From assembly GCA_942492995.1 (NCBI GenBank), contig OW818653.1:120001-152000 (forward strand): a DNA stretch of 32,000 bases. Reading direction: 5' to 3'. Of this stretch, positions 1-32,000 are shown piece by piece (position 1 is the first letter of the stretch; every line of letters begins with the position of its first letter). The position numbers and the translations under genes were made by a program. The notes beneath the pieces are model-generated. The model made no database searches, was not told the DNA's origin, and saw nothing but the letters and a program-made list of their open reading frames with translations. The stretch is from an uncultured Erysipelotrichaceae bacterium (GTDB lineage Bacteria > Bacillota_I > Bacilli_A > Erysipelotrichales > Erysipelotrichaceae).

Positions 1-1
1 T

Positions 2-490
2 GTTTTATGCGCAATTGGTGATTTTGATTCAGTGAGTGAACTTGAGTACCAATCCATTATTACAAATGTTAAACAAATAATAAAAGTCTCATCCATAAAA
101 GATGAGACCGATAGTGAATTAGCGATTAAATGGTGTTTAGATCAAGGTTATACACGTATTCATGTCTATGGCGCACTAAATGATCGTTTAGATCATCAAC
201 ACATTAATCTACAATTAGCGTATAAATACCCAAGTGTTATATTATACGATGCACATAATTACATACAAGCTTTTACAGAAGGTGAATATCGTATAGAGAA
301 AAATGATTATACCTATTTTTCTGTTTTTACCTATGATACATCTATTATTACACTCAATGGTTTTACGTATCCATTAGACCATTACACAATGGATTATCAT
401 GAACTAAAAACCGTATCCAATCAATGGATAAAAAAAGATGCACAACTCATTGTGCACCAAGGCAAAGTACTCGTATACCTAACAAGATAA
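2..490 (+). CDS. thiN: thiamine pyrophosphokinase (5' end outside the window)
   Basis: Frame 2 is open from base 2 and reads VLCAIGDFDS..., the GDFDS motif of thiamine pyrophosphokinases, so the listed GTG at 32 is internal. The rest (HVYGALNDRLDHQHINL..., beta-rich C-terminal thiamine-binding part) fits the family. Confidence 0.8.
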   Translation, partial: VLCAIGDFDSVSELEYQSIITNVKQIIKVSSIKDETDSELAIKWCLDQGYTRIHVYGALNDRLDHQHINLQLAYKYPSVILYDAHNYIQAFTEGEYRIEKNDYTYFSVFTYDTSIITLNGFTYPLDHYTMDYHELKTVSNQWIKKDAQLIVHQGKVLVYLTR

Positions 491-491
491 T

Positions 492-517
492 AAAAAAGGA
501 GTTAGACTCCTATTTAT
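492..517. terminator. bidirectional hairpin between convergent thiN and rpmB
   Basis: AGGAGT (497-502) / ACTCCT (506-511) with a 3-nt loop. An A-run (492-497) lies on one side and ATTTATT on the other. The stem is short. Confidence 0.45.
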
Positions 518-705
518 TAAGCTTGTTGGGCTTTTAATGTTTTTAAAGCACGGGCGGAAATACGGATCCGTTGTGGTTTGCCATCCACAACAACTTTAAC
601 TTTTTGAAGGTTTACATTCCACTTACGACGACTAGCTTGTAGTGAGTGAGAACGTTTATTTCCTGATAATGCTTTTTTACCGCTTACGGCACAAACTCTT
701 GACAT
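517..705 (-). CDS. rpmB: 50S ribosomal protein L28
   Basis: [38 protein letters not shown]... is a typical L28. I start at the internal Met (ATG 705-703), preceded by SD AAAGGGGG. The 23 extra residues of the tracked ORF are hydrophobic junk running into the promoter region. Confidence 0.95.
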
Positions 706-808
706 ACCGTAGTACCCCCTTTCATTTGAATTGCTTATAAAGAATATCATGAAAATAACGACATTGCAAGTCATTACATTAAAAAACTTTTTAATAAAAA
801 AGCCACTA

Positions 809-817
809 TGTTATAAT
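809..817 (+). promoter_or_regulatory. extended -10 (TGTTATAAT) upstream of ftsA
   Basis: TGn at 809-811 and TATAAT at 812-817, about 27 nt upstream of ATG 844. The -35 is weak (TTTTAA). Confidence 0.4.
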
Positions 818-843
818 GATAAAGAAGTTGAGGAGGGGCGACA

Positions 844-2079
844 ATGAACGAACAAGATGTCCAAGTTGGACTCGAAATAGCTGACCATGAAATACGCCTC
901 GTAGTGGGTCAGTTTTTTAATACACGACTAAATATATTAAAGGTTGAACGTGTTCTTTCCTCGGGAATACACAACGCACAAATCGTTGATCAAGCTGCTG
1001 TTATTCAAAAAATAGTGTCCGCAGTTAAACATGTCGAAGAGAATTTAGGGTTATCGATTGAACGTGTTATCTTATCACTACCAAGTGTTGGCTTAGCGCG
1101 TTATGTAAGACGAATCAACGTTCCGATTGAAGAACGTGTAACACTACGTGATATTAAAACTGTTTATAAAGAAGCGCTTCGTACAGAATTACCTGAACAT
1201 CAAGCTTTAGTTAATTTAGCGATTACGAAATCATTGGTTAATGGAATTACGATGCGTAAACTTCCGATTAATGAAGTATGTGATTCTTTGGCTGTAGATG
1301 TGGATTTACTCTGTGCGGATAAAGAAATGGTTTATCGATATGTACAAACCGTAGAAAAAGCGGGTTTACAAGTATCTGAAATAAGTCTAGATAGTTTTGC
1401 GATGGGTAAAGAAGCATCGTTATTTGAAAAATCTCTTGAGCAACATCTCATTGCGGTTAAAGTAGAGCGTCAAACAACAAGTTTAAGCTTATTCGCAAAA
1501 GGTAAACTAGTGAGTACAGAAACCATTAATTTGGGTTCTAAACAAATTATTAGCGCAATGGTGAATCGATTTAATTTACCAATTGATATAGCAGATCGTT
1601 TATTACACATGAATGCACGTTTTGGATTAGATCATTATCCAAATACACCTATCTATTTATGGTCTACGGATGGTAAAACGCACACCTTAAGTGAAGAAGA
1701 TTTGATGAATGTGATTCAACCGATCTTAAATGTATGGATTGATGAAATAAAATCAACTATTTCACCAATTTTAGAGACATCTAATGCTAAAATAGTATTA
1801 TTCGGTGAGTCCGGAGAAATAAATGGATTTGATCAACTGTTAGCGCAAACGTGTAAATGCGAATGTGAATTGTACATTCCTGAGACATTGGGTGTACGCT
1901 CATCTGCGCTTGCGAGTGTGACAGGATTATTCTATGTGCTTAAGGACCAAACGCCACTTCGTGAATTTCTTGCGGGTGTGGATATGGGATTATTTAATCA
2001 AATGTTAGTTAAAGAAAAAGAAACAATCAATGAAGATACCATTTCTGGTAAATTCAAAGGTTTATTTGAAAGACGTTAA
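844..2079 (+). CDS. ftsA: cell division protein FtsA
   Basis: 411 aa, immediately upstream of ftsZ, with SD GAGGAGGGG. Actin-like fold pattern with a C-terminal amphipathic membrane-targeting tail, GKFKGLFERR. Confidence 0.9.
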   Translation: MNEQDVQVGLEIADHEIRLVVGQFFNTRLNILKVERVLSSGIHNAQIVDQAAVIQKIVSAVKHVEENLGLSIERVILSLPSVGLARYVRRINVPIEERVTLRDIKTVYKEALRTELPEHQALVNLAITKSLVNGITMRKLPINEVCDSLAVDVDLLCADKEMVYRYVQTVEKAGLQVSEISLDSFAMGKEASLFEKSLEQHLIAVKVERQTTSLSLFAKGKLVSTETINLGSKQIISAMVNRFNLPIDIADRLLHMNARFGLDHYPNTPIYLWSTDGKTHTLSEEDLMNVIQPILNVWIDEIKSTISPILETSNAKIVLFGESGEINGFDQLLAQTCKCECELYIPETLGVRSSALASVTGLFYVLKDQTPLREFLAGVDMGLFNQMLVKEKETINEDTISGKFKGLFERR

Positions 2080-2094
2080 TCAAGAGGTAAAACA

Positions 2095-3165
2095 ATGAGT
2101 GAATTAAATTATAATCAAGTCGCAAAGATTAAAGTATTCGGTGTTGGTGGCGCTGGGTGTAATGCGATTAATCGAATGGTTGAAGAAGATGTTAGAGGCG
2201 TAGAATTCTATGTCGCTAATACTGATTTACAAGTTCTAAATATTTCACCAGCGAAGAATAAAATAATCTTAGGTAAAACGATTACTAAAGGTCTTGGGGC
2301 AGGGGCGAATCCAGAAATTGGGTATAAAGCTGCGCTTGAGAGTGAAGATGATATTCGTGAAGCGATGAAGGGTGCCGATATGGTCTTCATTACTGCAGGT
2401 CTTGGTGGTGGTACGGGAACTGGTGCTGCACCATTATTTGCGAAAATTGCGAAAGAATTCGGGATATTAACAGTTGGGATCGTAACGAAACCATTTACGT
2501 TTGAAGGTAAGAAACGTACTGAACAAGCGAATCGTGGATTAGAAGAATTACGTAACTATGTCGATTCATTGATTATTGTGTCGAATAATCAATTGTTAGA
2601 AGTTATTGGACGTATTCCATTTGTGGAAGCGTTTAGAGAAGCTGATAATGTTTTACGTCAAGGTGTACAAACCATTACCGATTTAATCGCAGTACCTGCA
2701 TTGATTAACTTAGACTTTGCGGATGTTCGTGCAGTTATGGAAGGTCAAGGTTCGGCGTTGATTGGGATTGGGATGGCACAAGGTGATAGTAAAGCTCAAG
2801 AAGCTGCGGCTAAAGCGATTACTTCCCCATTACTTGAAGCACAAATTCGTGGTGCACGTAATGCGATTGTAAATGTGACAGGTGGCGAAAGTATTACCAT
2901 CTTTGATGCGAATGATGCGGTTGATTTCATCCGTGAATCAGCTGGTTCTGATATTGATATTATCTTTGGGGTTGCGATTAATGAATCACTTGGGGATAAT
3001 ATTATTATTACGGTTATTGCGACAGGTTTTGATTTACCAAAAGTTAATCAAGTTAAAAACCCTGTTCAAGATGCACGTAAAGTTGTGGAGGATATTCGTA
3101 AAGAAAGTCCTGCAACATTTGAAGACGAAAGTGATATTCCAGGTTTCTTTAAATCAAGAGGTTAG
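2095..3165 (+). CDS. ftsZ: cell division GTPase FtsZ
   Basis: N-terminal VFGVGGAGCNAINRM, tubulin signature GLGGGTGTGAAP, and the C-terminal conserved peptide DIPGFFKSRG. Confidence 0.98.
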   Translation: MSELNYNQVAKIKVFGVGGAGCNAINRMVEEDVRGVEFYVANTDLQVLNISPAKNKIILGKTITKGLGAGANPEIGYKAALESEDDIREAMKGADMVFITAGLGGGTGTGAAPLFAKIAKEFGILTVGIVTKPFTFEGKKRTEQANRGLEELRNYVDSLIIVSNNQLLEVIGRIPFVEAFREADNVLRQGVQTITDLIAVPALINLDFADVRAVMEGQGSALIGIGMAQGDSKAQEAAAKAITSPLLEAQIRGARNAIVNVTGGESITIFDANDAVDFIRESAGSDIDIIFGVAINESLGDNIIITVIATGFDLPKVNQVKNPVQDARKVVEDIRKESPATFEDESDIPGFFKSRG

Positions 3166-3187
3166 TCGAAAGACTAACTTTTATTTT
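3161..3187 (+). terminator. rho-independent terminator after ftsZ
   Basis: GTTAGTC (3161-3167) GAAA GACTAAC (3172-3178) followed by TTTTATTTT. The stop codon TAG sits in the 5' arm. Confidence 0.6.
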
Positions 3188-3197
3188 GTCTGTTTAT

Positions 3198-3205
3198 TGT
3201 ATAAT
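3198..3205 (+). promoter_or_regulatory. -10 element (TG-TATAAT) placed for a leaderless GNAT transcript
   Basis: TATAAT at 3200-3205 with TG directly upstream. Exactly 6 nt (TGAAGT) separate it from ATG 3212, and no usable SD is present. The -35 is poor. Confidence 0.35.
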
Positions 3206-3211
3206 TGAAGT

Positions 3212-4009
3212 ATGATACGAAAAATAAGAGAAACTGAAAAAGAATGGTTAATGGATCGCCTTAAACAAGATCCAAGTCGAACGATGTTTATTTATGGGGA
3301 TATCCAACAGAATGGATTGGAGACGGATTACCAAGAAATATGGTTAGATGAACAAGATGATAAGATAGGAGCTGTTTTATTGCGTTATCACAATAACTTT
3401 GTGTTCTATTTATTCGATACGATTTATGACTTTGCTGGATTTAAAGAGAGATTGGATGATCCAAGAATTAATGTCATGAGTGGAAGTAAATCTCAGATTG
3501 ATTCTCTACCTAGTGAGTTATTTAGTTCATATAAGTTTCGCACCATGTATTTCTGTGAGTGTAAGGAACTAAAGGATAATGTATTAACACCTAGTGTACT
3601 TAGAGCTCAATCGAAAGATGCGCAAGCAATTGCACAATCGTTCTATTCTATTACTGAGTTTAGCGATTTCAATACAAATTTAGAAGACAGAGTACAACGT
3701 ATGTTTGATAAATTAGATTCAAAGAAATCAAGAGCTTATATTGTATACGATCAAGACAAAGTTATCGCACATGCGAATACATCGGTTGAGACAGATGCGT
3801 CGGTTATGGTCGGTGGTGTATTTACCTTTCCTGAATATCGTACACAGGGATTAGCTTCGCAAGTTGTGTATGAATTATCAAAAGAGTGTTTAAGTGAAGG
3901 TAAAGTACCGTGTTTATTCTATGATAATCCTAAAGCAGGGAGTATTTATCATCGTTTAGGCTATGAAACATTTGATTTATGGACAGTAGGTAAAAAGGTT
4001 AACGTATGA
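3212..4009 (+). CDS. GNAT family N-acetyltransferase
   Basis: 265 aa. The C-terminal half carries an acetyl-CoA motif A-like stretch, VFTFPEYRTQGLASQVVYEL. The stop overlaps the nadE start (ATGA at 4006-4009). Substrate unknown. Confidence 0.65.
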   Translation: MIRKIRETEKEWLMDRLKQDPSRTMFIYGDIQQNGLETDYQEIWLDEQDDKIGAVLLRYHNNFVFYLFDTIYDFAGFKERLDDPRINVMSGSKSQIDSLPSELFSSYKFRTMYFCECKELKDNVLTPSVLRAQSKDAQAIAQSFYSITEFSDFNTNLEDRVQRMFDKLDSKKSRAYIVYDQDKVIAHANTSVETDASVMVGGVFTFPEYRTQGLASQVVYELSKECLSEGKVPCLFYDNPKAGSIYHRLGYETFDLWTVGKKVNV

Positions 4010-5883
4010 AAATAGCGATGGCACAATTAAATATTCAAGCTGGACAAATTGATGTGAATCTTAAGCATATGCATCAATTGGTTTTAGATGCGAAAAGTGA
4101 TAATGCGGATCTAATTGTGTTTCCTGAAATGGCTGTTGGAGGTTATTTAATCTCTGATCTTTACCTACAAGAATCGTTTGTGTCACAGTTAACACATGCG
4201 AATGAAGTGATTAAATCATGGTCAAAGGATATAGGGATTATCTGGGGAAATATTAGTCATAATGAATCTGCTAAACGTAATCGCGATGGTCGTTTTAATC
4301 GCTATAATACCGCATTCTTTGCGTATCAAAATGAATGGGTACAAAAAGAAAATAACTTGAATAATGGACATTACTATAAACATTGTCTACCAGATTATCG
4401 TTTCTTTGATGACTCACGTTATTTCAAGAGTGGTTACGATCATGCGCTAGAAAATAATCTTTCATTAACCGATACAATTAATCCATTTATCTTTATTAAA
4501 GAAAAGAAATCGTATCGAATTGGATTAGAGATTTGTGAAGATTTATGGAGTAAAGATTACAATGTCGATCCTACCGATATCTACATTAAACAGAATGTGG
4601 ATTTTATCGTGAATATATCATCATCCCCTTGGACTCTAAACAAAGAATTAAGTCGTGAGAAACGTATTATGGAACATGTGAAAACACATGGTGAACAGAT
4701 GGTTCCTTTTGTGTATGTCAATGCGAGTGGTATGCAGAATAATGGGAAGAATGTCTTAGTGTTTGATGGGGATAGTACGATTTATCGAAAGGATGGATCG
4801 GTTTTAGGCCAATGTAAGGATGATTTAAAACAAGATTGTTTAACCTTTGATTTAGATAAAACTTATCCAGTTCATACCCAAACGAATAAGTTATTAAATG
4901 GTATATTAACAGCGATTACTGAGTTTGATAAACAAGTACTACCGTTTAAACCAAAATGGATTATTGGATTATCGGGTGGAATTGATAGTAGTGTGAATGC
5001 GGCTTTATTGTGTATGGCCTTAGGCAATGATCGTGTTATTGCCTATAATATGGCAAGTCGATATAACCAAGCACAATCCAAAAATATAGCGTATGAAACT
5101 GCACAAAAATTAGGCATTGAATATCATGCAGGAAGTATTGAAGAATTAGTCCATGCGACTGAATCGACCCTAACTCAATATCAGATTGAACCCAAAGAAG
5201 GTTTAGCGTATGAGAATATCCAAGCGCGTTTAAGAGGACATTTATTGTCATCTTTCGCATCGTATAAAGGTGGCGTTATTTGTAATAATGGGAATAAAGT
5301 AGAAGTTGCGCTAGGTTATGCGACCTTGTATGGAGATACAATTGGCGCATTAAGTCCTATAGGTGATTGTACAAAACTTCAAGTCTTTGAATTAGCACAT
5401 GCGATAAACAATCAATATAATCAGATGATCATCGATTCTAACTTAATTCCAGTAATTGAGAATCATACAATTCATTTTGGATTTGCGCCAAGTGCTGAAC
5501 TTAAAACAAATCAAGTCGATCCGATGAAATGGGTTTATCATGATTGGTTGGTTCAATATCTAATTCAATATCCAAGTCATCATATTCTTGATTGGTTAAA
5601 AACCTATCAATCAGGTGAATGGAAGAAAACAGAAGTTGCAGATTGGATGATGTACTATGGATTAGATAATCCAAACGTATTTATCGAAGATATCCGATGG
5701 TTTATGAAGGCATGGCATTCTGCTATCTTCAAACGTATTCAATTCCCTCCAATCGTGACAGTAAGTCGTGGTAGCTTTGGGTATGATTATCGTGAGAGTC
5801 AATTGCCTTACATTGAAAACCATGAAGTTGAAGTGTGTATTAATGAAATATTAAAGGGAAAAACGAATGAAAAAATGGATTGA
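4006..5883 (+). CDS. nadE: glutamine-dependent NAD+ synthetase
   Basis: The N-terminal CN-hydrolase domain has catalytic-type motifs VFPEMAV and LEICEDLW. The C-terminal NAD synthetase domain has the PP-loop GLSGGIDSS. Confidence 0.9.
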   Translation: MKIAMAQLNIQAGQIDVNLKHMHQLVLDAKSDNADLIVFPEMAVGGYLISDLYLQESFVSQLTHANEVIKSWSKDIGIIWGNISHNESAKRNRDGRFNRYNTAFFAYQNEWVQKENNLNNGHYYKHCLPDYRFFDDSRYFKSGYDHALENNLSLTDTINPFIFIKEKKSYRIGLEICEDLWSKDYNVDPTDIYIKQNVDFIVNISSSPWTLNKELSREKRIMEHVKTHGEQMVPFVYVNASGMQNNGKNVLVFDGDSTIYRKDGSVLGQCKDDLKQDCLTFDLDKTYPVHTQTNKLLNGILTAITEFDKQVLPFKPKWIIGLSGGIDSSVNAALLCMALGNDRVIAYNMASRYNQAQSKNIAYETAQKLGIEYHAGSIEELVHATESTLTQYQIEPKEGLAYENIQARLRGHLLSSFASYKGGVICNNGNKVEVALGYATLYGDTIGALSPIGDCTKLQVFELAHAINNQYNQMIIDSNLIPVIENHTIHFGFAPSAELKTNQVDPMKWVYHDWLVQYLIQYPSHHILDWLKTYQSGEWKKTEVADWMMYYGLDNPNVFIEDIRWFMKAWHSAIFKRIQFPPIVTVSRGSFGYDYRESQLPYIENHEVEVCINEILKGKTNEKMD

Positions 5884-7009
5884 TAGTAATCACTTATCGC
5901 TTATTCTTTCATTGATTATTGCGGGATTATTTATCATCCTAATCTATTTCATGTTTCTTAATGTGAATGTTATCTTAACATCACTGTCTAATCTTATTAG
6001 TGTACTATCTCCATTTATCTATGGTTTATCTATAGCGTTTTTAATGGGTCCTCTTGTCGCTTTCTTTGAGAAGAAGGTATTCATTCGATTTAAATGGAAA
6101 CAGAAGCTAAACCGCTTAATATCGATTATTGTGTCATTACTTATAACGATTGGTGTAATCATATTATTCTTCTCATTTGTTATACCTCAAGTGATTCTAA
6201 GTATCGGTTCAATCAGTGAAAAACTCCCTCAATATATGAGTGAAGTTGAGAATTTATTAGGTGCGAACTTCGCGGCATATCGTGAAACCTACGATTGGTT
6301 AAACATCATCGTAGATTCATCTGAAGATCTACTATTAAGTCTAATTAATTCTCTACAAACGTATTTACCGTATGTATTAGATTATTCCATTCAAATCACT
6401 AAGACGATATTTAGTATTATTATGGGACTTGCGATTGCGGTATATATATTATTAGAAAAAGAACGTTTTGCCCTTCAAATCAAGAAGTTGATGTATGCGA
6501 TATTTGGTCAAAAGACCGGTGATTATCTAATCGATTTAAGTCGTTTATCCTCTAATATGATTCATCGATTTATCTTAGGTCAATCCTTTGACTCTATGAT
6601 TGTCGGGATATTATGTTTTATCGGTATGAGTTTTATGGGACTTGCGTATCCTGTTCTAATAAGTGTTATATTCGGTGTTATGAGTATAATTCCAGTATTC
6701 GGACCTTTCATTGGGGCAGTACCAGGAGCACTCATTCTTATTCTTATCGAACCAATCCAAGCCTTATGGTTTGTGATCTATATCATCGTCCTTCAACAAT
6801 TCGATGGTAATGTATTAGGACCTCGTATTTTAGGGGATTCCATGGGTTTACCAAGTTTATGGATCATGTTTGCGATTATAGTCGGTGGAGGATATTTCGG
6901 GGTGGTGGGTATGTTCCTAGGTGTTCCTATTTTCGCTGTAATCTATATCATTTCTAAGAAGTTGATTACACAACGATTAGACAAAGAATCAATCCAAATA
7001 AAAACTTAG
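5867..7009 (+). CDS. AI-2E family transporter (PerM/UPF0118)
   Basis: 380 aa and polytopic, with a family-typical C-terminal block: IPVFGPFIGAVPGALI...QQFDGNVLGPRILGDSMGLPSLWIMFAI. Overlaps the nadE end by 17 nt. Confidence 0.85.
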   Translation: MKKWIDSNHLSLILSLIIAGLFIILIYFMFLNVNVILTSLSNLISVLSPFIYGLSIAFLMGPLVAFFEKKVFIRFKWKQKLNRLISIIVSLLITIGVIILFFSFVIPQVILSIGSISEKLPQYMSEVENLLGANFAAYRETYDWLNIIVDSSEDLLLSLINSLQTYLPYVLDYSIQITKTIFSIIMGLAIAVYILLEKERFALQIKKLMYAIFGQKTGDYLIDLSRLSSNMIHRFILGQSFDSMIVGILCFIGMSFMGLAYPVLISVIFGVMSIIPVFGPFIGAVPGALILILIEPIQALWFVIYIIVLQQFDGNVLGPRILGDSMGLPSLWIMFAIIVGGGYFGVVGMFLGVPIFAVIYIISKKLITQRLDKESIQIKT

Positions 7010-7029
7010 GCAAGTACCTAAGTTTTTTT
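7005..7029. terminator. bidirectional terminator between the AI-2E gene and glnN
   Basis: CTTAGG (7005-7010) CAAGTA CCTAAG (7017-7022) followed by T7. An A-run upstream supplies the T-tract for the minus strand. Confidence 0.6.
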
Positions 7030-7034
7030 ATGCA

Positions 7035-9107
7035 TTAATCAAGTAGGAACAATAAGTCCAAGTAACTAGGGAATGGATACATGTTACGAGGTAACACTAA
7101 TTCTAGTTTATCCACATCTTCACGTATTTCATCGAATAATGGGAATACATCATGACGTAATGCTAAACCTTCTTCTTTAAGTGATTCAATATGATGAGTC
7201 TTATCTAAGTTAACTTTTAACTTCGTTAGTTTCGCATCAATGGAATCCACAAACCCAAGTATTGTATTGATTTGTTTATCGTAGAACGCATAACCTTTTA
7301 AGCCAAGAATTGAACTTAGGTAGATTGTAGTTTGAGGGACAACTTCACGCTCAACCATACGAATTAATGTTTTAGCTTCAACTTGAATGGTCTTAATATA
7401 TTGTTCATATAGAATTTCAGAACGTGCAGCTAATTCATTTGTAGTAAATACCGCATTGCGTTCAAATAATTTAGTCGCTTTATCATCATCCAAGAACTCT
7501 ACAGCTTCAACGAAAGATTTGATGTTTGGTAAGCCACGTTCTTCTGCTTCTATAACCCATGCATCAGAGTAACCATCTCCACTAAACAATACACGGTGAT
7601 GTTTACGCATGATTTCTTGAATAATCTTAAGTGCTTCATCACGTACATCTTGTAAGTATTTGAAATCATCTAAACGATCCGCAACTTCTTTTAATGCGTC
7701 CGCAACGATTGTACTAATAACCGTATTTGCGAATGAAGCAGATAGGGAAGAACCTAACATTCTTAATTCAAACTTATTACCAGTAAACGCAAATGGAGAT
7801 GTACGGTTACGGTCAGTGTTATCTTTTGGCATGTAGGATAAGTTATTCAATGCGGAGAATTTAGCGCCTTCTTTGTTGGTCTTTAAGACTTTCTTATCGG
7901 CTAAGTTCAATAGAATTTGTTCCACTACATCACCCATAAATACAGAGATGATTGCTGGAGGAGCTTCGTTCGCACCTAAACGATGATCATTACCAGGACC
8001 TGAAGCAGCTAAACGAATTAATTCTGGGAATTCATCAATTGCCTTGATAATCGCAGAAACGAATAATAAGAAACGAATATTTTCATGTGGTTTATCACCT
8101 GGTTCTAATAAGTTTTGACCATCATCCGTAATCAATGACCAGTTATTATGTTTACCTGAACCATTAATACCCTTAAATGGTTTTTCATGTAATAAACATG
8201 CTAGATCATGTTTGATTGCGATTTTCTTTAATAAGTCCATTAAAATTTGGTTTTGATCAACCGCAATATTCGCTTCCGCAAAGATAACAGAGAATTCAAA
8301 TTGACCAGGCGCAACTTCATTATGTTCAACTTTAGAGAATACACCGACTTTCCAAAGTTCTGTATTTACTTCATCCATATATGCTTTAACGCGTGCAGGA
8401 ATTGATCCGAAATAATGATCTTCGAATTCTTGTCCACGTGGAGCGCTTGCGCCTAATAAGGTTCTACCCGTTAAGAGTAAATCTTTACGTTCTTCATACA
8501 TTGATTTATCAACTAGGAAATATTCTTGTTCAAGTCCAACGGATAAATTAACATGTTTAACTTGTTTATCACCTAATGTTTGTACAACACGACTTGCCTC
8601 AAAACTTAAACGATCAAGTGCTTTTAATAATGGAGCTTTTTGATCAAGTGGTTCGCCATTGTACGATACGAAAATAGAAGGAATACATAAGACGTTATCA
8701 CGAATGAAAGCAGGCGAACTAATATCCCAGTACGTATAGCCACGTGCTTCGAATGTTGCACGTAAACCACCACTTGGGAAACTTGAACCATCTGTTTCAC
8801 CTTTAATTAAACCTTTGCCAGAGAATTGTGCTAATGCACTACCATCTTTCGCAACTTCTAAGAAACTATCATGTTTTTCTGCAGTTTGACCAGTAAGTGG
8901 TTGGAACCAATGTGTAAAGTGAGTAGCTCCTAATTCCATTGCCCATGTTTTCATCGCATGTGCAATCGCGTCTGCTGTCCCACGATCTAAAGCACTTTCT
9001 TTCGCTAGTGCTGTTTTCCAACTCGTGTAAACAGGATACGGTAAACGTTCGCGCATTAATTTCTCGCCAAATAAATGAATTCCAAAATCATCAAAAGGGT
9101 GTGACAT
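7035..9107 (-). CDS. glnN: glutamine synthetase, type III
   Basis: 690 aa, about twice the length of GSI. The N-terminal region is GSIII-like (FGEKLMRERLPYPVYTSWK...THFTHWFQPLTG), followed by a catalytic core (HNEVAPGQFEFS, KPFKGINGSGKHNNWS). SD AAGGAG. Confidence 0.9.
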   Translation of the reverse strand: MSHPFDDFGIHLFGEKLMRERLPYPVYTSWKTALAKESALDRGTADAIAHAMKTWAMELGATHFTHWFQPLTGQTAEKHDSFLEVAKDGSALAQFSGKGLIKGETDGSSFPSGGLRATFEARGYTYWDISSPAFIRDNVLCIPSIFVSYNGEPLDQKAPLLKALDRLSFEASRVVQTLGDKQVKHVNLSVGLEQEYFLVDKSMYEERKDLLLTGRTLLGASAPRGQEFEDHYFGSIPARVKAYMDEVNTELWKVGVFSKVEHNEVAPGQFEFSVIFAEANIAVDQNQILMDLLKKIAIKHDLACLLHEKPFKGINGSGKHNNWSLITDDGQNLLEPGDKPHENIRFLLFVSAIIKAIDEFPELIRLAASGPGNDHRLGANEAPPAIISVFMGDVVEQILLNLADKKVLKTNKEGAKFSALNNLSYMPKDNTDRNRTSPFAFTGNKFELRMLGSSLSASFANTVISTIVADALKEVADRLDDFKYLQDVRDEALKIIQEIMRKHHRVLFSGDGYSDAWVIEAEERGLPNIKSFVEAVEFLDDDKATKLFERNAVFTTNELAARSEILYEQYIKTIQVEAKTLIRMVEREVVPQTTIYLSSILGLKGYAFYDKQINTILGFVDSIDAKLTKLKVNLDKTHHIESLKEEGLALRHDVFPLFDEIREDVDKLELVLPRNMYPFPSYLDLLFLLD

Positions 9108-9178
9108 CGTTTTTCTCCTTGATTTAAATATGTCTTAATTCTAGCGATAAAATTAAAAAAGTAAAGAAAAATCAGAAA

Positions 9179-9213
9179 AATATTTAAAATATTGATTAAA
9201 TATTTCAAATATT
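9179..9213. repeat. two 15-bp palindromes AATATTT-N-AAATATT spaced 20 bp centre to centre, upstream of glnN
   Basis: 9179-9193 is AATATTTAAAATATT and 9199-9213 is AATATTTCAAATATT. Each has perfect 7-bp inverted arms. They lie upstream of a candidate glnN promoter on the minus strand (TAGAAT = 9143-9138, TTTACT = 9165-9160). Confidence 0.4.
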
Positions 9214-9274
9214 AATAGAATTATTGAATTTTTATAATAAATCATAGATATAAATCGTAAATATTCACAAAACA

Positions 9275-9301
9275 TAAAAAAAGACTAGATTTAACTAGTC
9301 T
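9275..9301 (-). terminator. rho-independent terminator of the nifU-like/PAP2 operon
   Basis: AGACTAG (9282-9288) / CTAGTCT (9295-9301). On the minus strand a T-run (plus-strand A-run 9276-9281) follows. The stop codon lies inside the stem. Confidence 0.6.
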
Positions 9302-9525
9302 ACAACGATTACTTCTGTTACACCTAATACTTCTTCGATGAGTAAGGTCTCGACTCCCATCTTGATTGTTACATCGATGGCACTACATCCTACACATGCG
9401 CCAAATACGCGAACATAAACACGACCTTCATCATCTAGGCTTACAAATTCAACGTCACCACCATCTCGTTGGAGATAGGGACGGATTTTATCTAAAACAT
9501 CTTTTACTTCTTTTTCTATATTCAT
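9295..9525 (-). CDS. NifU-like Fe-S cluster scaffold domain protein (Nfu type)
   Basis: 76 aa with IRPYLQRDGGDVEFV...GACVGCSAIDVTIK, which is the NifU C-terminal CxxC domain. Confidence 0.85.
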   Translation of the reverse strand: MNIEKEVKDVLDKIRPYLQRDGGDVEFVSLDDEGRVYVRVFGACVGCSAIDVTIKMGVETLLIEEVLGVTEVIVVD

Positions 9526-9532
9526 GTCCTTA

Positions 9533-9988
9533 TCATCTCATAAAGAACATTAGTGAGGCAACTAATAAGCCCAATACGGCACCGCCAAATACTTCGAACC
9601 ATTGGTGTCCCAAAACTTCTTTTACTTTCAATAGGTATACTGGATCATCAAGCTTTATCGTCGTGAGGGTTTGAATATCACGAATAAGTTGTTGCGTAAT
9701 CTGAATATTACGTCCTGCATAATATCGGACATTTGCCGCATCATACATAACAATTAAACTAAACATTAAAACAACCGCGAATAGAGTAGAAGAGAACTTT
9801 TCTTGAATACCTACTGCTAAGCTAAGCGCTGTAACAGTTGAAGTATGTGAAGAAGGAAATCCACCACTATCGACGAGTAGTTTCATTTCCCATTTTCCGG
9901 TCCCAAAGTAACGGAAGACAGGTTTAATTAGTTGTGCAATTAAATTGGCAGAAATTGCCGCCCAGAAGGGATAAAGATTACCTAACAT
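9533..9988 (-). CDS. divergent PAP2 family membrane protein (DUF212, YuiD-like)
   Basis: 151 aa with 4 TM and the motif GGFPSSHTSTVTAL, typical of the acid phosphatase/vanadium-haloperoxidase-related family. Confidence 0.8.
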   Translation of the reverse strand: MLGNLYPFWAAISANLIAQLIKPVFRYFGTGKWEMKLLVDSGGFPSSHTSTVTALSLAVGIQEKFSSTLFAVVLMFSLIVMYDAANVRYYAGRNIQITQQLIRDIQTLTTIKLDDPVYLLKVKEVLGHQWFEVFGGAVLGLLVASLMFFMR

Positions 9989-10031
9989 AGCTACCTCGCC
10001 TCGATATTATATCACATTCCAAAAAGTCATG

Positions 10032-10040
10032 TGCTATAAT
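10032..10040 (+). promoter_or_regulatory. extended -10 (TGCTATAAT) upstream of the S1-domain gene/pgi operon
   Basis: TGC at 10032-10034 and TATAAT at 10035-10040, followed by SD GGAGGGG and ATG 10062. Confidence 0.5.
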
Positions 10041-10061
10041 TATTGAGCCGGAGGGGTACTC

Positions 10062-10427
10062 ATGATGTATCGTGTTGGACAAGTTGTAGAGGGACAAATT
10101 ACTGGTATAAAACCTTATGGAGCTTTTGTTAGTATTGATGCTAATACGGCAGGATTAATCCATATATCGGAATTATCAGAAGGATTTGTAAAAGATGTGG
10201 AACACTATGTAAAAGTTGGTGATAAATTGAAATTGAAGATTTTGGATATTGACTCGCAAAATCATCAATTAAGATTATCTCTTAAAGCACTTCATGCAAA
10301 TTCGCGTAAGTCTAGACCACGACTAAAGCCCATGATAAAATTAAGAGAAAAAATTGGATTTGCCTCACTTAAGGCTCAGTTAAATGATTGGATAAAAGAC
10401 GCAAAAAAGGAGAAAAACCATGATTAA
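10062..10427 (+). CDS. S1 RNA-binding domain protein (YabR/CvfD-like)
   Basis: VGQVVEGQITGIKPYGAFVSI...GLIHISELSEGFVKDV...GDKLKLKILDID is a single S1 fold, followed by a basic tail. Confidence 0.85.
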   Translation: MMYRVGQVVEGQITGIKPYGAFVSIDANTAGLIHISELSEGFVKDVEHYVKVGDKLKLKILDIDSQNHQLRLSLKALHANSRKSRPRLKPMIKLREKIGFASLKAQLNDWIKDAKKEKNHD

Positions 10428-11694
10428 ATTAGATTTATCATATGCGCATGTTGAAAATGAATTTGAACTCTATCAAAAAGATGTTTCTCACTATCACAAA
10501 CAATTAGTAGAGAAGACAGGTTTAGGAAATGAATATGTTGGTTGGTATACTTGGCCAACAAGTTATGATAAAACTGAATTCGCAAAAGTAAAAGAACTTG
10601 CAAAAATGATTCGTGAAAATGCGGATACATTAATCGTATGTGGTATTGGTGGATCATACTTAGGATCACGTGCTGCGATTGAAATGGTTCAAGGCTTATT
10701 CCCAAAACGTGATATCGATATTTACTTTGTGGGTAATACGTTCTCTTCTACATATATTGTACAATTACTTGAAAAAGTTAAAGATAAGAATGTTTATGTT
10801 AATGTTATTTCAAAATCAGGTACGACTACTGAAACAGCAATGGCGTTTAGATTGTTCAAACATTTCTTAGAAGAAAAATATGGTGTTGAAGAAGCTCGTA
10901 AACGTATTATAGCGACGACAGATAAAGCACGTGGAACATTAAAGAATTTCGCGACCAATATGGGTTATGAAACATTAACGATACCAGATGATATTGGGGG
11001 TCGTTATTCCGTTTTAACTTCAGTTGGATTATTACCAATCGCAGTAGCGGGATTGGATATTGATGAAATGATGAAAGGCGCACTAGACGCATCAAAAGCG
11101 TATTCAAGTGAACTCGTATCCGAAAATGATGCGTATAAATATGCAGTAAGTCGTCGTGTACTTGAAAAACAAGGTAAGAATATTGAGTTATTCGTTGCCT
11201 ATGAATCACAATTAAGTATGTTAGCTGAATGGTGGAAACAACTATTCGGTGAATCTGAAGGTAAAGAAAATAAAGGTTTATTCCCAGCTTCAGTTAACTT
11301 CTCAACTGATTTACACAGTATGGGTCAATTTGTACAAGAAGGTTCAAAAGATTTATTTGAAACACTTGTATTAATTGATAAGCCAAACTTAGATAAAGCA
11401 TTCCCAAGTGATAAAGATGATTATGATCAATTGAATTACTTGAGTGGTAAGACGTTAGACGAAGTTAATAAATCAGCTGCTTTAGGTACATTACAAGCAC
11501 ACCATGATGAAGGTGGTATTCCAAATATTATCCTAAATTTAGAAGAAATGAGTAGCTATAGTTTTGGCTACTTAGCACAATTTATGTTTGTGGCATGTGG
11601 TATGTCTGTATATCTCTTAGGGGTTAATCCATTTAACCAACCTGGGGTTGAAGTTTATAAGAAGAATATGTTTAGATTATTAGGTAAGAAATAG
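10420..11694 (+). CDS. pgi: glucose-6-phosphate isomerase
   Basis: 424 aa with motifs VCGIGGSYLGSRA, ISKSGTTTET, IGGRYSVLTSVG and QLFGESEGK. The start overlaps the upstream stop by 8 nt. Confidence 0.95.
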   Translation: MIKLDLSYAHVENEFELYQKDVSHYHKQLVEKTGLGNEYVGWYTWPTSYDKTEFAKVKELAKMIRENADTLIVCGIGGSYLGSRAAIEMVQGLFPKRDIDIYFVGNTFSSTYIVQLLEKVKDKNVYVNVISKSGTTTETAMAFRLFKHFLEEKYGVEEARKRIIATTDKARGTLKNFATNMGYETLTIPDDIGGRYSVLTSVGLLPIAVAGLDIDEMMKGALDASKAYSSELVSENDAYKYAVSRRVLEKQGKNIELFVAYESQLSMLAEWWKQLFGESEGKENKGLFPASVNFSTDLHSMGQFVQEGSKDLFETLVLIDKPNLDKAFPSDKDDYDQLNYLSGKTLDEVNKSAALGTLQAHHDEGGIPNIILNLEEMSSYSFGYLAQFMFVACGMSVYLLGVNPFNQPGVEVYKKNMFRLLGKK

Positions 11695-11700
11695 TTAACA

Positions 11701-11728
11701 GTATGCTTGAAAAAGCATACTTTTTTTT
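11701..11728 (+). terminator. rho-independent terminator after pgi
   Basis: GTATGCTT (11701-11708) GAAA AAGCATAC (11713-11720) followed by T8. Confidence 0.8.
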
Positions 11729-11735
11729 GATTAAG

Positions 11736-11744
11736 TGATAGTAT
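11736..11744 (+). promoter_or_regulatory. extended -10 (TGATAGTAT) placed for a leaderless HD-GYP transcript
   Basis: TGA at 11736-11738 and TAGTAT at 11739-11744. Exactly 6 nt (GAAAGT) separate it from ATG 11751. No correctly spaced SD is present. Confidence 0.35.
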
Positions 11745-11750
11745 GAAAGT

Positions 11751-12992
11751 ATGGAAAACGACCTATATGTAAAGCCTTATCAGTATATTAAGGCTTTGTC
11801 TATGTCGCTAGAATTATCGACTAATGGGATCTCTAAACATCATCTAGGGACAGCAATTTTATGTAAAGCATTTGGGGAGGCAATGGGGCTAAATCACAAA
11901 GAAATGTTAACATTAATTGTTGCGGCATTACTACATGATATTGGGGCAGCAAGCAACTGGGAAGAAAAGTTATTTATTGTGCATAATGATGACGATAATC
12001 GAATTTACAATCATGCGGAAAAGGGATATGAAATACTAAATCAATTTCATCTATTTAGTGATGTAGCGAATGTCGTACGACATCATCATGATCGCTACTT
12101 AGGACCTAATCCAAGTGGATTAACGAAAGATGATATTCCTTTAGCATCTAGAATTCTACACTTTGCGGATCGTATTGATGTATTAATAGATTTAAATAAA
12201 AACATAATGTTACAAAAAGAACGAATTACTTTCGATATCCTATCATCGGATTTTTATGATCCAAGACTATTTCCTGTTTTCGAACAATTAGCATTAAAAG
12301 AAAGTTTCTGGTTAAATATTGTATCAGTAGAATATGAATACTTGTTCGATGATTTCGATACATTCTTTGGTAAGAACAAACTGAATATCGATGACTTAAT
12401 AGATTTATCCAAGATATTCGCCTCGATAATCGATGCGAGTTCGTATTATACCTATCATCATTCCTATAACGTCGCAAATGTCGCGAAACAATTATCAATG
12501 TTAAATTATCCCAATGTCTCTGATTATAAGAAATTTTATTTAGCTGGATTATTACATGATTTAGGTAAATTAGCTGTACCAAATGAAATCCTAAATAAAC
12601 AAGCTAGTTTAACGGATGAAGAATTTTTATTGATGAAACAACACCCTTATTACAGTATGTTTATATTAGCGAAAGTTGAAGGATTTGAAGACTTAGCGAA
12701 TTGGGTAGGACATCATCATGAATTTGAAGATGGGTTTGGATATCCTGATAGATTAGTCTCAAAAGATATTAACAAAGGGACTAGAATACTACAATTGGCA
12801 GATATATTCTGTGCATTAACTGAACATAGACCTTATCGAAGAGCATTAAGCTCAATTGAAATAACCGCTGAGTTGGATAATCTTGTTCGTAAGAATAAAT
12901 TAGAAGAATGTATGGTTAAACAGATAACGGATAATATTGATCAATTCGTAAGTCTTGTAAATCGTGAAGTGACACAAAAAAGCGTGAGTTAA
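11751..12992 (+). CDS. tandem HD-GYP domain phosphohydrolase (degenerate N-terminal copy, canonical C-terminal copy)
   Basis: Domain 1 reads HHLGTA...LLHDIGA...HAEKGY...RHHHDRYLGPNPSGL, with no GYP. Domain 2 reads HSYNVA...LLHDLGK...MKQHPY...GHHHEFEDGFGYPDRL, a canonical HHExxDGxGYP. Confidence 0.85.
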   Translation: MENDLYVKPYQYIKALSMSLELSTNGISKHHLGTAILCKAFGEAMGLNHKEMLTLIVAALLHDIGAASNWEEKLFIVHNDDDNRIYNHAEKGYEILNQFHLFSDVANVVRHHHDRYLGPNPSGLTKDDIPLASRILHFADRIDVLIDLNKNIMLQKERITFDILSSDFYDPRLFPVFEQLALKESFWLNIVSVEYEYLFDDFDTFFGKNKLNIDDLIDLSKIFASIIDASSYYTYHHSYNVANVAKQLSMLNYPNVSDYKKFYLAGLLHDLGKLAVPNEILNKQASLTDEEFLLMKQHPYYSMFILAKVEGFEDLANWVGHHHEFEDGFGYPDRLVSKDINKGTRILQLADIFCALTEHRPYRRALSSIEITAELDNLVRKNKLEECMVKQITDNIDQFVSLVNREVTQKSVS

Positions 12993-13000
12993 TCACGCTT
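12980..13000. terminator. bidirectional hairpin shared by the convergent HD-GYP and apbE genes
   Basis: AAGCGTGA (12980-12987) / TCACGCTT (12993-13000) with a 5-nt loop. The HD-GYP stop (12990-12992) is in the loop. The apbE stop (13002-13000) abuts the stem. An A-run lies upstream and TTAT downstream. Confidence 0.5.
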
Positions 13001-14139
13001 TATCGATAGAGTCTGGATTGGTCTTTTAAGTCTTCACTATGCACAATACTAAAGCCTTCACTCTCAATGCTTATCGCATTCACAGGAGCTTGGTCTAAGG
13101 TGTATACCCAAACCGCATCAATCGTTTCATTCGGATGATCGGTTTTTAATTGGGTCAATAGCGTTAAAGCGTCATCATAAGGAAGAATAAACATTGCCTT
13201 GGAAAGTGCTTCTGCAGCACCAGCACTTAGGCTTGTTGCGATTGTTACACTGTGTAGATTTGTCACGACAGGGTAAAGTGTATTTGGATCAATTAAATGA
13301 TGATAAACAACGCCACCTTCCGCTATATAATAGTTTTGATTATCGCCTGATGTAGAAATATGGATTGGACCTTCAAAGAATAATGTATCGACACTACTAT
13401 CCGCAATCAATACATCCATCTTAGGTTGAGCAATTCCAACACCCCATTCATCACCATTAGGTTTTGTGCCAAGTGTTATGATACTACTATCTCCAAGATT
13501 TATAATCGCGACTTCAAGTCCAGCTTCAATAAGTCTCTCAGTTACGATGTCAGCCGCAAATCCTTTCGCAATTCCACCAACATCAAGTGATGCACATGGA
13601 TTGTTTAAATATACGGTGTTATCAGTATCATTTATTTCCACAAAATCCCATGATGCACATGTTTTAGCGGTTTGGAGTTCTTCAATCGTAGGAACTCTAC
13701 CAAAGGTTTGTGGATCTCCGGAATTGTTTAACTTACCTTCTTCACGATAGTTATGCCAAACATTAAGGACCGACCCTAAACTTATATCGAATGTATGTTC
13801 AGTAATTTCATAATAATCTTTCGCAAAAACAATTAAATCGAGTAAATTCTGATCAACAACAACCGGTTGAATACCTGCATTATCATTAATTGTTTTTAAA
13901 TTATTCATGCCGTCATAATTGTTATATTTATCAAAAAGTTGACCTAAAACGAGTAAGTCTTCTTTTAAAATATCGTAATATTTGTTATATTCAGCTTCAT
14001 TTTCTGTATATGCGACAAATGTAACAGGCGCATCATTAAATCCGACATTGATCAGTACTTGACTGTAACGAACGGGTTCACTTTTACATCCTGTTAAGAA
14101 TAGAATTAAAAGAATAAATAAGAAGGTTTTTTGTTTCAT
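13000..14139 (-). CDS. apbE: FAD:protein FMN transferase (ApbE), lipoprotein
   Basis: Start moved to ATG 14139-14137, which has SD AGGAG 6 nt upstream. Signal peptide plus lipobox, LFLTGC. ApbE-type blocks FDISLGS, LDVGGIAKGFAAD, STSGDNQNYY and HHLIDPNT. Confidence 0.9.
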   Translation of the reverse strand: MKQKTFLFILLILFLTGCKSEPVRYSQVLINVGFNDAPVTFVAYTENEAEYNKYYDILKEDLLVLGQLFDKYNNYDGMNNLKTINDNAGIQPVVVDQNLLDLIVFAKDYYEITEHTFDISLGSVLNVWHNYREEGKLNNSGDPQTFGRVPTIEELQTAKTCASWDFVEINDTDNTVYLNNPCASLDVGGIAKGFAADIVTERLIEAGLEVAIINLGDSSIITLGTKPNGDEWGVGIAQPKMDVLIADSSVDTLFFEGPIHISTSGDNQNYYIAEGGVVYHHLIDPNTLYPVVTNLHSVTIATSLSAGAAEALSKAMFILPYDDALTLLTQLKTDHPNETIDAVWVYTLDQAPVNAISIESEGFSIVHSEDLKDQSRLYR

Positions 14140-14210
14140 AGTTATCTCCTGAGACATTATAGCATAGTCGTTTTACTTTACAAAAAGGTGTTTTTGTGTA
14201 AATGCATCTA

Positions 14211-14219
14211 TGCTATAAT
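14211..14219 (+). promoter_or_regulatory. extended -10 (TGCTATAAT) for the rnf operon
   Basis: TGC at 14211-13 and TATAAT at 14214-19, about 58 nt upstream of rnfC ATG 14277. It lies inside the spurious 5' extension of the tracked ORF. Confidence 0.45.
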
Positions 14220-14276
14220 ATACAAGTAGTTTTCATACGTACAAATTCACGTATTAAGGAAAGGTTAGGTGAAGGT

Positions 14277-15569
14277 ATGTCTTTATTGACGGGACCTGGT
14301 CGAGTTCATCTTGACGGTCACAAAGATGAAACGTTGCACAATGATATCGTGCTCGTAAAACCTAAAAAAGAAGTGTTTGTACCTCTTAACAATGGATCAT
14401 CCACAAAGATTGATGTCTATGTTAATGAAGGGGACAAAGTATTTGTCGGTACGCTATTGGCAAGACGTAACGACCATTTTAATGTGCCAATTTACTCTCC
14501 TGTATCAGGTACAGTTGGGGCAAAGAAGAATATGATGCATTCTGTGTTAAAACCACAGGAACATCTAGTCATTGAAGATGATGGTAAATATGAAAAGGTT
14601 GAATCGTTTAAACCTTTGGATTATACAACCGCAACACATGACGAATTAGTTAACTTTATGATGGAGGCTGGTATTGTAGGTTGTGGAGGCGCAGGTTTCC
14701 CTTCATATTTAAAATACAAGAAACCAGAAAACATTAACACATTGATTATCAATGCGGTTGAATGTGAACCTTACATTACTGCGGACTATCGTTTTACCAA
14801 AGAAAGCTTAGATGATACTGTACTTGGTGTTAAAGCACTATTAAAGATGAGTACAGCGCCTAAAGCTATTGTAGCAATTAAGAAGACGAAAAAAGAGTTA
14901 ATTGCTCAACTTAAAGAAGCATTTAAGAATGAATCAAACATTACAGTGTTTGAAACACCTGATGTTTATCCAATGGGTTGGGAACGTACTTTAGTATTTG
15001 AATTCTGTAAGAAACGTTATAATCGTTTACCATCTGAAATTGGTATTATCGTAAATAACGTTACAACTGCGATTGCGTTTGCACGTTCTCTTAAATATGG
15101 AGAAGGCATTGTCGAAAAAGTTGTGACTTTCTCAGGTGATGGATTAAAGAACCCAACAAATGTGCGTGTTCCTTATGGTATGAAAGTATCAGAAGTTGTA
15201 GCACAAATCGGTGGTTATGCAAGTGAAGATGTACTTGTTATTGCGGGTGGTCCGATGATGGGAAGAACAATTCCTACGGATGAATTCGTAATTACGAATT
15301 ATACAAATGCGATTACGATTTTAAAGAACAATCCTGTTGAAGCAATGGAATGTATGCGTTGTGGACGTTGTAATGATGCATGTCCTGCTGGTTTATTGCC
15401 AGTACGTATAAACAATGCGGAAAAGATGAAAGATTCAAATTGGATGACTCAATTAAGAGCTGACCAATGTATCGAATGTGGATTGTGTACGTATGTTTGT
15501 CCTTCTAAGATTGATGTGACTGAAGGCGTAAGAAGAGCTAAACGTGCTTTAGCATTGAAGAAAGGTTAG
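14277..15569 (+). CDS. rnfC: Rnf electron transport complex subunit C
   Basis: Start taken at MSLLTG (SD AGGTGAAGG). Motifs GIVGCGGAGFPSYLKY and INAVECEPYITAD, plus two C-terminal ferredoxin motifs, CMRCGRCNDACP and CIECGLCTYVCP. Confidence 0.9.
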   Translation: MSLLTGPGRVHLDGHKDETLHNDIVLVKPKKEVFVPLNNGSSTKIDVYVNEGDKVFVGTLLARRNDHFNVPIYSPVSGTVGAKKNMMHSVLKPQEHLVIEDDGKYEKVESFKPLDYTTATHDELVNFMMEAGIVGCGGAGFPSYLKYKKPENINTLIINAVECEPYITADYRFTKESLDDTVLGVKALLKMSTAPKAIVAIKKTKKELIAQLKEAFKNESNITVFETPDVYPMGWERTLVFEFCKKRYNRLPSEIGIIVNNVTTAIAFARSLKYGEGIVEKVVTFSGDGLKNPTNVRVPYGMKVSEVVAQIGGYASEDVLVIAGGPMMGRTIPTDEFVITNYTNAITILKNNPVEAMECMRCGRCNDACPAGLLPVRINNAEKMKDSNWMTQLRADQCIECGLCTYVCPSKIDVTEGVRRAKRALALKKG

Positions 15570-15578
15570 GACAGAGTA

Positions 15579-17078
15579 ATGAAATTTAACTTTAGAGTTT
15601 CTCCGAACTATCGTGCACCGTTAAGTACACAACGTATTATGACGGAGTTGACAGTTGGGATTGCGTTAGTTCTATCTTATTCAGTTTATTTCTATTTCAC
15701 TATATTAGGTTCTGATTATGGTATGCATGCGTTATTAATGATTGCGACTGCATTGGGTACTGCAATCGGTGTTGAAGTTTTATGGGCATTATTCTATAAG
15801 AAGAATATTCTAAAACACTTAAATACATCATTCCCATGGGTTACCGCATTATTATATGTTGGGATGATGGGGATAAACAAACCACTTTATGTCATCTTTA
15901 TTGGTAGTTTCATCGCTATCTTTATCGGTAAATTAGTGTTTGGTGGATTTGGTCATAATATCTTTAATCCAGCTGGTGTTGGTCGTGCTGTATCTGTATT
16001 ATCATTCGGTGGATTTATTACTGATAAATTTGCGGATGTGATTACAGGTGCTACACCAAACCAAGTTATGGAAACATTAGGTTGGGTTATTAAAGATCCA
16101 GCGTTAGTAACTCAATATTTAGATAAATTCGGTGGTTTATGGGGCTTAGCAACTGGCGGTTATGTCGGTGGTCTAGGTGAAACGAATACCTTATTAATCT
16201 TAGCTGTTGGGGTTTACTTAGCTGTTCGTAAAATTATTGACTGGAGAGTTCCAGTTGTATTCTTAGGTTCATTATTTGCGTTTGCGTCAATTCTTGCGTT
16301 CATGAAAGGTATGGGAGTTTGGTATCCAATATTCCATGTCGTTACAGGTGGTGCAGCGTTTGGGGCAATCTTCATGTTAACAGATCCTGTTACAAGTCCT
16401 ACTTCTATTCCTGGACGTATCGTATTCGCATTTGGAGTTGCTTTATTAGCGTTCCTTATCCGTGTTAAAGGCAGTTTACCTGAAGGGGTTATTCGTTCAA
16501 TCTTATTTATGAATATGATGACACCTTTAATTGACCGTGCATTTGATGGATGGGCATTTGAAAAAGTTAAGAAATATGCAATTTCATTAACAGTTATTGG
16601 AGCTTTAGGGTTCCTTACAGTAGGTGTATTTGCGAATCAAGTTAATTATATTGCGCCAGTTGTAGAAGAAGAACCAGTTGTGACAGTATCACTTAAGGGT
16701 GAACCACTTGTTATTTCACAGGAAACGTCTCCTACTGCAGTTGTCGTATCTGAAACAGCAGATGGTGATGTTACTACATTCGTTGTTAATATTAATGGTT
16801 ATGCATTCTCAAGTGACCATGATGAAGATCCTAAACCAAATACATTAGAAGTGAAAGTTAATACAGCAACACAAACATTAGTTAGCGTTGCATACGTAAC
16901 GTTCTCAGATTCTAAGGGTATTGGTGATAAGACGAATAATGAAGTATTCTTGTCTCAATTTGCAGGATTATCGATTGTTGATGCGACTGCATCTGCTGAC
17001 GTAGTGTCTGGTGCTACTGTTACTTCAACTTCCGTTATTCGTGCTGTAAATGCTGCAATTACTGCGGCATTGGATTAA
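15579..17078 (+). CDS. rnfD: Rnf subunit D fused to an extra TM helix and a C-terminal FMN-binding (RnfG/NqrC-like) domain
   Basis: The polytopic RnfD/NqrB core carries the flavinylation motif TGAT (16044-16055) and MLTDPVTSP. After AFDGWAFEKVKK comes one more TM (ISLTVIGALGFLTVGVF, about 16575-16635) and an acidic/Val-Pro linker. Then a domain ends in VVSGATVTSTSVIRAVNAA, with SGAT at 17007-17018. Confidence 0.9.
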   Translation: MKFNFRVSPNYRAPLSTQRIMTELTVGIALVLSYSVYFYFTILGSDYGMHALLMIATALGTAIGVEVLWALFYKKNILKHLNTSFPWVTALLYVGMMGINKPLYVIFIGSFIAIFIGKLVFGGFGHNIFNPAGVGRAVSVLSFGGFITDKFADVITGATPNQVMETLGWVIKDPALVTQYLDKFGGLWGLATGGYVGGLGETNTLLILAVGVYLAVRKIIDWRVPVVFLGSLFAFASILAFMKGMGVWYPIFHVVTGGAAFGAIFMLTDPVTSPTSIPGRIVFAFGVALLAFLIRVKGSLPEGVIRSILFMNMMTPLIDRAFDGWAFEKVKKYAISLTVIGALGFLTVGVFANQVNYIAPVVEEEPVVTVSLKGEPLVISQETSPTAVVVSETADGDVTTFVVNINGYAFSSDHDEDPKPNTLEVKVNTATQTLVSVAYVTFSDSKGIGDKTNNEVFLSQFAGLSIVDATASADVVSGATVTSTSVIRAVNAAITAALD

Positions 17079-17091
17079 GGGAGGAAAACGT

Positions 17092-17592
17092 ATGAAGAAA
17101 ATTATTCATTTAACGTTATTCTTAGCACTTATTAGTGCATTAGCGGGTGGTATTCTTGGTTACGTTAACCAAATTACTGATCCAATCATTCAAGAAAAGA
17201 AAATTGCGGCTGTTAAAGCTAGTTTACAAGCAATCTTCCCAAGTACTGATGAATTTAAAGAAGTAACAATTGAAGATAATGATGCGGTTGAGAATGTATA
17301 CGAAGCTGTTGGAGCTGGTTATGCATTCAACGTAAGCATTCAAGGGTATAAAGATGTTATTGAGTTTATTGTTGGTATTGATAATTCAGGTAAAATTGTT
17401 GGCTTAGAAGTTACATATGTCAATGACACTCCAGGTTTAGGTACTAAAGTGGGTGAACCAGAATTTGCGAATTCGATTGTTAATAAGACTGTTGATGATA
17501 AGTTAGATACTATTTCTGGGTCTACTATTTCATCGAGTGCTGTTATAAGAGGGATCGATGCGGCGATTGCTGTATACGAATCCTTGAAGTAG
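17092..17592 (+). CDS. rnfG: Rnf subunit G (FMN-binding)
   Basis: Start at MKKIIHL (SD GGGAGGAAAA). One N-terminal TM, and the FMN_bind motif ISGSTISSSAVIRGIDAA (SGST at 17515-17526). Confidence 0.9.
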   Translation: MKKIIHLTLFLALISALAGGILGYVNQITDPIIQEKKIAAVKASLQAIFPSTDEFKEVTIEDNDAVENVYEAVGAGYAFNVSIQGYKDVIEFIVGIDNSGKIVGLEVTYVNDTPGLGTKVGEPEFANSIVNKTVDDKLDTISGSTISSSAVIRGIDAAIAVYESLK

Positions 17593-17604
17593 GAGGAAAA
17601 ACCA

Positions 17605-18249
17605 ATGAAATCTGTATTAAATTATGGTTTGAATCTCTTAAAAGAGAATCCAGTATTTGGTTTGTATCTTGGTATTTGTTCTACCTTAGCGATTACAACT
17701 AATTTGAATAACGCATTAGGTATGGGTGTTTCGGTTATTGCGATTCTTACAGTGTCTAATATGATCATTTCTATGATTCGTAATATTACTCCTGATGAAA
17801 TTCGTATTCCAGTTTACATCGTAGTTATTGCGACATTAGTTAAAGCTGTAGAATTGTTGATTAAAGCGTTTGCTCCGGCAATTGATCAAGCGTTAGGTGT
17901 ATTTATTCCTCTAATTGTTGTTAACTGTATCATCTTAGGACGTGCTGAAGCATTTGCATCTAAGAATGGGATTGTTGCTTCTGCGTTAGATGGATTAAAT
18001 ATGGGTGTTGCTTATACATTGAGTCTTGTCGCAATGTCATTGATTCGTCAAATCTTAGCGACTGGTATTGTAGATTTTACAAATCCATTCACAAATGTTG
18101 AAGTGTTCTCAATCAATTTAATTCCTAGTCAATATATTATCCCAATCTTTAGTGGTCCGATTGGTGCATTCTTAACCTTTGCTTTATTAGCAGCTGGTGT
18201 TAGTGCTATTCGTAACCATGAACCTAAAAGTTTAAAGGAGGCTAAATAA
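17605..18249 (+). CDS. rnfE: Rnf subunit E
   Basis: 214 aa with 6 TM. Motifs LGICSTLAITT and IPLIVVNCIILGRAEAFA are typical of RnfE/NqrD. Confidence 0.9.
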   Translation: MKSVLNYGLNLLKENPVFGLYLGICSTLAITTNLNNALGMGVSVIAILTVSNMIISMIRNITPDEIRIPVYIVVIATLVKAVELLIKAFAPAIDQALGVFIPLIVVNCIILGRAEAFASKNGIVASALDGLNMGVAYTLSLVAMSLIRQILATGIVDFTNPFTNVEVFSINLIPSQYIIPIFSGPIGAFLTFALLAAGVSAIRNHEPKSLKEAK

Positions 18250-18250
18250 T

Positions 18251-18823
18251 ATGGAACTATTTTCATTATTCTTTTCAGCCATTGTTATTAATAACGTTGT
18301 ATTAACAAAGTTCTTAGGTATGTGTCCATTACTTGGTGTTTCACGTAAAACGAGTTCTGCTATTGGTATGGGTGCTGCTGTAGTCTTCGTAATCTTCGGA
18401 TCATCAATCTTTACGTATGTACTTTACTACAATGTACTTGTACCTCTAAATCTTCAATACATGGATTTAATTACATTTATCCTTGTTATTGCGGCATTCG
18501 TACAATTCGTTGAATTAATTCTTAAGAAGTATTCAACCGTTCTTTATAAAGCATTAGGTATCTACTTACCATTAATTACGACTAACTGTGTTGTTCTATA
18601 TGTTACTTTAATTAACATTACTGAAGGCTTCACATTTGTTGAAATGTTAGTGTATTCATTAGCAACGCCTATTGGATTCATGATGGTTCTTTATATCTTC
18701 TCAACAATCCGTGAAAGACTTGATTATGCGGATGTTCCAAATGCATTTAAAGGTAATCCTATTGCCTTAATCGTTGCGGCGATTATGGCTGGTATCTTTA
18801 CTAGTTTTGTAGGTTTAATCTAA
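18251..18823 (+). CDS. rnfA: Rnf subunit A
   Basis: 190 aa. Motifs LGMCPLLGVS and LPLITTNCVVL are typical of RnfA/NqrE. Confidence 0.9.
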   Translation: MELFSLFFSAIVINNVVLTKFLGMCPLLGVSRKTSSAIGMGAAVVFVIFGSSIFTYVLYYNVLVPLNLQYMDLITFILVIAAFVQFVELILKKYSTVLYKALGIYLPLITTNCVVLYVTLINITEGFTFVEMLVYSLATPIGFMMVLYIFSTIRERLDYADVPNAFKGNPIALIVAAIMAGIFTSFVGLI

Positions 18824-18824
18824 T

Positions 18825-19004
18825 ATGGAAGCGATTCTTTACTTAGCCGCTTTAGGTGGGTTCTATGGATTGGTTTATTTCTTAAATCATAAAACTCCTC
18901 GTCCTGCAGGTTGTGAAGAAATTGAAGCGACTTGTGGTTCATGTTCGTTGGGACATTGTGGGAATCACCCATCTCAACAGATTAAGGAGATAAAAAATGC
19001 TTAA
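18825..19004 (+). CDS. untracked 59-aa membrane-anchored Cys-rich protein (RnfB-N-terminal-like / FeoB-associated Cys-rich peptide-like)
   Basis: MEAILYLAALGGFYGLVYFLNHKTPRPAGCEEIEATCGSCSLGHCGNHPSQQIKEIKNA. It fills the whole rnfA-rnfB gap: the ATG is 1 nt after the rnfA stop and the end overlaps the rnfB start by 8 nt. One TM is followed by C-x6-CGSCSLGHC. It falls below the ORF-track length cut-off, and the SD is weak. Confidence 0.55.
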   Translation: MEAILYLAALGGFYGLVYFLNHKTPRPAGCEEIEATCGSCSLGHCGNHPSQQIKEIKNA

Positions 19005-19299
19005 TGCTAGTTTAATGATGTTGGTTTTAGGTGCTGCATTAGGATTGTTATTAGCGATTGCTGGTAAATTTCTATATGTTGAAGTTGATACTCGTGTTGA
19101 ACAGATTACTGGCATGTTACCTGGTTATAACTGTGGTGCATGTGGGTATGCTGGTTGTGCGGGCTTAGCTGAAGCATTAGTTAATGGCGAAGCTAAGAGT
19201 CCTACGCAATGTAAACCTTCTACTGAAGCGCATCGTTCACGTATTACAGCTTTCATGGAAACCGGTGTGGATCCAGTTGAAAGTGCACACGCTCACTAA
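18997..19299 (+). CDS. rnfB: truncated-type Rnf subunit B (TM anchor plus single Fe-S domain, no ferredoxin domains)
   Basis: Strong SD AAGGAG. One N-terminal TM, then LPGYNCGACGYAGCAGLAEALVNGE...QCKP (CGACGYAGC = 19132-19158). It ends after 100 aa and runs directly into a terminator. Confidence 0.8.
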   Translation: MLNASLMMLVLGAALGLLLAIAGKFLYVEVDTRVEQITGMLPGYNCGACGYAGCAGLAEALVNGEAKSPTQCKPSTEAHRSRITAFMETGVDPVESAHAH

Positions 19300-19301
19300 T
19301 T

Positions 19302-19328
19302 AGACAAACGAAAGTTTGTCTTTTTTTT
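19302..19328 (+). terminator. rho-independent terminator of the rnf operon
   Basis: AGACAAAC (19302-19309) GAAA GTTTGTCT (19314-19321) followed by T7-8. Confidence 0.85.
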
Positions 19329-19372
19329 AGGTTAAATCAAAAATAAAGCATAAGTATGAATGAGGTGATTAT

Positions 19373-19735
19373 ATGAAAGGTATCATTCAAGCTTATGCTT
19401 TATTTGTCTTATTGATGGGAATATCACTTGGTTTCATGATTTATATACATGTCGATTCTATTCACTATATATCACGCTTAATCCTTAAACAAAGTATTCA
19501 TGAATCACTCGTTCAGCTTGATCCCATGCAAAATGCAGAGCGTATAGATTCGTATAATTCTGTGATTAATGAAATTATCATGCTAAGGAAACCAGATGAT
19601 TTTGACTACAGCGTAAATGTTGTTGGCTTTCACCCTAATCCATTAGCGATGCGAGTTAAGTTGAATGTGAGTCATATTGGAAGTAATTCTAAAACGTGGG
19701 TATTTGATGAAATGATGATAGAGGTGAATTCATGA
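19373..19735 (+). CDS. small membrane-anchored protein, putative TadE/TadF-like pseudopilin
   Basis: SD GAGGTGA. The N-terminus MKGIIQAYALFVLLMGISLGFMIY resembles those of the two other pilin-like ORFs in the locus. First gene of the Tad-like module. The functional call rests on context and the N-terminus only. Confidence 0.5.
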   Translation: MKGIIQAYALFVLLMGISLGFMIYIHVDSIHYISRLILKQSIHESLVQLDPMQNAERIDSYNSVINEIIMLRKPDDFDYSVNVVGFHPNPLAMRVKLNVSHIGSNSKTWVFDEMMIEVNS

Positions 19736-20436
19736 TAAATAAAAACAGGTTAATAATTACTGGAATCGTTCTATGTATTACGTTAGTTGTAATAGGTGTG
19801 AGTGTGTTGTATATCAAACATGAACTAGAGTTAGTTGAAGTGTATGTTGCGAAAGAGGATTTAGGTGCTAGAACGTTATTGGATGATAATCAAATCACGA
19901 TCATTAAAGTACCGAAAGCTTATTTAAGTGAGAACGTATTGATTAAGAAGAATGATATTGTTGGTAAATACATAAAGTTAAATTCATCTATTCCAAAAGG
20001 AAGTTTAATCTATAAATCTACGATTGAATCGATTGATGATGCGATAGATGAGCCGACATTGCTTTTGAATGTTAATCAGGCGGTGTTTGCGATCGATGTG
20101 AATATAAGTAGTACTTCAGGTAATACCTTGCAGAAGGGCTCTAAAATTGATTTGTATGCAACAATCAAAAGTAATCGAGAGACAATTGTAGACTTATTAT
20201 TTAAACAGGTAAGAGTATTGAGTATTAAGGATAAAAATGGAAATGAAGTTAACAATGAAACAAATCAAATCCCTAAGATAATGTTAATTGCGGTAGATCA
20301 AGTAGAAATACCAATTCTTACGAAAGTTATTGCAATTGGTGATATTACAATCACTCCAACATCTGAATTCTTTAGTGAAGATGAATGTATTCTATATGAA
20401 TCATCGAATATATTAGGGTATCTCTATGCTCAATGA
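19732..20436 (+). CDS. cpaB: Flp pilus assembly protein CpaB/RcpC-like (TM + SAF domain)
   Basis: N-terminal TM, then a SAF-like VEVYVAKEDLGARTLLDDNQITIIKVPKAYL...GKYIKLNSSIPKGSLI. CpaB-like blocks follow: NQAVFAIDVNISSTSGNTLQKGSKIDLYATI, VRVLSIKD and IMLIAVDQVEIPILTKVIAIGDITITP. Confidence 0.7.
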   Translation: MINKNRLIITGIVLCITLVVIGVSVLYIKHELELVEVYVAKEDLGARTLLDDNQITIIKVPKAYLSENVLIKKNDIVGKYIKLNSSIPKGSLIYKSTIESIDDAIDEPTLLLNVNQAVFAIDVNISSTSGNTLQKGSKIDLYATIKSNRETIVDLLFKQVRVLSIKDKNGNEVNNETNQIPKIMLIAVDQVEIPILTKVIAIGDITITPTSEFFSEDECILYESSNILGYLYAQ

Positions 20437-21424
20437 ATTTGACTTTGGGATAATTCAACCACAAATTAATGATCCATTTATTACGGATATTAACTACAAT
20501 GGGAAACAAGTTTGGGTAGATCATTTGAAGAAAGGTCGATATCCAATTGAACCATTTCTTGCGCATGACGCAATTCAATCACTCGTATATAAAATAGCGA
20601 ACTACGTTAACTTACCTTTTAATACAACATCACCAGTTCTAGAAGCTGAAACAACGGAATTACGAATAAGTATTTTGCATCAAAGTATCGCGCGTGGAGG
20701 ATTAAGTTTATCGATACGTAAAACGCCATCCGTGTGTCGACTACATGACACTGAAACAGGCATAAAACACTATGCGCCAGATTGGGTGATTGAGTTTCTG
20801 AAAGACGCAATATTAGCGCGAAAGAACGTAATGATAAGTGGTTTACCAGGATCAGGTAAGACAGAGTTTGTTAAATATTTAATGGAAAGTATTCCTGCGT
20901 ATCAAAGGGTAATCACAATCGAAGATAGTCTTGAACTAAGGTATGGAGATATTCATCCTAAAAAAGATCATGTGATGTTAAAGGTTCAAGAACACTTTAG
21001 CTATGAAAAAGCGATAAAGACTAGTTTAAGACAAAGACCTGATTGGATATGTGTTTCGGAAATTCGAGGTACAGAAATAATCTATCTTTTACAAAGTATT
21101 TCAACAGGTACAAGTTTAATTAGTACAGTACATGCGGAAAGTGCATACGCAATACCTTATCGAATGATGATAATGATGCCAGGATCAGAGTTAACGAATC
21201 AAAGTATCAATACCTTAATCCATGACAGTTTAGATATAGGCGTACATTTAGAGATACAAATAACGAATAAAGGTGTACTCCGTAATATACGAGAAGTTGT
21301 TTATTTTGATGTGAATGATCAATACGAAGGAACAAAACATACAATTTATCATAAAAATGAAAAAAGTAAAATTATCAAATTTAAACGGTTTATGGAAGAA
21401 ACATCACAAATTAAATCTGAATGA
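20426..21424 (+). CDS. tadA: type II/IV secretion system ATPase (TadA/CpaF/VirB11 family)
   Basis: ITDINYNGKQVWV and LSIRKTP, Walker A GLPGSGKT, Asp box VITIEDSLEL, Walker B region RQRPDWICVSEIRGTE, His box STVHAES. 332 aa. Confidence 0.85.
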   Translation: MLNEFDFGIIQPQINDPFITDINYNGKQVWVDHLKKGRYPIEPFLAHDAIQSLVYKIANYVNLPFNTTSPVLEAETTELRISILHQSIARGGLSLSIRKTPSVCRLHDTETGIKHYAPDWVIEFLKDAILARKNVMISGLPGSGKTEFVKYLMESIPAYQRVITIEDSLELRYGDIHPKKDHVMLKVQEHFSYEKAIKTSLRQRPDWICVSEIRGTEIIYLLQSISTGTSLISTVHAESAYAIPYRMMIMMPGSELTNQSINTLIHDSLDIGVHLEIQITNKGVLRNIREVVYFDVNDQYEGTKHTIYHKNEKSKIIKFKRFMEETSQIKSE

Positions 21425-22136
21425 GTATAGTTTAATCTTCATTGAAATTATTGTGACATTAATGTTTGGGTATCTCTTTGAATTACCCTATATGTATTTA
21501 ATTATATTGCTTGGAGTTGCTCTCTTCTTAACACCATTCTTTATCCATTTTCAATTAAAGTGGAAAAGTGAAGAACGCGATTTCTATCAATTGACGGATT
21601 TCTTACAACAGTTTCTAGCAAGTTTTAAACAACATCCTAAAATATACGCTTCATTAATTGAATGTAAAGATCATACAGATGGGGTATTAAATGAATCAAT
21701 AAATACATGGATAGATGGTTTAGAAAAGGGAGGATTTCCCAAGCAATATGCAGAGGTATTTATACAGTCACAATCCCATTTTATTATTTCTAATCTAGTT
21801 CATCTTATGTTAGCGGTAGAGAATTATGGAACATTTAATTATTTTGAAGGATTAGAGATTATCCAAGATGATATTGAAGATTGGATAGAAGATACGACAT
21901 TATTTAAACTTGAACAAATACGAACTCGAAATCGGATTCAAGTATTGTCAATATTTGCGTGTGGAATTGCATGGATGAGCCACAATATGTTGTTTAGAAC
22001 CGAGATGATAGAGACGTTAGACTTTTATTACTTTAGTTTGTTTGTATTCTTGATATTAATCTTACTTACATTGTTCTTTTCACAAAAACTTGTATCTGTC
22101 CCATGGATTGAAAGAAGTGAGAAATTATGGGAGTAA
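21357..22136 (+). CDS. tadB: TadB-like platform membrane protein (T2SSF-like)
   Basis: TM helices flank a soluble helical segment (FYQLTDFLQQFLASFKQHPKIYASLIEC...), as in TadB/TadC. The start is uncertain. ATG 21315 and ATG 21357 both lie inside tadA and neither has an SD. I chose 21357 (MKKVKLSNL..., basic N-terminus before TM1). Confidence 0.55.
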   Translation: MKKVKLSNLNGLWKKHHKLNLNEYSLIFIEIIVTLMFGYLFELPYMYLIILLGVALFLTPFFIHFQLKWKSEERDFYQLTDFLQQFLASFKQHPKIYASLIECKDHTDGVLNESINTWIDGLEKGGFPKQYAEVFIQSQSHFIISNLVHLMLAVENYGTFNYFEGLEIIQDDIEDWIEDTTLFKLEQIRTRNRIQVLSIFACGIAWMSHNMLFRTEMIETLDFYYFSLFVFLILILLTLFFSQKLVSVPWIERSEKLWE

Positions 22137-22876
22137 TCATCATATTATTCTTGTTTGGTATTTGGGTATTAATTGATCCAAAAATAGAAGAACGATTAAA
22201 TGTTAAATCGACACAATTGATTAAAATTGAACAGATACTTGGAATTGAATTGAATGAAACATGGAATAAGAAACGGTATAGGAATGTTAAGTTGTTACGT
22301 TGGGTTATTTTACTAACCTTAGTATTACCAAACACATTACTAATTACTTTACTAACGATATTAATCTGTATATTTAGTTATTGGTTACCTGTTCTTAAAC
22401 TTAAGCGTAAAGTACAAATAAAAATTGTTAGTATTCGTTATCAATTCCCAATCTATCTAAGACAGATTCAAGTATTACTTCAAAATAATACAGTGGTTAA
22501 ATCAATTGAATTATCACTCGATTATGTACCAACTGTTCTATATCAAGATATAAAGAATTTACATGAAAAGATTAAAATAGATCCTTTAAACATGAATCAC
22601 TATATCAATTGTATGAAACAGTACGATTTACCTGAAATACAACGATCGATGAAATGGTTGTATCGTTACCAAAACTTTGGGTATCAAGATGCGAATCATC
22701 AGTTTAATCGTATGTTAGTTTCGACATCGAAGTGGTTAAGAAAGTCACGAATTGAAAAAAAGAATGAATCAATTCAAGTGTATCAGTGGATGGGAATGTT
22801 GCCACTTGTTGGGGTAACATTCGTGTTTATATCTGCGATGATGAGTGTTGTTATCTCATTATTTGAAAGGGGGTGA
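22127..22876 (+). CDS. tadC: TadC-like platform membrane protein (T2SSF-like)
   Basis: 249 aa with N-terminal TMs, a soluble helical segment (IRYQFPIYLRQIQVLLQNNTVVKSIELSLDYVP...) and a C-terminal TM. Paralogous architecture to the preceding gene, with a 10-nt overlap. Confidence 0.55.
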   Translation: MGVIIILFLFGIWVLIDPKIEERLNVKSTQLIKIEQILGIELNETWNKKRYRNVKLLRWVILLTLVLPNTLLITLLTILICIFSYWLPVLKLKRKVQIKIVSIRYQFPIYLRQIQVLLQNNTVVKSIELSLDYVPTVLYQDIKNLHEKIKIDPLNMNHYINCMKQYDLPEIQRSMKWLYRYQNFGYQDANHQFNRMLVSTSKWLRKSRIEKKNESIQVYQWMGMLPLVGVTFVFISAMMSVVISLFERG

Positions 22877-22880
22877 AGAG

Positions 22881-23024
22881 ATGAAAGCGTTTTTTGAAGA
22901 GTATGGATTAGTATTAGTGGTTACGGTTATTGCGACTGGTATGATTGTTTTCTCAGAAGGGTTTAAGGATACGATGCAAGCGACATTAGAGACTCAATGG
23001 ACACAAATGACTGAGAGCGACTAA
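22881..23024 (+). CDS. flp: untracked 47-aa Flp-type pilin
   Basis: MKAFFEEYGLVLVVTVIATGMIVFSEGFKDTMQATLETQWTQMTESD. Strong SD (GAAAGGGGGTGAAGAG) sits directly before the ATG. An EYGL motif is followed by a hydrophobic helix, as in Flp/Fap pilins. It lies between tadC-like and tadE-like genes, and its stop overlaps the next start (TAATG). Confidence 0.7.
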   Translation: MKAFFEEYGLVLVVTVIATGMIVFSEGFKDTMQATLETQWTQMTESD

Positions 23025-23362
23025 TGAAGGGTGCATTTGAAACAGCTTTAGTAATTCTATTTGGAATGATGTTTATGGTGATGGGGATTGATTACATGCG
23101 TGTTGTGTTAATGAACAATAAAGCTAGATTGTATGCGGAGAACATACTAGCAATTATTGAACATCAAAATCGATATGACATTGATGTCGAAGAGTTAATT
23201 CAAGCGAGTAGTGTTAAATGCTCAGAATGTAATTATCAAATTATTGAGCATACACTATCAAGTAATCGACTGTGGATCATCGTAACGTATCCAATAGAAA
23301 TGAGTCATTTGAATTATTTTGCGCATACAGATATTCGTTTATTGACTCGTCCCTTAGCTTAG
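23024..23362 (+). CDS. TadE-like pseudopilin
   Basis: 112 aa. The N-terminus MKGAFETALVILFGMMFMVMGIDYMRV resembles the TadE-like N-terminal motif (ExALxxP-type hydrophobic segment). Last gene of the module. Confidence 0.55.
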   Translation: MKGAFETALVILFGMMFMVMGIDYMRVVLMNNKARLYAENILAIIEHQNRYDIDVEELIQASSVKCSECNYQIIEHTLSSNRLWIIVTYPIEMSHLNYFAHTDIRLLTRPLA

Positions 23363-23386
23363 TGCAGTTCAAACTGCACTTTCTTT
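23361..23386 (+). terminator. rho-independent terminator after the Tad-like module
   Basis: AGTGCAGT (23361-23368) TCAA ACTGCACT (23373-23380) followed by TTCTTTGTG. Confidence 0.65.
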
Positions 23387-23387
23387 G

Positions 23388-23396
23388 TGTTAAAAT
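23388..23396 (+). promoter_or_regulatory. extended -10 (TGTTAAAAT) placed for a leaderless coaX transcript
   Basis: TGT at 23388-90 and TAAAAT at 23391-96. Exactly 6 nt (AGAACC) separate it from ATG 23403, and there is no SD. Confidence 0.45.
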
Positions 23397-23402
23397 AGAA
23401 CC

Positions 23403-24167
23403 ATGTTACTAACTATAGATATAGGGAATTCAAATATTGTATGTGTTGTGTATTCTAATACAAAAGAACAGCTTTATGATGCGCGTTATGAAACAATTAA
23501 GGAAGATATTTTAACGTCATACTTTAATTTTGTTCAAGAAAAATTATTGCCATTAAAAGAAAAATATCAATTAGAGGCATTTATCGTAAGTAGTGTAGTG
23601 CCATCCGTTGATGTGGTATTCTTTGATACAACTGAGAAATTATTGAATATTAAAGGATATCGTTGTACCACAGAGTCTGTACCTGAATTTGAAATCTTAT
23701 TAACGAACCCAAAAGAACTTGGTGCAGATTTTATTGCGACAAGTTATGGCGCAATGGCGAAATATGATAAACCAATTATTGTGGCGGATCTTGGTTCTGC
23801 GACAAAACTTAGTGCAATTAATCGAAAAGGTCAATTTGCAGGTGGAATTATTATGCCAGGATTACGAATTGCTCAAGACGCATTAAATCGATTTATCCCA
23901 CATTTACCAACCATTCCGCTTGAGATACCAAAATCCGTATTAGGAATTGATACAATTACCGCTATGCAAGCAGGTTTGATGTTTTCTACCATTGATTCAA
24001 TATTAGGTATATCAAAACGTATCGAATGTGAATTCAATCAGAATTGTACTAAAATATTGACAGGTGGGTTATCTGTGTTGATTAAAGATGATACAAAATC
24101 GTTTGTTTTTGAACCATTTTTATTAAATGAAGGCTTGTTTGAAATTTATAAAAAAATTGTTAAATAA
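23403..24167 (+). CDS. coaX: type III pantothenate kinase
   Basis: MLLTIDIGNSNIV is the canonical CoaX N-terminus. Also ELGADFIA, IVADLGSATK and GGIIMPGLRIA. Confidence 0.92.
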   Translation: MLLTIDIGNSNIVCVVYSNTKEQLYDARYETIKEDILTSYFNFVQEKLLPLKEKYQLEAFIVSSVVPSVDVVFFDTTEKLLNIKGYRCTTESVPEFEILLTNPKELGADFIATSYGAMAKYDKPIIVADLGSATKLSAINRKGQFAGGIIMPGLRIAQDALNRFIPHLPTIPLEIPKSVLGIDTITAMQAGLMFSTIDSILGISKRIECEFNQNCTKILTGGLSVLIKDDTKSFVFEPFLLNEGLFEIYKKIVK

Positions 24168-24181
24168 TTGCGCTTAACTAC

Positions 24182-24210
24182 TTTACTTTATAGAGTAAAT
24201 ACGCTAAAAT
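24182..24210 (+). promoter_or_regulatory. candidate promoter for tRNA-His
   Basis: TTTACT (24182-87), a 17-nt spacer, then TAAAAT (24205-10), about 15 nt upstream of the tRNA. Confidence 0.4.
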
Positions 24211-24224
24211 AACACTTGCCTTAT

Positions 24225-24303
24225 GGCGGTCGTGGCGAAGTTGGTTAACGCACCGGATTGTGGTTCCGGCATTCCGCGGGTTCGAGCCCCGTCGGCCGCC
24301 CCA
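24225..24303 (+). tRNA. tRNA-His (anticodon GTG)
   Basis: Hand fold. Acceptor GCGGTCG/CGGCCGC, with the extra G-1 (24225) opposite discriminator C. Anticodon arm CCGGA-TTGTGGT-TCCGG. T arm GCGGG-TTCGAGC-CCCGT. CCA is encoded (24301-24303). Confidence 0.9.
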
Positions 24304-24313
24304 TTAAGTAATT

Positions 24314-24338
24314 AAATCTTCTTAGGAAGATTTTTTTT
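24314..24338 (+). terminator. rho-independent terminator after tRNA-His
   Basis: AAATCTTC (24314-21) TTAG GAAGATTT (24326-33); the T-run continues to 24338. Confidence 0.8.
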
Positions 24339-24459
24339 ATATTTATCGACAAATCTGAACTTTATGTAAAATATTTCACAATCTGCATTAAAATGTATGA
24401 AAAATTTACATTAATGTAATAAATATGAAAGTTAAATGATAATTTAGTGAAATATTTTC

Positions 24460-24487
24460 TTGACAGCTTACATTCATGCGCTATAAT
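24460..24487 (+). promoter_or_regulatory. sigma-A type promoter of the opp operon
   Basis: TTGACA (24460-65), a 16-nt spacer, then TATAAT (24482-87). SD AAGGAAAGGA and ATG 24518 follow. Confidence 0.65.
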
Positions 24488-24517
24488 AACCACATAAAGG
24501 AAAGGAATTTGAAGATT

Positions 24518-26158
24518 ATGAAGAAATTATTACTTCTCATCTTAGCTTCTTTATTGTTTGTAGGCTGTGCTGCAGATCCTGCTCCAGTAGAAACTAAGAA
24601 AGTATTACGTGTAGCATTTGGCGGTGACGTATTATCACTAGATTCAAACGTTGCGACAGATGGTGTTTCATTTGAAGTTCTAACAGCTATCGCAGAAGGC
24701 TTAGTTGAGTATGATGCGGCTGACGCAACATTACCTGGCTCTGGCGCTGCTGAAAGTTGGGATGTATCAGAAGACGGTTTAGAATATGTGTTTCATTTGA
24801 AAGAAGCAGCTGTTTGGTCAAATGGTGATCCTGTAACTGCGAATGACTTCGTATTTGCATGGCGTCGTTTAGTTGATCCAGCATTAGCGAATGAATATTC
24901 ATTAATGGCTCAAAATGCTAAATTGAAAAATGCGGATGCGGTTATTGCGGGTACATTACCTGTAGAAGAATTAGGTGTTGAAGCAGTGGATGATTATACA
25001 TTGAAAGTAACCCTAGAAACTGCAGTTCCTTGGTTTATTCCATTGATGACTTTCCCTTCATTCTTCCCATTAAATGAAAAATTTGTGACTGAAGCTGGTG
25101 CTAACTATGCGACAGGTCCTGATTACTTATTATCCAATAATGCGTTTGTACTAACAGATTGGGTACAAGGCTCTCAAATTGTATTAGCTAAGAATGACAA
25201 ATATTATGGTGCAGCTGATGTTGCGGTTGATGGTTTAGAAATCAGTATTATTGCTGATCCTCAAACTGTTAAACTACAATATGACCAAGGAAATCTTGAT
25301 GTTGCGTCGATGTCCGGTGACTTAGTTACAGGATATGTTGGAACAGATGATTTCTTCCCAATTAAAAAAGGTTATACATGGTTCTTTGATTTTAACCAAG
25401 ATTCAGACAATGCGGCTGTTAAAAATGAAAACTTCCGTCTAGCACTTGGTTGGGCAATTGATCGTAGTTTTATCGTTGATGATAAATTGAATGATGGTTC
25501 AATTGTTGCGGATGGTTTCGTACCACGTGGTTTAGCAAGTAGTGTTGACGGTGTTGATTTCCGTGATTCTGCTCCTAAATACTTTGGTTATGATGCGACT
25601 AAGGCTCTTGAATACTGGACAGCTGCGAAAGCTGAACTAGGTGTTGAAGCAGTCACATTTGAATTATTAGTTGGTGCTCCTGGGGACGATGCTGGTTTAG
25701 CAATCGGTGCTCCTGAATATATTAAAGCTGAAGTTGAAAAGAATTTACCAGGCGTTACCGTTGAAATTAAGACAGTCTTGAAGAAAGAACGTCTTGAATT
25801 AATGGGTCGTGAACGTTCAGAGTATGAAGTTGGTCTAACTCGTTGGGGTCCAGACTATGCCGATCCTCTAACATACTTACAAGATTTACTCGTTTCTGAT
25901 TCAAACTATAACTATGCTAACTTTGATGATGCTACATATGATGCATTAGTTGCGGATGTTGCACCTGGTGGTGCACTATCAGCTGATCCAGTTGCACGTT
26001 GGGCTAAATTAGTTGAGATAGAAGGTTATGTATTGGATACAGCAGTTGTTGTACCTCTATGGCAAACAGGTTCTGCTATGGTAATCAAACCAAATGTAAA
26101 AGGAATTGAATACCACGTATTAGGTCAGACCTCATACAAACGCGCTACGATTGATTAG
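24518..26158 (+). CDS. oppA: peptide ABC transporter substrate-binding lipoprotein (family 5)
   Basis: Start taken at MKKLLLLILASLLFVGC (lipobox VGC). SBP family 5 pattern (LRVAFGGDVLSLDS..., WSNGDPVTANDFVFAWRR, RWGPDYADP). Confidence 0.85.
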   Translation: MKKLLLLILASLLFVGCAADPAPVETKKVLRVAFGGDVLSLDSNVATDGVSFEVLTAIAEGLVEYDAADATLPGSGAAESWDVSEDGLEYVFHLKEAAVWSNGDPVTANDFVFAWRRLVDPALANEYSLMAQNAKLKNADAVIAGTLPVEELGVEAVDDYTLKVTLETAVPWFIPLMTFPSFFPLNEKFVTEAGANYATGPDYLLSNNAFVLTDWVQGSQIVLAKNDKYYGAADVAVDGLEISIIADPQTVKLQYDQGNLDVASMSGDLVTGYVGTDDFFPIKKGYTWFFDFNQDSDNAAVKNENFRLALGWAIDRSFIVDDKLNDGSIVADGFVPRGLASSVDGVDFRDSAPKYFGYDATKALEYWTAAKAELGVEAVTFELLVGAPGDDAGLAIGAPEYIKAEVEKNLPGVTVEIKTVLKKERLELMGRERSEYEVGLTRWGPDYADPLTYLQDLLVSDSNYNYANFDDATYDALVADVAPGGALSADPVARWAKLVEIEGYVLDTAVVVPLWQTGSAMVIKPNVKGIEYHVLGQTSYKRATID

Positions 26159-26166
26159 TGATTAAG

Positions 26167-26197
26167 TGGGAGCCTTTTACGAGGTTCCCATTTTTAT
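26167..26197 (+). terminator. intercistronic hairpin/partial terminator between oppA and oppB
   Basis: TGGGAGCC (26167-74) / GGTTCCCA (26183-90), with one G-U pair, followed by T5. Confidence 0.55.
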
Positions 26198-26224
26198 TCT
26201 TAAATTAATACAAGGAGGTTAAAT

Positions 26225-27160
26225 ATGTTTAAATATATTACACGGCGAATGTTTTGGTCACTCGTGACATTGTTCACCATTCTTATCTTATTATTCTTAT
26301 TATTACAATTCTTACCAGGAACTCCATTTAATGATGAAAAGTTAAGTGAAGCAAGTAAAGCGTTATTAAATGCGAAATACGGGCTGGATCAACCCTTTTT
26401 CTCACGTTTTGGCATATACATGAAAAACATCCTTACAGAATTTGATTTTGGGATTTCATTATCAATTCAACGTAACTGGATGGTTAAAAATATCGTATTA
26501 CCAAGGCTTGGGATTTCTGTTCGTATCGGTCTTCAAGCGCTAGCGCTTGGAACATTTATGGGGATTATTTTAGGTGTTTTATCTGCATCTAAGAAAAATA
26601 CTTGGGTAGATACATTATCAACTCTTATCGCAATTATAGGTGTAAGTATTCCTTCTTATGTATTTGCGCTTCTATTGAGTTATGTATTTGGATTTAGAAT
26701 TCCTATTTTCAGTATCATTTTTAATTTTAATGATCCAATCAAATCATCTATTCTACCAACCATCGCTTTATCAATGTTCGTTATGGCACAAGTTACTCGT
26801 TTCTTGCGTACTGAATTAATCGAAGTATTAGGGTCAGACTATATTCGATTAGTTGAGGCGAAAGGGGTAAACAAGTTTAAAGTTGTTTTCAATCACGGAT
26901 TAAGAAATGCATTAATCTCGGTTATTACCATCTTGGGTCCATTAACGGTAACGTTACTAACTGGTTCATTGGTTGTGGAAAAGGTTTATGCAGTGCCTGG
27001 AATTGGTAGTTTATTGGTTAATGGTATTTTGACAAATGATTATAACGTAATTGTTATGATTGCGTTCGTATATAGTGCTTTATATATCACGATGAATCTA
27101 TTGGTTGATATACTCTATGGCATTATTGATCCACGTATTCGTGTTGCGAAAGGAGCCTAA
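26225..27160 (+). CDS. oppB: peptide ABC transporter permease
   Basis: MFKYITRRMFWSLVTLF...LQFLPGTPF is an OppB/DppB-type N-terminus. An EAA-like loop (IRLVEAKGVNKFKVVFNHGLRNAL) is present. SD AAGGAGG. Confidence 0.9.
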   Translation: MFKYITRRMFWSLVTLFTILILLFLLLQFLPGTPFNDEKLSEASKALLNAKYGLDQPFFSRFGIYMKNILTEFDFGISLSIQRNWMVKNIVLPRLGISVRIGLQALALGTFMGIILGVLSASKKNTWVDTLSTLIAIIGVSIPSYVFALLLSYVFGFRIPIFSIIFNFNDPIKSSILPTIALSMFVMAQVTRFLRTELIEVLGSDYIRLVEAKGVNKFKVVFNHGLRNALISVITILGPLTVTLLTGSLVVEKVYAVPGIGSLLVNGILTNDYNVIVMIAFVYSALYITMNLLVDILYGIIDPRIRVAKGA

Positions 27161-27161
27161 T

Positions 27162-28166
27162 ATGAGTGAATTTCGTAAAGAGCAATTTAAACGTTTAGAA
27201 CTTAAAGATTATGATCAACAAGAAATGGTATCGAGTGAAGATCCTAAGTTTTTTAGAGATGCGTATAAACGTTTCAAAAAGAATAGAGGGGCACACATTG
27301 CCTTATTCATGATAATTGGAATCTTATTATTAGCGGCTTTTGGTCCATTGTTTGGTGGACATATCTACAATGAAGTTACGACACAACATATTAATTTACC
27401 TCCACGTGTTCCATTTATTGAGAACTTAGGTATCTTAAATGGTGTTAGAGATAATGTAAATATCTATTTAGATAAAGGATTCAATGATCTTTATTATTGG
27501 TTTGGGGCAGATGGATTAGGTAGAGACTTATGGGTTCGTGTATGGATGGGAACGCGTATTTCGTTCTTAGTTGCGTTTGTGGCTGTTGTGATTGACGTAA
27601 TTATTGGGATTTCGTATGGACTCGTTTCAGGTTATTTCGGTGGAAAAGTTGATATGGTTATGCAACGTTTCGTAGAAATTATCAGTGGTATTCCAAACTT
27701 AGTCGTTGTAATTCTTTTAGTACTTGTATTGAAACCAGGACTACAATCAATTATTTTCGCATTAATGATTACAGGATGGATTTCAATGAGTCGTGTTGTT
27801 CGTTCACAAGTTCTAAAACTAAAAGAATTAGAGTTTGTATTAGCTGCGAAGACATTAGGTGCTTCACCGTTTGTGATAATCCTAAAAGAAATCTTACCTA
27901 ACATTATCGGACAAATTATCGTTATGACGATGTTTTCAATTCCAAATGCGATTTTCTATGAATCATTCTTAGCGTTTGTTGGTTTAGGTTTACAACCTCC
28001 ACTCGCATCACTGGGTGTATTAATATCAACAGGTTATCAATCATTACTAATCTACCCGCATATGGTTATTTTTCCAGTAATTGTTTTATCGTTCTTAATG
28101 TTAAGTTTTAACTTAGTCGCAGATGGTCTACGTGATGCGTTTGATCCAAAAATGAAAGGATTTTAG
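27162..28166 (+). CDS. oppC: peptide ABC transporter permease
   Basis: Start at MSEFRKE (ATG 27162, 1 nt after the oppB stop, SD AAAGGAG). Motifs GADGLGRDLWVRVWMGTRISF and AAKTLGASPFVIILKEILPN. Confidence 0.9.
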   Translation: MSEFRKEQFKRLELKDYDQQEMVSSEDPKFFRDAYKRFKKNRGAHIALFMIIGILLLAAFGPLFGGHIYNEVTTQHINLPPRVPFIENLGILNGVRDNVNIYLDKGFNDLYYWFGADGLGRDLWVRVWMGTRISFLVAFVAVVIDVIIGISYGLVSGYFGGKVDMVMQRFVEIISGIPNLVVVILLVLVLKPGLQSIIFALMITGWISMSRVVRSQVLKLKELEFVLAAKTLGASPFVIILKEILPNIIGQIIVMTMFSIPNAIFYESFLAFVGLGLQPPLASLGVLISTGYQSLLIYPHMVIFPVIVLSFLMLSFNLVADGLRDAFDPKMKGF

Positions 28167-28175
28167 GTGATAAGT

Positions 28176-29249
28176 ATGGAAAACAATCGAATACTTGAAG
28201 TAAAGAACCTACAGTTATCTTTTCAGTTAGATGCTGGAGTAAACCATGTTATACGTGATATCAGTTTTCATTTGAATAAAGGTGAAACACTTGCGATCGT
28301 AGGGGAGTCAGGTTCTGGTAAATCAGTCACAACAAAAGCTATCCTTGGTTTGATCGATGATAATGGTGCAGTTGAAGAAGGTAAAATCTTATTTAGATTA
28401 AATAAAGATGGTAAAGAAGAAATTGTGGACTTGTTACATAGTTCAAAATCATATATGCAAAAGAATATACGTGGTAGTAAAATTGCGATAATCTTCCAAG
28501 ATCCAATGACATCACTTGATCCAACCATGACAATAGGCAATCAAATCATGGAAAGTATGTTAGAACATAAACTAGTAAAATCGAAGAAAGAAGCGGTTGA
28601 ACGTACCCATAATCTATTAAACCTTGTTGGGATAGATCATCCTGACAAACGTATGAAACAATATCCTCATCAATTATCAGGTGGTATGCGTCAACGTATC
28701 GTTATTGCGATTGCGTTAGCGTGTGAACCGGATTTATTGATTGCGGATGAACCTACTACGGCATTGGATGTGACAATTCAATCGCAAATATTAGAATTAA
28801 TTAAAGATATTCAAAAGAAAACAGGTGTTGCGATTATCTTTATTACCCATGATTTAGGGGTGGTAGCGAATGTGGCAGATCGTGTTGCGGTTATGTACGC
28901 TGGTAAGATTGTGGAAGAAGGATTATCATCTGAGGTTTATTATAATCCACGTCATCCATATACTTGGGGATTATTATCCAGTATTCCTTCACTTGATGGA
29001 AAGGAAGAAGAGATTTTATCAATTCCTGGAAGTCCTCCAAATCTAATCAATCCGCCAAAAGGGGATGCGTTTGCCTATCGTAGTAATTATGCTCTCGCAA
29101 TCGATTTCGAAGAGATTCCACCAATGTTTAAAGTTACAGATACACACTATGTCGCAAGTTGGTTACTACATCCTGATGCGCCAAAAGTTGAAATGCCAGA
29201 TGTTCTTAAACAACGTTTAAAACAATATTCGCATAATAAGGAGGTCTAA
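28176..29249 (+). CDS. oppD: peptide ABC transporter ATP-binding protein
   Basis: Walker A GESGSGKS, signature LSGGMRQR, Walker B LLIADEPTTALD. ATG 28176 is preferred (SD AGGTGA 5 nt upstream). GTG 28167 is the alternative. Confidence 0.9.
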   Translation: MENNRILEVKNLQLSFQLDAGVNHVIRDISFHLNKGETLAIVGESGSGKSVTTKAILGLIDDNGAVEEGKILFRLNKDGKEEIVDLLHSSKSYMQKNIRGSKIAIIFQDPMTSLDPTMTIGNQIMESMLEHKLVKSKKEAVERTHNLLNLVGIDHPDKRMKQYPHQLSGGMRQRIVIAIALACEPDLLIADEPTTALDVTIQSQILELIKDIQKKTGVAIIFITHDLGVVANVADRVAVMYAGKIVEEGLSSEVYYNPRHPYTWGLLSSIPSLDGKEEEILSIPGSPPNLINPPKGDAFAYRSNYALAIDFEEIPPMFKVTDTHYVASWLLHPDAPKVEMPDVLKQRLKQYSHNKEV

Positions 29250-29250
29250 C

Positions 29251-30195
29251 ATGAGTACGAGAAATGTAATATTAGATGTTAAAAATCTAAAACAGTATTT
29301 TCGTGTTGATCGAAAGACCACAACACGTGCTGTCGATGATGTAAGTTTTAAGATATATGAAGGTGAAACATTCAGTGTAGTTGGTGAATCAGGTAGTGGT
29401 AAATCAACTCTTGGACGAACATTAATTCGTATTTATGATGGCATTAGTGGCGATGTTGAGTTTATGGGTAAGAAGATATCTGGCAAATTAAGTAAAGAAA
29501 CGAAACATTTCATAACGACAAATATGCAGATGATTTTCCAAGATCCAATGGCATCACTTAATCCAAGAAAGAAAGTACTCGATACGGTCGCATTTGGATT
29601 AGATGTCAATAAACTCGTTACAGATCCTGTAGAACGTAAGAATAAAGTACTTGAAGTACTTAAGAGTGTTGGTTTACATGAGGATCACATCAATCGTTTC
29701 CCTCATCAATTCTCGGGAGGTCAACGTCAACGTATTGGGGTTGCGCGTGCATTGATTCTTAAACCTAAATTTATCATTGCGGATGAAATCATCTCTGCGC
29801 TTGATGTATCCATTCAAGCCCAAGTTATTAACCTTATGAAAAAACTCCAAAAGGAGTTAGGGTTAACTTACATGTTCATTGCGCATGATTTATCCATGGT
29901 TCGCTATATTTCAGATCGTGTGGCGGTAATGCACGTTGGACATATCGTGGAAATGGGGACCGTAGATGATGTTTATAATCATCCTGTTCATCCATATACG
30001 AAGTCACTTCTCTCCGCGATTCCTCATCCTGATCCTGATAGTGAGAAAACACGTAAACGTTTTGTGTATGATATGAGCACAATTATTTATAATGATAGCC
30101 ATATGGTACAACTAAGTGATACTCATTCTGTATTAACGACAGACAAGGATTTTGAAATGTGGAATAATGGTGATTATTCATTAAGCCTAAAATAA
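29251..30195 (+). CDS. oppF: peptide ABC transporter ATP-binding protein
   Basis: Walker A GESGSGKST, signature FSGGQRQR, Walker B FIIADEIISALD. SD AAGGAGG. Confidence 0.9.
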   Translation: MSTRNVILDVKNLKQYFRVDRKTTTRAVDDVSFKIYEGETFSVVGESGSGKSTLGRTLIRIYDGISGDVEFMGKKISGKLSKETKHFITTNMQMIFQDPMASLNPRKKVLDTVAFGLDVNKLVTDPVERKNKVLEVLKSVGLHEDHINRFPHQFSGGQRQRIGVARALILKPKFIIADEIISALDVSIQAQVINLMKKLQKELGLTYMFIAHDLSMVRYISDRVAVMHVGHIVEMGTVDDVYNHPVHPYTKSLLSAIPHPDPDSEKTRKRFVYDMSTIIYNDSHMVQLSDTHSVLTTDKDFEMWNNGDYSLSLK

Positions 30196-30216
30196 AGCGA
30201 GGATTAAACCTCGCTT
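30195..30216. terminator. bidirectional hairpin between oppF and the convergent DUF1049 gene
   Basis: AAGCGAGG (30195-30202) / CCTCGCTT (30209-16) with a 6-nt loop. The minus-strand stop codon (30206-30204) lies in the loop. Confidence 0.5.
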
Positions 30217-30560
30217 GTTTGTTTAGGAACAGAATTCTGTAATTGATTCACTTGTGCTTTTAACACTTCATTCTCTTGGAGTGTTTTTTTATGTTCAGTA
30301 ATTAGCGTCTCTTGTTGGACTTTTAAATTACTCACATTCTTCTCTAAATCACGAATGGTCATTCTAGTTTTAAAGCTTCGATATATGCCAAATAGTAATA
30401 CTAATCCTGCACCAAGCGCAACCGATAATAATATGACTAAAGAACCAGATAATTGGAAACTCCATAAGAATAACTGTACTGTCATGATGTTTGCGTTAGT
30501 TATTGCGAAGATAGCGACAAGAATGGATAAGAGAATAAAGAAGATGAATTGTTTTTGCAT
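30204..30560 (-). CDS. LapA-domain/DUF1049 membrane protein with C-terminal coiled coil
   Basis: Start at MQKQFIFFILL (ATG 30560-58, SD GAGG). Two TM helices, then a heptad-like tail (IRDLEKNVSNLKVQQETLITEHKKTLQENEVLKAQVNQLQ). Confidence 0.7.
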   Translation of the reverse strand: MQKQFIFFILLSILVAIFAITNANIMTVQLFLWSFQLSGSLVILLSVALGAGLVLLFGIYRSFKTRMTIRDLEKNVSNLKVQQETLITEHKKTLQENEVLKAQVNQLQNSVPKQTSEV

Positions 30561-30613
30561 AGTTAAACCTCTAACCATAGTATAGGCTAAATTAACGGAA
30601 AATATCAAATTCC

Positions 30614-30645
30614 ATAAAAAAAACTGTTAACGGATGTTAACAGTT
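30614..30645 (-). terminator. rho-independent terminator of fba
   Basis: AACTGTTAAC (30622-31) GGAT GTTAACAGTT (30636-45). On the minus strand a T8 run (plus-strand A-run 30614-30621) follows. Confidence 0.75.
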
Positions 30646-30652
30646 AATTAAA

Positions 30653-31585
30653 TTACTCAGCTTTTCCTTCAGAACCTAATACATTCTTAATCTTGTGTGC
30701 AACTAAACCCTTGATGTTAGCACGAGCAGGTTTTAAGTACGTACGTGGATCGAATACATCTGGTTTGTCATTGAAGACTTTACGGATACCAGCTGTAAAT
30801 GCTAAACGTAAATCAGAGTCGATGTTAATCTTACATACAGCAGAACGTGCAGCTTGACGTAACATTTCTTCAGGAATACCAATAGCGTCTTGTAAGCTTC
30901 CACCGTTTTCTTGAATTTGTTTAACGAATTCTTGAGAAACGCTTGATGCGCCGTGTAGAACGATTGGGAAGTTAGGTAAACGGTTTGAAATTTCTTCTAG
31001 AATATCAAAACGTAATTGTGGATTTTGACCTGGTTTGAATTTGAATGCACCGTGGCTTGTTCCAATTGCGATAGCAAGTGAATCAACACCCGTCTTTGTT
31101 ACGAATTCAACAACGTCATCAGGATTTGTATAACTGTGGTGTTCAACACTAACTTCATCTTCAACACCCGCTAATTGTCCAAGTTCACCTTCAACAGTGA
31201 CACCATGAGCATGAGCGTATTCAACAACTTTCTTAGTCAATGCGATATTATCTTCGAATGATAAATGAGAACCATCGATCATAACAGAAGTAAATCCACT
31301 GTCGATACATGATTTACATAATTCGAATGTATCTCCGTGATCTAAGTGTAAAGCGATAGGAATATTGCTAGTTTCTACTGCAGCTTCCACTAATTTCTTA
31401 AGATAAACTGGATTAGCGTATTCACGAGCTCCCTTTGAAGCTTGTAAAATAACAGGTGACTTCAATTCATTTGCCGCTTCAACGATTGCTTGAACGATTT
31501 CCATGTTATTAACATTGAAAGCACCAATTGCGTAACCGCCTTCGTAGGCTTTTTTAAACATTTCTTTGGTTGATACTAAAGGCAT
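30653..31585 (-). CDS. fba: class II fructose-1,6-bisphosphate aldolase
   Basis: MPLVSTKEMFKKAYEGGYAIGAFNVNNME..., with LHLDHG, GELG, HGAFKF and VLHGASSV. Confidence 0.95.
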   Translation of the reverse strand: MPLVSTKEMFKKAYEGGYAIGAFNVNNMEIVQAIVEAANELKSPVILQASKGAREYANPVYLKKLVEAAVETSNIPIALHLDHGDTFELCKSCIDSGFTSVMIDGSHLSFEDNIALTKKVVEYAHAHGVTVEGELGQLAGVEDEVSVEHHSYTNPDDVVEFVTKTGVDSLAIAIGTSHGAFKFKPGQNPQLRFDILEEISNRLPNFPIVLHGASSVSQEFVKQIQENGGSLQDAIGIPEEMLRQAARSAVCKINIDSDLRLAFTAGIRKVFNDKPDVFDPRTYLKPARANIKGLVAHKIKNVLGSEGKAE

Positions 31586-31662
31586 ATTTTATTTTCCTCC
31601 TGGTCATATTGTAACGCAAATCATTTTTCTTTGATAGTAAAAAACTCTAACGTGCGCACTGA

Positions 31663-31691
31663 TTGTATTATAAACAAAAATTGACTATAAT
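31663..31691 (+). promoter_or_regulatory. candidate promoter of pduL
   Basis: TTGTAT (31663-68), a 17-nt spacer, then TATAAT (31686-91). SD AAAAAGGAG and ATG 31719 follow. Confidence 0.5.
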
Positions 31692-31718
31692 GAAAGGGTT
31701 AAAAAGGAGTTTGAAGAA

Positions 31719-32000
31719 ATGAGTAAAGAAAAAGTACTAGTAGAAGTATCCGCACGTCATGTGCATGTAACAAAAGAACATTTAGAAATCCTATTCGGTC
31801 CAGGACACGAATTAACCCCTAAAAAAGATTTATCCCAACCAGGTCAATACGCATCAGCTGAACGTGTTGATTTAGTTGGTCCAAAGACAACTATTAAAGG
31901 TGTTAGTATTTTAGGACCTTGTCGTAATGCATCACAAGTTGAAGTATCGTTATCCGATGCACGTACACTTGGCTTAAGCGCCATGATTCGTGAATCAGGT
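31719..32000 (+). CDS. pduL: phosphate propanoyl/acetyl-transferase PduL (3' end outside the window)
   Basis: MSKEKVLVEVSARHVHVTKEHLEILFGPGHELTPKKDLSQPGQYA...VSILGPCR is the typical first PduL repeat. The frame is open to the window end. Confidence 0.85.
   Translation, partial: MSKEKVLVEVSARHVHVTKEHLEILFGPGHELTPKKDLSQPGQYASAERVDLVGPKTTIKGVSILGPCRNASQVEVSLSDARTLGLSAMIRESG

Follow-up and report, generated by a model that had tools for sequence, protein, structure and literature searches.

Seven genes of the analysed window, the whole 32,000-nucleotide stretch of Erysipelotrichaceae DNA, probably form a self-contained operon encoding a filament machine of a minimal Tad-like (type IVc-like) kind that is part of the ancestral Erysipelotrichaceae chromosome, a reading to which we assign a probability of about 0.65. 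The parts list consists of seven co-transcribable genes, a conserved promoter-like motif and a terminator at either end, and the products include a one-TM CpaB/RcpC+SAF protein and three small proteins (g1, g6, and g7) with a pilin-type N-terminal hydrophobic helix (Table 1). This agrees with the initial annotation, which had described a compact Tad/Flp-type module containing a CpaB-like protein, a short secretion ATPase, two platform-like polytopic proteins and a 47-aa Flp-like protein, with two pseudopilin-like proteins at its ends.

Table 1. Genes, boundaries and regulatory features of the operon (positions in the window)
Feature	Position	Strand	Basis
Intrinsic terminator of the rnf operon (8-bp stem, GAAA loop, T8 tail)	19302-19328	+	hairpin scan and sequence
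Conserved promoter-like motif	19329-19352	+	kept among relatives
g1, pseudopilin-like protein, 120 aa	19373-19735	+	no family match
g2, CpaB/RcpC-like protein, 234 aa	19732-20436	+	Pfam RcpC and SAF
g3, secretion ATPase, CpaF/TadA-VirB11-FlaI clade, core domains only, 332 aa	20426-21424	+	Pfam T2SSE
g4, platform protein A (TadB-like), 273 aa	21315-22136, start ambiguous	+	AF2/Foldseek/hhalign
g5, platform protein B (TadC-like), 249 aa	22127-22876	+	AF2/Foldseek/hhalign
g6, Flp-like major pilin candidate, 47 aa	22881-23024	+	invariant N-terminal residues
g7, pseudopilin-like, DUF4320-like protein, 112 aa	23024-23362	+	weak DUF4320 matches
Operon-closing intrinsic terminator, overlapping the g7 stop codon	23361-23386	+	hairpin scan and sequence

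The seven ORFs are all genuine genes on which purifying selection acts, the Ka/Ks values relative to the nearest relative, L001, being 0.014-0.16 (0.16 for g1 and 0.016 for the 47-aa ORF of g6). Their coordinates were reproduced, together with the overlaps proposed at first (ATGA at 19732-19735, 11 nt at 20426-20436, 10 nt at 22127-22136, and TAATG at 23022-23026). Another overlap, between g3 and g4, was absent from that list and spans 68-110 nt, according to whether g4 starts at 21315 or 21357; the first ~35 residues of g4 are unconserved and have pLDDT values below 50. Directly 5' of the g6 ATG lies GGGGGTGA. Both bracketing hairpin terminators were recovered by the scan and are the only two hairpins with a T tail in 18800-24600 (19302-19321 and 23361-23380; shuffled-sequence mean 1.9). 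The first one sets rnfB apart from the module, and an equivalent hairpin with T-run is also found 5' of the module in most relatives.

No convincing promoter had been seen in 19329-19372. A sigma-70 consensus was indeed not found at the module promoter region, yet a phylogenetically conserved promoter-like motif is present, consisting of AGG (19329-19331), exactly 17 nt, and CATA (19349-19352), and followed by the RBS GAGGTG (19362-19367) 5' of the g1 start. The AGG/17 nt/C[AG]TA spacing is identical in 24 of 24 motif-bearing g1-upstream regions, with unconserved surrounding sequence; two more regions of the set carry a variant motif and an N-masked stretch, respectively. The strict pattern is satisfied in 35 of 53 assessable loci, and a position weight matrix (PWM) detects more copies 5' of first genes that have diverged, with nothing convincing at other sites.

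The ATPase g3 matches Pfam T2SSE (3e-26), and the motifs GLPGSGKT, ITIEDSLEL, RPDWICVSEIRGTE, and STVHAES, all found as first read, lie on invariant columns of a 16-sequence alignment. Matches to the NCBIfam models of VirB11 (2e-40) and of the TadA type (5.5e-32) are both under the cut-offs, and the ComGA model gives 68 bits for a cut-off of 300. In the PDB, g3 matches VirB11 (3e-19), archaeal GspE (9e-18), CpaF (5e-17), and FlaI (5e-14), while its 660 homologues are named CpaF family by their sources. Residues 6-276 align to residues 147-424 of the 501 of CpaF, so the protein, rightly described as VirB11-sized and shorter than TadA/CpaF, corresponds to the CpaF/VirB11 core alone and misses the N-terminal ~146 CpaF residues. 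In g2, an N-terminal TM anchor (residues 7-25) precedes a SAF domain (36-99; 22.9 bits, Pfam cut-off 21) and an RcpC domain (112-206; 31.4 bits, cut-off 28.8), and the match to TIGR03177 CpaB (5e-13) is under its cut-off. Since g2 is missing from 10 of 53 related loci, it is considered an accessory gene. The RcpC, SAF, and T2SSE assignments pass the Pfam cut-offs, whereas the labels TadB/C, Flp, and TadE fall under every curated HMM threshold and are weaker assignments.

Both g4 (TM helices 39-57, 59-77, and 237-255) and g5 (2-20, 65-83, and 227-245) combine membrane helices with a cytoplasmic helical bundle, and their AF2 models have pLDDT values of 83.8 and 83.1, respectively. The Pfam search returned no match for g4 of the window, and an orthologue in L024 stays under the T2SSF cut-off (1.5e-4, 22.2 bits, cut-off 25.2). 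No family in the curated HMM searches matches g5, and none of its 129 homologues has a Pfam domain; the source names are 'hypothetical' save one JGI 'TadB' label. Foldseek relates the g4 model to the N-domain of PilC (2whn_B, probability 0.97, TMt 0.58) and to EpsF (2vmb_A, TMt 0.59), and the best local matches of g5 are EpsF (2vmb_B, TMt 0.69, rmsd 3.3) and SpoIIIAB (6bs9_C, TMt 0.66), with non-significant E-values of 0.37-2.4 and a similarity confined to about 100-120 residues. The two proteins align with each other at only 19% probability in hhalign, and in relatives of about 500 aa, where the platform is fused, the C-terminal half corresponds to g5. From the models, g4 and g5 appear to be paralogous-looking polytopic proteins whose cytoplasmic bundles resemble those of PilC/GspF.

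The three pilin-like proteins all begin with M-K-G/A, with a Glu at fixed residue 6 in g6 and g7. The N-terminus of g6 is MKAFFEEYGLVLVVTVIATGMIVF, its start reads MKAFFEEYG and carries EYG, and the protein has a single TM helix but lacks a real leader. No other protein of the module is as conserved as g6 (66-90% identity where the ATPase has 43-70%), in which M1, K2, F4, E6, E7, Y8, G9, and F24 are invariant over 25 sequences; Flp_Fap matches only 3 of the 25 members (best E 0.027). Such extreme conservation is atypical of an exposed adhesive pilus. In g7 (MKGAFE... start, one N-terminal TM helix at 4-22), M1, K2, and E6 are invariant and the cysteines of a conserved CxxC, C66 and C69, nearly so; its orthologues match DUF4320 weakly in 14 of 33 cases (best 1.4e-3) and TadE in one of 33. 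The g1 protein of the window (MKG start, one N-terminal TM helix at 9-27, conserved C-terminal ETMIE) has no family match in the curated HMM searches, and DUF5411 matches weakly in 2 of its 23 orthologues. In relatives, the pilin ATG is directly preceded by stop codons. Judging from these N-termini, the pilin-like proteins have almost no leader peptide. As the initial annotation stated for the locus, prepilin peptidase (TadV/CpaA), TadZ/CpaE and secretin are missing, and this holds for the ORFs of the entire 32-kb window; an A24 peptidase motif was found neither there nor within 10 kb of 83 related loci (L001-L083), in a search run without a positive control. Either 1-3 residues would be trimmed by a peptidase encoded elsewhere or a prepilin peptidase would be dispensable. 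Some other part of the genome could encode a prepilin peptidase: comG loci are reported in Erysipelotrichales (in the Bulleidia paper, PMC12786226), so a ComC-type enzyme may exist.

In the machine that we propose, the hexameric ATPase g3 would dock onto a heterodimeric g4/g5 platform, pull the Flp-like subunit g6 out of the membrane and polymerise it into a thin helical filament. A CpaB-like ring (g2) would steer the filament through the wall, and g1 and g7 may act as minor or priming pilins. Adhesion or cell-to-cell contact seems the most likely role. Related plasmid and Lachnospiraceae modules adjoin large surface proteins, annotated as adhesins beside the plasmid modules. A short wall-embedded competence pseudopilus for DNA uptake is unlikely, although it deserves consideration. 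The very strong pilin conservation would fit a non-exposed pseudopilus, and the AGGA-type -35 of the conserved non-sigma-70 motif presumably recalls sigma-H-family competence promoters; however, comEA, comEC, and dprA were not found nearby, and the PWM gives no second promoter copy to define a regulon. Tad-like genes required for transformation have a precedent in Micrococcus luteus (PMC4322843, PMC6370729), but a vertically inherited comG operon is already reported in Erysipelotrichales (PMC12786226).

Outside the family, sequence comparison places the closest relatives within conjugation operons of Gram-positive plasmids, such as the pLS20 family, of which we compared the 'putative VirB11' block of genes 36-41 (pBatNRS213, OK210094; Listeria pLIS25/pLM80-like plasmids). 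The ATPase and both platform proteins match genes 37-39 position by position: the 'VirB11-like ATPase' is 34% identical to g3 over 315 aa (E 7e-45), and hhalign pairs g4 with gene 38 (probability 80%, E 1.4e-5) and g5 with gene 39 (84%, E 7e-6), the crosswise pairs reaching 2%. Upstream, a 126-aa MKG... single-TM protein (gene 36) is the positional counterpart of g1; downstream lie a 120-aa protein annotated as DUF4320 (gene 40, the counterpart of g7) and, as in the module, a 47-aa single-TM protein. The g1/gene 36 and g7/gene 40 pairs are alike in size, TM layout and weak links to DUF5411 (6e-5 for the gene-36 homologues) and DUF4320, and the block also lacks a peptidase gene. The module could accordingly be pictured as a domesticated or shared conjugation sub-module, the chromosomal counterpart of genes 36-41, for cell-to-cell DNA transfer or mating-pair formation instead of general adhesion, but we regard this as improbable. 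The plasmid block has T4SS genes (VirD4, VirB4) and adhesins around it, whereas VirD4, VirB4, relaxase, and VirB6 genes were not found in the window or the related chromosomal loci. Unlike the module, the block is devoid of CpaB, its ATPase is 70-85 residues longer than g3, its last two genes are in swapped order, and its 47-aa protein (MLDQNADRMYW...) is unrelated to g6 in sequence. Published tables give pLS20 genes 36 and 38-41 as unknown (PMC8557374).

Returning to the chromosomal filament operon, synteny and composition indicate that the module has long been inherited vertically with the Erysipelotrichaceae chromosome and is not a recent import. Its gene order is conserved in 56 Erysipelotrichaceae/Erysipelothrix/Dielma loci with ATPase identity down to 43%; cultured carriers include Erysipelothrix inopinata, E. 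urinaevulpis, and Dielma fastidiosa. The neighbourhood is mostly kept as well: coaX directly follows the module in 33 of 42 assessable loci, and rnf precedes it in 27 of 47. These data, with a host-like GC3, do not support the initial view of an 'inserted' module compatible with horizontal acquisition, and a foreign Tad adhesion island recently dropped between rnf and coaX is very improbable and largely refuted. The GC spot counts behind that view were exact (16/60, 28/60, and 21/60), the module has a slightly lower GC than the rest of the window (32.2% vs 35.4%), mobility is common among Tad loci (Denise 2019, PMC6668835) and plasmids hold distant relatives. However, the GC dip is small, the module genes do not fall below their neighbours in GC3 (0.23-0.40 vs 0.20-0.26), and coaX is as AT-rich as the module. 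The locus shows neither an integrase nor repeats nor a tRNA-flanked junction, DNA matches were nil in plasmids and essentially nil in viral contigs, and the module is apparently not phage-borne. Because it is widely present and host-like in composition, the objection that the initial annotation itself had raised to an island applies. A pilus-free secretion system, in which an ATPase-driven membrane complex exports or inserts small hydrophobic peptides, would suit the missing prepilin peptidase and canonical leader and the weak pilin-family HMM matches, but is hardly credible given the conserved Glu, EYG, pilin-type helix, CpaB-like ring protein and PilC-like platform, which together are the components of a type IV filament.

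Compared with the Tad/Flp (type IVc) pilus of Aggregatibacter actinomycetemcomitans and Caulobacter crescentus (TadA/CpaF, TadB, TadC, RcpC/CpaB, Flp, TadE/F, TadV, and TadZ), the module shares a single CpaF/VirB11-clade ATPase, two separate platform genes, a CpaB/RcpC+SAF protein, a ~50-aa single-helix E-Y-G pilin and small pseudopilin-like proteins. It differs in the truncated ATPase N-terminus, in having no TadZ, TadV or secretin, in a pilin devoid of the G/XXXXEY leader, and in platform, pilin and pseudopilin proteins under the Pfam thresholds (T2SSF, Flp_Fap, and TadE). The order ATPase-platform-platform-pilin-pseudopilin is, we assume, that of Gram-positive tad loci. With Gram-positive Tad systems of known role, those of Bifidobacterium breve, Micrococcus luteus (transformation) and Bulleidia extructa (13 genes), it has in common a monoderm host, a secretin-free design and the TadA-TadB-TadC-Flp-TadE core, whereas TadV and TadZ are encoded in or required by these systems, whose pilin leaders are normal. 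Unlike the module, the B. extructa operon, in which tadV comes first, was judged horizontally acquired (PMC12786226). The ComG competence pilus of Bacillota likewise belongs to the monoderm type IV filaments and relies on one ATPase and a platform, but that platform is the single two-domain ComGB, and its ComGC pilins possess a globular domain as well as a leader that ComC cleaves. Lachnospiraceae/Eubacterium loci detected with the same ATPase profile (L058-L080) encode pilins that begin with MK[AGS]FLEEYG, a 40-45% identical ATPase and a g7-like MRMGLE... protein. No peptidase motif was found in them, and a CpaB-like gene was not recognised in those inspected, either by tblastn or by eye. They differ from the module in one fused platform of roughly 400-520 aa, several pilin paralogues and adjoining large secreted proteins.

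We read the seven co-directional ORFs between the rnf operon and coaX (g1 to g7) as a minimal Tad-like filament machine, the parts of which are identifiable in the window and from which we infer the assembly. The coordinates, the four gene overlaps and the G+C spot counts of the initial annotation were all reproduced exactly, and the flanking terminators that it had proposed correspond to the sole two sites in 18800-24600 with a terminator-like hairpin and a T tail. Its general observation and its assignment to a Tad-like module stand, whereas an island and the absence of a promoter, both of which it had also put forward, do not. Comparison with L001, a soil Erysipelotrichaceae MAG that is the nearest relative and has an ATPase 98% identical to g3, gave Ka/Ks values of 0.014-0.16 over the seven ORFs, with 0.016 for the 47-aa ORF, so that all seven are real genes. 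The first ~35 residues of g4, which in its longest reading overlaps the ATPase gene, are unconserved and have AlphaFold pLDDT values below 50, and gene callers place the start of its homologues later, giving proteins 20-45 residues shorter.

Coordinates of the module genes and of neighboring and compared features (window positions unless another locus is named)
Feature	Position	Strand	Length	Remark
g1, pseudopilin-like	19373-19735	+	120 aa	
g2, CpaB/RcpC-like	19732-20436	+	234 aa	
g3, ATPase	20426-21424	+	332 aa	
g4, candidate platform protein A	21315-22136	+	273 aa	start 21315 or 21357
g5, candidate platform protein B	22127-22876	+	249 aa	
g6, Flp-like	22881-23024	+	47 aa	
g7, pseudopilin-like	23024-23362	+	112 aa	
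Overlap of g4 (longest reading) and g3	21315-21424		110 nt	
Terminator before g1	19302-19321			hairpin, T tail
Terminator after g7	23361-23380			hairpin, T tail
Promoter-like motif before g1	19329-19352			AGG 19329-19331, CATA 19349-19352
Promoter-like site before coaX	23368-23396			TTCAAA, 17 nt, TAAAAT
GTG-started ORF across g6	22845-23024		59 aa	
FtsA-like gene	844-2079			
RnfD gene	15579-17078		499 aa	
Cys-rich ORF before RnfB	18825-19004		59 aa	
RnfB gene	18997-19299		100 aa	
tRNA-His gene	24226-24303			downstream of coaX
Plasmid block, genes 36-41	L083 5383-9440			pBatNRS213
Plasmid block, genes 36-41	L082 5387-9425			Listeria pLIS25
Lachnospiraceae/Eubacterium locus	L074 8984-12858			example
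Lachnospiraceae/Eubacterium locus	L078 9950-14138			example
Lachnospiraceae/Eubacterium locus	L062 8581-11566			example

The surroundings are those of a core chromosome, with genes for thiamin pyrophosphokinase, FtsA, FtsZ, NAD synthase, a type III glutamine synthetase, Pgi, ApbE and RnfCDGEAB, followed after the module by coaX (type III pantothenate kinase), tRNA-His, an opp ABC transporter and fba. The rnf operon is itself unusual: RnfD carries an extra RnfG/FMN-bind-like C-terminal domain besides the separate RnfG, RnfB is reduced to the N-terminal Fe-S part, and the Cys-rich ORF before it is conserved and has no family match. Within the terminator region of the module, just 5' of coaX, lies a promoter-like site with an extended -10. 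The FtsA-like protein encoded next to ftsZ matches Pfam PilM_2 (9e-11), a score that reflects the actin-like fold shared by the cell-division gene; it is no part of a pilus.

The ATPase is the most readily classified part. It matches Pfam T2SSE with 92.3 bits (3e-26; cut-off 24.9), places its Walker A, Asp box, Walker B and His box motifs on invariant alignment columns, and answers to the CpaF/TadA-type secretion ATPase of the Tad/type IVc system. Its best NCBIfam match is VirB11 (2e-40, 138.7 bits, cut-off 249.95), ahead of the TadA-type model (5.5e-32); as both fall below their equivalog cut-offs, these models assign it to neither subfamily. Among solved structures, VirB11, archaeal GspE, CpaF (5e-17) and FlaI are about equally close. 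Residues 6-276 align to CpaF 147-424 of 501, so the protein amounts to a bare CpaF core, which agrees with its having been described as VirB11-sized and shorter than known TadA/CpaF proteins. A look-up of the exact sequence returned no record; PF27713.1, a Pfam domain precomputed for many of the homologues, is absent from the Pfam scan of the window's ATPase. The preceding gene, g2, encodes a protein with one N-terminal TM helix that passes Pfam for both RcpC (31.4 bits, cut-off 28.8) and SAF (22.9 bits, cut-off 21), the combination expected of CpaB/RcpC in the Tad system, and found no match among PDB sequences. Ten of 53 related loci do not have it; they form a sub-clade (L017-L020, L031, L034, L041-L043, L053) in which the g1 homologue abuts the ATPase gene. 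CpaB is thus accessory to a six-gene core, and its absence leaves the same six-gene core as in the plasmid block discussed below.

For g4 and g5 the assignment as platform proteins is indirect but consistent, and leans on homologues and models. Neither window protein has a family match, T2SSF included, in Pfam. The g4 orthologue in a related locus (L024) reaches T2SSF with 22.2 bits, below the 25.2 cut-off, and fused relatives of ~400-500 aa match it at 1e-3 and 2e-3. A large protein search gave 47 homologues for g4 and 129 for g5; none has a Pfam domain and, where named by the source, all are "hypothetical protein" save one JGI "TadB" label. AlphaFold models, built on alignments of these search matches, have pLDDT values of 83-84 and share the layout TM, helical bundle, TM-TM. 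Their best local structural matches, with E-values that are not significant, are the PilC N-domain (2whn_B; probability 0.97, TMt 0.58), the EpsF cytoplasmic domains (2vmb; TMt 0.59-0.69) and the GspF-like SpoIIIAB. Profile searches of both proteins against PDB sequences returned spurious coiled-coil matches only. Comparison of g4 with g5 by hhalign gave a probability of just 19%, so that paralogy of the two is not established by sequence.

The 47-aa g6 product resembles an Flp pilin in its size, its E-Y-G motif and its one helix. Flp_Fap has no match in the window protein and in 3 of 25 relatives matches at E 0.027 or worse. No other protein of the module is as conserved: its identity is 66-90% where the ATPase has 43-70%. 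Its N-terminus, MKAFFEEYG, is essentially invariant, and M1, K2, F4, E6, E7, Y8 and G9 are fixed in 25 sequences including those of Lachnospiraceae. No Gly precedes the motif, and a class III signal peptide of the kind cleaved at G/XXXXEY is not present. The g1 and g7 products each combine an MKG start with a hydrophobic helix. Orthologues of g7 always start M-K-(G/A/L) with an invariant Glu6, and weakly match DUF4320 (14 of 33, best 1.4e-3) or TadE (1 of 33, 0.058); those of g1 start M-K-(G/S/T/L), belong to no pilin family and weakly match DUF5411 in 2 of 23 cases. A longer leader on the pilin is excluded by the strong Shine-Dalgarno sequence before the ATG of g6 and by stop codons directly 5' of the start codon in relatives; the GTG-started ORF was rejected as a longer precursor on the same grounds.

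Two readings of these N-termini remain. In one, a peptidase encoded elsewhere would cut after a three-residue MK[G/A] leader, and Lys at -2 with Gly or Ala at -1 would fit the class III rule. In the other, the pilin-like proteins may stay unprocessed; loss of only Met1 would bring Glu to the canonical position 5 in every paralogue. Among the Lachnospiraceae paralogues (MKEFLEEYG, MNRFVEKYG), Glu6 is retained while residue 3 is variable and can be Glu or Arg. The lack of a prepilin peptidase, TadZ or secretin noted in the initial annotation was borne out among window ORFs of at least 100 aa, which include no peptidase A24 (TadV/CpaA), ParA/TadZ-type protein or secretin. A motif search, run without a positive control, found no GxGDxK-type A24 motif when the window and 83 related loci (L001-L083) were translated in all six frames. 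Gram-positive tad-like loci without recognisable prepilins were noted already by Imam et al. 2011 (PMC3244431); our literature search found nothing relevant on leaderless pilins. If the M-K N-termini mean peptidase independence, they would be an exception to a defining rule of type IV filaments.

The sequence before g1 had been described as holding no convincing promoter, and a sigma-70 scan agrees in finding no promoter of that class upstream of g1. An alignment of the corresponding regions of relatives nevertheless revealed a conserved promoter-like motif, (T)TAGG[A/G/T] followed exactly 17 nt after AGG by C[A/G]TA, in unconserved surroundings. From C[A/G]TA to the start codon there are 22-25 nt with a GAGGTG ribosome-binding site. 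The strict AGG-N17-CRTA pattern occurs in 35 of 53 assessable loci, and a matrix scan of 2.6 Mb of loci, aimed at a regulon, added copies before diverged first genes but gave no convincing site besides the module's own. An AGGA-type -35 recalls promoters of the sigma-H family, and a CRTA -10 those of ECF or sporulation type. The text of a paper on S. aureus SigH held no promoter consensus. The motif provides an entry point to a sigma factor or regulon of Erysipelotrichaceae that is as yet uncharacterised.

A profile scan with one genome per species yielded 80 loci, the gene content of which was determined by tblastn. In 56 of them, labelled Erysipelotrichaceae, Erysipelothrix, Traorella and similar, the module is kept in the same order, with ATPase identity down to 43%. 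Carriers in culture include Erysipelothrix inopinata DSM 15511, the complete genome of which has the same seven ORFs, as well as E. urinaevulpis and Dielma fastidiosa. Among loci that could be assessed, the next gene downstream is coaX in 33 of 42, and rnf is found upstream in 27 of 47, immediately adjacent in 21 and at a greater distance in 6. The G+C content dips from 35.4% to 32.2% in the module. Since GC3 is 0.23-0.40 in the module genes, no lower than the 0.20-0.26 of the genes on either side, and coaX is as AT-rich, the dip reflects amino-acid composition. The module DNA had no match in plasmids, viral contigs gave one marginal fragment only, and phage records gave only matches of 27-36% identity, mostly from unannotated faecal contigs. 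The proposal of an acquired island thus fails on the conserved order, the coaX and rnf neighbors and the host-like GC3, and recent horizontal acquisition is essentially excluded. Wide presence with host-like composition is also what the initial annotation had itself named as grounds for dropping the island. Conservation across the family, from gut commensals (Dielma, Traorella) to Erysipelothrix, although five of the seven proteins have no public annotation, marks the operon as an unstudied surface or envelope machine. As a separate observation, three phage-collection records (MT837507, MT835474, MT835924; "Bacteriophage sp.", unannotated, human faeces) have ATPases that share 30-36% identity with g3, with E-values down to 5e-61; these contigs may be pieces of plasmids or chromosomes that were deposited as phage.

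In the Tad-like machine that we propose, an ATPase hexamer on the g4/g5 platform would polymerise g6, with g1 and g7 as minor pilins and the CpaB-like protein as an extracytoplasmic collar. By analogy, we favor a role in adhesion or cell contact, because relatives adjoin large surface proteins, with annotated adhesins on plasmids. The main functional rival is a competence pseudopilus. In its favor are the strong conservation of the pilin, the unusual promoter-like motif and a precedent in Micrococcus; comG, reported to be present in Erysipelotrichales (PMC12786226), weighs against it. The literature search found nothing relevant on Erysipelothrix pili or competence. A conjugation-related role is less likely: the closest ATPase relatives beyond the chromosomal clades are indeed on Gram-positive plasmids, but the VirB/D4 partners VirB4, VirD4, VirB6/B8 and relaxase are found neither in the window nor in the Dielma locus. 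Less likely, too, is an exporter that builds no filament, set beside the Flp-like features of g6.

Compared with known systems, the Tad-like adhesion or contact machine favored here resembles Tad in part. The CpaB-like protein and the ATPase pass Pfam, whereas T2SSF, Flp_Fap and TadE are not reached by the window proteins. TadB and TadC each carry T2SSF, and the polytopic proteins here stay below its cut-off; no ParA/CpaE-type match to TadZ/CpaE occurs among the ORFs of the 32-kb window or the called genes of the Dielma locus. The ComG pilus is more distant: g3 scores 68.1 bits on ComGA NF041000 against a cut-off of 300, and ComGB is a two-domain platform, here split into two single-domain proteins. 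In the Lachnospiraceae/Eubacterium loci (L058-L080), on the other hand, a single fused protein of some 400-520 aa stands in place of the two platform proteins, and each locus has as many as five small pilin paralogues of the MK..EEYG type next to large secreted proteins. No peptidase, TadZ or CpaB was recognised in these loci, nor in a Pfam scan of a Blautia locus.

The plasmid counterparts belong to the pLS20 family and to Listeria pLM80-like plasmids; the ATPase of Bacillus atrophaeus pBatNRS213 is 34% identical to g3 over 315 aa (E 7e-45). Between a thioester adhesin on its upstream side and VirD4 on its downstream side, these plasmids hold a block (genes 36-41) for which the module has the collinear set. 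It encodes a 126-aa single-TM protein starting MKGSIM (DUF5411, 6e-5), the ATPase ("putative VirB11", pLS20 gene 37), polytopic proteins of 267 and 245 aa, a 120-aa DUF4320 protein and 47-aa single-TM proteins. By hhalign, g4 pairs with gene 38 (80%, E 1.4e-5) and g5 with gene 39 (84%, E 7e-6), compared to 2% for the crosswise pairs. Similarity is weak (20-25%) between g1 and gene 36 and between g7 and gene 40, and no sequence similarity was found between g6 and gene 41. The last two genes differ in order, and CpaB is an addition of the chromosomal module. In the paper on the pLS20 family, genes 36 and 38-41 are given as unknown and no pilus homologues are said to be encoded (PMC8557374), a 2024 paper states that Gram-positive conjugation seems to lack a pilus (PMC11730352), and no literature linking pLS20 to pilins or Tad was found. 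It is conceivable, though in our estimate unlikely, that the operon is the chromosomal founder of an unrecognised Bacillota type IV filament branch with leaderless, peptidase-independent pilins, and that the same machine, as genes 36-41 of these plasmids, is the long-missing Gram-positive conjugative or mating pilus. Two leads are worth testing: one is the leader-less pilins, the other the homology with the "VirB11" block, as yet unexplained, of conjugative plasmids from Gram-positive hosts. The positional homology with pLS20 genes 36-41 provides a concrete, testable idea for the role of this block of VirB11 plus unknowns.
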